Shown piece by piece: positions 1 through 64,000 of a stretch of DNA of 64,000 bases. The translations under genes were made by a program, and so were the position numbers. The stretch lies in the NCBI GenBank assembly GCA_963710375.1, contig CAVPZX010000002.1:448001-512000 (forward strand). The letters run 5' to 3'. The notes beneath the pieces were generated by a model. That model was not told the DNA's origin. It saw nothing but the letters and a program-made list of their open reading frames with translations, and did not search any database. Position 1 is the first letter of the stretch. Each line of letters begins with the position of its first letter. The stretch is from Nitrospirota bacterium. Its GTDB lineage: Bacteria; Nitrospirota; Thermodesulfovibrionia; Thermodesulfovibrionales; Dissulfurispiraceae.

Positions 1-783
1 GCCGAGATAACGGACAAGATACAGGCTGTGCAGGCAGAATCTCAACAAACAAGCCGTTCCATGCAAGATGCTTCAACAGAGGTCACAAAAGCGCAGGATT
101 ATATCCGGCAGGTGGGCGATTCGTTGAACCATATAGTTGATTCTGTTAGGAGAGTAGAAGATCAGATCACTCAGATTGCCACAGCGGTTGAAGAACAGGC
201 GAGCGTTGCAGGGGAAGTAACGAGCAACATTGAAAAAACCTCCGATATTTCAAAGGACATGGAAAAAATGGCCCATGATGTGATGGATGAAGTGAACATA
301 CTTCATGGAGTTGCCGAATCCCTCAAAATATCCAGCGCAGGGTTTCACCTCGACGGCAGTCATGGGCAGACAACTGAAGATTTCATTCAGTGGAGTGATG
401 TCTTCAGCGTCAACATAAAATTGATTGACGAGCAGCACAAGCAGCTCTTCCGTTTGATTAATGACCTCTATGCCGCATGGAAATCGAACAAGCCACGGGA
501 AGTCATGGGGAATGTTTTCAGCGGGCTGCTCGATTATACTGATAAGCATTTCAAACAGGAAGAGGAAATATTCAACCGCTACGGCTACCCCGAAACCTCC
601 AATCATATGGAAATCCACAGGGCGCTCGTTAAACAGGTGGTGGAGACAAAAAACAAGTTTGACAGGGGGGAAATCAAGGTCAATGCCGACATAATGAATT
701 TCCTCAAGAACTGGCTCAACAACCATATCCTGAGGGTGGACAAAAAATATTCGGCATTCTTAAACAGCAAGGGCGTTGTGTAA
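1..783 (+). CDS. Methyl-accepting chemotaxis protein C-terminus fused to a bacteriohemerythrin domain (DcrH-like); 5' end outside the window
   Basis: MCP signalling motif (QIATAVEEQASVAGEV), then hemerythrin ligands IDEQH, HFKQEE, HMEIH and NHILRVD; frame is open from base 1. Confidence 0.9.
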   Translation, partial: AEITDKIQAVQAESQQTSRSMQDASTEVTKAQDYIRQVGDSLNHIVDSVRRVEDQITQIATAVEEQASVAGEVTSNIEKTSDISKDMEKMAHDVMDEVNILHGVAESLKISSAGFHLDGSHGQTTEDFIQWSDVFSVNIKLIDEQHKQLFRLINDLYAAWKSNKPREVMGNVFSGLLDYTDKHFKQEEEIFNRYGYPETSNHMEIHRALVKQVVETKNKFDRGEIKVNADIMNFLKNWLNNHILRVDKKYSAFLNSKGVV

Positions 784-790
784 GACCGTT

Positions 791-1519
791 TCACCTTTCA
801 CGGTCTTTACGTTCTTCGATAAGAAACTGGACCAGCGCCGTTGCAGCAATTGCCGCAGTTTCGGCGCGGAGAATGCGTCTTCCGAGCGTAGCCCTTACAA
901 TGCCCTGCCCTTCAGCCTTGCGGACCTCGGATGCAGTGAATCCGCCCTCAGGGCCGATAAAGATATGGACAGTCCGTCCGCTGTCGATAACTCCCATCGC
1001 CTCCGAAAGCGCCCTTCCGCCCTCTTCCCAGAAAAGCAGACCGTTCATTTTTTCCCCATCCAATATGTCGTTCAATTTCTCAGGGTCCCGGACCAATGGC
1101 ACAACCGCTCTTCCACACTGCTCGGCAGCCTCTTCAGCAATTGTATGCCACCTCTTCACCTTTCTCGTTTCTTTAACAATGCTGCGTTCAGTAACAAGCG
1201 GCACAATTTCGGCAACACCAAGTTCTGTAGCCTTCTGAATTACCAGGTCCATTTTTTCACCTTTCAGCAAGCCCTGCCACAGGGTAAGCGGCACAGGCAG
1301 TTCTGCATTCAACGGCAGCTCTCCTGTTATATCGATAAATACATCCTTCTTGACAATCGAGACAATCTCTGCAGCATATGCGCTGCCCCTGCCGTCTATA
1401 ACCGTAACGGCATGACCTTTTTTGCATCTGAGTACCGACAAAAGGTAGCGGGATTTTTCCAGTGGCACCTTAATGTGCTTCCTCTTCGCTATGATTTCAG
1501 AGGGGATGAATATTGTCAT
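791..1519 (-). CDS. rsmE: 16S rRNA m3U1498 methyltransferase
   Basis: QKATELGV, EAAEQCGR, IGPEGGF and LGRRILRAETA motifs. Confidence 0.95.
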   Translation of the reverse strand: MTIFIPSEIIAKRKHIKVPLEKSRYLLSVLRCKKGHAVTVIDGRGSAYAAEIVSIVKKDVFIDITGELPLNAELPVPLTLWQGLLKGEKMDLVIQKATELGVAEIVPLVTERSIVKETRKVKRWHTIAEEAAEQCGRAVVPLVRDPEKLNDILDGEKMNGLLFWEEGGRALSEAMGVIDSGRTVHIFIGPEGGFTASEVRKAEGQGIVRATLGRRILRAETAAIAATALVQFLIEERKDRER

Positions 1520-1798
1520 CGGATACTTTGAAGCAGGATTTCAACTCCATTATATATTGAGTTTGTTTCTATTATACTTGTCGTCAATAGATATCGTCCA
1601 CAATATTTTCCAAGGATATTTCGATAACTAAAAACAGGTATTTTTCTTTTTCCAAAATGATCTGCTGTTGGGGAATAGCCCGTCGATACTACTTTCGGGT
1701 AATTGTTTTCCAAACAATAAATCTGTTATAAATCGGCAAAAGCATCCTTATCATCGATGACGACAGAGAATTGACCGGGATAACAAAAGAAAGGTTAC

Positions 1799-2617
1799 AT
1801 GGCTAAGATATTTCAGACTCTGATCAATAAGTTTTTCGATTTCTTTAACTTTGGCCGGTCTATCACTATTATCATTCCGGGAATGATTGTCGCGATCTGC
1901 CTTGCGATGCTTGTCAGTCAGATTATATTTCCTAAGGGCAAAGATAAACAGGAACCCACATCCAAAGAGAGCGTAACCAATGAAAGAGGATTGGGCCTGA
2001 AGACCACTGATCAGGGTACAGACAAAGACACGAATGATACCTCCAGCTTCCGCAGGCAGCTATCCGAGGACTATAAAAGGGTGAGCGGCAATTTCTCTCT
2101 AGTAGTGCTTTTGACCATAGTAATCGGCCTTATGCTTTATGAGATGGGTTTCAGGGTCCTTTTGTTATTCGCCGGCAAGGGAGAAAAGCAAAAGCAGCAC
2201 CGGTATAGCCCAAACCATGATAGTGACGACGAGCTTACACTTAAGTTTGAATTTTCCAAAGAACCTGTCGGTTTAGTATATTTCGCACCTTTTCTCAAGG
2301 AAAACTTTTCAGGCCAGGAGAATTATTTTGATTTTCTCGTGACTGAGTATTACAGGTTCTTGGAGTTTGCGACAATTATGCCTATTTCCATTATCGTATC
2401 GGACATACTCGGTATCGCCTATTACGTGTTGTTTTCCATCAGGAATTCTTGCTGGCCCTATCCCCTAGCGCTTGGATTATTATTTCTTGTCCTGATTGTG
2501 AGTTCTATATTGTTTCTGCTCAAGGTTACTACCTACATATTTGAATCCTACAAGAAAGCCGTAAAGGATCTTATTCAGGGGGTAAGCGATATGATGAGTA
2601 AGGGACTTGTGAAATAA
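1799..2617 (+). CDS. Hypothetical membrane protein (about 4 TM segments)
   Basis: 272-aa ORF with AAAGG upstream and several hydrophobic segments; no family recognised. Confidence 0.7.
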   Translation: MAKIFQTLINKFFDFFNFGRSITIIIPGMIVAICLAMLVSQIIFPKGKDKQEPTSKESVTNERGLGLKTTDQGTDKDTNDTSSFRRQLSEDYKRVSGNFSLVVLLTIVIGLMLYEMGFRVLLLFAGKGEKQKQHRYSPNHDSDDELTLKFEFSKEPVGLVYFAPFLKENFSGQENYFDFLVTEYYRFLEFATIMPISIIVSDILGIAYYVLFSIRNSCWPYPLALGLLFLVLIVSSILFLLKVTTYIFESYKKAVKDLIQGVSDMMSKGLVK

Positions 2618-2800
2618 ACAGGGTAAAAGATTATACTCGACCCTTCAGGTATTGCAGGTCAAGTCTCCACTTCTTCCCGTAGTCCACAAGAATAGAATCT
2701 GTTTATAACTCTGCTTATTACAAGTCGGAACAATTATAATTTCACTATGATCCCATTCTTATATGTGATATAATGGCTAAAATTCTGTTGGGATGGGGTT

Positions 2801-3103
2801 ATGCGGTTCTTCATTGTTCTGGCTCTCTTAATTACAATCGCAATTGTTCTTTTTGCGTCACAAAATTCAGCTATTGTAACAGTCAGCTTTCTTTCATTCC
2901 ATTATAATGGCTCTCTTGCCTTGATTTTGGTCATAGTTTTTACTGCAGGTTTGCTTGCCGGCATACTCATTTCCGTCCCTTCGCTATTAAGAAAAAATGC
3001 TTTTATCCGAGAACAGAAAAGAAGGGTAAAACAACTTGAGGAAAGCATTACCAAATGCATTGCTTCTCAGCCGGCAGGACAAGAAAAGTCAGTCAAAGAT
3101 TAA
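2801..3103 (+). CDS. LapA-family membrane protein
   Basis: FASQN..VTVSFL pattern, two TM helices and a coiled-coil tail. Confidence 0.75.
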   Translation: MRFFIVLALLITIAIVLFASQNSAIVTVSFLSFHYNGSLALILVIVFTAGLLAGILISVPSLLRKNAFIREQKRRVKQLEESITKCIASQPAGQEKSVKD

Positions 3104-3182
3104 GTGGGATGATAAACTTTTCGGGCAACAGGACTTCCTGTTAGCCTCACCTGTGATATGCAAAAGAACTATCTGACTTCTA

Positions 3183-3473
3183 ATGGATAATGTGAGAAAA
3201 CTTTTAGGTGGTTTTTTTAAAATTTGTGGTTGTTTTGATTTCGTCATTTTTGGATTGTGGGGCTTTTACCTTTCACTGAAAATCATAGGCGAAATAGCAG
3301 GTCTTGAGGGGGTTGCCATAGGGTTTGCAGTTGCTCCGGTCACATTCGTTGTAGTCCCTTGGTACGCAGGCATTGTACGGGATAATTGGTTACCTTTATT
3401 GATTTCTTACGGTGGCGGAATGATAGGATGCCTATTCTTTTTCATGGGAGTATTGATAGCTGGTGATGAATGA
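3183..3473 (+). CDS. Hypothetical small membrane protein
   Basis: 96-aa hydrophobic ORF. Confidence 0.6.
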   Translation: MDNVRKLLGGFFKICGCFDFVIFGLWGFYLSLKIIGEIAGLEGVAIGFAVAPVTFVVVPWYAGIVRDNWLPLLISYGGGMIGCLFFFMGVLIAGDE

Positions 3474-3494
3474 AAGTTGAAAACTCATTTGCCG

Positions 3495-3749
3495 TTATTC
3501 GACTTCCGGCTCATCGTCTTCACCGGGCTCGCTGCCTTCATCCGAATCAGCCTCGATTTCAGCCATTATTTTCTTAACTTCTTCCTCTGCATTCCTCAGT
3601 CTTGTCTTGCAAAGTTTCACCAGAAGGGCAGCCCTTTTTACCTTGCCTGCCAGCACATCCACATCAACATCTTCCGTTTCTATCTCACTGATTATCTGTT
3701 CCAGCTCCGTCAAAGCCTGGGAGTAAGCTGGCTGCTTGCTCTTGCTCAT
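3495..3749 (-). CDS. xseB: Exodeoxyribonuclease VII small subunit
   Basis: YSQALTELEQII...KRAALLVKLCKTRL; follows xseA. Confidence 0.9.
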   Translation of the reverse strand: MSKSKQPAYSQALTELEQIISEIETEDVDVDVLAGKVKRAALLVKLCKTRLRNAEEEVKKIMAEIEADSDEGSEPGEDDEPEVE

Positions 3750-5016
3750 GGTTCCTCGCCCTCCTTTGCGTTCCTACAATGCTTACAATGTTTCCTTTGT
3801 AGAGTGTTGTATCAATCGCCGCACCCTTGCTTACAAGCGAAGCGTCCTTTAGAATTTTTCCATCGTGGCGGGTAATGCTATAGCCCCTCCTGAGCACGTT
3901 GACCGGATCAAGAAGTCTTAACGCCTGCCCTATCCTGTCGAGCTCATAGTCCATCTTTTGCAAACGCTGATTTGTAAAATTCCTGAGACTGCTTTGAATA
4001 AGTAGCAGTTTATTAAACTGGGCGGAAACCGCCCGGCCAGGGATATAGCCGAGCTGCCTGGCAATCGAATGAAGCCGGTAGCGGATATCCTGCAGCAGTC
4101 TGGCGGTATATGTTATTATCCTGTTCCGTAAATCAATAACGTTGTCCTCAAAACTTCGTAGTCCAGAGACAAGGAATTCAGCAACCGCTGTCGGCGTTTT
4201 CATCCTCGTATGAGCTACTATATCCGCTACAGTATCGTCTTTTTCATGGCCTATGCCGGTAATAACCGCTAGAGGGCATCTGGCTATTTGCGCTGCGAGA
4301 GCATAATTGTCAAAGCAGCTCAGATCAACCGCAGATCCGCCTCCCCTGATGATAACCGCAACGTCGAACAAATGCCGGTATTTCCCGATCTTCCGTAATG
4401 CTTCAATAATAGAGCCCTCGGCATCCTGTCCCTGCACCAATGCAGGGAAAAGAACATGGACGAACTGATAACCATACCGGTTGGTATCAAGCTGGCTAAA
4501 GAAATCCCCGTAACCGGCAGCAGAAGGGGACGATATGACAGCAATCCTCTGTGGAACTAAAGGCAGCGGGAGGCTTTTATTCAGTTCAAGGAGACCCTCT
4601 TTCCTCAGCCGTTCGATAACTTCCTTCCTCTTGCGTGCCATCTCCCCAAGTGTATACGTGGGATCAATATCCCTGATGTTGAGGCTTAACCCGTATACCT
4701 CATGATAATTCACGACGGCAAGAAGCATTATTTTCATACCCGGCCGTATCGGCTCATTCGTGGCGGTCTGGAATTTATGGCTTAGCTTACGGTACTCATA
4801 TGCCCATATGGTCGCCTTGGCCTGTGCCACAGTTCTGTCATCATCCTTTTCGACCAGTTCAAGATAGCAGTGTCCCCGCTGGTTGCATTTGAGATCGGCT
4901 ATTTCAGCCGTAACCCAGTAAGCCTCGGGAAAGGCCCTGGTGATGGCGGATTTAATGGCGTTATTCAGCTCGTAGAGGGTGTAAGCGGTTTTGTTCGTTG
5001 ATAGTTCATCCATCAT
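3685..5016 (-). CDS. xseA: Exodeoxyribonuclease VII large subunit
   Basis: OB-fold N-terminus, IIRGGGS, TGIGHEKD, TPTAVAE and VLRRGYS. Confidence 0.95.
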   Translation of the reverse strand: MMDELSTNKTAYTLYELNNAIKSAITRAFPEAYWVTAEIADLKCNQRGHCYLELVEKDDDRTVAQAKATIWAYEYRKLSHKFQTATNEPIRPGMKIMLLAVVNYHEVYGLSLNIRDIDPTYTLGEMARKRKEVIERLRKEGLLELNKSLPLPLVPQRIAVISSPSAAGYGDFFSQLDTNRYGYQFVHVLFPALVQGQDAEGSIIEALRKIGKYRHLFDVAVIIRGGGSAVDLSCFDNYALAAQIARCPLAVITGIGHEKDDTVADIVAHTRMKTPTAVAEFLVSGLRSFEDNVIDLRNRIITYTARLLQDIRYRLHSIARQLGYIPGRAVSAQFNKLLLIQSSLRNFTNQRLQKMDYELDRIGQALRLLDPVNVLRRGYSITRHDGKILKDASLVSKGAAIDTTLYKGNIVSIVGTQRRARNHEQEQAASLLPGFDGAGTDNQ

Positions 5017-5054
5017 GTCATTATACTATAACATTGCCATCCTACGAGAAAAGC

Positions 5055-5127
5055 AGGTAGAGGTTAAGGCAGAGGTAAAAAGATAAAGAGTGATTTATTG
5101 TCTTTTATTTACCTCTACCTCTACCTA
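5055..5127. repeat. Inverted hexamer tandem-repeat element (AGGTAG-like / CTACCT)
   Basis: AGGTAG AGGTTA AGGCAG AGGTAA ... TTACCT CTACCT CTACCT. Confidence 0.75.
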
Positions 5128-5153
5128 ATGGCATAAGGAGGACAGCGGTTTCG

Positions 5154-6839
5154 ATGAGCACGGAAATCAACAAAGTAATCTACTCGATGGTGGGCGTGAG
5201 CAAGTATTATGATAAAAAACCGGTATTAAAGGGTATTTATCTCTCATATTTTTATGGGGCAAAAATAGGTGTCCTCGGACTCAACGGTTCGGGGAAAAGC
5301 TCTCTTTTACGCATTCTTGCAGGCGTTGACAAAGACTTTCATGGAGAAACAGTCCTATCACCCGGTCATACCATCGGGTATCTTGAACAGGAACCGGTAC
5401 TCGACGGTACAAAAACCGTTCGCGAAATTATAGAAGAAGGTGTCGGGGAAATTGTCGCTACCCTAAACGAATATAATGCGATTAACGAGAAGTTTACTGA
5501 GCCTATGTCGGACGATGAGATGAACAAACTTATCGAGCGTCAGGGCGTGGTTCAGGAAAAACTTGATGCACTGGATGCATGGAACCTTGACTCACATCTC
5601 GAAATGGCTATGGATGCCTTACGCTGCCCTGCCGGGGATACGCCGGTCAAGGTGCTGTCCGGAGGTGAAAAACGCCGTGTTGCCCTCTGCAGACTTTTAC
5701 TCCAAAACCCTGATATCCTCCTGCTTGATGAACCGACCAACCATCTCGACGCGGAGTCGGTCGCTTGGCTTGAGCACCACCTGCGGAATTTCGCCGGCAC
5801 TATTATTGCCGTCACACACGACCGCTATTTCCTCGATAACGTGGCAGGGTGGATACTGGAGCTGGACAGAGGACAGGGCATTCCGTGGAAAGGTAATTAC
5901 TCGTCATGGCTTGAGCAGAAAAAGAACAGGCTGGCACAGGAAGAAAAAACCGAAAGCGAGCGTCAGAAAACCCTGGAGCGCGAACTTGAATGGATACGGA
6001 TGTCTCCCAAGGGAAGACATGCGAAATCGAAAGCACGCATAAATTCTTATGAATCCCTTTTCGGACAGGACAAGGAAAAACAGGCATCAGAGCTTGAGAT
6101 TTACATACCACCGGGACCGCGCTTGGGAGATACAGTCATCAAGGCGGACAATGTCAGCAAAACCTTTGGCGATCAGGTACTGTTTGAAGGGATGTCGTTT
6201 TCCCTGCCCCCGGGTGGAATAGTGGGCGTAATTGGCCCAAACGGTGCAGGCAAAACAACCCTTTTCCGCATTATAACCGGAGAGACAACGCCAGACTCGG
6301 GAACAATCAAAATCGGTGAGACGGTTAAACTTGGCTATTTGGACCAGAGCCGTGATTCCCTGGATCCCGACAAGACTATATGGGAAGCAATTTCTGGCGG
6401 AGAAGACACCATACAACTCGGCAAAAAACAGGTCAATTCCCGCGGATACGTGGCACGCTTCAATTTCTCCGGTTCAGACCAACAGAAAAAAGTGGGCACG
6501 TTGTCTGGAGGAGAACGGAATCGTGTGCACCTGGCGAGCATTCTTAGGGAAGGGTCGAATGTACTGCTGCTTGATGAGCCGACAAATGACCTGGACGTAA
6601 ATACTATGCGCGCTCTTGAAGAGGCACTCGAAAATTTTGCCGGGTGTGCGGTCGTAATAAGTCATGACCGATGGTTCCTGGACAGGATTGCAACACACAT
6701 TCTCTCCTTCGAGGGCGATAGTAAGGTTGTATGGTTCGAGGGAAATTATTCTGACTATGAAAGCGACAGAAAGGCGCGTCTCGGGGCCTCGGCTGACCAG
6801 CCGCATCGGATAAAATACCGCAAGCTGACGAGGGGATAA
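5154..6839 (+). CDS. ettA: ABC-F translational throttle protein EttA
   Basis: Two ABC domains, [15 protein letters not shown], linker [19 protein letters not shown] and C-terminal PHRIKYRKL. Confidence 0.95.
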
Positions 6840-6873
6840 ATGGATTTAGGGTCTGCGCATAAGCGAACAGACA

Positions 6874-7062
6874 CTAAACCCATTCCTCACATTTGAAAGT
6901 ACATCGGGACTTAAATTTAACGCACCTTATATACATAGTATTGTTCTTTTTATCATCCACAAAAGATGACGACAGGCATCGCAGGGGGTCCTCGCCGCAG
7001 GCGCCTTTTGCCTTCTCCCTCAGCCATTCTTCTGTCAAGTCTTTGAGGCTCTTATCTTCCAT
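6874..7062 (-). CDS. Small Cys-rich hypothetical protein
   Basis: 62 aa with five Cys; same strand as, and just downstream of, the TPR gene. Confidence 0.4.
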   Translation of the reverse strand: MEDKSLKDLTEEWLREKAKGACGEDPLRCLSSSFVDDKKNNTMYIRCVKFKSRCTFKCEEWV

Positions 7063-7085
7063 TGGGATCCTATTACAACAACTTC

Positions 7086-7694
7086 TTATTGTTCGGAAAG
7101 CTGTTTCAGGTTATCGCATGAATTTTTATCGCCCATATCACACGCCTTTTTATAATCAACCGCTGCCTTTTTTAAATAAGCAAACCCCCTGGAAGCATAT
7201 GCTTCCGTGAAGGCCGGCCTGATAGAAAGCGCCTTATTGAAATCGTCGATCGCCTCATCGTATTGCCCCCTTCTGGAATAAGCAATGCCGCGGTTCTGAT
7301 AGGCCGCGGCAAATCTGGGGTCTAGGGAAATAGCCTTTGTATCGTCCTCGATAGTTTTGCTGAACAAATCTTTCCTGAAATATGCAAGGCCGCGGTCATA
7401 ATACATATCCGCATTGTCGGCTTTGATAATGATAGCCCTATTGAAATCCTCGATTGCCTCATCGTATTGATGCAGATAGTAATAGGCCTTACCGCGATAA
7501 TAGTAAGGTTCTGGAATGTCCTGAACGAGAGAAATTGCCTTGCTGTATTCTTTGACTGCGTCGGCGAACTTGCCGTCATTGTAAAGCCTAGTTGCGCCGT
7601 CAAAGTACGTCTGTGCATCAGCGCCCAGAGCTGAAGCAGCACAGTATGCTATAAACATAGCCGTTAAAAACATAGTAGTACATAATCGTTTCAT
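7086..7694 (-). CDS. Exported tetratricopeptide repeat protein
   Basis: Signal peptide plus repeated AY..RG.AY...YDEAI.DFN.A TPR units. Confidence 0.9.
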   Translation of the reverse strand: MKRLCTTMFLTAMFIAYCAASALGADAQTYFDGATRLYNDGKFADAVKEYSKAISLVQDIPEPYYYRGKAYYYLHQYDEAIEDFNRAIIIKADNADMYYDRGLAYFRKDLFSKTIEDDTKAISLDPRFAAAYQNRGIAYSRRGQYDEAIDDFNKALSIRPAFTEAYASRGFAYLKKAAVDYKKACDMGDKNSCDNLKQLSEQ

Positions 7695-7740
7695 GACTCA
7701 TTCCCTCTTCAATAATAATTAAAATTAGTTTCCATCTATA

Positions 7741-8844
7741 TTACTTTATTCCATCAAAAATTGGTAAGGACCAGAATTCCCTGGCTACAGCAGGGTACAA
7801 AACAGGATTGAACAATATATTGGTCATGAAATAGCATTCGTGCGTGCAGTAACATTTCCTGTCTCTTATTGATCGGATAACTCCCTCAGCCTTGTCAGAT
7901 CGCAGCAGCTTTTTGATGTCGCCGTCATAACCCCGAACATTTCCGAAAGTTTCGCTGAGCATTTCGCAGGGGAAGACATCACCGCACTCGGTGATCACCA
8001 GGTTCAGCCTGCCTGCATAACAGGAGATAAGCCTTTTTTGTTCATGCAGTGTCCTGTGTATCAAACGCCGTTGAACAATATCCTGGGCAGCTTTGATGCG
8101 GCCCCCCCTGAACCGGTATCTGCGGGAGCAACCGCTCTTCAGATCGCTCTCGAGCCGGCCTATTGCCCGATTATAGAGTTCGATGTCCACATCTTTATAC
8201 TGTCCGTTGACGAGGTCTCCGCGCACCAGCGATATCGTATGGGTCTTTATATGCTTCATTTCCCTCACAAAATCGATTATGCCGTCCATGGCATGCTGGT
8301 TCCCCGAGCAGAACACCGTATTGACACCAAGTTCAAAATTAGGATAAGCGTCAACGAGATCTCCAAGCGCTCTGTACGTCTGGATTGTTTTTTCAAAACT
8401 CCCCGGCGTATTGCGCAAGGCATCGTGTGCCCCATCAAGCCCGTCAATGGAAAGCTTTACGGCAATAACGCTTTTTTTGCACAACTTCAATATCTGCTCG
8501 GTCCTGGATCGAATGACATCCGGGAGAAGGCCGTTTGTCGGATAAAGCATTATGGCTGGTCTGTTGTTTTTGTAAAATACACTGCTTATTTCGACAAGAT
8601 CGTCCCTCAGGTAAATTTCTCCGCCCGAAAAAGCGAGCCAAAGTAGGCTGCCCATGGAGTGAGAAATTTTTTCAATTTCACTTAACGTGAGTTCCGTAGC
8701 GGAATAGTCCGCAGACCGGCGCCTGCCTCTCAGATAGAAACAGAATGGACAATGTGCGTTACATCTGCGGGTCAGAAAAAGCGTCAGGTGAATTGGTCTG
8801 GTTTTCCTGAAGATCTGCCCGATATACTGTGCCGGAGAGTACAT
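7741..8844 (-). CDS. Radical SAM protein with SPASM/twitch-type C-terminal domain
   Basis: CNAHCPFC (CxxxCxxC), SGGE and CYAG...GDVFPCE...CYCTHEC. Confidence 0.9.
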   Translation of the reverse strand: MYSPAQYIGQIFRKTRPIHLTLFLTRRCNAHCPFCFYLRGRRRSADYSATELTLSEIEKISHSMGSLLWLAFSGGEIYLRDDLVEISSVFYKNNRPAIMLYPTNGLLPDVIRSRTEQILKLCKKSVIAVKLSIDGLDGAHDALRNTPGSFEKTIQTYRALGDLVDAYPNFELGVNTVFCSGNQHAMDGIIDFVREMKHIKTHTISLVRGDLVNGQYKDVDIELYNRAIGRLESDLKSGCSRRYRFRGGRIKAAQDIVQRRLIHRTLHEQKRLISCYAGRLNLVITECGDVFPCEMLSETFGNVRGYDGDIKKLLRSDKAEGVIRSIRDRKCYCTHECYFMTNILFNPVLYPAVAREFWSLPIFDGIK

Positions 8845-8857
8845 TGTTTATAATAGC

Positions 8858-8950
8858 ACTAAGTGAGTCAGTGCATAAATACAGAGTGTCGATGAGCCGC
8901 GTCAGCGAGGCGTTCGAATGCAACCGTATTTATGAAATGGAGCACCAAGT
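8858..8950. mobile_element. Decayed palindromic MITE-like element overlapping the GT2 3' end
   Basis: CATAAATAC (8874-8882) / GTATTTATG (8926-8934) inverted core with imperfect outward extension and an inner GC-rich hairpin. Confidence 0.4.
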
Positions 8951-9945
8951 AAAGTACATTTGACACGTTGTAACACATATGCTGCCAGCCCTGCAGCAGT
9001 ACCCGCCCATACCGGTGCAGGATACAACATCAGATAATAAAGCGCTGCGGGCAGAGCGAATTGAAAGCCCCTGGTTTTATAAAATTCAGCTAAAAGGCCG
9101 CGGCTGACAAAAATATTAAGTCCGACCAAAACTGCCAGGAGAAAAAGCCAGGCCAGGCTACCCGACAGGACGAAAAGCAGCAAACACAACTGCCATGCCC
9201 AATAGGCTATGCCGTTGATCTTAAGTTCTCTTGAAGCAGTGCCTGAATCCGTAAGCATATCGCCGTTGATAATCGAGTAAATAGTCCAGTACCGAGCCTT
9301 CCTGTAAGCGTTCAGAATAGACCGTATCAAAGTGAACTTAAATATGTGACGGACCGTTATTCCCGGGTCCATCACAAGCCTGCAGCCTCCGCGATTAAGC
9401 CTGTGGCTGAATTCTACATCCTCAAGAATAGGAAGGAAGTCTTCATTAAAACCATCATACTTCCTGAATGTTTCCGCAGAAATTACCATTGCATGGGTTG
9501 CTACGTAATCTGGTCTGCGGGTGTTCTTGATTTCGAAATAATGGATGAAGACAGACTGAAAGGTGCTGAAGAAGTCTTTATCATAGGGGATTGGCGTATA
9601 TGTACCACCGATAACCGTATCAGGGCCTGCCTCACTAATCGCCCTGTTCGCCAAAGACAGTGTATCAATAGATAAAAGGCAGTCGGCATCTATAAAGAAA
9701 AACACCTCTCCGCTGCTATGAAGCGCCCCTGCATTCCTTGCCTTTGCAGCGCCTCCGTGTGTTTTGAGCTCTATGAGCCTGCAGGGAAACTGCTTTATAA
9801 TCTTCACCGAATTGTCACTCGAACAATCATCGACAACAACAACCTCGAAGTTCCCGTAGGAAGACTCAAACACCGATTCCAGGCATTTGCCGATCGTAGC
9901 GCTTCCGTTATAATTAGGGATGATTACAGAGATAAACTTTTCCAT
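8902..9945 (-). CDS. Family 2 glycosyltransferase with C-terminal TM segments
   Basis: ISVIIPNYN, VVDDCSSD, FIDAD and EDVEF; start placed at MEKFISV. Confidence 0.9.
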   Translation of the reverse strand: MEKFISVIIPNYNGSATIGKCLESVFESSYGNFEVVVVDDCSSDNSVKIIKQFPCRLIELKTHGGAAKARNAGALHSSGEVFFFIDADCLLSIDTLSLANRAISEAGPDTVIGGTYTPIPYDKDFFSTFQSVFIHYFEIKNTRRPDYVATHAMVISAETFRKYDGFNEDFLPILEDVEFSHRLNRGGCRLVMDPGITVRHIFKFTLIRSILNAYRKARYWTIYSIINGDMLTDSGTASRELKINGIAYWAWQLCLLLFVLSGSLAWLFLLAVLVGLNIFVSRGLLAEFYKTRGFQFALPAALYYLMLYPAPVWAGTAAGLAAYVLQRVKCTLLGAPFHKYGCIRTPR

Positions 9946-10278
9946 TGCTGATAGGGGCGTCTTATTCAAGCTATTATTAATTAACCGTCTCACATCACAC
10001 CGGCTGATGTACAATCAATATTCCTCAATTTTTTACCGTGGCTGCATGTCTCATCCTCTATTGCTTTTAATGATCAAGCAAGGAATATGCCACACTAGAC
10101 AATGTATTATCTTCTTGATTTACTGGGATATCTTAGGAATGCCATACAGCGTGGATATGGATTAATTCCACTGTTTATGTAATTAATTACATAATTTTTG
10201 TCGTTTTTGTTTGAGAGCACCTGGGCTCGCACTTAGAAGCGCCAGCCTGGAGGCACTTAATTCTGTTTATAAAATGAT

Positions 10279-10308
10279 TTGACATGACCGGTATGCTACT
10301 GTTATAAA
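10279..10308 (+). promoter_or_regulatory. Sigma70 promoter of ilvE, possibly leaderless
   Basis: TTGACA-N18-TATAAA with extended TG, 9 nt before the ATG; no SD. Confidence 0.6.
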
Positions 10309-10317
10309 TAATAACTT

Positions 10318-11232
10318 ATGCTTCAGAAAACAGAGAAGATATGGATGGATGGCAAGCTGGTGCCGTGGGACAAGGCAACGGTGCATATCATGACGCACAC
10401 ATTGCACTACGGTCTCGGGGCCTTCGAAGGTATCAGGTGCTACAGCACCCCGAGAGGCCCTGCCATCTTCAAACTGGATGATCACATCGACAGGCTTTTC
10501 CAGTCAGCGCAAATATTCCTTCTGAAGATGCCATACACTAAGCAGGAAATTAAAAAGGCGATAATTGAGACCATCAAGGCAAACAAGGTTAAGGAATGCT
10601 ACATTAGGCCGCTGGTATATATCGGCTACGGAGCCATGGGTCTCTATCCAAAAGGATGCCCCATATCTGTTGCGGTCGCCGTATGGCCGTGGGGGGCATA
10701 TCTGGGAGAAGATGGCCTGAAAAACGGCATCCGGGTTAAAGTATCTTCGTTCATAAGAAATCATGTGAACTCAAATATGTCAAGGGGCAAGATTTGCGGA
10801 TATTATGTCAATTCACAGATTGCTAAAAAGGAGGCAATTTCCTGCGGCTATGACGAGGCACTGCTCCTCGATACCGAGGGATATGTCTCCGAAGGCAGCG
10901 GTGAAAACATCTTTATTTCGAGGAACAACACTCTCAAGACAACGCCACTGACCTCGATCCTCGAGGGGATCACCCGTGACAGCATTTTAACGATTGCAAA
11001 AGATTTGGGCATAGAAACGGTCGAAACCAGGTTTACGCGTGACGAAGTCTACATTGCCGATGAGGCGTTCTTTACGGGCACGGCAGCAGAGATTACCCCT
11101 ATAAGAGAACTTGACGGCAGGACCGTCGGACATGGCAAGGCTGGCAAAATAACCAGGAAACTGCAATCTGTTTTCTTTGATATAGTGAAGGGGAAAAACA
11201 GAAAGTACGAGTCGTGGCTCACTTATATTTAG
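10318..11232 (+). CDS. ilvE: Branched-chain amino acid aminotransferase
   Basis: [31 protein letters not shown] and FTGTAAE. Confidence 0.95.
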
Positions 11233-11247
11233 TAGGCGCAAAGACAT

Positions 11248-11283
11248 AAAAAAAGGGCGACTGTGTCAGTCGCCCTTTTTTTT
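11248..11283. terminator. Bidirectional intrinsic terminator
   Basis: A7-GGGCGACTG-tgt-CAGTCGCCC-T8 between convergent genes. Confidence 0.9.
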
Positions 11284-11295
11284 ATAATGACTATA

Positions 11296-11625
11296 CTATT
11301 TCTTGTGACACTTAGCGCAGTTTGCCGGGTCAGATGCCTTGAAAGCCTTTGTACCGTTATGACAGGTGCCGCAGAACTTTCCTGAATTAATGTCAGCCAT
11401 TGTGATCTTCGCCGATCCCTCAGCGCCTGGCGCCTTAAACGGGAAGATTTTTGTGTGGCACTCTTTGCACATGCCAGGTCCAAGTTTAGTATTGTGCATT
11501 TTTCCGTCAAATGTCACCTTCCCCTGAGTACCGTCCGGGAATACCAGAGTCTTCATCGATGCAAAAGCAGAAGTGACTAAGCACAATGTTGCGACCATTA
11601 CAACCATAAGCATAACTTTTCTCAT
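11296..11625 (-). CDS. Periplasmic triheme c7-type cytochrome
   Basis: Signal peptide, three CxxCH (CKECH, CGTCH, CAKCH) and ITMADI Met; start placed after GGAGG. Confidence 0.9.
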   Translation of the reverse strand: MRKVMLMVVMVATLCLVTSAFASMKTLVFPDGTQGKVTFDGKMHNTKLGPGMCKECHTKIFPFKAPGAEGSAKITMADINSGKFCGTCHNGTKAFKASDPANCAKCHKK

Positions 11626-11728
11626 TTCTTTCACCTCCATTTCATGATTATTTTAAACACCTAGCATACCATATACCATACATTTTGTCATAGTATATAT
11701 AAAGAAAACTTATAAATAGAATTTCTTA

Positions 11729-12082
11729 CTACTTTTTATGGCACCTCGTACAATTTGCCTTGTCGTTCACGGAAAAGGCATCTTTCCCGTTATGGCAGGC
11801 GCCACAAAGTTTCCCCTTGTACATATCTTTCATAGACATCCGGGTAGGCGGACTTTCCGGAGTCATGTTTGCAAACACCCTGGTGTGGCAGTCATGGCAC
11901 TTAAATCCTTTGTTTTTATGCAGCGTTCCATCAAACACAACTCTGCCTGCCCCGCCCCCTTCCCAGACAATTGTTCTCCCCGGGGCTACAGCAAGGGCGT
12001 TTTTACAAAAAAATAACTCTGTCACGGCTATCAAGACCATCAATACAAACATTGTATGGCAAACTTTTCTCATGTGAGTCAT
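11729..12082 (-). CDS. Periplasmic triheme c7-type cytochrome (paralog)
   Basis: Signal peptide, CHDCH, CGACH and CTRCH; ATGA overlap with gatB. Confidence 0.9.
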
Positions 12083-13557
12083 GACAATTTCTTCTTCAAT
12101 AGTTCATTCAGCAATTGAGGATTTGCCTTCCCTTTAGTCGCTTTCATGACCTGCCCGACAAAAAAACCTATCAGTTTTTCATCTCCTGACTTGAAACGCT
12201 CAACCTCTGCTGCATATTTAGACATGACTTCATCTACTGCTTTCTCTATGGCTCCCTCATCGCTTATCTGGACAAGTCCTTTTTCCCTGACCACTGTCTC
12301 CGCGTCTTTACCGCTCCTGAACATGTCTTCAAAAACCGTTTTCGCTATTTTCCCGCTTATCGTTCCGTTCTCGATAAGACGGAGCATTCCGGCAAGCTGG
12401 CCTGGCTGTAATGGACAGTCTTCGATTGATATACCGTCTTCATTAAGCATCCGCATCATTTCACCCATCATCCAGTTTGACACTGTTTTGGGCTGCCCGC
12501 CCTCGCTGACAGCACGCTCATACCATTCAGCAACAGCCTTTTCCGAGGTAAGGAGATCTGCGTCGTATTCGGGCAGGCCATACCGGACCGCAAACCTTTG
12601 GCGTTTTGCATCAGGCAATTCCGGAAGACCGGCTTTGACAGCATCAATTATTTCCCGGCCTATTGCCATAGGCACAAGGTCAGGCTCAGGAAAGTACCGG
12701 TAATCATGGGCTTCTTCCTTTGTCCTCATGGACTGAGTAATACCCGCCCCTGCATCCCAGAGCCTAGTCTCTTGCTGGACATTACCGCCTTCCTCCAGCA
12801 CTTTTGTCTGGCGCCTTATCTCATATTCCAGCGCCCTTTCGACAAATCTGAATGAATTCATATTTTTCAGTTCCGCCTTGACCCCGAACTTCGTCTGCCC
12901 GACTGGGCGCACAGACACATTGGCATCGCATCTGAGAGAACCCTCTTCCATATTACCGTCACACACTTCGAGATACCTGAGAATGCTCCTTACCTTTTTC
13001 ATGTACTCGGCCGCTTCTTTGGGGCTTCTGATATCCGGCTCTGAAACGATTTCCATGAGGGAGACTCCGGCACGGTTCAAATCGACGAAACTGTGATTTC
13101 CCTTTCCCTCATGGATATTTTTTCCTGCATCATCCTCCATATGTATTCTCGTGATCCCGATCCTCCTGACCTCTCCGTCAACCAGTATTTCTATAAAGCC
13201 GCCTATGCATAGCGGGAGTTCGTACTGGCTAATCTGGTAGCCTTTCGGCAGGTCGGGATAGAAATAATTTTTTCTGGCAAACCTGCTATAAGGGGCGATA
13301 CTGCAGTTCATGGCAAGCCCGGTTTTGATTGCAAAATCAACCGCTCTCCGGTTAAGCACCGGCAGGACGCCCGGCATGCCTATGCAGACAGGGCATGTCT
13401 GAGTATTGGGTTCGGCGCCGAATTTTGTCGAACAGCCGCAGAATAACTTTGTATCTGTCAGCAGCTGGGCGTGCACTTCAAGCCCGATAACCGCTTCATA
13501 CTTGCACCCTCTCGGGCCTCGGGCGTCCGGCGTGAGGCGTTCAGCGTCTGACATCAT
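12079..13557 (-). CDS. gatB: Asp/Glu-tRNA amidotransferase subunit B
   Basis: [26 protein letters not shown] and YRYFPEPDL; start at the ATGA overlapping the gatA stop. Confidence 0.95.
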
Positions 13558-15008
13558 AGCTGCGGCCTCCTTGTATGCCAATTTGTACTTTGCTCATAGG
13601 CATAGGCAACTTTAAAAATGGCCTCTTCATCAAAATGCCTTCCGATTATCTGGAGACCGATCGGCAAATTATCCGTTGTAAAACCGCATGGTATGGACAT
13701 AGCCGGAACGCCTGCCAAATTTATCGAGATAGTAAAAATATCGGACAGATACATCTGGAGCGGATCGGTTGCTTTTTCACCGATCCTGAATGCAGCGCTC
13801 GGCGATGTTGGGGTAACGATTACATCAGCCTGAGTAAAGGCATTGTCAAAATCCTGCTTTATTAATGTTCTTACCTGCTGCGCTTTCTTGTAATATGCGT
13901 CGTAATAGCCGGCTGACAAAGCATAAGTGCCGAGCATTATCCGCCTTTTGACCTCGGGGCCGAACCCCTGCGCCCGCGTGTTCATGTACATCTCAAGCAG
14001 ATCTTTTCCTCCGGCCCTGAAGCCGTACTTTACGCCGTCATAACGCGCGAGGTTTGAGGAGGCTTCAGAGGTGGCAAGTATATAATACGTTGCAATCGCA
14101 TAACCCGTATGAGGAAGAGAGACTTCAACGACACAAGCCCCCATGGACTCAATCTTTTTTATAGCCGCGTGTACCGCATCCTCCACTTCTTTATCCATTC
14201 CCTCGACAAAGTATTCCTTAGGTATGCCGATCTTCATCCCCTTGATATCCTGTCCCAGTGCCAGGGCAAAATCAGGCATATCAACCGGCGCCGAAGTTGA
14301 ATCAGAATGGTCATGTCCTCCTATGCTATTCAGCATCATGGCTGCATCCGCAACATTCTTCGTTATCGGTCCTATCTGGTCAAGCGATGAGGCAAAAGCG
14401 ACAAGTCCGTACCTCGACACGCGGCCGTAAGTAGGTTTCAGTCCAACTATACCGCACAGGGCGGCTGGCTGCCGTATCGAGCCTCCAGTGTCGGAACCGA
14501 GTGCGGCAATACATTCATCCGCGGCAACCGCAGCAGCAGAGCCGCCGCTGCTCCCGCCAGGCACACAGTCCAGATTCCAGGGGTTTTTTGTCGTATGAAA
14601 ACTTGAATTCTCTGTGGAAGACCCCATAGCAAATTCATCTAGATTTGTCTTGCCGACCAGTACATAGTTCTGCCCGGCCAGCCGTCCCGTAACAGTGCTT
14701 TCATAGGGGGGAATGAAATTATAGAGGATTTTCGATGCGCAGGTAGTAGGTATTCCCCTGGTGCACATATTATCTTTGACCGCAACAGGAACACCGGTAA
14801 GAAGGGATGCCTCACCTGACATAATTACCTCTCCGGCCGCATCAGCCATTACATAAGCAGTATCACTGGTAAGTGTGATGAAGGCCCTGACCCGGTCTTC
14901 GACCTCGCTGATGCGCTTAAAGGTATCGTCAAGGACATCCCGGGGCGTGATCTCCCGGTTGTCAAGCAGCTTCCTCACATCAGAAATAGTGAGTTCGTTG
15001 AGCTTCAC
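13554..15008 (-). CDS. gatA: Asp/Glu-tRNA amidotransferase subunit A
   Basis: Amidase signature [12 protein letters not shown]...[14 protein letters not shown] start after AAGGAGG. Confidence 0.95.
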
Positions 15009-15142
15009 AACAACGTCCTCCTTGTAAATCGACAAGTATTAATGAACTGAAGTACTTGGAGTGATATACGTTATAACTCTCTATCAGGCATTGCAATAAC
15101 TTAATTGTGATTTTATCACTCTGATATAATATTTGCAAGGCT

Positions 15143-16069
15143 ATGAAGGAGATCATTACAGTTTCCCCGTCAGACCATTCAATGAGGCTCGATGTTTTTG
15201 CAGCCGGCAAAACAGGGACCACCCGCTCCCAAATACAGATACTTATTAAAGAGGGCAATCTGCTCGTAAACAATGCGATTGCAAGCCGAAGTTACAAGGT
15301 GCAGCCGCATGATATTATAGAAATAGTCCGCCCAGAACCGGCTGCTGATGTCCTCGCACCTGAACCTATACCGATAGATATTCTTTACAGCGATCGACAC
15401 CTTGTCGTAGTCAACAAGCAGGCGGGGATGGTGGTTTATCCATCTGCCGGACACCAGCAAGGCACATTGCTCAATGCGCTGGCATCCCGCTTCAAGAAGA
15501 TGGCAAGCATTGGGGGACCTTTGCGGCCGGGCGTGGTCCACCGTCTCGACAAGGACACATCAGGCGTTATGGTAGTTGCACTCGATGATGAGGCCTATTA
15601 CAGCCTTACCGATCAATTCAAAAATAGAACAATAAATCGGCGCTATTGTGCACTCATCTACGGCCATATCCGGGAAGACTCCGGCGAAATTATTATGAGC
15701 ATAGGACGTTCCACTTCAGACAGGAAGAAGATGTCAACGCGGACTCATCGCGGGAAAGCGGCAGTCACCCGATGGAGGGTAACCAGGAGGTTCGGCGTTG
15801 CCACGCTCATTGAGGCAAAATTGGGCACTGGGAGAACCCACCAGATCAGGGTCCATTTTGCCGCAATAGGACATCCGGTGCTGGGCGATACAACATACGG
15901 CAGAAAAACGTCAGTCGTCTTACAACATAGCCGCGTCACCTTTCCCCGTCAGATGCTACATGCTGAACTGCTTGGCTTCATCCACCCTGTTACAGGCCGG
16001 TATATTGAATTCTCAAGTCCACTGCCACCTGATATGCAGGAATGCATCGCGAAACTTTCTGGCAGATGA
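15143..16069 (+). CDS. rluD: RluA/RluD-family pseudouridine synthase
   Basis: S4 domain, HRLDKDTSG and GRTHQIRVH. Confidence 0.85.
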   Translation: MKEIITVSPSDHSMRLDVFAAGKTGTTRSQIQILIKEGNLLVNNAIASRSYKVQPHDIIEIVRPEPAADVLAPEPIPIDILYSDRHLVVVNKQAGMVVYPSAGHQQGTLLNALASRFKKMASIGGPLRPGVVHRLDKDTSGVMVVALDDEAYYSLTDQFKNRTINRRYCALIYGHIREDSGEIIMSIGRSTSDRKKMSTRTHRGKAAVTRWRVTRRFGVATLIEAKLGTGRTHQIRVHFAAIGHPVLGDTTYGRKTSVVLQHSRVTFPRQMLHAELLGFIHPVTGRYIEFSSPLPPDMQECIAKLSGR

Positions 16070-16139
16070 TCTGTTTTTTCGGTACAGCATGTGACAGTAA
16101 TGTGTTAAAATATTTTTTTGAAGTTGAAGAACAAGGCCT

Positions 16140-16213
16140 GCGCCCATAGCTCAGCTGGATAGAGCGTCGGACTACGAATCCGCAGGCCGGGGGTTCGAAT
16201 CCCTCTGGGCGCG
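16140..16213 (+). tRNA. tRNA-Arg(ACG), CCA not encoded
   Basis: GCGCCCA/TGGGCGC acceptor stem, TAGCTCAGCTGGATAGAGC D arm, CT-ACG-AA loop and GGTTCGAATCC. Confidence 0.97.
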
Positions 16214-16255
16214 CTTGTTCTTTTTTGGACATTGACTGGTATTAGAGGAGCATTG

Positions 16256-17593
16256 ATGGGCTTGTCCGGAGAAATGCCACTGAAGAAGCTCTCGGCAATA
16301 AAGATAGCCGGCGTCTATGCTCTGGCAGGCTGCCTGTGGATACTGTTCTCTGATGGGTTAATAGCGAGACTATTCAATGATGTTCCGACTGTAATAAGAA
16401 TAAGCACCATTAAAGGCTGGTTTTTTATCGGGATCACTTCCTTGATGCTGTACATATTTATACAGCGTGAAATGGGCATGACTCAGCGCTCTGACAAGGC
16501 CCTTAAAGAGTCACTCTCCCGAATAGAAGATGAAAAAACCAAATCCGAAGCTGTGCTGGATGCTATTGGAGACGGCATCTGCATTGTCGACAGGAATTTT
16601 ATAGTAAGTTATCAGAACCATGTACACCAGAATTCCCTCGGCTACCATGTGGGCGAATATTGTTACAGTGCATATGCCGCAAATGACAATGTTTGTGAGG
16701 GCTGCCTTGTAAACATGGCGTTTACCGATGGCAGAGCCCATAACGCTGAGCGGTGCTATCCCGGCGGTAGCGGACTTCGCTATTTTGAAACTACCGCTTC
16801 CCCTCTTAAAGATGCTGACGGCAGGATAGTTGCGGGTATCGAGATCGTAAGGGACATAACCGGACGTAAAAAAATTGAAAGCGATCTGCTTAGGACAAAA
16901 AGGCTCGAATCAATAGGAATTCTTGCACGCGGCCTTTCTCATGATTTTAACAATCTCCTGACCGGCATACTCGGCAATGTTTCTCTGGCAAAAACATCGT
17001 TGAGACCCGAAGACCCTGTGTTTACCCTGCTGACCAGAGCGGAAGACGCCTGTCTTCGTGCAGAGGAACTGACCTATCAGTTGAACACTGTTGCCAAAAG
17101 CGATGAATCCTCCAAAAAGACTCTTTCTATCAGCGGTCTTGTAAGGGAGGCTGTGAGATTTGCGCTGAGCGATTCTCAGGTAGAATGTACATATGCTATT
17201 CCTGATGACCTCTGGCTTGTTAAGGTAAGCGAGCATCAGATAGGCCAGGCGATCTATAACATAGTGGTCAACTCCCGCGATGCAATGAACAACAAGGGAC
17301 GCATCACAATCAGTGCAGAGAATACTGTTATCGACCCTCACAGCGCCGACATCCTGAGACACGGAAATTACGTTAAAATAACCATTGCCGATAAAGGCGC
17401 CGGCATCGAGAAAGAACTCCTTCCCAAAATATTCGATATCTATTCCACTACAAAAGCGCTGGGGAGCAGTAAGGCAACAGGGTTCAGTCTGGCTGCGAGC
17501 TATTTCGCCGTTAAAAATCACCAGGGATATATTTTTGCCGAGTCAACGGTCGGTAAAGGAACGACCTTTTTCATTTACCTGCCCTCAGCATAA
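16256..17593 (+). CDS. Membrane-bound PAS sensor histidine kinase
   Basis: Two TM helices, PAS domain, H-box SHDFNNLL, N-box NSRDAM and G1 DKGAGI; degenerate G2 box. Confidence 0.9.
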   Translation: MGLSGEMPLKKLSAIKIAGVYALAGCLWILFSDGLIARLFNDVPTVIRISTIKGWFFIGITSLMLYIFIQREMGMTQRSDKALKESLSRIEDEKTKSEAVLDAIGDGICIVDRNFIVSYQNHVHQNSLGYHVGEYCYSAYAANDNVCEGCLVNMAFTDGRAHNAERCYPGGSGLRYFETTASPLKDADGRIVAGIEIVRDITGRKKIESDLLRTKRLESIGILARGLSHDFNNLLTGILGNVSLAKTSLRPEDPVFTLLTRAEDACLRAEELTYQLNTVAKSDESSKKTLSISGLVREAVRFALSDSQVECTYAIPDDLWLVKVSEHQIGQAIYNIVVNSRDAMNNKGRITISAENTVIDPHSADILRHGNYVKITIADKGAGIEKELLPKIFDIYSTTKALGSSKATGFSLAASYFAVKNHQGYIFAESTVGKGTTFFIYLPSA

Positions 17594-17626
17594 ATTTCAG
17601 AATTTGCTGTCAACTTAGGAGTTATC

Positions 17627-18994
17627 TTGTCTTTTGATGAGCGCATAAATATTACCACGGGTAATTTGTGGCTTTCCATATGGCAGCTTTCATGGCCTAT
17701 GCTGCTTATCATGATCTTTAACTTTTTAGTAGGGATGACCGATATTTACGTAGCCGGATTCATCGGCCCGGAGGTACAGGCGGTTGTCGGTTTCGTCAGC
17801 CAGCTATTCTTTCTGAATATTATCATTGCAAACGCCGTCAGCATAGCCACTATTGCCCTGCTCGCACGCTCCATAGGGGCAGGTGATTTTGACGGTGCGG
17901 TAAAAATAGCGCGTCAGTCGCTTATATTCGGTATTCTGGCTGCTTTGGCGATAATGATAGCCGGCCTTGCATTCCCCCGCGAGATCGTTGCTATTGCGGG
18001 GTTTCCAGAAAACATATGGAGCATTGCAGAACGCTTCATCAGGATTTTTGCCCTTTCGCTCGGGCCCAACTATATCCTCATTATTTCCAATGCCGTGTTT
18101 CGCGCAAGCGGAGAGGTCAAAAAAGTCCTGGTCACTATGTTCCTGGTAAGCGCCGTAAACATTATAGGAAATTTCGTGCTTGTCTTCGGTATCCCTCCGT
18201 TTCCAAAGATGGGATATATAGGCATCGCACTTTCTACAGCCCTCGCGGTAACCGCTGGGATGATTATAAACTTCATCCTGTTCGCCTTTAGCAGGTGGCG
18301 GGCCATCTATAAAGCACCGGCAGAAGTCTCGGGCGAGACTATCAAAAAAATAATCAGTCTGAGCTGGCCGGCCGCGCTTCTTCAGGCCGCATGGAATGCC
18401 GGGAGCATTTTACTATATAACATACTGGGAAGACTGGGCAGCATTAGCATCACCGCTCTTGCCGCTCTCACCAACGGTCTCAGAATAGAGGCAATCATTT
18501 ATCTACCCGCCTATGCCCTAAATATGGCTGCAGCAGTACTAGTGGGGCAGAACCTGGGCGCAAAAAACGCTGCCAGGGCGGAAGAAGTGGGATGGAAAAT
18601 AGTTTCATCAGGAATTGCTCTCATCAGTGTAATGGCAATCATTATCTTCATCTGGGCCGAAACCTTCGCATCAATAGTTACAAGCAACCCTTCAGTGCTT
18701 AAGGAAACCGTCAGATACCTGAGATTTAACATGGTATCTGAGCCCTTCATGGCATTGAGTTCCATTCTGGGAGGAGGCCTTCAGGGAGCTGGAGACACCA
18801 GGGGAACAATGCGTATAATTATCATTGCCATGTGGGTCATCAGACTTCCCCTAGCCTATCTGCTTGCCCTGGGTTTAGGCTTTGGAGCAAAGGGCGTCTG
18901 GACGGCGATGGTCATTTCGATGGTCATTCAGGGTATACTTATGGCACATAGATTCCGCCACGGACTATGGAAGGGAATAACTTTAGAACATTAA
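17627..18994 (+). CDS. MATE-family efflux transporter
   Basis: About 12 TM segments; LSWPM...D and VGQNLGAK, LQGAGDT motifs. Confidence 0.9.
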   Translation: MSFDERINITTGNLWLSIWQLSWPMLLIMIFNFLVGMTDIYVAGFIGPEVQAVVGFVSQLFFLNIIIANAVSIATIALLARSIGAGDFDGAVKIARQSLIFGILAALAIMIAGLAFPREIVAIAGFPENIWSIAERFIRIFALSLGPNYILIISNAVFRASGEVKKVLVTMFLVSAVNIIGNFVLVFGIPPFPKMGYIGIALSTALAVTAGMIINFILFAFSRWRAIYKAPAEVSGETIKKIISLSWPAALLQAAWNAGSILLYNILGRLGSISITALAALTNGLRIEAIIYLPAYALNMAAAVLVGQNLGAKNAARAEEVGWKIVSSGIALISVMAIIIFIWAETFASIVTSNPSVLKETVRYLRFNMVSEPFMALSSILGGGLQGAGDTRGTMRIIIIAMWVIRLPLAYLLALGLGFGAKGVWTAMVISMVIQGILMAHRFRHGLWKGITLEH

Positions 18995-19004
18995 TGGAGA
19001 GAAT

Positions 19005-20240
19005 ATGCTGAAACTGTTTAATACCATGGGGCAAAAGCTCGAACCGTTCACGTTGCGGCACAGCAAAAGAGTAACCATGTTCACTTGCGGCCCTTCGGTT
19101 TATCAGAAGTCGCATATCGGTAATTTCCGGACCTTTTTATTCGAGGACATCATTTTGCGGTATCTGGAGTATCTGGGCTATGCAGTGCAGAGGGGCATGA
19201 ATTTCACCGATGTCGAGGACAAGGCAATTGCTGAAGCCGGAGGGCAGAGGGCCGCACTTAAACAGCTCACCGGAAAGAACATAAAGATATTTATAAAGGA
19301 AATGGGACTCCTCTCCATAAAAATCCCAGATTACCTCCCCAGGGCGTCGGATAGCGTCGAGGAGGCTGTTGAAATAATAGAACAGCTTCTCAAACAACAT
19401 GCCGCATACTGGCACCAGGGGAGCGTTTATTTTGATCCGCTTTCATTCCCTGGTTTCGGTAAGCTTTACGGCCTCGACATGTCGCTATGGCCGAAGAAGA
19501 AAATACGTTTTCATAAGGACACCTATCCGGGCATTCAGTGGAACCTTGGAGATTTTATTCTTTGGCACGGCCATAAACAGGGTGAAGGCGTTTACTGGGA
19601 CACAAAAATCGGCAGGGGCAGACCGTCATGGAACATCCAGGACCCGAGCATGATCGTCAGGTATTTTCATGAAACGCTGTCTTTATACTGCGGCGGCATT
19701 GATAACCTCTACCGTCACCACGATTATACCCTGGCCATACTCGAATCATTAAGGCATTCTCCCAAGTATCGCTTCAGGCCCATGTCACGGTTCTGGATGC
19801 ATTGCCGGCATCTTTACGTCAACGGTCAGAAAATGTCGAAGAGCAAAGGCAACATCCATTACGTAGAAGACCTTCAGGCGTCGGGCTTTACTCCTGCTGA
19901 AATCCGTTTCTTTCTTATATACGGCCATTACCGCCAGACCCTTAATTACTCAGATAGCGCAATGCTCCTGACATCTGAAAAGCTCAGACACTTTAAAAGG
20001 ACCATCAATGTCCTTGAGAAGAAGGCTCACCCGCATCACCACACCGGCAGCCGCGCAGCACAGGCGATAAGAAAAAGCTTCGGGGAGCATATGGATAACG
20101 ACCTGGATGTCAAGAAGGCATTTGATGAAATTTACGATGCGGTTGTGCATACTGATATCTCCGGGACGGGACCAGCCGATGCCGCCGCAATAATACAAAC
20201 CCTGAAAGAAATTGACCAGGTGCTTCGGGTCATTTTTTAA
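19005..20240 (+). CDS. Cysteinyl-tRNA synthetase paralog (class I ligase, C-terminally short, atypical Zn site)
   Basis: CGPSVY..SHIGN, KMSKS, HYR and DALR-like helices; WNIQD replaces WHIEC; 411 aa. Confidence 0.85.
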   Translation: MLKLFNTMGQKLEPFTLRHSKRVTMFTCGPSVYQKSHIGNFRTFLFEDIILRYLEYLGYAVQRGMNFTDVEDKAIAEAGGQRAALKQLTGKNIKIFIKEMGLLSIKIPDYLPRASDSVEEAVEIIEQLLKQHAAYWHQGSVYFDPLSFPGFGKLYGLDMSLWPKKKIRFHKDTYPGIQWNLGDFILWHGHKQGEGVYWDTKIGRGRPSWNIQDPSMIVRYFHETLSLYCGGIDNLYRHHDYTLAILESLRHSPKYRFRPMSRFWMHCRHLYVNGQKMSKSKGNIHYVEDLQASGFTPAEIRFFLIYGHYRQTLNYSDSAMLLTSEKLRHFKRTINVLEKKAHPHHHTGSRAAQAIRKSFGEHMDNDLDVKKAFDEIYDAVVHTDISGTGPADAAAIIQTLKEIDQVLRVIF

Positions 20241-20420
20241 GGGCTCGCGAATAAATAACTTGTGCATTCAGGCGCTCAGATTTGGGTCAGATTTGGCTGA
20301 TCCGACTGAGCAAAACCGCAGGCGTAGCATAGCTACGTTGAGGATTTTGCGACTGAGGATCGGGCAAAGATGGCCTAAATCTGAGATGCATCAATGTTCA
20401 AGTTATTTATTCGCGAGCCC
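20241..20420. mobile_element. 180-bp palindromic MITE with 22-bp perfect TIR and TAA target duplication
   Basis: GGGCTCGCGAATAAATAACTTG ... CAAGTTATTTATTCGCGAGCCC with TAA on both sides. Confidence 0.85.
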
Positions 20421-20433
20421 TAATATTTCATGC

Positions 20434-21162
20434 CTATTGTTTCTTGCCTCCGAATACAGCAAAAGCACCGTTCTTAAAGTAACAGTCCACATCCACAAAT
20501 CCCGCTGATTCCAAAGCTCTCAACTGATTTCCAAGGGTATCTGGTTTGTTCATGCTTGAAGGGTCTTTATAACGCTTTATCGGGTCGTCAGGCACTTCAT
20601 CCTTAATATTATACCGGTCCATCATCCGGGTAAGCCAATCTTTCCAAATTGCAAAATACCATTGCTCAAGTTCTTCTGATGGAGGAAGTATGGCATCAAC
20701 ATCGACAAAATGACCTCCGGGCTTAAGCCATGACGCTATAAGGCGGAAGAGAGAAGCCTTTTCATCCATATCAAGGTGGTGAATCGCCATAGAAGAAACA
20801 ATGAAGTCATAAGTTTCCAGCGTGATCTTACCACCCAACAGGTCCTGGAAGGTTGCCTGAATGAAAGTTGTGTTCCGGTATCCCTTTAGTCTTTCCCGCG
20901 CTTGCCTAATCATGCCCTCACCGCCATCAAGCAGCGTTGCGGACACGTCATTATTGGTTTTGAGTAATTCCTCTGTCAGGGCACCATCTCCGGATCCCAG
21001 TTCCAGCAATTTAATATCCTGTACGCCGTGACGAAAATGCGAAACCAATGACGTAACAAACCAGAACATTTGCCTGCGGTCCATTACATAGATATCGGCT
21101 TTGTCCAGATAGTTCTGTGCAAATGAATTGTCTGCCCACGCCGATTTGTTGAAATCAGTCAT
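20434..21162 (-). CDS. Class I SAM-dependent methyltransferase
   Basis: LLELGSGDG and SSMAIHHL...LKPGG. Confidence 0.9.
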   Translation of the reverse strand: MTDFNKSAWADNSFAQNYLDKADIYVMDRRQMFWFVTSLVSHFRHGVQDIKLLELGSGDGALTEELLKTNNDVSATLLDGGEGMIRQARERLKGYRNTTFIQATFQDLLGGKITLETYDFIVSSMAIHHLDMDEKASLFRLIASWLKPGGHFVDVDAILPPSEELEQWYFAIWKDWLTRMMDRYNIKDEVPDDPIKRYKDPSSMNKPDTLGNQLRALESAGFVDVDCYFKNGAFAVFGGKKQ

Positions 21163-21178
21163 AATAATAGCTCAGGGC

Positions 21179-22795
21179 TCAGTGGCCGAAAAATCCGCGG
21201 CCGACTTTGTCAGCAATAAGAACCAAAGATATCTTCTTTTTTAGGCAAAAAGCTTTGACATCTTTGTCCATAACCGACCCGCTGGAGGCAAAAATTGTTT
21301 TTATACCTGCCTTGGCAAGAACTTGCGGCCCGTCAGTAAAGGGGAAAAAACTGTCGCTGTATGCAACGGCCCCTTTTGTATCATGTCCGGCATCTTTCGC
21401 TCTGCTTATGGCCAATTTGCAACCACCAACCCTGTCCTGCTGGCCGGTGCCATTGCCAATAAGGTATCCACCCTTTACAAGGGTTACCGTATTGCTGTTG
21501 CTGGTCGATCCAATGGCCCAGGCCAGCAGTATATTAGGATAGTCGCGACCAGTTATATTACCAATCTTCTCCAATTCCGCAGCACTCAGATCAGGGAAGA
21601 ATGAGTAGTTCGGCTGTTTTAGGAAACCGCCACGCACATAACGGAAACGGGGAGCAAGATCAAGACTGTTTTGCCCTAAATTCGCCAGGGCTAAATTAGA
21701 TATAAACCGGCATTTGTCGCCTTTTCGTTCAAGCATCTTCACTGCCTCTTTATCGAAAGAGGGAGCTATGATGCCGTCAAGAAGTCGTCTTTTCCCTTTA
21801 TCCATCTCATAGGTCAGCAAAATCTTCGCTTCCTTGGCGCCGATATGAAAATTCGTCATCACCAGACCGCCAAAAATGGCCCTCTTATCACCGATGATCA
21901 TTTTTTTCAGAGTATCGTCTATTTTTTTCCCGACTGATGCGCCGCAAGGATTGCCGTGCTTTACTGCAACTGCAATATTAGGCAGCGCCGTAAAGTTGAA
22001 TGTAAAAGCTGCCGCAATATGAGTGACTGTCTGCAGCAGCCGGTCTATATCGCAGAGATTATTGTAGCTTGGTGAATCACCGGCTACCTGTTTGAACTTA
22101 TCCATCGCCAAAGAATCGTCCGTCCCACAGCTATACAATCCGGCAGGCGTTTGATAGCCGTTCTCGCCGTATTTACAAGTTAACATTTTAGTTCCAACCA
22201 AGCCGTCAAGTTCACCGGCGCTATGATACCTTGCCGAGGCCAGGCAGTATTCCGAAACGATATACTCTGCCTTTGCACAAAGCATTGTGATAACTTTGTC
22301 TTTATCCGGCTGACCTTTTTTCAACCATTCGATTACGAATTGTCTGTCAGCCGGGTCGCAGATAACGATTCTCCTTCCCTTGGCTGCGGAACGCAACATC
22401 GTCGGCCCACCGATATCGGTTTTTTCGATCACTGATTCAATCGTACTTCCCGGCTTTTTGATTTCATCGTGCAATGGGTACAAATCAACACACACGAGAT
22501 CAATATTGGGAATGCCGAGCTGCTCCATTTCCCTTGTATCTTCTTCGGTTGCTCTGGCCAACAAGCCGGCATGTACTTCCCTGGACAGAGTAACAACCCT
22601 ATGACCAAGTATGGCCTGACCACCTACGAGTGACGCCACATCCTGAACGGGTATTCCCGCTTCAGATAATGTTTTGGCAGTCCCTCCTGAAGCCAGTATA
22701 CTCCAGCCGAGAGCGACTAATGATTTGGCAAACTCAACAATACCTGTCTTGTGATATACGGATAATAAGGCTACTTTCCCATTTCCTTTTTGCAT
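21179..22795 (-). CDS. purH: Bifunctional AICAR transformylase/IMP cyclohydrolase (divergent)
   Basis: ALLSVY.KTGI, SGGTAK, DIGGPTMLRSAAK, KYGEN, VKHGNPCG and SDSFFPF. Confidence 0.9.
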   Translation of the reverse strand: MQKGNGKVALLSVYHKTGIVEFAKSLVALGWSILASGGTAKTLSEAGIPVQDVASLVGGQAILGHRVVTLSREVHAGLLARATEEDTREMEQLGIPNIDLVCVDLYPLHDEIKKPGSTIESVIEKTDIGGPTMLRSAAKGRRIVICDPADRQFVIEWLKKGQPDKDKVITMLCAKAEYIVSEYCLASARYHSAGELDGLVGTKMLTCKYGENGYQTPAGLYSCGTDDSLAMDKFKQVAGDSPSYNNLCDIDRLLQTVTHIAAAFTFNFTALPNIAVAVKHGNPCGASVGKKIDDTLKKMIIGDKRAIFGGLVMTNFHIGAKEAKILLTYEMDKGKRRLLDGIIAPSFDKEAVKMLERKGDKCRFISNLALANLGQNSLDLAPRFRYVRGGFLKQPNYSFFPDLSAAELEKIGNITGRDYPNILLAWAIGSTSNSNTVTLVKGGYLIGNGTGQQDRVGGCKLAISRAKDAGHDTKGAVAYSDSFFPFTDGPQVLAKAGIKTIFASSGSVMDKDVKAFCLKKKISLVLIADKVGRGFFGH

Positions 22796-23016
22796 GTTCC
22801 CTCCAATGAAAAATTCCCGGAATACTCATTTTGCGCTATTTTATTTCAAAAGGGAATTAATTTAACACATCCCGTTAATGGATAAGATATTATCACAATG
22901 AAAGCAAACATACAACGCTTCATTTTCGGGAGAACCGAATCACTGCCAAGCACAGACTACTCTTGTCTTTTTTTGTATAATATGAGGAAACGAGAACAAG
23001 AGGTGACATACTGGAA

Positions 23017-23460
23017 ATGGAACGGAGAATAATCTTCAGGACATGGGACAAGAAAAACCGGCAGATGCTGTATAATCCAGCCGGCAACATAGATTTCGGA
23101 ACATGGTGGAATGAACGCTGCTTAAACGATCCTGGAATGGAAAGCGAGATTATTTTCATGCAGTTCGCCGGTCTCTATGACCGCTCAGGCAAAGAGATAT
23201 TTGAAGGGGACATTATCAACTATCAATCCGCTACTGACACATATGAAAGAGCGATGGTGCATTATCTCAACCGATACGTCTGCTTCGGAGTGGGTAAGGA
23301 CATCCCTCTGCGTAGTTTACGCAGCATTGAGGTTATCGGCAATATATTCGAGAATCCCCAGGAGGTGCCGGATGAATGCGACTTTCCCATAGGAACCCGG
23401 ACCAACACTCTGTTCAATGTGCTCTCTGAGAAGAATAAATATACAAGCAGGCACAAGTAG
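23017..23460 (+). CDS. YopX-family protein
   Basis: IIFRTWD, MQFAGLYDRSGKEIFEGDII and EVIGNIFENP. Confidence 0.85.
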   Translation: MERRIIFRTWDKKNRQMLYNPAGNIDFGTWWNERCLNDPGMESEIIFMQFAGLYDRSGKEIFEGDIINYQSATDTYERAMVHYLNRYVCFGVGKDIPLRSLRSIEVIGNIFENPQEVPDECDFPIGTRTNTLFNVLSEKNKYTSRHK

Positions 23461-23483
23461 AACAACATAGTTGAAAAATTGTC

Positions 23484-24212
23484 ATGGATGCGTCAGCAGA
23501 CATTAATAAGCACATTGCCATATTCAGAAAAACGCTGCACAAGAACTCAAACCCTGAAAGGGCAGCTAAGGAAAAATCCTACCTCAAGAGCCCTTATAAG
23601 TTCTTCGGCGTCACCGTGCCTTTCATAACGAGGATGGCAAAGGACTTTAAAAGGGCAAACAGGGATATAGACAGGGGATTGGTTTTTGAACTCGGCAAAA
23701 GACTCTGGGATTCCGAATACCATCAGGAGAAGACCCTTGCCATAAAACTACTCGAACAATACAGCGAGTATCTCGATTATGAATCAATGCCCATGCTCGA
23801 ATATATGCTATCTGCGTCTGCGGGCTGGGATCATGTAGACGGAATTGCAAACCACCTTGTAGATGCAGTCCTGAGAAAAGACCGGAGGACGTATGAATAC
23901 CTGAAAAAGTGGAGCAAATCTGAAAACTTCTGGATGCACAGGGCCGCCCTAATATCACAGGTGCTTCTTTTCAGAGAGGGCAAGGGTGACAGTGAGCTTT
24001 TCTTCAGCGTGGCAGAAAAGATGATAGAGGAAAAAGAGTTCTTTATAAGAAAAGCGATAGGCTGGGCGCTGAGAGAAATGTCCAAGTCAGAGCCCGATGC
24101 GGTTTTCGATTTCCTCATGAAAGTTAAAGACAGGGCATCGGGCCTCACCCTTAGAGAAGGCTCGAAGCGGCTCCCCGAAGGCAAGAAAAAACTTCTTATT
24201 AAAAAACAATAG
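23484..24212 (+). CDS. AlkD-like DNA alkylation repair protein
   Basis: WDHVD, W..SENFW..R and FFIRKAIGWALRE. Confidence 0.85.
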   Translation: MDASADINKHIAIFRKTLHKNSNPERAAKEKSYLKSPYKFFGVTVPFITRMAKDFKRANRDIDRGLVFELGKRLWDSEYHQEKTLAIKLLEQYSEYLDYESMPMLEYMLSASAGWDHVDGIANHLVDAVLRKDRRTYEYLKKWSKSENFWMHRAALISQVLLFREGKGDSELFFSVAEKMIEEKEFFIRKAIGWALREMSKSEPDAVFDFLMKVKDRASGLTLREGSKRLPEGKKKLLIKKQ

Positions 24213-24217
24213 GAGTA

Positions 24218-24520
24218 TTAAGCTACGATATCGATAAGTTTTTTTGTCATCTCCTCGGAAGCTTGAAGGGATGTAACATTTGCCTTAAATCCTTCTTCCG
24301 TCGAGATCTCGTCAACCGTTTCCTTTGCGATATCTGTTCCTTCCTGACTACTCTGGCTTAATGTGACATAAACACCGCCGTTCACGCCTTCATTCATAAC
24401 TGCATCTGTCGGCTTAAACTTGGCAGTATTGACATTCGCTACATTGTTCGCCGTCACGCTCAGTGTATCTGCATACGCCTTCAAAGCGCTCTCAGCACTA
24501 TTAACGCTGTCAACACTCAT
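24218..24520 (-). CDS. Short flagellar basal-body rod domain protein (FlgC/FlgG-like ends only)
   Basis: ANNVANVNT N-terminal motif; C-terminal FKAN...LIDIVA. Confidence 0.75.
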   Translation of the reverse strand: MSVDSVNSAESALKAYADTLSVTANNVANVNTAKFKPTDAVMNEGVNGGVYVTLSQSSQEGTDIAKETVDEISTEEGFKANVTSLQASEEMTKKLIDIVA

Positions 24521-24581
24521 TTTGCAGCCCCCTCATTACTGTCTTATGCACTATTATAAATAAATTTGAGCCTTTTTGATA

Positions 24582-24597
24582 TGTGATACCTATCACA
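24582..24597. promoter_or_regulatory. CRP/FNR-family-type palindrome
   Basis: TGTGA-N6-TCACA, centred about 32 bp upstream of a minus-strand TATAAT (24553-24558). Confidence 0.55.
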
Positions 24598-24850
24598 AAA
24601 AGAGGAAATATAGTTGAATTATACTTCATTTAATCGCACTTTCCCAAAACAAAGGATCGAAAAAGCTCCCTGATATCAAGCGGAAGCTGAAAATTTTACA
24701 GAGCTTTCCATCGAGAGAAAATCGCTATGAGAAGCTTTCTATTTTTTCAAATCTGAGAGGTTGCCCTAATATCAACTCTTGATTATATAATACATAATAT
24801 TGAGGCAACATAAGAGGCAATAAAATTAGAAGAGGATAGTGGAGGACTTA

Positions 24851-25096
24851 ATGATTTTCTTGATTCAATATGATTGTAGTAGTGGGAACATTGTTAAAAT
24901 GCAAACCTTTAAAAATTCTGAGCGCCAGAAGGCTAATGATTCACGACTTGATATAGAAATTGAACTTAACCGTCAACGCGTCGAGCGTGAAGTTGTCCTT
25001 TTGGAAGCAGAGAGCAAAGAGGCTATGAGGCAAACGCATCGCCGATACTTTGAGAACTTACGCGAACTCACGAAATCACCTACGTATTCTCTTTAG
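24851..25096 (+). CDS. Hypothetical protein
   Basis: MIFLIQYD...THRRYF with GGAGGA SD. Confidence 0.7.
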   Translation: MIFLIQYDCSSGNIVKMQTFKNSERQKANDSRLDIEIELNRQRVEREVVLLEAESKEAMRQTHRRYFENLRELTKSPTYSL

Positions 25097-25143
25097 TTGA
25101 AAGGGGCAGAACATGATCTGCCGCTCAATGTCAGATGTGAGCC

Positions 25144-25204
25144 CCCGGGACATCATATCGAACTTATGATATATATCCCAATTAAGTATGGTGTCCCAGG
25201 AATT
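25144..25204. repeat. REP-like inverted doublet
   Basis: CCCGGGACATCATA ... TATGGTGTCCCAGG imperfect inverted pair. Confidence 0.55.
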
Positions 25205-25418
25205 ATCGTCCGAGGTTGGCAAATAGTTGACAGCAAACCAGACCAAATGTTCGGGGACCTCGGCGGATTACGCAGGACGTACAAGTGCTCGCTGTGTGGG
25301 TTCAGCGAAGATAAGCTGATCACATCGCAATGAGTAGTATTAAACACAACAGCTGAGATGAATCAATGTGCAAGTTATTTATTCGCAGACCCTTAGGCAA
25401 AACTGATACAATAGGAAC

Positions 25419-25730
25419 ATGAAACAGGCAGTCAAAAGTGTAGAACAAGTTAAGGCGATCCTAAAAGAGCACAAGGCTGAAGTAGTCCAGAAGTACCGGG
25501 TCAGCGAGATCGGCATTTTCGGCTCCTTTGTTCGCGGCGAGCAGAAACGTCGGAGCGATATTGACATCCTCGTTGAATTTGAGCAGAGAAATATTCCGGG
25601 TCTCCTTAAGCTCAGCGAGATGGAAAGGTATCTCCAAAGGCTTCTTAAAAAAAAGGTCGATATAGTTATAAAGAGTGGGATTCGTCCGGAACTTAAGCAA
25701 GGTATATTGAAAGAGGTGGTCTATATATGA
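25419..25730 (+). CDS. MNT minimal nucleotidyltransferase antitoxin
   Basis: GIFGSFVRGEQ..RSDIDILV. Confidence 0.9.
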   Translation: MKQAVKSVEQVKAILKEHKAEVVQKYRVSEIGIFGSFVRGEQKRRSDIDILVEFEQRNIPGLLKLSEMERYLQRLLKKKVDIVIKSGIRPELKQGILKEVVYI

Positions 25731-26107
25731 CAAGAGAATGGAAATTCTTCATTCAGGATATCTATGACGCAATACAACACATAAAACAGTTTGTCGGCAC
25801 AATGAAGCGCAAGGATTTTCTTGCCGATGATAAGACCAGGAGTGCTGTTGCGTTCAAGATTGAGAATATTGGAGAAGCATCTAAAAATATACCTAAGGAG
25901 ATAAGGGCGAAATACAAGGACCTTCCCTGGACCGACATGGCGAGGATGAGAGATAAGATTACTCATTTCTATTTCGGGATAAATTACAAAGTGGTATGGT
26001 CAGTTGTAAAGAAAGAGTTGCCTGCTATCGAACCTGTCATTACGAAAGTCTTAAGCGACCTGAAAGTGTCTACATCCAAGAAAAAGACATCGAAAATAAC
26101 TTATTGA
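25727..26107 (+). CDS. HEPN (DUF86/HepT-like) ribonuclease toxin
   Basis: IGEA and RDKITHFY (Rx4HxY); ATGA overlap with MNT. Confidence 0.9.
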   Translation: MTREWKFFIQDIYDAIQHIKQFVGTMKRKDFLADDKTRSAVAFKIENIGEASKNIPKEIRAKYKDLPWTDMARMRDKITHFYFGINYKVVWSVVKKELPAIEPVITKVLSDLKVSTSKKKTSKITY

Positions 26108-26116
26108 AATTCAGAG

Positions 26117-26189
<73 letters not shown>

Positions 26190-26275
26190 AACGTGTTATA
26201 ATTTAAACATTTTTTATATTGCCTGTCAAACTGTTTTCCCTCATTGTGTCCAAATTGTGCCCAATTAAAGGTTTC

Positions 26276-26338
26276 TTACTCGCCTACTTCTTGGAGCATA
26301 TCAAGGAGGAGCTTATGAACTATTACCTTGAGCTTCAT
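26276..26338 (-). pseudogene. HicB-like antitoxin stub
   Basis: 20-codon ORF MKLKVIVHKLLLDMLQEVGE with AGAGG SD; the first 9 residues resemble HicB N-termini. Confidence 0.4.
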
Positions 26339-26364
26339 AGCAACGCCTCTTTTGGAGCGATTGA

Positions 26365-26589
26365 TTATGCGGTTTTCTGCATCAACTTTTTATCAAGTTC
26401 AAGTTCATAAGAGAGAATTGTTTTGATGTTCATTTTTTTTGAAGCATTGAGAATTTCTATGCCTACTATCTTATTCTCAGACGTTGTATCTAAATTAACA
26501 CCCTCAGCAATCTCAATAACTCCGTCAGGCTTCTGGTTCCCCAATTTGATATATATAGCGTCAACCTCATCATCATAATGTACTTTCAT
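26365..26589 (-). CDS. DUF2283-family protein
   Basis: MKVHYDDEVDAIYIKL ... IVGIEILNAS. Confidence 0.85.
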   Translation of the reverse strand: MKVHYDDEVDAIYIKLGNQKPDGVIEIAEGVNLDTTSENKIVGIEILNASKKMNIKTILSYELELDKKLMQKTA

Positions 26590-26656
26590 TTTCCCCCCTA
26601 TTTGAATTATAACCTATTTTTTTCAAGAAACAGCGCGGTATTTGACAATAGCGCGC

Positions 26657-26735
26657 CTAAGTTCCTCCATGTTTCCATCCTTTAATAGCTTTTGCTTCCG
26701 TCTTGTGTACCGGTGACAAATAAGCATAACGGTAA
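26657..26735 (-). pseudogene. Possible tyrosine integrase C-terminal remnant
   Basis: YRYAYLSPVHKTEA resembles the RYAHLSPxH catalytic-Tyr motif. Confidence 0.4.
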
Positions 26736-26827
26736 TTGTGTGGTTGCAAATTTATGCAAAGTTGATACAATAAATTAAACAAGACATAAAATGTGAGATA
26801 TCTGTCACATACTATAAGGAGGAAGAA

Positions 26828-27319
26828 ATGAGAAGAAGCATGTATGGAGTTTTTGGATTGACCGCTTTTCTTTGGTCGCTGCTTGCCCTCGTGGGGACTA
26901 GTGAGACATTGGCTGGAGTGCAGATCGGCATCAACATCGGGCCCCCGGCTATAGTTGTCGCTGCCCCGCCTGAAGTGGTAGCGGTCCCTGGCTCCCAGGT
27001 CTACTTCGTGCCCCAGCCCGGCATCGACGTATTCTTCTACGGCGGCTACTGGTGGTCTCCGCGCGGGGACCGCTGGTACCGTGCACTCGCTTACAACGGG
27101 CCTTGGGTGGTAATTAAGCGTCGCTTTGTCCCCGGGCCGGTAATCGCTGTCCCAAGGGATTACCGGGAGCGCTTCGCCAGGGAGCGGCACGTCCCTTATG
27201 GGGAGTGGAATAGGGCAGGAAGGCACGGGCAGAGAGAGGAACGCAAGCATGACCAGAAGGAAGAACGCAGGCATGATCAGAGGGAGGAAAGGTCCGGCCA
27301 CGAACATGACCGCTACTAG
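26828..27319 (+). CDS. Exported Pro/Trp/Gly-rich hypothetical protein with charged tail
   Basis: AGGAGG SD, signal peptide, GINIGPP, FFYGGYWW and a low-complexity R/E/H tail. Confidence 0.8.
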   Translation: MRRSMYGVFGLTAFLWSLLALVGTSETLAGVQIGINIGPPAIVVAAPPEVVAVPGSQVYFVPQPGIDVFFYGGYWWSPRGDRWYRALAYNGPWVVIKRRFVPGPVIAVPRDYRERFARERHVPYGEWNRAGRHGQREERKHDQKEERRHDQREERSGHEHDRY

Positions 27320-27545
27320 GATGAGGCGGGATATTTCGAACAATGAGGGTTCTCTGGACGGTTAAAGAAGTACATCGTTAGCTGTGAATACTGTGAATAA
27401 TTGCCAGCCGGGAGGCTGAGGTGCATTGCATCCTTGATGGGCCTCCCGTGTTGATTTTCGGATTAATCCGGCCTAACTTTTCTGATTATTCTGACCCTTT
27501 CGTTTTAGCCTGACCCATTGGGGGCATTTCTGCCCCCTGCACAGA

Positions 27546-28354
27546 TCAGATGATTTCTGTTGACGCGACACGAACATGGTCTGCGGATACGGCCGTACAT
27601 TTTTCTGCGGCGGCGGCCACCAGTGACCCACGGGCAAGATTGTTGGCTCTCCTGAGCAGTCCGCCTGAACCCTGATGTATTGCCGTGACAGCCTGTTCCG
27701 AGAACAGATTCTTTTTGCATCCGGCGATATTCTGATGGTGCTGCAAATAGGTAGCCATATCTTCGGCATTAAGAGATTCCATATGGCCCCTTGCTACTAC
27801 ACGTGATGCCAGAGGCCTTGATTGGCGGAACATCAGACTGTCCATGAGATTATTCTGTCCGGCAAGCACTACTGGCAGCACGGATTTGGAATCTCCTTCG
27901 AACTGTACCAATGTATGCAGCTCCGAGAAGACATCAAGGCGTATAAGTGATGCTTCGTCTATGATAAGCACGGGTTTCTCTTTCTTATCGACGAGTTCCA
28001 TAATACAGCTTTTTATAATTCTGCTGAGTATAGCTTTTGACTGCCTTTCACTTCTATGTTCAGGGCATGGCATATCTGCTTATATAGTTCTGCGATGGTT
28101 CCTGATGTGGCCGTAACATATAGCACGCGATATTCCGAAGGGTGCAGCGTTGAGGAGGCAAAACGCAATGCTGATGATTTACCGCTGCCTACGTCGCCGG
28201 TGATGATTGCTATGGCTCCAAGGTTCACAGCATAAAGGAAGCGCTCTTTTACACCAACGAGACCGGCATGTTTCATCATGTCTTCTACTCTTATATCCGG
28301 CGAGAAGGGTTCTTTTTTGAAACCGAAGAATACTCTGTAGTGTTCCCTGCTCAT
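27546..28354 (-). pseudogene. ExeA-family AAA ATPase split by a frameshift near 28041
   Basis: Walker A GDVGSGKS in 28013-28354; Walker B LIIDEA and LAGQ in 27546-28073; junction GGC AG|TCA AAA. Confidence 0.85.
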
Positions 28355-29676
28355 GATTGTCCCTCCTCTGTATTGTCTTTTCCGAACAGTTTTCCGCCAT
28401 CGTACCGGCCAGTAGAGTCGTCGCCGATTTCAAAAGTATCCCTGCCCCTGGTGCCTTTGTCCCTTCTGACACGATAGTTGACGTTTACATCGAGCATGAC
28501 TGCAAACCCATATGTCTTACCGTCATGGGTAATCTCCATCCGGGCAGGATCATGTTTATGGTACAAGAGAGTTACCCGTTTGCCGATGAGGCCGACGGGG
28601 ACCTCATACAAACGGCCCTCTATCGCAACGGTCCTGTCTTTTGCCACTGTTCGTTTTGCCGTTTTCCTGAAATGGTCTTCGAGGTTTTTAGGGGCCGGTC
28701 GTACACACTCTATATTGCGAATGAATCTCTTGAAGGGTTCTTCTTTCGTGATGCTATGGATTTTTTCATTGTAAGATTCAATCCATTGCCGGAGTGATTC
28801 ATTGAGCCCATCCAAAGTCGTTGCTTTCTGGACACTCAGCAGTTGTTCACGCACTGTACGAAAGATGCGTTCTACTTTGCCGCGACCTTCAGGCTGATAA
28901 GGTTTTGAGTGTATAAGCACAATGCCCAAGGAGGCGCAGGTATGTTCAAGATGATGGCTCCTGAAAGCAGAGCCGTTGTCTACGTATAGTTTCCTTGGGA
29001 CCCCTCTTTTCAGCAGCGCCTTTCTGAAACAGTCCAGGAAACATTCCAGTTTTTCGTGCAGGTAAAACTCCGCGTGCAAGACCAGCCTGCTCATGTCATC
29101 CACAAAACACAGCAAGTAGGCCTTGCGTTGTTTATCTTCAACCGTTACAGATGGGCCATGCATGATGTCAGACTGCCACAGGTCATTTGGGTTTTCTGCC
29201 TCGAATCTCCGGCGGTCCTGCGGGTCACCATCACCGGGAACTTTTTGCAAAAGTCCTTCCGCTAATAACAAACGATAAAGCGCCGAATATGTTACCTTCA
29301 TTCCCGGCAATATAATCTTACGGCCATGTGCCTCTTGCAGGAGAGTCGGCAATAAGACCGCCGGCATCTCTTTCCTCAACGCAATCAGTCCCTGCGCCGT
29401 CTCCGGATCAATCGCACGTGTCTTGCCGCGATCACAACGCTCTTGAGGATATAATGCTTCAAGCTTGTTGCCTGCAAGTTTGTACCTGGCTATCCATTCC
29501 TTGATCGTAGATTCTCCGATCCGTGTCCGCATACTGCCTGGTATTATCCACCGCCGGGCGCACTTCTCCCGTATCAGGCGCTCCGTCTCTCCCCGTTCCA
29601 ACTGCCCGCCCCCTACAAAATCAGCAATGACTCCAAATCTGAACACCGCCACCCGCTGCTTCATCTCTTCCGTCAT
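28351..29676 (-). CDS. DDE (rve/Mu-like) transposase
   Basis: HTH, WQSD, VDDMSR, YVDNGS, GKVER and a Mu-transposase-like C-terminus. Confidence 0.92.
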   Translation of the reverse strand: MTEEMKQRVAVFRFGVIADFVGGGQLERGETERLIREKCARRWIIPGSMRTRIGESTIKEWIARYKLAGNKLEALYPQERCDRGKTRAIDPETAQGLIALRKEMPAVLLPTLLQEAHGRKIILPGMKVTYSALYRLLLAEGLLQKVPGDGDPQDRRRFEAENPNDLWQSDIMHGPSVTVEDKQRKAYLLCFVDDMSRLVLHAEFYLHEKLECFLDCFRKALLKRGVPRKLYVDNGSAFRSHHLEHTCASLGIVLIHSKPYQPEGRGKVERIFRTVREQLLSVQKATTLDGLNESLRQWIESYNEKIHSITKEEPFKRFIRNIECVRPAPKNLEDHFRKTAKRTVAKDRTVAIEGRLYEVPVGLIGKRVTLLYHKHDPARMEITHDGKTYGFAVMLDVNVNYRVRRDKGTRGRDTFEIGDDSTGRYDGGKLFGKDNTEEGQS

Positions 29677-29779
29677 CAAAAACCTCCTCGTTATTGATGA
29701 TGAAGATTTACCACAACGAATTCCTCTGCGTCACCGCAACTCTTGGGGGGATTCTTAATAACTTGAAACTATTTGCGTT

Positions 29780-30232
29780 TTATCCTGCCCGCGCTACCGG
29801 GATCCTGCCCCGATACACCAGTTCATAGAATCCCTCAATATAATCACCTCCAAAATCCATCCCAAGATGCGCTTTTATGTTTCTGCTTAAGGCACGAAGC
29901 CAGTGCTGGCGGCGTTGCCGGCTCAACAGGCCATTCATCTGCCATATACCATCTTGCATTCGCTGGGAAACACTGCTTAAAATTGCAACCGCAGAAACCT
30001 GGAAACGAGGCCAGTATCCAAAAGGTCGCAATGTGTAAATACAGCCGCAGTCTGCACAGACATATCGCTTTAGTGGCAAAGCCGAGGAGTAGCCGTCATA
30101 AAGTTTATCTTTGAAACCATGCCCCCAGATTCTCGTGCTTCCGCATTGCAAACAAGTCGGCGGGCGCGGAAAGGGATACTTCTTGCCAAGATCAAATAAT
30201 TGCTTGATACAAACCATCAGAAAAAGTGACAA
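29780..30232 (-). CDS. IS-associated zinc-finger protein (DUF6431-like)
   Basis: CLQCGS..WGHG ... RYVCADCG, inside the IRs. Confidence 0.8.
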   Translation of the reverse strand: MSLFLMVCIKQLFDLGKKYPFPRPPTCLQCGSTRIWGHGFKDKLYDGYSSALPLKRYVCADCGCIYTLRPFGYWPRFQVSAVAILSSVSQRMQDGIWQMNGLLSRQRRQHWLRALSRNIKAHLGMDFGGDYIEGFYELVYRGRIPVARAG

Positions 30233-30497
30233 TAAATCTCCTTTTGTCCGGGGCTGTGGAGATTCTCCTCCGTCAAGATGTGAAACTCCCTGCCTCGGGC
30301 GCTTTCCTAAATTGTTAATCCGGTTATTTTAAAACGAATAGATTAAAAGGTGGGTTTGATTATTGCGATTAAAACGCTGCTAATTGGACTGGCTTAATTC
30401 GGAAAACAACACTCCCGGCACATATATCTATGATCAGTTCGAACATGACACCCACAAGTTCCAAGCAAAAATAAACTGACCCACCAGCTGGATGTAG

Positions 30498-30542
30498 CGA
30501 CATATTTGTCGCTACAAATATGTAGTAGCTACAAATATGTAG
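30498..30542. promoter_or_regulatory. Three tandem palindromes CKACA-N4-TGTMG (candidate enhancer sites)
   Basis: CGACATATTTGTCG 30498-30511; CTACAAATATGTAG 30512-30525 and 30529-30542. Confidence 0.65.
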
Positions 30543-30588
30543 GACAGATAATTAATAACTTCCCAATAGAATCATATGGTTAACTATC

Positions 30589-30604
30589 TGGTATGGTTTT
30601 AGCA
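30589..30604 (+). promoter_or_regulatory. Sigma54 (-24/-12) promoter of amtB
   Basis: TGGTATGGTTTTAGCA, i.e. GG-N10-GC. Confidence 0.7.
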
Positions 30605-30674
30605 AGATAAAAATAACGAACTATGTAGAAACAGCAGACTTCGTCTGCAAAATACCAGGGGTTGGAGGAAGTTA

Positions 30675-32054
30675 ATGAAAGACATTAAGAGCATAACACT
30701 TGCAGTACTGGCGGTAATGGCTCTGCTCTTTTTATCAGCGGGTCTGCTTTATGCCGAAGATCAGAAACTGCCCGGAGCAGAAGCGCCGGCAACACAAGCT
30801 GTTTCACCGGCACAAGCTGCCGCACCTGCACCGGCGCCCAAAATTGACACCGGAGATACGGCATGGATGATAGTTGCAACGTCATTTGTTATGCTTATGA
30901 CGTTGCCTGGACTGGCCCTGTTCTATGGGGGCATGGCAAAAGGCAAAAATGTCCTGAACACTCTGGCCATGTCTTTTGCCACATTCGCTATAGTAAGCGT
31001 TTTATGGGTGCTTTACGGTTATACCTTTGCATTCGGCACCGATGTAAAAGGCATCATCGGCAGCGCGGAGAAACTGTTTCTTTCGCACGTCGGAATAAAT
31101 AGTATCACTGACCTTGCCAAAACAATACCCGAGTTCGTATTCGTGGCCTACCAACTCACCTTTGCCGCTATTACTGTTGCTTTGGCAAGCGGTTCATATG
31201 TGGAAAGGATGAAGTTCTCTGCCTGGGTGCTCTTCTCCGTACTCTGGCTAACCTTTACCTATCTTCCTATAGCCCATTGGGTGTGGGGGAACGGCTTCCT
31301 GGCTAAGTTGGGCGCACTTGATTTTGCAGGGGGAACCGTCGTTCATATCAATGCCGGCGTAGCAGGGCTTGTTGGTGCGCTAATGCTCGGAAAAAGAAAA
31401 GATCCGACATACAAGCCAAACAATCTTCCATTTGTAGTAATCGGAGCAGGACTTCTTTGGTTCGGATGGTTCGGATTTAACGCAGGGTCAGCCCTGGCGG
31501 CAAACGGCCTTGCAGGGGCTGCCTTTATGAATACCAATACGGCAACAGCCATGGCGACAATTGCCTGGATGGTGACTGAGTGGATACATGCCGGAAAACC
31601 TACTGTACTCGGTCTGGCCTCAGGCGCTGTTGCGGGACTCGTCACTATAACCCCGGCTGCCGGTTTTGTGAATATAACGGGATCAATTGTTATCGGTATA
31701 GCGGCAGGAGTGATTCCATATTTAGCGGTTGCATTCCTCAAACCTAAATTAGGCTACGATGATGCACTCGACGCCTTCGGAGTTCATGCAGTCGGCGGCA
31801 CAGTTGGAGCACTTCTTACAGGTATTTTGGCCGATCCTGCGATTAATGATGCAGGCAAGGGTGTACTTTACGGGAACCCGGGACAGTTCATGACCCAGCT
31901 AATAGCAGTATGCGTAACCATTGCCTACACGGCGGTCACGACCTTCATAATTTTCACGATTATCAAAGCATTTATCGGTATTAGGGTCGATCTGGAGCAG
32001 GAAGTTACGGGTCTTGACGAAACACAGCATGGCGAAAGGGCATATAACATATAA
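30675..32054 (+). CDS. amtB: Ammonium transporter
   Basis: DFAGGTVVH, LWFGWFGFNAGS, DDALDAFGVH and GLD...HGE.AY. Confidence 0.97.
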   Translation: MKDIKSITLAVLAVMALLFLSAGLLYAEDQKLPGAEAPATQAVSPAQAAAPAPAPKIDTGDTAWMIVATSFVMLMTLPGLALFYGGMAKGKNVLNTLAMSFATFAIVSVLWVLYGYTFAFGTDVKGIIGSAEKLFLSHVGINSITDLAKTIPEFVFVAYQLTFAAITVALASGSYVERMKFSAWVLFSVLWLTFTYLPIAHWVWGNGFLAKLGALDFAGGTVVHINAGVAGLVGALMLGKRKDPTYKPNNLPFVVIGAGLLWFGWFGFNAGSALAANGLAGAAFMNTNTATAMATIAWMVTEWIHAGKPTVLGLASGAVAGLVTITPAAGFVNITGSIVIGIAAGVIPYLAVAFLKPKLGYDDALDAFGVHAVGGTVGALLTGILADPAINDAGKGVLYGNPGQFMTQLIAVCVTIAYTAVTTFIIFTIIKAFIGIRVDLEQEVTGLDETQHGERAYNI

Positions 32055-32059
32055 AATGC

Positions 32060-32110
32060 AGGCTGAGGTCAAGGTTCTGTAAACCTCAACCTCGGCCTTA
32101 GCCTTAACTT
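32060..32110. repeat. Inverted hexamer tandem-repeat element
   Basis: AGGCTG AGGTCA AGGTT ... AACCT CAACCT CGGCCT TAGCCT. Confidence 0.75.
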
Positions 32111-32127
32111 TAATACAGAGGAGATAA

Positions 32128-32469
<342 letters not shown>

Positions 32470-32592
32470 AGAGGTTGTTTTTCCTGGTGTAACTGATTGT
32501 CTGACTAAAGGATGGAGGTCCCTTTTATCGCCAAACTCCCTGTTTTTTAGGCATTGCAATTCTGTTACATCACTTGTTATCATAAGGCCCAT

Positions 32593-33291
32593 ATGTCTGT
32601 CCTAATCTGCAAGAATATAGAGACGGAAGGTCCGGGCACTATTGGGGATTTCCTCAATGAAAAAAATATTAACTATGCTGTTCTTGAGTTGTCAAAGAGC
32701 GCAGATATCCCCGACGCTGCTGATTTTGATACCCTGCTGATGATGGGTGGCCCCATGAGCGTAAACGAGGATGATATCTATCCCTATATCAAGAAAGAAG
32801 AAAGGCTTGTAAGGGATTTTATCGCCCGGGACAAACGGGTCCTCGGGGTATGCCTCGGAGCTCAGATAATGGCAAAGGCTCTTGGGTCAAGGGTATATAA
32901 GGGAGCTGAAACAGAGATAGGCTGGTACGATATCGACATTACCGAGGAGGGACTCAGGGACAATCTTATAGCGCGCCTTGCAACTAATCCTCAGAAAGGT
33001 GATATTTGGAGGAAATTCAAAGTCTTCCACTGGCACGGCGAGACATTCGATATACCGAAGGGTGCTGTCAGACTGGCAAGTTCGGCTCTTTATCCGAACC
33101 AGGCATTCAGGTACGGCAAAAATGCTTACGCATTTCAGTTCCATATCGAAGTGCAAAAGGCTATGGTTTTTGAGTGGCTGAAAAACGAGGCCATAGATCT
33201 CGATAAAATAAAAGCCGAAACAGAAGAGCTATATAATGTTTATAATACGCGGGCATATAAATTTTATGAACTATTTTTTCAAACTGTATGA
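32593..33291 (+). CDS. Type 1 glutamine amidotransferase
   Basis: GGPMS, GVCLGAQ, WHGETF and FQFHIE. Confidence 0.9.
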   Translation: MSVLICKNIETEGPGTIGDFLNEKNINYAVLELSKSADIPDAADFDTLLMMGGPMSVNEDDIYPYIKKEERLVRDFIARDKRVLGVCLGAQIMAKALGSRVYKGAETEIGWYDIDITEEGLRDNLIARLATNPQKGDIWRKFKVFHWHGETFDIPKGAVRLASSALYPNQAFRYGKNAYAFQFHIEVQKAMVFEWLKNEAIDLDKIKAETEELYNVYNTRAYKFYELFFQTV

Positions 33292-33308
33292 AGATCTGCG
33301 GGAGGTGA

Positions 33309-33650
<342 letters not shown>

Positions 33651-33655
33651 ACTAA

Positions 33656-33736
33656 AGGTTAAGGTTGAGGGTAAGAACTGAAAATTTTTAAGATGTCTTA
33701 GCTTTCAAATCTCAACCTCTGCCTTGACCTTATCCT
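33656..33736. repeat. Inverted hexamer tandem-repeat element
   Basis: AGGTTA AGGTTG AGGGTA ... CAACCT CTGCCT TGACCT TATCCT. Confidence 0.75.
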
Positions 33737-33756
33737 AATAAAATAAAGGAGGATTT

Positions 33757-35169
33757 ATGACACCGAAAGACGTAATCAAGATGGCCGAGGAGAACAAGGC
33801 AGTGATGGTGGACTTCAAGTTCCTTGATTTTCCAGGTCTCTGGCAGCACTTTGCAGCGCCGGTCAGCGAGTTAAAAGAGGAAGTATTCAGTGAGGGGCTT
33901 GGATTTGACGGCTCTTCAATCAGGGGATGGCAGGCTATCCACACCTCTGACATGCTAGTCGTTCCTGATCCCTCCACCGCAATTATGGACCCTTTTACAG
34001 AGCGCCCCATGCTGAGCCTGATCTGTAACATTGTAGACCCGATCACAAAAGAATCATACACAAGGGACCCAAGGTACATTGCGCAGAAAGCGGAAGCGTA
34101 TCTCAAATCGACAGGGATAGGTGACACGGCTTATTTCGGCCCTGAGGCTGAATTTTTTATCTTTGACGATATAATGTTCGACCAGAATTCTCACAGCGGT
34201 TATTATTTCCTTGATTCGGTTGAGGGCATCTGGAACTCAGGCCGCGACGAGAAACCCAACCTGGGCTACAAGCCGAGGCACAAAGAGGGATATTTCCCAG
34301 TGCCTCCGATGGACAGCCAGGAGGATTTAAGGACAGAGATGGTGGTTGAGATGCTGAAATGCGGCATCTATGTAGAAAAGGAACACCACGAAGTCGCCAC
34401 AGCAGGACAGGCTGAAATCGACATGAGGTTTGAGTCCCTGGTCAAGATGGCAGACTACCTGATGCTCTTTAAATATATAATCAAGAATGTAGCCAAGAGG
34501 CACGGCAAGACAGTGACCTTTATGCCGAAGCCGATATTCGGGGACAACGGTTCCGGGATGCACACCCATCAGAGCATATGGAAAAACGGCAAGCCTGTAT
34601 TTGCCGGCAACGGCTACGCAGGGCTCAGCGAGACCGCTATTTATTATATCGGCGGGGTTCTGAAGCATGCGAAATCCCTGGCGGCCCTAACCAACCCGAC
34701 GACTAACTCATACAAGAGACTGACACCTGGGTTTGAAGCTCCGGTGAACCTTGCCTATTCTGCGAGGAACCGCTCGGCATGTGTAAGGATACCCACATAC
34801 TCAGCCAGCCCTAAGACAAAGAGGGCGGAAGTGCGGTTCCCTGATCCATCGTGCAATCCTTACCTGGCCTTTGCCGCGATGCTGATGGCAGGTCTTGACG
34901 GGATCGAGAACAAGATACATCCTGGCGAGCCGCTTGACAAGGACATCTATGAACTCGGCCCGGAGGAACTTGCCTCAGTGCCGACCATGCCGGCAAGTCT
35001 GGAAGAGGCACTCAACCATCTTGAGGAAGACCATGAGTACCTGATGAAAGGGAACGTATTCACCGATGATGCCCTTGAAACATGGATCAGCTACAAGAGA
35101 TCCAAAGAAGTAGATGCCCTCAGATTGAGGCCCCATCCTTATGAGTTCTTCCTTTACTACGATATATAG
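33757..35169 (+). CDS. glnA: Glutamine synthetase type I
   Basis: [25 protein letters not shown] and adenylylation site DKDIY. Confidence 0.97.
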
Positions 35170-35189
35170 AATAGAGTTTCAAAAGTAAT

Positions 35190-35224
35190 AAAAAGGGGGG
35201 ACTCTATCGAGTCCCCCCTTTTTT
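35190..35224. terminator. Bidirectional intrinsic terminator
   Basis: A5-GGGGGGACTC-tatc-GAGTCCCCCC-T6. Confidence 0.9.
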
Positions 35225-35240
35225 CTATTAATTGATTGGT

Positions 35241-35771
35241 TTATTTATTTTCAATAGCTTTTGTTGCGACCGCTGCCATTTCCTCCTCTTCAACCTTGCC
35301 AAGCAGTCTGTCCATATCCAGCAATATAATAAGGCGTTCTTCCACTTTGGCTATGCCTTTTATGAACTCGGCGGCAATATTGGATGCCATCGGGGGGGTA
35401 GGCTCAACCGTCGTAGAAGGAATTCTCAGCACTTCCGATACTGAATCAACAACAAGACCCATGGTAATGCCCTGTATATCCATAATCATTATCCGTGTCT
35501 GCTCGTTGTTCTCCTTACTTTCCAGGCCGAACTTCCTCCTGAGATTCACAACAGGTATCACCTTGCCCCTCAGGTTAATAACGCCCTCCACATAAGGCGG
35601 GGAGTTCGGCACCCGTGTAATTTCCTTCATCCTGTTAATCTCCTGCACCTTGAGGATAGCCACAGCATATTCCTCGCTGCCCAAATTAAATGTAACCAGT
35701 TGCAAAAGCTCCTCGCCCACTGCTGACTTTATTGCATCTGCGGAACCCTTTGTCTCTACCAATGCGCCCAT
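35241..35771 (-). CDS. cheW: Chemotaxis coupling protein CheW (orphan)
   Basis: QLVTF, VQEINR, GVINLRGKVIPV and GLVVDSVSEV. Confidence 0.93.
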   Translation of the reverse strand: MGALVETKGSADAIKSAVGEELLQLVTFNLGSEEYAVAILKVQEINRMKEITRVPNSPPYVEGVINLRGKVIPVVNLRRKFGLESKENNEQTRIMIMDIQGITMGLVVDSVSEVLRIPSTTVEPTPPMASNIAAEFIKGIAKVEERLIILLDMDRLLGKVEEEEMAAVATKAIENK

Positions 35772-35858
35772 ATGACACCTCCACCTAAAAAAGTAGTCTT
35801 TAATTATGGCGTAGAATTTCTATATTGTTTCTCATTATACCGAATTGCGCCGTTTTTT

Positions 35859-38702
35859 TCATTCCCCTAAGCTCTTCCACATGCTGCTGACCAGCGCCTT
35901 CCTCCGGTTCAATGTTTCCAGAATGTCCTCACTGCTTAAATCAACGATATCGGCCAACCCCTGCAGGACGGTGCCGTTCCTTTTCAATGTCCCCTCATTT
36001 CTCAGTCGGAGCATCGTTTCAATATTCCGGTAAAAAACATACGTTTCGCTGAGCATAGTGGCATCGCTATCTTTCAAAATGCCTGCCCTATTGATGCGTC
36101 GTATCGCATCAATAGTATTCTGCACCAGAAGTTCAGGGTGACTTCTGCAGTGTTTCATCTGCAGATACTGAACGATAAATTCAAGCTCACCAAGCCCCCC
36201 CGTCCCCCGCTTTATATCATAGGCTCCCTCAGCCAACGATTCCCTTGAGAGTTCCTTTACGATCCTTTCACGCATTTTTTTTATTTCCGATACAGTAATG
36301 TCTCCGCCTCTGGCAAGCAAGACTTCCCTTCTCATGCTCATAAAAGACCTGTTCATATAGTTGTCGCCGGTAATGGGTCGGGCCTTAAGCAGGGCCTGCA
36401 GTTCCCACAACCAGGCGTGGTGCGTATAGTAAGCGGCCAGGCCATCCAGCGAGCTTACGAGCGGCCCCTTATTTCCGTCGGGACGCAGGCGAGTATCAAT
36501 GTTGTAAGCCATGCCGTCCTTTGTGTAAGACATGGCAAATCTCAGTACACGCTCTGCTGCTTTTATATCATCGGCCGACGGCTCATCGCGTGTCAAAAAT
36601 ATTATATCCAGATCAGAATTAAATGTAATTTCCCGCCCGCCCATCTTCCCATAACTGACTACGGAAAGTGATGGTGACGAATGGTCCTGCTCCAGTACAA
36701 GCAGTTCTATAATGGCCTCTGCAACCTTGCTCAGCGATTTCATAAGCTCCAGTACATCCATCCGCCTGTCCAAAAAAAGAATTCCGAGCCCGACCTCTTC
36801 GAGCCTCTTAAACAGACGTACAGCCGTATATGTCCCGTGCAGTCCGGCAAGCACCGTCAATTCTTTTTTCAGACTTGTGAGCCTCTTTTTCCTTGCCCCG
36901 CCTTCTGCAAGAGATTCCAGGTACACTGTATTGCTCATAAGTATTTTCGAGAGGTACTCGCTATGCGAGAAAATGAAAGTGAGGCTCGAAATTAATTCCA
37001 TCTGCTGGGCTATTGTTTCCAGATATGATTCTTTTCTCGCCATAAGCGCCGCAAAATCTACCAGATGAAGCAGTGCAAGGTCTGCGTCAGTGCTTTGCAG
37101 CGCCCCTTCAATGAAGCGGGGCAAAAGATCTTCGAGAAGCCTTCTACCCCGTATTGTCTGAAAAGAATTGACCGTATTCCTGATCTTCATTAAATAATGT
37201 ATTGCCCTCTTGGCATCCTTTATTCCTCTCTTTGAGAGCTCTTCCGTCAGAAGATGCTCATCAGGCATATCCATATCCCAGAACTCAGCGCTCAGGATGC
37301 CAAGATACGGCGACCCGGAAGCGTCTCCCACGAAAAGCAGTGAATCGTATATTGATCGCACCTTATGCCTTCTCTTTGTCATCTCTTCCAGGAAGGCTTT
37401 CCCGCTGCCAAAGCCCATCCGTTTGCCGAGGCTGTCAACCTCGTGTTCACCTGCAGGGACTGTGTGGGTTTGGATATCGTTCATCTGCTGGAGACGGTGC
37501 TCGAGCGTCCTCAGAAAAATATAGTTCTCAAACAGATGGTGAAAATCCTCGTAGCCTATAAGCCCCTTCTGCAAGAGACGGTGAAGGGTACGGAAAGTGC
37601 TCCTCTCCCTGATCAGCACTTCCTTCCCGCCGTAAATAAGTTGGAATATTTGTATGAAAAACTCTATTTCCCGTATGCCTCCGTAGCCCCTCTTTATGTC
37701 ACTGCTCAGCGTGGAACCCCCTAAAGTCGCGTGACTTTTGGGGGACCTTTTCCCGGATTTTATCTGTTCCACCTGGGACTTCATGCGTCTTATTTCGTCA
37801 ATTGCATCAAAGCCGAGATATTTCCTGTATACAAAAGGCCGTATCATCTCGAGGAATTCCTTTCCCAGGGCCTGGTCTCCAGCCACAACACGGGCCCTGA
37901 GAAGCGCTGCCCTCTCCCATAGTTGTCCCCAGGACTCGTAATACTCCTCATGCTCCCTTAACGATAGCGCAAGGCTGCCGCGCTGCCCCTGCGGCCTTAG
38001 CCGTAAATCGATACGGTACACAAAACCATCGCCTGTATTGGCGGAAAGAAAGCGCGTATAATCTTCCACAAGTTTCGAGTAATATTCAAGCGCGGTAATC
38101 TTGTTTATCGTGACACCCTGAACTGAAGTAATCCCGGCTGTTTCTCCTTCATCCCTGTAGACGAATATGATGTCAACATCGGAGCTGTAATTAAGTTCTT
38201 GTGCGCCCAGCTTACCAAGTCCTATTACAGCTAATGTGTTGCTCCCCGGACTTCCGTACCGTTTTGCAATAAAAGGCTCTACAAAAATCAGGGACTCATC
38301 CAATACCACATCAGCAAGATTGCTCATATCGAGCATCAATGATTGGAGATCAGCAAGCTTTAGAATATCCTTAAGGGTAATAATAAGAAACTTCTGCTTT
38401 CGGAAGCGCCGCACTGCGCTCATGCCGTCATCTATCGACGCACAGTCGCCTAATATGCTTCTTAGTTCATTCTGGAGATATGACTTTTCAAAAGATTCGT
38501 CCAGATTCTTGAGTGCATGGAATAATGCATCCGGGTACTGTATGGAGTAATTTGCAAGGAACTGGCTAAATGAAAACAACATGGCTGCCCGGGACAAGTT
38601 ATGCTTCAGTTTCCCCTCATACCCCGGGTTTTGAGAGAGGAAGGCTTTTATATTATTGCCGGCACGTTCAGGATCAGGACAGGATGTTAAGTACTTTTTC
38701 AC
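35859..38702 (-). CDS. glnE: Glutamine synthetase adenylyltransferase/deadenylase
   Basis: Two NT domains: GKLGAQELNYSSDVD and GKMGGREITFNSDLD; DLRLRP and DTRLRP. Confidence 0.93.
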   Translation of the reverse strand: MKKYLTSCPDPERAGNNIKAFLSQNPGYEGKLKHNLSRAAMLFSFSQFLANYSIQYPDALFHALKNLDESFEKSYLQNELRSILGDCASIDDGMSAVRRFRKQKFLIITLKDILKLADLQSLMLDMSNLADVVLDESLIFVEPFIAKRYGSPGSNTLAVIGLGKLGAQELNYSSDVDIIFVYRDEGETAGITSVQGVTINKITALEYYSKLVEDYTRFLSANTGDGFVYRIDLRLRPQGQRGSLALSLREHEEYYESWGQLWERAALLRARVVAGDQALGKEFLEMIRPFVYRKYLGFDAIDEIRRMKSQVEQIKSGKRSPKSHATLGGSTLSSDIKRGYGGIREIEFFIQIFQLIYGGKEVLIRERSTFRTLHRLLQKGLIGYEDFHHLFENYIFLRTLEHRLQQMNDIQTHTVPAGEHEVDSLGKRMGFGSGKAFLEEMTKRRHKVRSIYDSLLFVGDASGSPYLGILSAEFWDMDMPDEHLLTEELSKRGIKDAKRAIHYLMKIRNTVNSFQTIRGRRLLEDLLPRFIEGALQSTDADLALLHLVDFAALMARKESYLETIAQQMELISSLTFIFSHSEYLSKILMSNTVYLESLAEGGARKKRLTSLKKELTVLAGLHGTYTAVRLFKRLEEVGLGILFLDRRMDVLELMKSLSKVAEAIIELLVLEQDHSSPSLSVVSYGKMGGREITFNSDLDIIFLTRDEPSADDIKAAERVLRFAMSYTKDGMAYNIDTRLRPDGNKGPLVSSLDGLAAYYTHHAWLWELQALLKARPITGDNYMNRSFMSMRREVLLARGGDITVSEIKKMRERIVKELSRESLAEGAYDIKRGTGGLGELEFIVQYLQMKHCRSHPELLVQNTIDAIRRINRAGILKDSDATMLSETYVFYRNIETMLRLRNEGTLKRNGTVLQGLADIVDLSSEDILETLNRRKALVSSMWKSLGE

Positions 38703-39541
38703 TTTTCATTTTGCCACAGGCGCGGATCGAGTGCATCGCGCAACCCCTCGCCGACAAGATTATAACTGAGCACGGTAATGAGAATGGCAAGGCCGGGGAA
38801 TAGCGAAAGCCACCACGCAACAGTGATATAGTCCTTGCCGGACGTAAGGATATTCCCCCAGCTCGGTTCAGGCGGCTGCACACCCAGGCCGAGGAAAGAG
38901 AGGCCGGATTCCGTCAGGATCGCCCCTGCTATGCCGAACGTTGCAGCAACAAACACGGGAGAAAGGGCATTCGGGATAATATGCCTGAAGATAATACGGA
39001 AATCGCTCGCGCCGATAGCCCTGGCAGCCGAGACAAAGTCGCGCTCTTTGAGTGTCAAGAATTCGGCCCTTACAAGACGTGCAACATCCATCCAGCCGGT
39101 AAGGCCTATAATAATCATTATAGTGGATATGCTAGGCTCCACAATCGCGATGACCGCAAGGATCAGGAAGAATGTGGGGAAGGCAAGCATTATGTCGACA
39201 AACCGCATCAGCAGAGAATCTATCGTGCCCCCGTAGAACCCTGCTATTGAGCCGAGAACCGTTCCTATGGTTATCGCGATGCCCACGGCAATAAAACCGA
39301 CCTTAAGGGAAGCGCGGCTCCCCCATATAATTCGGGACAAAACATCCCTTCCCAGGTCGTCAGTACCTAAAAGATGCGCGCTATTCGGAGGTGAGAGAAC
39401 ATTATATACATTGATCGTTGCAGGTCCGTATGGCGCGATAAGCGGTGCAAACAGTGCAACCGTTGCCAGTATCAATATAATGATCAGTCCTGTAACTGAC
39501 AGAGGGTTTTCCCTGAATCGTCTCCACACTATCTGTATCAT
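38699..39541 (-). CDS. Peptide ABC transporter permease (OppC/DppC-like)
   Basis: [16 protein letters not shown] and LSFLGLG. Confidence 0.92.
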
Positions 39542-40512
39542 TCCCTCACCCGTATTCTGGGGTCTACAAGTGCATAAGATATATCGGCAATCAGATTACC
39601 GATCAGCGTCAATATGGCGCCAATGACAAGTATGCCCATTATCGTAGGGTAATCCCTTGACATAGTGGACATCCAAAATAACTGTCCCATGCCCGGAATA
39701 GCAAAGATGCTTTCAAAGATCACCGAACCTCCGATAAGCCCCGGCACAGCAAGCCCAAGGATCGTTACAATAGGCATAAGGGCATTGCGGAGAGCATGGG
39801 TAATTATAATTTCTGACTCCTTCAGGCCCTTAGCACGAGCTGTCCTTATATAGTCTTGCCTGATCACCTCAAGCATGCTCGACCGGCTGTATCTGCTGAA
39901 GCCTGCAATACCCCCAAATGCGCTTAACAACACCGGGAGAATCAGATGTCTTGCCTGGTCAATTACCCTCTCAAGAAAACTCATACCGGATACATCGATG
40001 CTCTGAATACCTGAGATAGGGAGCAATCCAAGGGTAACTCCGAAAACGATCATCATGATCAAGGCAAGCCAGAAAGCCGGCGTTGAGAAGCCCAAGAACA
40101 CAAATAGTGTTGTCAATTTGTCAAAAAGAGAGTACTGTTTCACAGCTGACAGAATACCTACAGGAATTGCTATGATCATGATAAGAATTAAAGAAAGAAT
40201 ATTGATTTTCAGCGTAACCGGAATCCGTTCGCCTATTTTATCAGCGACCTTTTTACCGTCAACAAAAGACGTTCCGAAGTCCAGTTTCACAAACCTCTTG
40301 AGCCATTCAATATACTGCACATGCAGAGGCTTGTCGAGACCGTAAAGTTTCTTGAGATTCTCTCTAGCCTCAGCAGATGACTTGAGGGACATCTGGGCTT
40401 CAACCTCCACAGGGCCTCCCGGCGCAAGATGTATGACAATAAAGGTGATGAGCGTAATCCCGAAAATAAGGGGTACCATCGACGCAAGGCGTTTAAGGAT
40501 ATACAAAGACAT
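39538..40512 (-). CDS. Peptide ABC transporter permease (OppB/DppB-like)
   Basis: TARAKGL, HALRNA and DPRIR. Confidence 0.92.
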
Positions 40513-40562
40513 ATAACTAACTTAATGGAATGCGGGAGCAAAGTCAACAAATTGAGCCATTG

Positions 40563-40732
40563 GGTAGTGGGCCAGTTTGTTTTTGCTCTGTATCAATTAG
40601 CCGTTCAATTCAATCACTGGCCTGTATTGAGCATTATCTGTGGTCGCCATTTCTGTATATGTGGGCTCGGCGTTACTCGCCCTTTACTGATAACCCAGGT
40701 GATACAGAGCAAAAACAAACTGGCCCACTACC
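40563..40732. mobile_element. 170-bp MITE with 33-bp perfect TIR and 8-bp TSD
   Basis: GGTAGTGGGCCAGTTTGTTTTTGCTCTGTATCA and its exact reverse complement at 40700-40732; AGCCATTG on both sides. Confidence 0.93.
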
Positions 40733-40776
40733 AGCCATTGCAGAACAAACAGACCTGCCGGCAATGACGATATCAT

Positions 40777-41514
40777 TCACAAGCTGCCGCTGTAGTAGCT
40801 TTGCATCTCATCAGTATAACTGCCGTCTTCATTATAGATAATAAGGGGTTTTTCTATTTTCATTCCAGCTCTGGCTCCCCTGGCCGCATCAATAAGAAGC
40901 ATCTTTGCATCAGAGGAAGCAGTGGAATGAACGCACCTGACCCGTTTTACTTCCAGCCCGTTGTCCCTCATAACACTTATAATCTCGGCCAACCGCTCCG
41001 GCAAATGAATGACGCACAGCCTTCCGTGATGCTTCAATAGGACCGAGCCTGCCTTTACCAAGTCCTCCAGGGAAAGCAGTATTTCATGCCTGGCGATTGC
41101 CTTTTCATCATCGGGATTGATCAACCCTGAGTTTATCCTTCTGTATGGCGGGTTTGAGACAACAAGATCGAAGGACGAGGGATGTAGCGCGGAGGAGCCG
41201 AATCCGTTGCCAGAGGACAGCGACCTTATATCCATTCTGATCACCCCGACCCGCTCCTCAAGCCTGTTCAATGCAATATTTCTCTCTGCAAGCCTGGCAA
41301 GGCTCTCCTGCAATTCGATCAGTTTGACCTTTGCTCCCGGGCATTTCATGGCAAGGAGCAAGCCAATAATGCCGGAACCTGTTCCGAAGTCAGCGATGTT
41401 CTTTGCTGCGGGCCGTTCGGAAAAAGAAGCGAGCAGCAAGGCATCAACCGAAAAACGGTAACCCTTTTTATTCTGGTGAATTTTGATATCCCTCAAAAAA
41501 TCCAGTGTAGTCAT
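40777..41514 (-). CDS. tRNA1(Val) A37 N6-methyltransferase-like protein
   Basis: GYRFSVDALLL, DFGTGSG, NPPY and IARHE. Confidence 0.88.
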   Translation of the reverse strand: MTTLDFLRDIKIHQNKKGYRFSVDALLLASFSERPAAKNIADFGTGSGIIGLLLAMKCPGAKVKLIELQESLARLAERNIALNRLEERVGVIRMDIRSLSSGNGFGSSALHPSSFDLVVSNPPYRRINSGLINPDDEKAIARHEILLSLEDLVKAGSVLLKHHGRLCVIHLPERLAEIISVMRDNGLEVKRVRCVHSTASSDAKMLLIDAARGARAGMKIEKPLIIYNEDGSYTDEMQSYYSGSL

Positions 41515-41631
41515 ATGAAGATTATTGATAAAAGACGCTAAACATCATTCTATTTAATATTATTTACGCCGTTTTTGCCATCTCTCATTGAATTGTTTTA
41601 TAAGCTCTCAATTGCGGTTCTCAGGCCTCAA

Positions 41632-41699
41632 GGGTCTGCGAATAAACAACTTGCACATTGATACATCTCAGCTTCACGTCATCTTTGCCCGATGCTCAG
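41632..41699. mobile_element. Partial copy of the 20241-20420 MITE
   Basis: 57/68 identity by hand alignment to the reverse complement of the MITE right arm. Confidence 0.8.
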
Positions 41700-44600
41700 C
41701 GTGTGGCAGCCACTTTTCGAGCACCTTGGACAACTTCTTCGGCGAGATTGGCTTTGAGATATAATCGTCCATGCCCTCTTGCAGGCATTTCTCCCTGTCA
41801 CCCGTCATGGCATGGGCTGTCATTGCAATAATTGGAACATTTGGATTCGCTGCCTTTGTCTTGCCACTCCGGATAGCCATGGTAGCCTGATACCCATCCA
41901 TAACAGGCATCTGAACATCCATGAAGACTATGTCGTAAGAAGCAGCTTCCATCATATTGATCGCCTGCTGGCCATTGTCAGCGGTGTCAGCACTGAACCC
42001 CAATTTCCCCAGAATGCCCTCTGCCACCAGTCTATTCACTCTGTTATCCTCCACCAGTAGAATGCGCGCATTCTGCCTGGATGCCTCACGAAGCCAATGC
42101 TTCGTAATAATGGCGGCTTCCTGGGCCTTTTCATGCAGACTGCTCCCGCCAAGGACTGCGGCTATGCAGTCGTGCAGCTGGAACATCCTTACAGGTTTGG
42201 TTAGATATGCGGAAAATCCAAGGCTCGCAAGCCTCTTTGAATCTCCCCTCACTCCACTGGATGTCAGCATAATCAGCAAAGTATCCCTCAAAACTGGGTC
42301 TGCCTTGATGGCCCTGGCAAGGGCTTCGCCATCCATGCCAGGCATTTGCATATCAGTAACTACAACCCTAAAAGGGTCCCCTTCAGCTTGAGCGGCATGG
42401 AGCATCTCCATTGCCTTTAAAGCTCCCCCGGCCTCTGCATGGCGCACTCCCCACGACTTCATCTGCTCTGCAATTACGATGCGGTTCACCGCATTGTCGT
42501 CTACCGACAGTATCCTCACCCCGCTGATATCGGCAAATGGAGGCATTTCTCCCCTGTCCGGCTGACTCCCCTTATCGAACACTGCTGTAAACCAGAAGTT
42601 GGAACCCTTCCCTTCTATGCTTTCAACCCCTATCCTGCCGTTCATTAGCTCAACCAGACGTTTCGATATTGCCAACCCAAGGCCGCTGCCTCCAAACTTC
42701 CTCGATGTCGAGGCATCAACCTGCTGGAAACTGTCAAACAATAAAGGTACTTTGTCCTGTGGTATCCCAATGCCCGTATCCCTTATATTGAAGCGCACCG
42801 TAATTTGACCGTCTCTCTCATATTCCGTCACTGCTTCGATAACCACCTCGCCCACTGAGGTGAACTTGATGGCATTCCCTATCAGGTTCACTAATACCTG
42901 GCGAAGCCGGCCAGGGTCGCCTATAAGGAATGTGTGGACGCCAGGGTCTATCCGGCATATTAACTCAAGACCCTTTTCATAGGCCCTCAAGGCCATAAAC
43001 TCAGCAGTCTCTTCAAGCGTGTTTCTCAGATCAAACTCTATTGTCTCTATCTCCAGTTTGCCTGCCTCTATCTTGGAGAAGTCAAGGATGTCGTTGATCA
43101 GGCCCAGCAACAACTCGCCGCTTGAGCGCAGCATCTCGGCATAGTTCCTCTGCTCCTCAGAAAGCCCCGTGTCAAAAAGCAAACCGGTCATCCCAACGAT
43201 GCCGTTCAATGGGGTGCGGATTTCGTGGCTCATGTTTGCCAGAAACTCGCTCTTTGCCACATTCGCCGCTTCCGCAGCCGTCTTCGCCTTCTTGAGAGCC
43301 TCTTCAATCTGTTTTCGCTCAGTTATATCTTCATTGACCAGGATGTAATGAGTGATTTTACCCTCTTGGTTCAATACAGGAGCTATAGAGGAGTGCTCCC
43401 AGTATAACTCACCTTTTTTGTTCCTGTTGCATATCTCGCCGACCCACTCGTGCCCTGACCTCAAGGTCTCGAATATGGAATTGTAAAACTCATCGGGGTG
43501 AGTTCCGGATTTGAACATCATTGGGTGTTGCCCTAAAACCTCGCTTGCCGAATATCCCGTAACTTTTTCAGCCTGCGGGTTCACAAATTCTATTCTGCCC
43601 TCCGTGTCTGTTATGGTAACAGCAGATGCACTTTGCCGTAATGCTTGTGAAAGTTTCTGAAGCTCTTCCATTGTCCGTTTGCTATCAGTAATGTTCCTGA
43701 CCGTACAAACGGTGGCCATAATGCTCCCGCTGTTGTTTTTCATCGACGATGCAGATATGCTGAGGATTTGGGGGACATAGTCAGGTTGCATATAAGATAA
43801 TTCGTAACTTCGTACGCTATCGGATGATGCGCTGCCGTCAAGTACCGGTCGGGCACCCTCGCCGAAAATCATTGTAAACGGCCTTCCGAGAAGGTCCTCT
43901 TCCGACCGCCCTAACATCGCCGTGGCCGCACGATTGATCAGCCTGATAATACCCTCTGCATCAATTGCTATCATGGCTTCATCCATCGTATCAAGAACAC
44001 CCTGCGCCGCAAACGTAGGGGTGATATTAATAAGTTGGTTTTTTACCACGGCCCTATCGAGTATGACCAAGCAGACCAATACCGCAATGTAGCCGGCGGG
44101 ATATATGGCAATATCAAAGTGTACGAAATAATCAACGACCGACAATCCTCCGATACCAAAGGCAACGAGAAATGACCTGATACGAAGACGTTGTTTGTGG
44201 CTGTATATTTCTCGCTTATAGGCCGCTAGAAGTGCGTGGTAGCTAATCCCCAGGACAATCCCGAAAGGGATCAAGTACATTATGCCCCACGATGTGAACT
44301 GAGGTTCATACCCCCATGAAAAATGCTTTACCCTATTGATGACCAAGTCCGTACCTACCATGAGAATGGAAGAAAACAAGGATAATACCCATATTAGGGC
44401 ATTAAGCCGTTTGTGCTTTTGATAGATGTTCAATGCGGTGATGACAAACAAATAAAGAGCTGCGGGAATAAAAGGGATGCCGAAATGTGCTGCTTTTACC
44501 CACCAAAAAGCAACGTCTGTATTAGTTGAGTTGCTCCCAAAAAGAGCTGAGACCTGCCATATCAACACAAAGAATGTCAGCAGGTTGAACGTCAAGCTGG

Positions 44601-44727
44601 TCCGCTCAAGGCGCCCTAGATAAAAGAATTTCAGGGAAAGCGCTGCGAGGATGAGCACGACACAAGCAACGGGAATTGCCCATAAATTGAACGAGTAGCT
44701 GGATAGTTTAAAAACCGCCGGCGACAT
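41674..44727 (-). CDS. Hybrid sensor kinase (7TM N-terminus, two PAS, HisKA, HATPase, two REC)
   Basis: [18 protein letters not shown], and receiver Asp in TDMQMP and MDVQMP. Confidence 0.93.
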
Positions 44728-44770
44728 ACTCTTAGGCCAATACTATCACGGAGAAAATAGATTTATCAAT

Positions 44771-45838
44771 TTACTTGTTGGAAGCCTCATTAATCAATTT
44801 CATCAGCGCTTCAAGCAACTCCTCTTCTTTGACCTGACCCACTACTTCCCCATTTTTAAAGACAAGGCCCATGCCTTTGCCCCCAGCAATGCCGAAATCA
44901 GCTTCCCTCGCTTCACCTGGCCCGTTAACTACACAGCCCATGACAGCGACACAGATCGGCTCCTTAATGTCCTTAAGTGCATCCTCCACTTTTTGGGCAA
45001 GAGGCTTTAAATCGATACAACACCTTCCGCAGGTTGGACACGAAATTATTTCCGGGCCCCGGCGCCGCAAACCAAGAGATTTTAGAATTTCATATGCAAC
45101 CCTGATCTCTTCGGCCGATTCCGCAGTCAGTGAAATTCTCACCGTATCACCTATGCCCTGGGCTAACAGTATGCCGACGCCTACGGCACTCTTGATAATC
45201 CCGCTAAAGGGTGGGCCTGCCTCTGAAATGCCTACATGGAGCGGGTAATCATATTTTTCCGAAAACATGCGGTACGCCTCGACTGTCTTTGTCACATTCG
45301 AGGCCTTGAGCGATACCTTGATATTCTGAAAATTCAAGTCCTCAAGGATTTTGATATGGTTCTCGGCGCTCTCTACCAGTGCCTCAGGGGTCGGATGTCC
45401 GTATTTCTCAAGCACTGTTTTATCCAGAGAACCTGCATTGACACCTATCCTTATCGGCACAGAGCGTTCTGCTGCAGCAAGCACAACCTCTTTTATCTTC
45501 CAGGGTGCTCCTATATTGCCAGGGTTAAGTCTAAGGCCGTCCACTCCCTGTGCCAGGGTTTCAAGGGCTAATCTCCAATCGAAATGTATATCAGCGATAA
45601 TAGGGATAGTGACATCCTTCTTAATTAGACCCAGGGCGTGGGCCGCATCCATATCAGGAACAGCCAGCCTTATAATCTCACATCCCACCGACTCCAGATA
45701 CCGTATCTGTTCAACCGTTGCCTTCACATCGCGGGTATCGGTTTTTGTCATTGACTGAACAGAAATGGGCTCTCCACCGCCTACTGCAACGTTTCCGACA
45801 TATATTTTTCTAGTCTTTTTTCTATTAATTGCCGACAT
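44771..45838 (-). CDS. ispG: HMBPP synthase
   Basis: SVQSMT, ADIHF, RIGVNAGS, CPTCGR and MGCVVNGPGE. Confidence 0.96.
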   Translation of the reverse strand: MSAINRKKTRKIYVGNVAVGGGEPISVQSMTKTDTRDVKATVEQIRYLESVGCEIIRLAVPDMDAAHALGLIKKDVTIPIIADIHFDWRLALETLAQGVDGLRLNPGNIGAPWKIKEVVLAAAERSVPIRIGVNAGSLDKTVLEKYGHPTPEALVESAENHIKILEDLNFQNIKVSLKASNVTKTVEAYRMFSEKYDYPLHVGISEAGPPFSGIIKSAVGVGILLAQGIGDTVRISLTAESAEEIRVAYEILKSLGLRRRGPEIISCPTCGRCCIDLKPLAQKVEDALKDIKEPICVAVMGCVVNGPGEAREADFGIAGGKGMGLVFKNGEVVGQVKEEELLEALMKLINEASNK

Positions 45839-46892
45839 TCTTACTCATCCTTTCTGTCCTCACTCCAGAGGAAAGTTCCCCTGATTCTGTTTCCGGGGAG
45901 CCCATGCCTGACCGTATTCTCCTGATTGCAGCATTATGCTCGGCCAGTGTTTTTGAGAAGTAGTGAGTGCCGTTATTTTGAGACACAAAATACAGGTAAG
46001 GAACTTTTGCCGGGTTCAACGCCGCGATTATAGATTTTATTCCAGGGGATGCTATCGGTCCTGGAGGCAGCCCTTTAATTACATATGTATTGTAATCGGT
46101 CTTCTTTTTGAGGTCATTTCTTGTTATTTTATGTTTGCTGCTTTTTACACCGTAAATTGCAGTCGGATCTGACTGCAGGGGCATGCCCTGCTTGATGCGG
46201 TTATGGTATACGGCAGAAATGATCGGCCGTTCCTGGTCGGTTACCGCCTCTTTCTCTATAATGGAAGCAAGGGTCAAGACCCTGTTTTCGCTCCAGCCGA
46301 TTTCTTTCGCCCGCTTCCGCAGCTCGTCCGTATATGCTGCATTGAACAAAGAGACCATATCTTTCAGCACTATTTTCGGATTCACCCCTTTCGGGATTTT
46401 GTATGTCTGAGGAAAGAGGTAGCCTTCAATACTAGGGGCATCAATTCCCTGGAGCTTAAGAAAGTCCCTGTCCCTGACTAGTTGATTAAACTTGTCGATC
46501 GTCATGATTTTAGCTGCGGCAAGTTTAGGACCGATCTCATGCAGGCTATCTCCCTCAACGATAGTTACCTCATATTCTATAATTTTTCCCTCTTCCAAGT
46601 GCCTGAACACCTGAAACGGGCTCATCTTGCCCCAGAATGAGTAATATCCATACCGTATCTTCCGATCAAGGCCGGTCAGTCTGCCCATAATGATAAAGAT
46701 ATTTTTGTCCCGTATAAGGTTGTTCTTGTAAAGAATGTTAATGGCCTGTTTGTAGGTTGCACCCTCCGGTATTTGCACTTCCAGTTGTGTACTGCCAATG
46801 TAAGAAGGTATGAAAAGCTGCGAACCTATATATATCAGAGGCAGAAGAAAAAATGCAGCAAGAAATAATTTGATGTTAGGTCTCACGGTCAT
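45825..46892 (-). CDS. mltG: Endolytic transglycosylase
   Basis: EGYLFP.TY, LASIIEKE, LQSDPT and GLPPGPI. Confidence 0.93.
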   Translation of the reverse strand: MTVRPNIKLFLAAFFLLPLIYIGSQLFIPSYIGSTQLEVQIPEGATYKQAINILYKNNLIRDKNIFIIMGRLTGLDRKIRYGYYSFWGKMSPFQVFRHLEEGKIIEYEVTIVEGDSLHEIGPKLAAAKIMTIDKFNQLVRDRDFLKLQGIDAPSIEGYLFPQTYKIPKGVNPKIVLKDMVSLFNAAYTDELRKRAKEIGWSENRVLTLASIIEKEAVTDQERPIISAVYHNRIKQGMPLQSDPTAIYGVKSSKHKITRNDLKKKTDYNTYVIKGLPPGPIASPGIKSIIAALNPAKVPYLYFVSQNNGTHYFSKTLAEHNAAIRRIRSGMGSPETESGELSSGVRTERMSKNVGN

Positions 46893-46926
46893 CCTATTAA
46901 GAATAACAGATAATAATCATAAAATG

Positions 46927-46957
46927 AAAAATGGGGCGACCTTATTATGGTCGCCCC
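46927..46957 (-). terminator. Intrinsic terminator downstream of groEL
   Basis: Minus strand GGGGCGACC-ataataa-GGTCGCCCC-A-TTTTT. Confidence 0.8.
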
Positions 46958-47030
46958 CGACTTCACCCCGTTATCCCGTGGACCGAACCGGCAGCATGCA
47001 GCCGGAAACGTGCCACGGTACTATTGTTTT

Positions 47031-48665
47031 TTAGTACATCCCTTCCATACCGCCGCCGCCCGGCATCTGAGGCATTTTCTTCTCCTCTTCAGGCATGTCG
47101 GTAATCATCACTTCTGTGGTGAGCATCAAACCAGCTACGGACGCAGCATTTTGAAGCGCCGACCTGGTTACCTTTGTCGGGTCAATAATGCCGGCCTTAA
47201 TCATATCGGTGTACTCCTCTTTATAGGCATCATACCCGAAATTAATGTCTTTTGATGCCCTAACCTTTTCGACTATAATTGCACTCTCGATGCCGGCATT
47301 CTGAATTATCTGCTTTATCGGCTCATCAAGCGCCTTTTTAATTATATTCACGCCGAGCTGCTGGTCCTGATCCAGTTTCATCTTATCCAGCGCCTTGATG
47401 CACCTGATAAGGGCAACTCCGCCGCCGGGCACGATACCTTCCTCGACAGCAGCCCTTGTCGCATGGAGGGCGTCCTCAACTCTGGCCTTTTTCTCTTTCA
47501 TTTCAGATTCGGTTGCAGCCCCGACATTAATGACCGCGACGCCGCCTACCAGTTTCGCAAGCCGCTCCTGAAGCTTTTCCTTGTCGTAATCAGAAGTGGT
47601 CTCTTCAACCTGGGCCTTGATCTGTTTTACCCTGCCCTGAATCTTTGCATTATCACCTGCTCCCTCGACAATGGTGGTGTTCTCTTTGTCGATGGTGATC
47701 TTGCGCGCTCTGCCCAAATCGTTGATCTTGACATTTTCGAGCTTTAGTCCGAGATCCTCCGAAATGACCGTACCTCCGGTCAGAACAGCAACATCCTCGA
47801 GCATTGCCTTTCTCCTGTCTCCGAAACCAGGGGCCTTCACTGCGGCAACCTGGAGGGTACCGCGCAGCTTGTTGACCACAAGGGTCGCAAGCGCCTCGCC
47901 CTCGACTTCCTCGGAAATGATAAGCAGCGGCTTGCCCATTTTTGCAATCTGTTCAAGAATCGGAAGGAGGTCTTTCATGATCGAAATCTTTTTGTCGTGA
48001 ATCAGAATGAATACGTCGTCAAGCACGCACTCCATCCTGTCGGGATCGGTGATAAAGTAGGGAGAAATATATCCTCTGTCAAACTGCATTCCCTCAACTA
48101 CATCAAGGGCTGTCGCCATGCTTTTAGCTTCTTCAACGGTAATGACCCCGTCCTTGCCGACCTTGTCCATCGCCTCGGCAATCAATTCGCCGATCGAGGG
48201 ATCATTATTTGCTGAGATAGTGCCAACCTGCGCAATTTCCTTTTTCTCGGCAACAGGCCTGCTCATAGCTTTTAACTCCGCGACCACTGTTTCGACTGCC
48301 AGGTCAATCCCCCTTTTCAGGTCAATGGAATTGGCGCCTGCGGTCACATGCCTCATGCCCTCTTTGTAAATAGCATAGGCCAGAACGGTCGCGGTTGTAG
48401 TCCCGTCACCTGCGACATCAGAGGTTTTGGAAGCTACTTCTCTCAGGAGTTGGGCACCCATATTCTCATACGGGTCTTTAAGTTCGATTTCTTTTGCAAC
48501 AGTCACGCCGTCCTTTGTTATATTTGGCGCACCAAATTTCCTGTCAATAATTACATTCCTTCCCCTCGGGCCAAGGGTCGCTTTTACTGCATCGGTGAGA
48601 ATAGTCACGCCCTTTAAAATAGTGTGTCTCGCCGCTTCGTCAAACAGAAGTTGCTTTGCCGCCAT
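47031..48665 (-). CDS. groEL: Chaperonin GroEL
   Basis: [11 protein letters not shown] and GGM tail. Confidence 0.98.
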
Positions 48666-48691
48666 AATAATCAGTCCTCCTTTTTTTCTTT

Positions 48692-48955
48692 TTATTCAAT
48701 TATTCCTAAAAGATCTTCTTCTTTTACTATCAAATACTCAAGGTTGTCGATTTTGATTTTCGATCCTGAGTACTTGTCGAAAAGCACCTGGTTCCCGGCC
48801 TTTACTTCCTTAACTTCTGAACCGACCGCTTCCACCGTGCCCTTTTGCGGTTTCTCCTTTGCAACATCAGGAACGTAAATACCGCCAGCTGTTTTTTCTT
48901 CCTGTTCCTCCGAGTACCTGATAACTACCCTGTCCTTAAGTGGCCTGATCTTCAT
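48692..48955 (-). CDS. groES: Co-chaperonin GroES (short form)
   Basis: IRPLKDRV and [15 protein letters not shown]. Confidence 0.96.
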
Positions 48956-49035
48956 ACCAAACTAACCTCCTTTTAAAATAATTTTCAATCTTTAACAGAA
49001 AACCGTTAAAGGTATTGACCGGTTTAAACCGTTTA

Positions 49036-49062
49036 TTAGCACTCACCATCGTTGAGTGCTAA
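49036..49062. promoter_or_regulatory. CIRCE operator of groESL
   Basis: TTAGCACTC-N9-GAGTGCTAA, perfect. Confidence 0.97.
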
Positions 49063-49212
49063 TAATAACGTGAAAACGGAAGAGGTTGCAAGGCTTCAAA
49101 AAGACGAATAAAGCTTAATAGCTTTGAATATTAGCAATTTTCGGCTATTTTCGGCCTTTTTCTATCAAAATCTTATTTTTTGTGGCAAATGGAATCATGC
49201 TGTTGTTAGACT

Positions 49213-50079
49213 TTATAACAAACCGGTACTATGAAGCAGAAACACCATGACCGAAGCACATATGCAATATATTCCGAACAGATGCCAACGACCGCGCTCA
49301 AGCCAGTTTGAAAGCCAGCGAAGGGCCAGAATTCCCGAAATAAAGCTTAGTGCCATACCCAGCAGACTGGGATAAAAAAGACCCGCCATGCTTGCCGCAT
49401 TAAGTGAAGATGCATGGTGTGCCTTCAGCAATCTCAAGACCTCCCGGACAACCACAGGCGGCGTGAGAACAACAGCCAGAGCAAAGCTGAACTCCTCTAC
49501 TCTTATTTTTGCGATTCCGAAAAGAAGTCCTGTGGATATGGTTGCTCCTGAGCGCGAAAACCCTCGAAAAGGCATACAGATACCCTGCACTGCTCCTATC
49601 CAACAAGTTTCCTTCAAGCCCAACGTGGAGTTCTCACGGGGCAAATGACGGTTTTTCCAGCCGGCTAAAATAATTAACACTCCGACTGCCGCAAGGGAAA
49701 CTGAAATCAGAAACAAGTTCCCGAAAAGTAGTTCAATCTCGGCATGTGGAACATCTCTTAATATGAACACCTCGATTAGGTGTTTCAGTAATAAACCGAC
49801 AATAGCCGTCAGTAATGTAGCCGCTGCAATAAGCTTTACTGAATCCCGGAAAACTTTTCCTGAACTAAAAAAACTTTCTTTCCATGCATTCCAGAAAAAA
49901 AGGATTACCGCAAACATAGTACCGGTATGAAGCATAACAAGGAGAAGCGTCATTTCGGGACTCGTTGGGTCGAGTCCCAACAACTTCTCCGCTATGATAA
50001 CATGAGCGGAACTCGATACCGGCAATAGCTCAGCAGCCCCCTGAACTATAGCGAGAACAAGGATCTTCAATAAGGTCAT
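49213..50079 (-). CDS. uppP: Undecaprenyl-diphosphate phosphatase
   Basis: QGAAELLPVSSSAH and GFSRSGATI. Confidence 0.9.
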   Translation of the reverse strand: MTLLKILVLAIVQGAAELLPVSSSAHVIIAEKLLGLDPTSPEMTLLLVMLHTGTMFAVILFFWNAWKESFFSSGKVFRDSVKLIAAATLLTAIVGLLLKHLIEVFILRDVPHAEIELLFGNLFLISVSLAAVGVLIILAGWKNRHLPRENSTLGLKETCWIGAVQGICMPFRGFSRSGATISTGLLFGIAKIRVEEFSFALAVVLTPPVVVREVLRLLKAHHASSLNAASMAGLFYPSLLGMALSFISGILALRWLSNWLERGRWHLFGIYCICASVMVFLLHSTGLL

Positions 50080-50088
50080 TGAAGGATC

Positions 50089-51201
50089 CTATGCCGAAAA
50101 CAAGTCTTTCAACTTGCTCTTGAACCCTTTTGCATCTTCGTGCGTCTCATCGCTTATGCTCGCAAACTCCTCAAGCAGTTCTTTCTGGCGGGGTGTAAGT
50201 TTTTTCGGGACATCAACATACACGCTGATGATCTGGTCTCCCCTCTGGTGGCTTCCCAGCCTTGGTATGCCTTTTCCCTTGAGATGGAAGCTCTTGCCTG
50301 ACTGAGTTCCGGAAGGCACCTTTAGCTTGGAAGTACCGCTCAGAGTGGGAACTTCGATTTCCCCGCCAAAAACCGCCTTCGGAAAGGAAATCGGGACCTG
50401 GCAATAAACATTGATGTCTTCGCGCTTGAAAAATGGATGTTCCTCAACCATTATGACTATATAAAGATCGCCGGCAGGCCCGCCATAGCTGCCGAAGTCT
50501 CCTTCGCCGCTCAGTTTCAGGCGTGAGCCGTTATCAACACCAGCCGGGATTTTTACTGAAAGTTCTTTATGCACCCTCATCTTCCCGTTCCCATTGCAAT
50601 TCTTGCAGGGATTGGTAATGAGCCTGCCTGTTCCGTTACACTTGCCGCAGGTCTTTGAAACACTGAAAAATCCCTGCTGAAAGCGTATTTGCCCTGCACC
50701 CTGGCACTGGGAGCATGTAACAGGCGGCTTGCCCGGCTCTGCACCGGAACCGCTGCATACTTCGCAAGACTGCCATCGCGGAATCTTTATGGTTTTTTCA
50801 GTGCCGAAGGCGGATTCTTCAAGGCTTAGGGACATATTGTAGCGAAGGTCTGAACCTTTTGTCGGCTTCGCCCTTTTAAATCCGCCAAAAGTGCCGAAAA
50901 AGTCATCAAAGATATCCTCAAAAATATCTCCGAATGGGGCTCCTGCGCCAAAACCGCCGAAACCAGGGCCTGCACCCGCGCCAAGCCCTTCCGTTGTGCC
51001 GTACCGGTCGTAATGGGCGCGTTTCTCGGGGTCACTGAGGCAGGTATACGCTTCGTTTATCTCTTTAAATTTTTCTTCAGACGCCTTTTCACCCTGATTT
51101 CTATCAGGGTGATGCTTCAGTGCGAGCTGTCTGAACGCCTTCTTCATGTCTTCCTGGGAGACATCGCGGCTGACTCCCAGGACTTTATAATAATCCTTCA
51201 T
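50089..51201 (-). CDS. dnaJ: Chaperone DnaJ
   Basis: HPD motif and four CxxCxGxG. Confidence 0.97.
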
Positions 51202-53120
51202 TTGTTCTTATTCTTGTCCACGTCCTCGAACTCTGCTTCGACGACCTCTTCCTCAGGTGATTTAGCCTTTGATCCCCCTCCATCCGACTCGGGACCGCTG
51301 CCCGGCTGTCCCTGGTCAGACTTGTATATATGTTCAGCAATCTTGTGGGACGCCTTAGTAAGCTCATCAACGGCAGCCTGTATATCAGAAACGCTCGTGC
51401 CTGCATCCTTTGCCCGCCTGCATTTCTCGAGGGCAGCCTCGATGTCCTTCTTTTCAGACTCTGAAACCTTGTCCCCATATTCCTTGAGCGATTTCTCGAC
51501 AGAATAGACAAGCGTGTCAGCCTGGTTCTTAACTTCGACAAGTTCCTTTTTCTTTTTGTCCTCATCTGCATGCGATTCTGCATCGCGCATCATCTTCTGC
51601 ACTTCTTCTTTCGAGAGGCCGCTGGATGCTGTAATCCGTATGGACTGCTCTTTGCCGGTGCCGAGGTCCTTGGCAGACACATGCAAAATGCCGTTAGCAT
51701 CAATATCGAACGTGACCTCTATCTGCGGCAAGCCCCGTGGCGCAGGTGGAATTCCCACAAGTTCGAAGACACCCAGGAGTTTGTTGTCGGCAGCCATTTC
51801 ACGCTCTCCCTGATGAATTTTTATCGTCACTGCCGGCTGGCTGTCAGAAGCGGTCGAGAAGATTTGAGATTTCTTGGTAGGTATAGTCGTATTCCTATCT
51901 ATGATCTTCGTAAAAATACCCCCGAGGGTCTCTATGCCAAGTGAAAGGGGCGTCACGTCCAGGAGCAATACGTCCTTCACCTCTCCTTTCAGAACAGCGC
52001 CCTGGATAGCAGCGCCTACGGCTACCACCTCATCAGGATTGACAGACCTGTTCGGCTCCTTACCAAAATAATTCTGCACTACCTGCTGCACTTTTGGGGT
52101 CCTTGTCTGTCCGCCGACAAGTATTACTTCGTCTATGTCGCTTTGTGAATATTTTGAATCTGCAAGCGCCTTTTTTAAGGGTTCGATCGTTTTATCGATA
52201 AGGTCACCGGTAAGCTGATCTAATTTGGACCTGGATAGTTTCATCAGCAGGTGCTTGGGCCCTGTGGCATCGGCAGTGATAAATGGAAGATTTATCTCTG
52301 TCTCAGATGCGGTTGAAAGCTCTATCTTGGCCCTCTCAGCTCCTTCCTTGAGCCTCTGGAGCGCCATTTTGTCATTCCTCAGATCAATGCCCTGCTCTTT
52401 CTTAAACTCATCAACCAGCCAGTCCATGATCCTCAGGTCAAAATCATCCCCACCCAGGTATGTATCGCCGTTGGTAGCCTTTACCTCGATAACGCCTTCC
52501 CCGATTCCGAGAATTGAGATATCGAATGTTCCTCCGCCCAGGTCATAAACCGCCACCTCTTCCTCTTTTTTCTTTTCGAGGCCGTAAGCAAGAGCCGCTG
52601 CTGTAGGCTCGTTGATGATCCTTAAGACATTGAGTCCGGCAATCTGTCCGGCATCTTTCGTAGCCTGGCGCTGGCTGTCGTCAAAATATGCGGGCACGGT
52701 AATGACCGCTTCGGTAACAGTCTCCCCCAGGTAATCCTCAGCCGCCTGTTTAAGCTTCTGAAGGATCATGGCAGAAATCTCCGGCGGAGAGTACTGCTTG
52801 CCCCTGATGTCAACATGTGCGTCTCCGTTTGCAGCTTCAACTATTTTATAGGGAAGTCTCTTCCTTGCATGTTCAACCTCGGGAGAATTGTACTTCCTAC
52901 CCATGAGCCTCTTGATCGAAAAAATAGTATTTTCCGGATTGGTAATGGATTGACGTTTTGCTATCTGGCCGACAAGCCGTTCCCCTTTTTCGGAAAATGC
53001 CACTACAGAAGGAGTCGTCCTAGTCCCCTCCTGATTGGGAATCACTACCGGCTCCCCGCCCATCACTACCGACACCACCGAATTTGTTGTACCAAGATCT
53101 ATACCTATAGCCTTTCCCAT
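51198..53120 (-). CDS. dnaK: Chaperone DnaK
   Basis: [10 protein letters not shown] and DLGGGTFD. Confidence 0.98.
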
Positions 53121-53208
53121 TGTATCCTCCTCATTATATATTAATTACGAAATAATAATTATGGTCAAAACCATTAACTCCTAAACCTCAATTTGTGACT
53201 CTCACTTG

Positions 53209-53763
53209 TTATTTCTTCTTCGACACAGCGACGAGCGAGGGACGTAATACTTTGTCTTTGTAAAGGTACCCTTTCCTAAACTCATCAGTAACCGTATTAC
53301 TTTCCAAATCAGACCGTTCTATCTGCGACATCGCATGGTGGTATGCGGGATCAAACTGCTTGTTAAGCGCCTCAATCGCCGTAATGCCGAACTTCTCAAG
53401 TGTCCTGTTCATCTCCCTCAGGGTGTTCTCTACTCCCTGCGCAAGTGAGTCTGCTGTTTCAGTCCCCCCTTCGGCGGCGTGTTTTAACGCCATGTCAAGG
53501 CTATCCAGGACCGGCAAGAGCTCATAAGCAAGGCTTTCGTTTGAATACTTTGCAAACTCCTCCCTGTCCTTCTGGACTTTTTTCTTGTAATTCTCGAACT
53601 CTGCATAGAGCCTAAGGTATTTGCCTTTTATATCTTCGAGTTCAGCCTGTATCGATTCCATCTCTTTTATTGTTTTGTCCTCAAGTTGAACAGAAACTCC
53701 AGCTTCGCAGGGCTTTTCATCCTGCGCACCTGCAGGTTCCAGCGCTTCCCTATTTTCGGCCAT
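53209..53763 (-). CDS. grpE: Nucleotide exchange factor GrpE
   Basis: AEFENY, FDPAYH and GY...VLRP. Confidence 0.95.
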   Translation of the reverse strand: MAENREALEPAGAQDEKPCEAGVSVQLEDKTIKEMESIQAELEDIKGKYLRLYAEFENYKKKVQKDREEFAKYSNESLAYELLPVLDSLDMALKHAAEGGTETADSLAQGVENTLREMNRTLEKFGITAIEALNKQFDPAYHHAMSQIERSDLESNTVTDEFRKGYLYKDKVLRPSLVAVSKKK

Positions 53764-53789
53764 CTTCGCCACCTCCACCTCTAAATACC

Positions 53790-53859
53790 AATTATGAACT
53801 AAAAGATTAAGGACAGTTTTATTATTATTTCGAAAATTCCTAATTCGTAATTCTTAATT
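53790..53859. repeat. Degenerate inverted heptamer element (AATT-core family)
   Basis: AATTATG AACTAAA ... AATTCCT AATTCGT AATTCTT AATT. Confidence 0.5.
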
Positions 53860-53863
53860 ATGT

Positions 53864-54913
53864 TCAACTACCAAATGTACTGCTTACACAATGCGCGACC
53901 ATATCGACCATAGAAATCGCTTTAGCATAATTCATCCGTCTCGGACCGATCAGGGCTATAACACCAATCGGTCTGTCCCCTTCCTTGTATGTCGTTGTAA
54001 CCACACTCAACCCTTTGAGGTCCTCGATCGGATTTTCGTCCCCGATAACCACTTTGACACCTTCGCTATCGGAAAATTCCTCCAGCAGCTTCAGCATCAT
54101 ATGCTTGTCCTTGATGGCCCTCGACAGTTCTTTAATATGCGCTATATCGGAAAAGTCCGGGAGTTCCATCACGTCATATAAGCCTGCAACAAAGACGTCA
54201 TCTTCTGCAAAGTGCAGTGCCTGCTCACAGATTTCAATAGCTTTGGATACCAGCCGGTCCCACAAGACTTTTTCGTATTTCATGCGCTTTACGAGTGTTC
54301 TCTTTATTTCTTCAAGAGTACATCCCGCGTATTCCCCGTTTATATAATCCGCTATCCTGTTCAGATCATCCTGGGTAATAGCCTCCGGCACGGTCAGCAT
54401 CCTGTTCCTGAAAACACCCTCATCTGTCAGCAGTATGGCAACGATGATATTGCTTTTGTATTTGATCAATTCTATTCTGTTAAAAGTAGTATTCTCCGGT
54501 TTTGGAGGAAGCGCGATGCTCACATAATTTGAGAGCATTGAAAGCGTGGAAGTCACCTCTGAAAGCATCACCGACACATCGTCTTTTATTGCCTCCAGCT
54601 TCCTTGTAAACTGCCGTGAAAACTCCCTTGATATCTCACTCTGGCTCACGGACACTTCCGAATGCGGGAGGGAGTCCACAAAAAACCGGTATCCTTTGTC
54701 CGTAGGCACCCTGCCGGCCGAGGTATGAGGCTGGCTCAAAAACCCGAATTCTTCTAGATCGGCCATGATATTCCTTATAGTTGCAGGCGAGCATCCGAGG
54801 GCGTATTTCTTAGTGACAAAACGCGACCCTACCGGTTCCGGATTATTTATATAACTCTGGACCACAGCGTGAAGGACCTGCCTGCTTCTTTTATCAAGCA
54901 TATCAAATATCAT
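53864..54913 (-). CDS. hrcA: Heat-inducible repressor HrcA
   Basis: EPVGS, SPATIRN.MADLE and HTSAGRVPT; exact start uncertain (54901-54925). Confidence 0.96.
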   Translation of the reverse strand: MIFDMLDKRSRQVLHAVVQSYINNPEPVGSRFVTKKYALGCSPATIRNIMADLEEFGFLSQPHTSAGRVPTDKGYRFFVDSLPHSEVSVSQSEISREFSRQFTRKLEAIKDDVSVMLSEVTSTLSMLSNYVSIALPPKPENTTFNRIELIKYKSNIIVAILLTDEGVFRNRMLTVPEAITQDDLNRIADYINGEYAGCTLEEIKRTLVKRMKYEKVLWDRLVSKAIEICEQALHFAEDDVFVAGLYDVMELPDFSDIAHIKELSRAIKDKHMMLKLLEEFSDSEGVKVVIGDENPIEDLKGLSVVTTTYKEGDRPIGVIALIGPRRMNYAKAISMVDMVAHCVSSTFGS

Positions 54914-54937
54914 CCTGACATGCACCTCTCACTAGCG

Positions 54938-54964
54938 TTAGCACTCTCACACCTTGAGTGCTAA
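54938..54964. promoter_or_regulatory. CIRCE operator of the hrcA-dnaK operon
   Basis: TTAGCACTC-N9-GAGTGCTAA, with TTGACA-N17-TTAAAT just upstream on the minus strand. Confidence 0.97.
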
Positions 54965-55016
54965 TAATTTAACAGTTCATATTCGAACCTGTCAAGTTTA
55001 AGGCAAAAGGCAAAGC

Positions 55017-55143
55017 CGTGAAACGTGAATCGTGAAGCGTGAATAGAAAAAACAAAAAAATGTCGTAAAACGTAAGGACAGGAAAGCATTGTTTTTAAAA
55101 GCCTTTTACTTTGCGTTTCACGATTCACGACTAACCTTTCACT
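55017..55143. repeat. Inverted heptamer (nGTGAAw) element, copy A
   Basis: cGTGAAA cGTGAAT cGTGAAG cGTGAAT ... TTTCACg ATTCACg .. TTTCAC. Confidence 0.85.
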
Positions 55144-55151
55144 TCTGTAAA

Positions 55152-55988
55152 TTACCACTGCAACTTTCTCTGCATCAGTTTCTCATACATTATGGGCGGC
55201 ATAAATGCCTGTTGGTGTATTTCATCACTGTAATATTTTGTGTCGATAGTATACGGTCTTCTGATACTCCTCATGTCATGTCTCTTTGACGCAGCAGAAA
55301 ACGTCCACCAGTTGCCGGCATACGTTGCGAGCGTGGCAGTGTAAAGGTCAACTGTGGGGAAAATAAGCCTCATGGCCTCCTGCACTTCTATAACAATGTC
55401 CTTATGAAAATGGAGCGATTCTGAAAGGGTTACAAACATGCCTTCATCGGTGAGACAATCTTTGACAGACTTGAAGAACTCAACAGTAAACAAGCTTTTT
55501 GCAAACCCGATGATGTCGGTGGAATCAACAATAACCACATCGATATCGGAATCCCTGCCCTTAACAAATTCCGCTCCATCCATGCATTTTATCTCAACCC
55601 TGCGGTCATCAACTCCGCAGGCGACAGAAGGGAAAAATTGCCTGGAGATATTGATCACCTCTTCATCAATCTCAATAAAATAAACCTTTTCCACCGAGTC
55701 ATGCTTCAGCACCTCTCTTACCGCTCCTCCGTCACCGCCGCCGATGACAATGATATTCCTGGGGTTGGGATGCGCATGCATGAGCACATGCACCAGCATC
55801 TCGTGGTAGAAGAACTCGTCCCTTTCGGTTATCTGTACTACACCATCCAGGACAAGGACCTTCCCAAAATAGGGGTTTTCAATGACCATTATTTCCTGAA
55901 AGTCGCTCTTGCTCTTGTGCAATACTTTCTCCACGCCGTATACATACTGTATTGGAGCATATGGGTCCTTCTCGAAAAATTTAATCAT
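55152..55988 (-). CDS. speE: Spermidine synthase / polyamine aminopropyltransferase
   Basis: LDGVVQ, IGGGDGG, EID and VDSTD. Confidence 0.93.
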   Translation of the reverse strand: MIKFFEKDPYAPIQYVYGVEKVLHKSKSDFQEIMVIENPYFGKVLVLDGVVQITERDEFFYHEMLVHVLMHAHPNPRNIIVIGGGDGGAVREVLKHDSVEKVYFIEIDEEVINISRQFFPSVACGVDDRRVEIKCMDGAEFVKGRDSDIDVVIVDSTDIIGFAKSLFTVEFFKSVKDCLTDEGMFVTLSESLHFHKDIVIEVQEAMRLIFPTVDLYTATLATYAGNWWTFSAASKRHDMRSIRRPYTIDTKYYSDEIHQQAFMPPIMYEKLMQRKLQW

Positions 55989-56009
55989 AAGGCTATCCTC
56001 CTTAAATAA

Positions 56010-56113
56010 CGTGAAAAGTGAATGGTGAATAGTGAAATGTAAAAACAGAAAAACACTCTGTCTCTTTGGTCTTCATCCTTTCCCTTTTCACTATTCACTA
56101 TTCACGTTTCACG
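56010..56113. repeat. Inverted heptamer element, copy B
   Basis: cGTGAAA aGTGAAT gGTGAAT aGTGAAA ... TTTCACt ATTCACt ATTCACg TTTCACg. Confidence 0.9.
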
Positions 56114-56117
56114 GCTT

Positions 56118-57251
56118 TTATATCAGTATCGTTTTAGGAATAGAGAATCCGTTAAACTCAGAGGCATAGGATATGGTGTAAGCCCCGCTTGAGAGTATCA
56201 GAATGCGGTTGCCGGTCTCAGGCTCAGGCAGTTCCACATCACGGTCGATTACATCAAAGCTGTCGCAACTGGGTCCTGCAATTGTCCATTTTTTACTCTC
56301 GCTCCTGCTGCCCACAACATAGGTATATTTAATGCCGCCTATGCTTTCCATGAGGCCATTAAATACTCCCACATCAATATGAAGCCAGTTCTCATCCCCC
56401 CGTCTCGTCTTTCCGATAACGGTGGATACAAATACCCCTGCATCACCGACTACCGCCCTTCCAGGTTCGATGATTATTTCAGTGTCCTTTGGGAATTTCT
56501 GGTAAATGGCCTTATCTACCTTTTTCTCTATGGTTTTGATATCGACCACGCTCTTTGTATAGCGGATAGGATATCCCCCGCCAATATTGAGCAAGCTTAA
56601 TTTAATGCCGCTCTGCCCTGCGGTTTCCCATAAATCCCATGCCTTGTCAACAGCGGTGTTCCAGTTGTAGACATTATTGCACTGGGAACCGACATGGAAA
56701 GTAATGCCGACAGGGTTAAGCCCCTTTTCTTTTGCATATTCCAGCAGTTCAGCCGCCTCATCCATTTCAACGCCGAACTTCTTGCTTAAGGGCCACTCGC
56801 TCCCCTCATTCGGAACAGACAATCTTATGTAGACGTTACAGCCAGGCGCATACCGTGCAAGCTTGTCGGCCTCTGTAATAGAATCGAAGGCAAAGTAACG
56901 CACGCCATAATCAACGGCCTGACCGAGAAATTTAAATGTCTTTACCGGATTACTGGTAATTATCCTCTCAGGTCCCACGCCCAGAGAGGCGAGTATCTGA
57001 AGTTCGCCTTCGGAGGCGATCTCAAATCCTGTTCCAAGGCTGCTCATAAGTTTGAGCACTTCTTTGTCGGGATTGGCCTTTACCGCATAAAAAGTTTTCG
57101 AGTTCCTGATGCCCTTGCCGATTTGTGAGACCTTTTCAGTCACCACATCTCTGTCCATGAGCAAATATGGCGGCAGCTCATCACTCAGGGCAATGTAATT
57201 GAGCACCTTATTCCAGGTCTTTTTGCCTATAAATTCAGGGGTTGTTTCCAT
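56118..57251 (-). CDS. Fold-type III ornithine/lysine decarboxylase
   Basis: YAVKANP, FHVGSQ, EPGR and GPSCDS. Confidence 0.92.
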   Translation of the reverse strand: METTPEFIGKKTWNKVLNYIALSDELPPYLLMDRDVVTEKVSQIGKGIRNSKTFYAVKANPDKEVLKLMSSLGTGFEIASEGELQILASLGVGPERIITSNPVKTFKFLGQAVDYGVRYFAFDSITEADKLARYAPGCNVYIRLSVPNEGSEWPLSKKFGVEMDEAAELLEYAKEKGLNPVGITFHVGSQCNNVYNWNTAVDKAWDLWETAGQSGIKLSLLNIGGGYPIRYTKSVVDIKTIEKKVDKAIYQKFPKDTEIIIEPGRAVVGDAGVFVSTVIGKTRRGDENWLHIDVGVFNGLMESIGGIKYTYVVGSRSESKKWTIAGPSCDSFDVIDRDVELPEPETGNRILILSSGAYTISYASEFNGFSIPKTILI

Positions 57252-57424
57252 ATTCCGCTTATTGCTAACACTTCTGAACAGCCCGGCTTATACCGCCGTG
57301 TATACAGAAAATGCGAACGGTTATTATATACCAATTATAGCCACATTATACAACAACGCATGAACTTCCGAAGCGGGTCAGTTTGAAAAATAGTCGGGTT
57401 AGTCCCAATATTTGCATCCACTTC

Positions 57425-57453
57425 TTGACACCCCCCTTCTTGACCAATATAAT
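57425..57453 (+). promoter_or_regulatory. Consensus sigma70 promoter of rpiB
   Basis: TTGACA-N17-TATAAT, exact. Confidence 0.85.
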
Positions 57454-57485
57454 TTAACAAAAAACAGCATGCAGGATAAAAAATA

Positions 57486-57938
57486 ATGTTCGCCGGACAG
57501 GATGAGAGAACGAGAACAATTGCCGTGGCCTCGGATCATGCGGGGTACGAGCTGAAAAAAGTGATTCTGGCCCACCTCAGATCTAAAGGCTACACCGTGA
57601 AAGACTTCGGTACGGACAGTGACCAGCCGGTAGACTATCCCGACTTTATCAGACCAGCGGCAATCAGCGTCGCTGCAGGAGAGAACGACGCGGGCGTTGT
57701 CATAGGGGGCAGCGGAAATGGTGAAGCGATAGTCGCCAATAAAGTACGCGGGATCCGTTGCGCGGTCTGCTGGAATACAGACTCCGGGCGACTTGCGAAA
57801 GAGCACAACGACGCAAACATCATCTCCCTTGGAGCCAGGCTGATAGGCGGGTCTCTGGCGTTAGAGATCGTTGACACATGGTTGAACGCAGAGTTTCAGG
57901 GCGGTCGTCATTCGCGGCGGATCGGGAAGATCGAATGA
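57486..57938 (+). CDS. rpiB: Ribose-5-phosphate isomerase B
   Basis: SDHAG, DYPD, GGSGNGE, HNDAN and GGRH..R. Confidence 0.95.
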   Translation: MFAGQDERTRTIAVASDHAGYELKKVILAHLRSKGYTVKDFGTDSDQPVDYPDFIRPAAISVAAGENDAGVVIGGSGNGEAIVANKVRGIRCAVCWNTDSGRLAKEHNDANIISLGARLIGGSLALEIVDTWLNAEFQGGRHSRRIGKIE

Positions 57939-57979
57939 AGCGGAATGGTTATTCCTGAGAGAATGACCTCAATGAAAAA

Positions 57980-58708
57980 TCATACTCTCATATAAATCAG
58001 ATATTCTATATTACCCTTCTGCCCCTGCACAGGCGACTGCATTACGCCGATTATCCTGAGACCCAAAGATTGCATGGCCTCTTTCACCTGGCTGACAGCC
58101 CGCTCGCGTTTGGCAGCATCTCTAATTACGCCGCCCTTGTCCACTTCTCCTTTGCCCACCTCGAACTGAGGTTTAATCAGGGCAATCACCTCTCCTGCGG
58201 GCTGCAGGAACTCCAGCACCCTCGGCACAACTTTGACAAGGGAAATAAACGATACATCAATAGTAGCAAGCTCTACAGAATCCGGAATTTTTTCTTTTTC
58301 AAGGTACCGGATATTTGCCCGCTCGATGATAACGATTCTCGGGTCCTGCCGCAGTTTCCACGCAAGCTGGCCATAGCCGACGTCGATGCAATAAACTTTT
58401 GCCGCCCCGTGCTGGAGCAGACAGTCGGTAAAACCTCCTGTAGATGCGCCTACATCCATTGCAATCTTGCCGACCGGAGATATATTAAAACACTTGAGCG
58501 CCGCTTCAAGTTTGAGGCCGCCCCGGCTGACATAAGGGATTTCCCCGCCGCTTACCTCCACAGGAGCATCAGGGGCTACCATCGTGCCAGCTTTTGTAAC
58601 AGGCACCCCGCTCACGAACACCTTGCCTTCCATGATCAGGGCCCGAGCCCGCTCGCGGCTTGAGGCGAGACCCCTATCGACAATAATATTATCAAGGCGT
58701 TCTTTCAT
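57980..58708 (-). CDS. tlyA: TlyA-family RNA methyltransferase
   Basis: YVSRGGLKL, DVGASTGGFTD and KPQFE. Confidence 0.95.
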   Translation of the reverse strand: MKERLDNIIVDRGLASSRERARALIMEGKVFVSGVPVTKAGTMVAPDAPVEVSGGEIPYVSRGGLKLEAALKCFNISPVGKIAMDVGASTGGFTDCLLQHGAAKVYCIDVGYGQLAWKLRQDPRIVIIERANIRYLEKEKIPDSVELATIDVSFISLVKVVPRVLEFLQPAGEVIALIKPQFEVGKGEVDKGGVIRDAAKRERAVSQVKEAMQSLGLRIIGVMQSPVQGQKGNIEYLIYMRV

Positions 58709-58775
58709 ACGTTAACCTATATAGTGCGTTCGCCCCGAAAACATAATGAAGACATGAGAAGTGGAGGGTATAATT

Positions 58776-60719
58776 TTATTGGTGAGTTCCTAATTCAACA
58801 GGTTGACCGGCTGTTTTCAGGAAAGCAGTTGCAGCTCTGTATATTCCATCTTCATCGAGACCGTATTGTTTCCTTAACTGCGCCTGAGAGCCGTGCTCCA
58901 CGAACTCATCACCAATGCCGATCCGGTGTACTGCCACATCGGAGATACCCTCACGGTTCAGATATTCAAGCACCGCAGAGCCGAAGCCCCCTGCAAGAAG
59001 GTTCTCCTCCACTGTGATTATCCGTTTCGCCCTTCCACAAAGCGCCCTTATCCCCTCCTCATCGAGCGGCTTAATAAAGCGGGCATTGACTACGCAAGCA
59101 TCGATGTCGTCCTTTTTCAGCATTGCCGCAGCTTTCATCGCTGGATACACTGCATTGCCGACTGCAATAAAGGCGAGGTCTTTTCCATCAACGATGATTT
59201 CCGATTTCCCCATTTCAAGTACAGTGTGCCCTACACCGAAACTGGCATAAGGACTGACCTTCCCCCTTGGATACCGCAATGCGGCCGGACCCTTATGAGC
59301 TAACGCGAGCTTAAGCATTTCTTTCATCTCATAACTGTCTTTAGGGGCCATTACGATCAGATTGGGAACATGCCGCAGGAACGATATATCGAACAATCCC
59401 TGATGGGTTGCGCCATCCTCTCCCACAATGCCGGCCCGATCAATGGCAAACACGACCGGAAGGTCCTGAAGGCAGACATCGTGAATTATCTCATCATAGG
59501 CCCGTTGCAGGAATGTGGAGTAAATCGCCACCACAGGCTTGAGCCCCTGGCTCGCAAGCCCTGCCGCAAACGTCACAGCGTGGGGTTCTGCGATGCCTAC
59601 ATCGTAGAAGCGATCGGGGAACTTCTCTGCAAAGACCGCAAGGCCGGTACCCTCCTTCATAGCCGCACTGACCGCAACGATATCCTTATCCTCAGTCGCT
59701 ATCTCGGTGAGTGCATTGCCGAAGATATCACAAAATGCTATACACCCGTCATGCGCCTGAACACTTCCTGCGGATGCCTTTTCAGCCTGCGTTACCCCAG
59801 TATCTACCTCAAAGGGACCGATACCGTGAAAAATACAAGGGTCATCCTCTGAAAATTTATAACCCTTGCCTTTCTTGGTAACAACATGGATGAGAATAGG
59901 CTCGCTAGCGTTCCTGATCCTGCTGAATGTCTCAATAAGGAGAGGGACATCATGCCCGTCAATCGGGCCCAAATAGTTAAACCCAAGGTCCTCGAACAGC
60001 CCGCCGGGAAGGAAAAAACCTTTGAGGCTCCCTTCGGCCCGTTGGGCAATTTTCGCGACCGACTCTCCGATCCGAGGGATCCCTTCCAGAAGGGCCTTGG
60101 TCTCTTTTTTAAACCTTTGATAGAATACCCCGGTCAATACCCTATTCAGGTAATTCGAAAGCGCACCGACATTTGGGGAAATCGACATCTCATTGTCATT
60201 CAGGACCACGATAAGGTCTTTCTTCAAATGCCCTGCCTGGTTAAGCCCCTCAAAAGCCAGGCCCGATGTCAGAGCACCATCACCAATCACAGCGATCACC
60301 TTGAAGTGTTCGCCTTTCCTGCACCTTGCTTCAGCGATTCCGAGCGCCGCTGATATGGAGGTGGAACTGTGGCCAGTGCCGAACGCATCATGCGGACTCT
60401 CGGCCATTCTCGGGAACCCGGATATGCCCTTGTATTTCCGTATCGTGGGAAAGTCTTCGTACCTTCCGGTCAAAAGTTTATGAGAATAAGACTGGTGGCC
60501 GACGTCCCATATTATCTTATCAACAGGGGAATTAAAGACATAATGGAGCGCAATCGTCAATTCAACCACTCCTAGGTTAGAAGCCAGATGTCCGCCATTA
60601 ATGGATACCCTTTCGATAATCAGGGTGCGGAGTTCCTCCGCAAGGGCAAGCAGTTCTTCCTGTTTCAGCGATTTCAGATCAAGCGGCGATTTTATATGTT
60701 TTATGAGCATTCTTTCCAT
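58776..60719 (-). CDS. dxs: 1-deoxy-D-xylulose-5-phosphate synthase
   Basis: WDVGHQ, GDGA...NDN, IAEPHA and DGATHQG. Confidence 0.97.
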   Translation of the reverse strand: MERMLIKHIKSPLDLKSLKQEELLALAEELRTLIIERVSINGGHLASNLGVVELTIALHYVFNSPVDKIIWDVGHQSYSHKLLTGRYEDFPTIRKYKGISGFPRMAESPHDAFGTGHSSTSISAALGIAEARCRKGEHFKVIAVIGDGALTSGLAFEGLNQAGHLKKDLIVVLNDNEMSISPNVGALSNYLNRVLTGVFYQRFKKETKALLEGIPRIGESVAKIAQRAEGSLKGFFLPGGLFEDLGFNYLGPIDGHDVPLLIETFSRIRNASEPILIHVVTKKGKGYKFSEDDPCIFHGIGPFEVDTGVTQAEKASAGSVQAHDGCIAFCDIFGNALTEIATEDKDIVAVSAAMKEGTGLAVFAEKFPDRFYDVGIAEPHAVTFAAGLASQGLKPVVAIYSTFLQRAYDEIIHDVCLQDLPVVFAIDRAGIVGEDGATHQGLFDISFLRHVPNLIVMAPKDSYEMKEMLKLALAHKGPAALRYPRGKVSPYASFGVGHTVLEMGKSEIIVDGKDLAFIAVGNAVYPAMKAAAMLKKDDIDACVVNARFIKPLDEEGIRALCGRAKRIITVEENLLAGGFGSAVLEYLNREGISDVAVHRIGIGDEFVEHGSQAQLRKQYGLDEDGIYRAATAFLKTAGQPVELGTHQ

Positions 60720-60728
60720 TTATTAATA

Positions 60729-61619
60729 TCAACTCTTCCTTTCAAGCATGAGCTGAGCAATAGCGCGCAAGGGGTCAGCTTTTTCATCAAAAACAGTCAA
60801 TGACCCAACCGCATCATCAATCAATCCTTTTGCCTTCCTTTTGGATTCTTCTATACCATAAAGTTTAGGATAGGTCATCTTCTTTTTCTTCTCGTCAGAG
60901 CCGGCTGTTTTGCCCAACACTTCCGTTTGTCCCTCCACATCCAGTATATCATCAATGACCTGAAATGCGAGGCCCGTACTCTGTCCGTAGCTTGCCAGAC
61001 CGGCCAGCCGCTCATCACTGCAGCAGGCCAAAATGCCGCCGGTTTTTACCGCAGCTGTTATAAGTGCAGCGGTTTTACATCTGTGAATAAAGAAAAGGGT
61101 TTCGGGATCAGGCTCTTCGTTTTCGGACAGCAGGTCTTGCGCCTGGCCGCCTACCATGCCGTACATGCCAGACCCATCGGCAATTTCATTAATTGCCCTG
61201 ATAATCGCTGAATGGGGGATGGAGGCTACTGCATGCCGTTCATTAGAGAGCAGATAAAATGCCTCTGTCAGGAGGGCGTCCCCGGCAAGGATTGCCATGC
61301 CCTCACCAAAAACCTTGTGGTTTGTCGGCTTGCCGCGCCTCAAATCGTCATCGTCCATAGCTGGCAGGTCATCGTGGATCAATGAGTAGGTGTGGATCAG
61401 TTCGAACGCAGAAGCATAAGGCACCACGTCATCAGCCTTTCCTCCACAAGCCTCGTATGAGGCGAGACAGAGAATAGGCCTTATCCTTTTACCACCCGCG
61501 GAAAGTGAATAGGTCATTGACTTATAGAGCGCATCTGGAACAATGGCCCGGGAGAAATATTTGTCCATGAACGAATCGATCAGAACTTTCTTCTCTTGCA
61601 TGTACTTTGCTATATCCAT
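60729..61619 (-). CDS. ispA: Farnesyl diphosphate synthase
   Basis: GGKRIRP, HDDLPAMD..LRRG and FQVIDDILD. Confidence 0.95.
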   Translation of the reverse strand: MDIAKYMQEKKVLIDSFMDKYFSRAIVPDALYKSMTYSLSAGGKRIRPILCLASYEACGGKADDVVPYASAFELIHTYSLIHDDLPAMDDDDLRRGKPTNHKVFGEGMAILAGDALLTEAFYLLSNERHAVASIPHSAIIRAINEIADGSGMYGMVGGQAQDLLSENEEPDPETLFFIHRCKTAALITAAVKTGGILACCSDERLAGLASYGQSTGLAFQVIDDILDVEGQTEVLGKTAGSDEKKKKMTYPKLYGIEESKRKAKGLIDDAVGSLTVFDEKADPLRAIAQLMLERKS

Positions 61620-61630
61620 AGTTTAAACAC

Positions 61631-61730
61631 CGTGAATAGTGAATCGTGAATAGTGAATCGAAAAATAAAAGCCTTTTAAGAAAGTGTTCATCTGCTTTTG
61701 CGTTTCACGATTCACTATTCACGATTCACG
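61631..61730. repeat. Inverted heptamer element, copy C
   Basis: cGTGAAT aGTGAAT cGTGAAT aGTGAAT ... TTTCACg ATTCACt ATTCACg ATTCACg. Confidence 0.9.
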
Positions 61731-61735
61731 TTTTT

Positions 61736-63277
61736 TTACTCCCACTCTATGGTACCGGGCGGCTTTGACGTTATATCGTAGACCACCCTGTTGACACCCT
61801 TTACTTCGTTGATTATTCTGTTAGCTATCCTCTCCAATATTTCAGAAGGGATCCTGGCCCAGTCAGCTGTCATACCATCGAGGCTTGTCACAGCCCGGAC
61901 TGCAACTACATTTTCATAGGTCCTTTCATCGCCCATGACGCCGACGCTCTTAATTGGAAGGATTACAGCAAATGCCTGCCATATGTCCCTGTACAGTCCT
62001 GCCAGCTTTATTTCCTCAAGTACGATAGAATCAGCGTCCCTCAGCATATCAAGTTTGTCTGCCGCAGCTTCGCCGATACATCGTATGGCAAGCCCCGGGC
62101 CGGGAAAGGGATGCCTCCAGCATATCTCCTCAGGAAGGCCCAGTGCCTCACCCAGGACACGCACTTCATCTTTAAAAAGCTCCCGCAGGGGCTCAATAAG
62201 CTTTAACTGCATCACTTTGGGCAGCCCGCCGACATTATGATGACTCTTAATAACTGCCGACGGCCCTTTGAAAGAAACGCTTTCAATAACATCGGGATAC
62301 AGCGTCCCCTGTGCAAGAAATTCGGCATCAGTTATCTTTCTTGCCTCCTCTTCAAAAATCGAGATAAATTCATTGCCGATGACCTTTCTCTTCCGCTCCG
62401 GCTCAGTGACCCCGGAAAGTTTTTCGAGGAATCTCGCCCGCGCATCCACATAGTCGAGCCTTATTCGAAAATGGCCTTCAAAAGTCTTTCGCACTTTCTC
62501 GGTCTCACCTTTCCTCAGAAGACCGTTATCAACAAATATACAGGTGAGTCTGTCGCCGATTGCCTTATGAATAAGTAAAGCAACAACAGAAGAATCGACA
62601 CCGCCGCTCAATGCGCAGACCACTTTTTTAGTGCCGACCTTTGAGCGTATGTCGGCTACCGCCCATTCGATAAAGGATGACATCTCCCATGTGGGTCTGC
62701 AACCGCAAATAGTATAAACAAAATTCCCTAGTATTCTTGACCCTTCGTCGGTATGGGCCACCTCTGGATGAAACTGAAGGGCGTAAAGTTGCCGTTCCTT
62801 ATTCGCCATGGCAGCTATCGGCGAATTGTCAGTATGGCCCGTAATGGAAAATCCTACCGGCAGAAGCTCTATCCTGTCTCCATGGCTCATCCAGACTTTC
62901 GACTTCTGCGTTACGCCCCGGAGGAGGTCTGTTTCATCATCGATTATGAGTTCGGCTTTGCCGTATTCTCTTTTTGCAGCCCTGGCCACTTTCCCTCCCA
63001 GGCAGTGTGCCATCAACTGCATCCCATAACATACGCCGAGCACCGGGATACCGAGACTGAACACCTTCAGGTCAGGAATAGGAGACCCACTGTCATACAC
63101 ACTGGAAGGCCCTCCGGAAAGGACAATTCCTTTCGGCTTAAAGGATCGTATCTTCTCAATGGATGCATTAAAGGGAAATATCTCGGAATAGACTTTGCCC
63201 TCACGTATCCTTCTCGCTATAAGCTGGGTATATTGCGAACCGAAATCGAGGACTAATATTTTATCGTCATGCGTCAT
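61736..63277 (-). CDS. guaA: GMP synthase
   Basis: DFGSQY, SGGVDS and KPPGTIEWE. Confidence 0.98.
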
Positions 63278-63286
63278 AACTAAACC

Positions 63287-63380
63287 CGTGAAAAGTGAAT
63301 CGTGAATAGTAAATACAGGGGAAAAACTTTATTATAAGACTTTTACCTTTCGATTCACTATCCACTATTAACGTTTCACA
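63287..63380. repeat. Inverted heptamer element, copy D
   Basis: cGTGAAA aGTGAAT cGTGAAT aGTAAAT ... ATTCACt ATCCACt ATTAACg TTTCACa. Confidence 0.88.
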
Positions 63381-63384
63381 GCCT

Positions 63385-64000
<616 letters not shown>

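Follow-up and report, generated by a model that had tools for sequence, protein, structure and literature searches.

A conserved, truncated paralog of cysteinyl-tRNA synthetase with a rebuilt active site, paired with a MATE transporter in Nitrospirota

The gene pair and its genome

The window, a 64,000-nucleotide stretch of a Nitrospirota genome, carries a transporter gene and a relative of cysteinyl-tRNA synthetase (CysRS) in tandem on the forward strand. The transporter (17627..18994, 455 aa) is a MATE-family protein with two PF01554 domains and a TIGR00797 score of 213.5 bits (cut-off 147.4). Its scores fall under the cut-offs of every named MATE (YeeO, SolL, WgkD, NorM, MepA and DinF), and the nearest solved MATEs are Aq128 and PF0708, at about E 1e-20. 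A 10-base spacer (18995..19004, forward strand) holds the ribosome-binding site of the second gene (GGAGAG before ATG). This gene (19005..20240, forward strand) encodes a 411-aa CysRS-derived class I adenylating enzyme that matches the CysRS catalytic domain PF01406 (E 6e-69). It comprises a Rossmann core, a CP1 insertion with a rebuilt loop, and a helical bundle that is wholly retained, and it lacks the C-terminal anticodon domain. Both class I motifs are present, the HIGH-like HIGN at residues 37-40 and KMSKS at residues 276-280, and two further motif segments read GRPSWNIQDPSM (residues 205-216) and YCGGIDNLYRHHDYT (residues 228-242). In an alignment with Escherichia coli CysRS (1li5), D213 lines up with C209 and T242 with E238, and the paralog runs out at residue 391 of the 461-residue E. 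coli enzyme. The open reading frames and this alignment agree with the earlier note, which had described a 411-aa paralog 10 bp after a MATE gene with HIGN and KMSKS intact, Asp at C209 and Thr at E238.

The paralog is not the cell's working CysRS. It scores 301.9 bits on TIGR00435 (cysS), under the cut-off of 340, and two distant members of its family score 302 and 278 bits. The host genome is 98.8% complete, and its second CysRS match, on another contig (C4), is a fusion of CysE and CysRS (710 aa) whose motifs are canonical and whose score on the same model is 576 bits; the canonical cysS that the earlier note asked for elsewhere in the genome is thus in place. Both the single tRNA-Cys and the single tRNA-Sec of this genome lie on contigs other than the paralog's. 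The fusion itself, in which canonical cysS follows the serine O-acetyltransferase CysE, occupies positions 835-2967 of locus L002, on contig C4 of the host genome. It is probably common in the class, many of whose genomes have open frames of about 710 aa.

A class I methyltransferase gene of 242 aa (20434-21162) converges on the paralog and adjoins purH. The earlier note had left its membership undecided; it does not belong, being found at one of the 80 nearest loci as a 24-residue remnant (L004). Its absence from L003 and L006 and its remnant in L004 indicate either ongoing loss or recent gain of the gene beside purH.

Between the two genes lies a 182-base element (20240-20421) with 34-base terminal inverted repeats, which begins at the paralog's stop codon. 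It has 26 copies in the genome (at least 160 bases, at least 89% identity), forms a single hairpin when folded (z -17) and is missing at the corresponding place in L003-L006. The element is a MITE-like insertion, and the paralog is not truncated by it.

A conserved family with a rebuilt active site

The paralog belongs to a family that forms one clade separate from canonical CysRS. The family is estimated at about 700 GTDB and 1300 metagenome stretches, and database labels on its members range from cysteinyl-tRNA synthetase through class I tRNA ligase family protein to hypothetical. The closest named relatives belong to the Nitrospirota, in the Dissulfurispiraceae/Thermodesulfovibrionales. Among 251 genomes sampled from the phylum, 15 carry the paralog (a match at E at most 3e-149; the host genome included), all inside the order, and each of the 15 also has a canonical CysRS match. 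Spread is patchy, with 15 carriers among 78 genomes of the class. One record among the loci, L045, is titled Chloroflexota, probably a mislabel, since the phylum sample obtained for its genome is identical to that of the host genome.

Conservation was read from an alignment of 171 family sequences (83 near, 88 distant) and 23 canonical CysRS, from which the broken frames L198, L211 and L214 were excluded. Catalytic residues are invariant across the family's 44-100% identity range. Family-invariant residues shared with canonical CysRS are C28, G29, H37, G39, T68, D69, K73, W209 (E. coli W205), D233, H238, H239, H266 and K279. The amino-acid site C28-G29-P-S31 and the ATP motif H37-I-G-N40 (19086..19124, forward strand) are conserved in 171 of 171 sequences at C28, G29, S31, H37, G39 and N40, the last also found in 21 of 23 canonical sequences. 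Within the KMSKS loop (19830..19844, forward strand), K279 is present in 171 of 171 sequences and K276 in 161.

Against this background, eight active-site substitutions are invariant in the family (171/171; E. coli numbering): T31S, D71E, H206N, E208Q, C209D, P233R, E236D and N237Y. The resulting S31, E71, N210, Q212, D213, R237 and Y241 each occur in none of the 23 canonical sequences, and D240 occurs in one. Most of these lie in a rebuilt metal/acceptor pocket (19629..19730, forward strand), where W209 is retained, N210, Q212 and D213 stand for H206, E208 and C209, and R237, H238, H239, D240 and Y241 follow. H206 and H224, which every one of the 23 canonical CysRS has, are both lost, and the H224 position is free to vary. 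In E. coli CysRS, zinc is described as bound by C28, C209, H234 and E238 (PMC7563103); the family retains C28 and H234, replaces C209 with Asp in 171 of 171 sequences, and leaves the E238 position free (Thr in 70, Asn in 57, Ser in 32 and Val in 7 of 171). The rewired active site proposed in the earlier note stands in these eight positions. It does not extend to E238T, since T242 is variable, or to C-G-G-x-D-N in the second motif, which is also seen in canonical HIGN-type CysRS.

Two larger changes accompany the substitutions. In the alignment, a CP1 segment from W162 to F184 (19488..19556, forward strand) takes the place of the canonical G-A-R-V loop and bears a family signature, W162, P163, G176, W179 and G182, in 171 of 171 family sequences versus 0-2 of 23 canonical ones. 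The rebuilt loop is basic (K/R-rich), and confidence of the structure model is low at its residues 165-182. The anticodon domain is gone: canonical rows extend 55-69 residues beyond the paralog's end, and 165 of 171 family rows extend fewer than 10.

The paralog is an intact, strongly conserved second CysRS relative with the CysRS/MshC fold. Against four close relatives its dN/dS is 0.13-0.25, and that of the MATE gene is 0.13-0.15. The invariance of the substitutions relative to canonical CysRS, together with the low dN/dS, places the observation beyond chance or decay, so the refuting case of a non-conserved, decaying gene raised in the earlier note does not apply.

Relation to known enzymes

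Among canonical CysRS (CysS, TIGR00435; PDB 1li5/1u0b, 8qhp, 3sp1), the paralog is nearest the HIGN type. It differs from them in C209D, H206N, E208Q, P233R and N237Y, in the loss of E238 and H224, in the rebuilt CP1 loop, in lacking the last 55-69 residues and in always being a second copy.

MshC, the L-cysteine:GlcN-Ins ligase of mycothiol synthesis (TIGR03447; PDB 3c8z, 8hfm), resembles the paralog in fold, size (about 410 aa), end point and missing anticodon domain, so the likeness to MshC in overall size and fold drawn in the earlier note holds. MshC also has Tyr at N237, a small residue (Ser) at E238, and Gln rather than His at H224. It differs in retaining H206 and both zinc cysteines, C43 and C231 (PMC9736012), the latter being D213 in the paralog. 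The paralog needs no MshB-like gene. Its TIGR03447 score, 181.8 bits against a cut-off of 485.1, is far under that cut-off and lower than its canonical CysRS score, and it is thus probably an independent offshoot.

CysRS* of Desulfobacterales (selC*/selB*) is likewise a second CysRS without an anticodon domain, with an altered CP1 and anaerobic delta-proteobacterial hosts (PMC5389517). CysRS* sits behind selC* and selB*, whereas the paralog has no such tRNA nearby, and the CP1 of CysRS* has PTVS instead of MSGA, whereas the paralog has the longer and different W162-F184 signature (PMC5389517). The zinc site, too, is changed in the paralog. Glu-Q-RS (YadB) and EpmA/PoxA offer further precedents in which the catalytic domain is retained, the anticodon domain lost and a non-standard acceptor used (PMC9437257). 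That review gives CysRS* and MshC as the only CysRS paralogs (PMC9437257), and no description of the present family or its reaction was found in the literature searched. On the features compared, the paralog falls outside canonical CysRS, MshC and CysRS*; it would work like MshC or another truncated synthetase paralog.

Linkage to the MATE transporter and other neighbors

The pairing with the MATE gene is tight in the Nitrospirota/Desulfobacterota branch. A same-strand upstream MATE of one subfamily (53-91% identity) occurs at 51 of the 80 nearest GTDB loci, 79 of which had at least 500 bases upstream. The gap to the paralog has a median of 38 bases and is at most 250 bases in 48 of the 50 loci, out of 51, where the start was found. 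Flanking genes vary widely around paralog loci. Among the 78 genomes of the class, which as kin are not independent, 13 have both genes, two the paralog alone, three the MATE alone and 60 neither; the genes are adjacent in 12 of the 13. Pairwise distances of MATE and paralog correlate over 48 loci (Spearman 0.61, 0 of 999 permutations as high), as shared ancestry alone would also produce. Neither a riboswitch nor a shared operator was found upstream.

The pairing has limits even in this branch, and beyond it the pairing dissolves. The MATE is missing from 29 of the 80 near loci, from 11 of 11 distant-branch genome loci and from all 80 loci of a metagenome set that was ordered by similarity to a distant member and not by tree position (66 of them with 500 bases upstream). 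A search for a MATE elsewhere covered nine of the ten genomes from which selected loci came, and no match above 37% identity turned up for any of the nine MATE-less loci. In a Syntrophales-centered sample, a similar MATE occurs in 21 of 251 genomes, 20 of which have no paralog. The export link drawn in the earlier note is thus real as a pairing in this branch and not obligatory; with the MATE lacking in the distant branch and similar MATEs occurring without the paralog, export would be optional.

No biosynthetic partner gene is conserved around the paralog loci, and the small-molecule pathway suggested earlier accordingly shrinks to at most a one-enzyme reaction. Near-branch neighbors include phosphomannomutase (10), thioredoxin 2 (9), NifU (7), superoxide dismutase (4) and rubrerythrin; distant-branch neighbors include a CNNM/CorC transporter (16), OsmC-hydrolase (11), HPF (10), DinB (8), hemerythrin (5), peroxiredoxin (4), ferritin (4) and DUF488 (3, and one DUF488 fusion). 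Redox genes are found at 16 of 80 near and 24 of 80 distant loci, where random windows of the host genome average 1.9 and 1.3, a lead to be read knowing that the categories were picked after looking, the queries were taken from the loci and the loci are related. No redox gene at all is present at 64 and 56 of the 80 loci, respectively. A PIG-L deacetylase (PF02585, MshB/BshB-type), which acceptors of the mycothiol or bacillithiol kind require, scores over the cut-off in 6 of the 15 carriers, with one more under it, versus 17 of 63 non-carriers, which makes a mycothiol-like amino-sugar acceptor unlikely. The host genome holds two PF02585 genes, and no BshC or GshB match was found in it. Searches for tRNA-Cys and tRNA-Sec found none in 93 loci with ARAGORN, which could miss an 8/4 tRNA, and none in 29 loci with Rfam.

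Other transporters adjoin members of the distant branch. There the gene closes a recurring run of OsmC-hydrolase, HPF-cold-shock protein, CNNM/CorC transporter and paralog (L171, L172, L194, L203, L205, L208, L209 and others), a second transporter partnership. An ABC exporter pair directly 3' of the gene in several distant members (L138, L142, L143 and L188) makes a third exporter type. In L145 (6107-7723) a member is fused behind a DUF488 domain in a 538-aa protein, and free DUF488 genes adjoin members in L177 and L218.

Amino acid, acceptor and proposed function

In MshC, the alpha-amino group is reported to be held by G44, T46 and T83, and zinc by C43, C231 and H256 (PMC9736012). The family retains the alpha-amino set and two of the three zinc ligands, so the paralog likely still forms an aminoacyl-adenylate from an alpha-amino acid. 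The third ligand position invariably carries Asp, which most plausibly serves as a new ligand for the metal, giving a predicted Cys28/Asp213/His238 metal site. The earlier note took the pocket to signal a different substrate, which the comparison with MshC weakens. E238T gives no sign of a new amino acid, as MshC, a cysteine enzyme, has Ser there; it also has Gln at H224. C209D, with H206N and E208Q, is the only change that argues for an altered amino acid. ThrRS uses zinc for a serine-like residue, and by analogy the harder ligand set could favor serine-like residues. The odds are about even between cysteine or a sulfur analog and some other small residue.

The favored reading, at a probability of roughly 45%, is a ligase that stands alone, is probably linked to stress, and activates cysteine (or a close analog) for transfer to an acceptor other than tRNA. 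At the rebuilt metal site the enzyme would activate its amino acid, cysteine or a similar small one, with ATP and then pass it to a common small-molecule acceptor rather than tRNA-Cys, in two steps like those of MshC. It would act under stress, and the MATE, likely co-expressed, may move the product or a compound being detoxified. Since there are no pathway partners and each gene does without the other in other lineages, such a reaction would have to use substrates that any cell has. Against this reading stand the missing partner gene, the absence of the MATE from 29 near and all 91 distant-branch loci, and the many loci without a redox gene.

The tRNA independence proposed in the earlier note does not follow from the truncation. 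CysRS* is reported to cysteinylate a tRNA without an anticodon domain, canonical CysRS keeps some activity when the domain is deleted (PMC5389517), and Glu-Q-RS also shows its loss to be compatible with a tRNA substrate (PMC9437257). The paralog might therefore act on tRNA through the acceptor stem alone, as a stress back-up charging tRNA-Cys with a metal site less sensitive to oxidation, or by charging, modifying or editing another tRNA, with the MATE merely co-regulated. The retained helical bundle is consistent with such a role, the basic rebuilt loop would suit nucleic acid, HPF, an RF-1-domain rescue factor and DinB lie near distant members, and no pathway genes would be needed. Canonical CysRS uses H206 and H224 at the tRNA 3' end, a role not found described in the literature searched, and both are gone here. 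No dedicated tRNA lies near the paralog loci, and the MATE pairing would be left unexplained. E. coli CysRS with the double mutation C28/209D is no longer active in translation and retains persulfide synthesis (PMC5660078), which counts further against action on tRNA, an unlikely though substantial alternative. The same mutant favors an enzyme with no second substrate, one that makes cysteine persulfide (a PLP-dependent side activity of CysRS) or Ap4A-type alarmones from the adenylate, as LysU makes Ap4A. Of the lysines concerned, K73 and K269 are invariant and K266 is kept in 161 of 171 sequences, and redox genes recur among the neighbors. K76, whose loss cut persulfide synthesis (PMC5660078), is however Ala in the paralog and Lys in only 24 of 171 family sequences, although canonical CysRS too has Lys there in just 10 of 23 sequences. 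Neither activity would need an invariant rebuilt acceptor loop or R237/Y241, leaving this reading improbable.

A similarly low probability attaches to post-translational aminoacylation of a protein, as by EpmA/PoxA on EF-P, for example of a redox or ribosome-associated target under stress. A truncated synthetase paralog that modifies a protein is on record (PMC9437257), and thioredoxin, peroxiredoxin, OsmC and HPF genes recur nearby beside the one DUF488 fusion; no single candidate target gene is conserved beside the paralog, however, and neighbors vary by lineage. The patchy distribution and the broken frames at 3 of 80 metagenome loci could point to a decaying or inactive duplicate, or to an inhibitor-binding decoy, in a chance cassette with the MATE. 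The dN/dS values, the size of the family and its invariant catalytic residues make this very improbable.

Returning to a ligase with a non-tRNA acceptor, a bolder proposal would have strict anaerobes make an amino-acid conjugate through the Cys/Asp/His site, as a redox buffer or detoxification adduct replacing glutathione, mycothiol or bacillithiol. The amino acid might not be cysteine, and the MATE would export the conjugate in Nitrospirota and Syntrophales. This is speculative and, on present evidence, rather unlikely.

Significance and plasmid-borne relatives

Each of the synthetase offshoots characterized to date, namely MshC, Glu-Q-RS, EpmA and CysRS*, revealed a new reaction. The present family is widespread in anaerobes, with hundreds of genome and metagenome records, and is sharply defined by invariant substitutions that include a natural Cys-to-Asp change at the cysteine-selecting zinc ligand. 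The amino acid accepted by a rebuilt CysRS pocket would bear on the evolution and engineering of aminoacyl-tRNA synthetases, and the family could bring to light thiol or stress chemistry still missing from the picture of sulfate- and sulfur-reducing bacteria.

Among plasmids, 630 records match the paralog at less than 60% identity, 503 of them from Klebsiella. Among the matches listed, these Klebsiella-rich records are annotated as canonical cysS and represent a plasmid-borne second CysRS unrelated to the paralog family.
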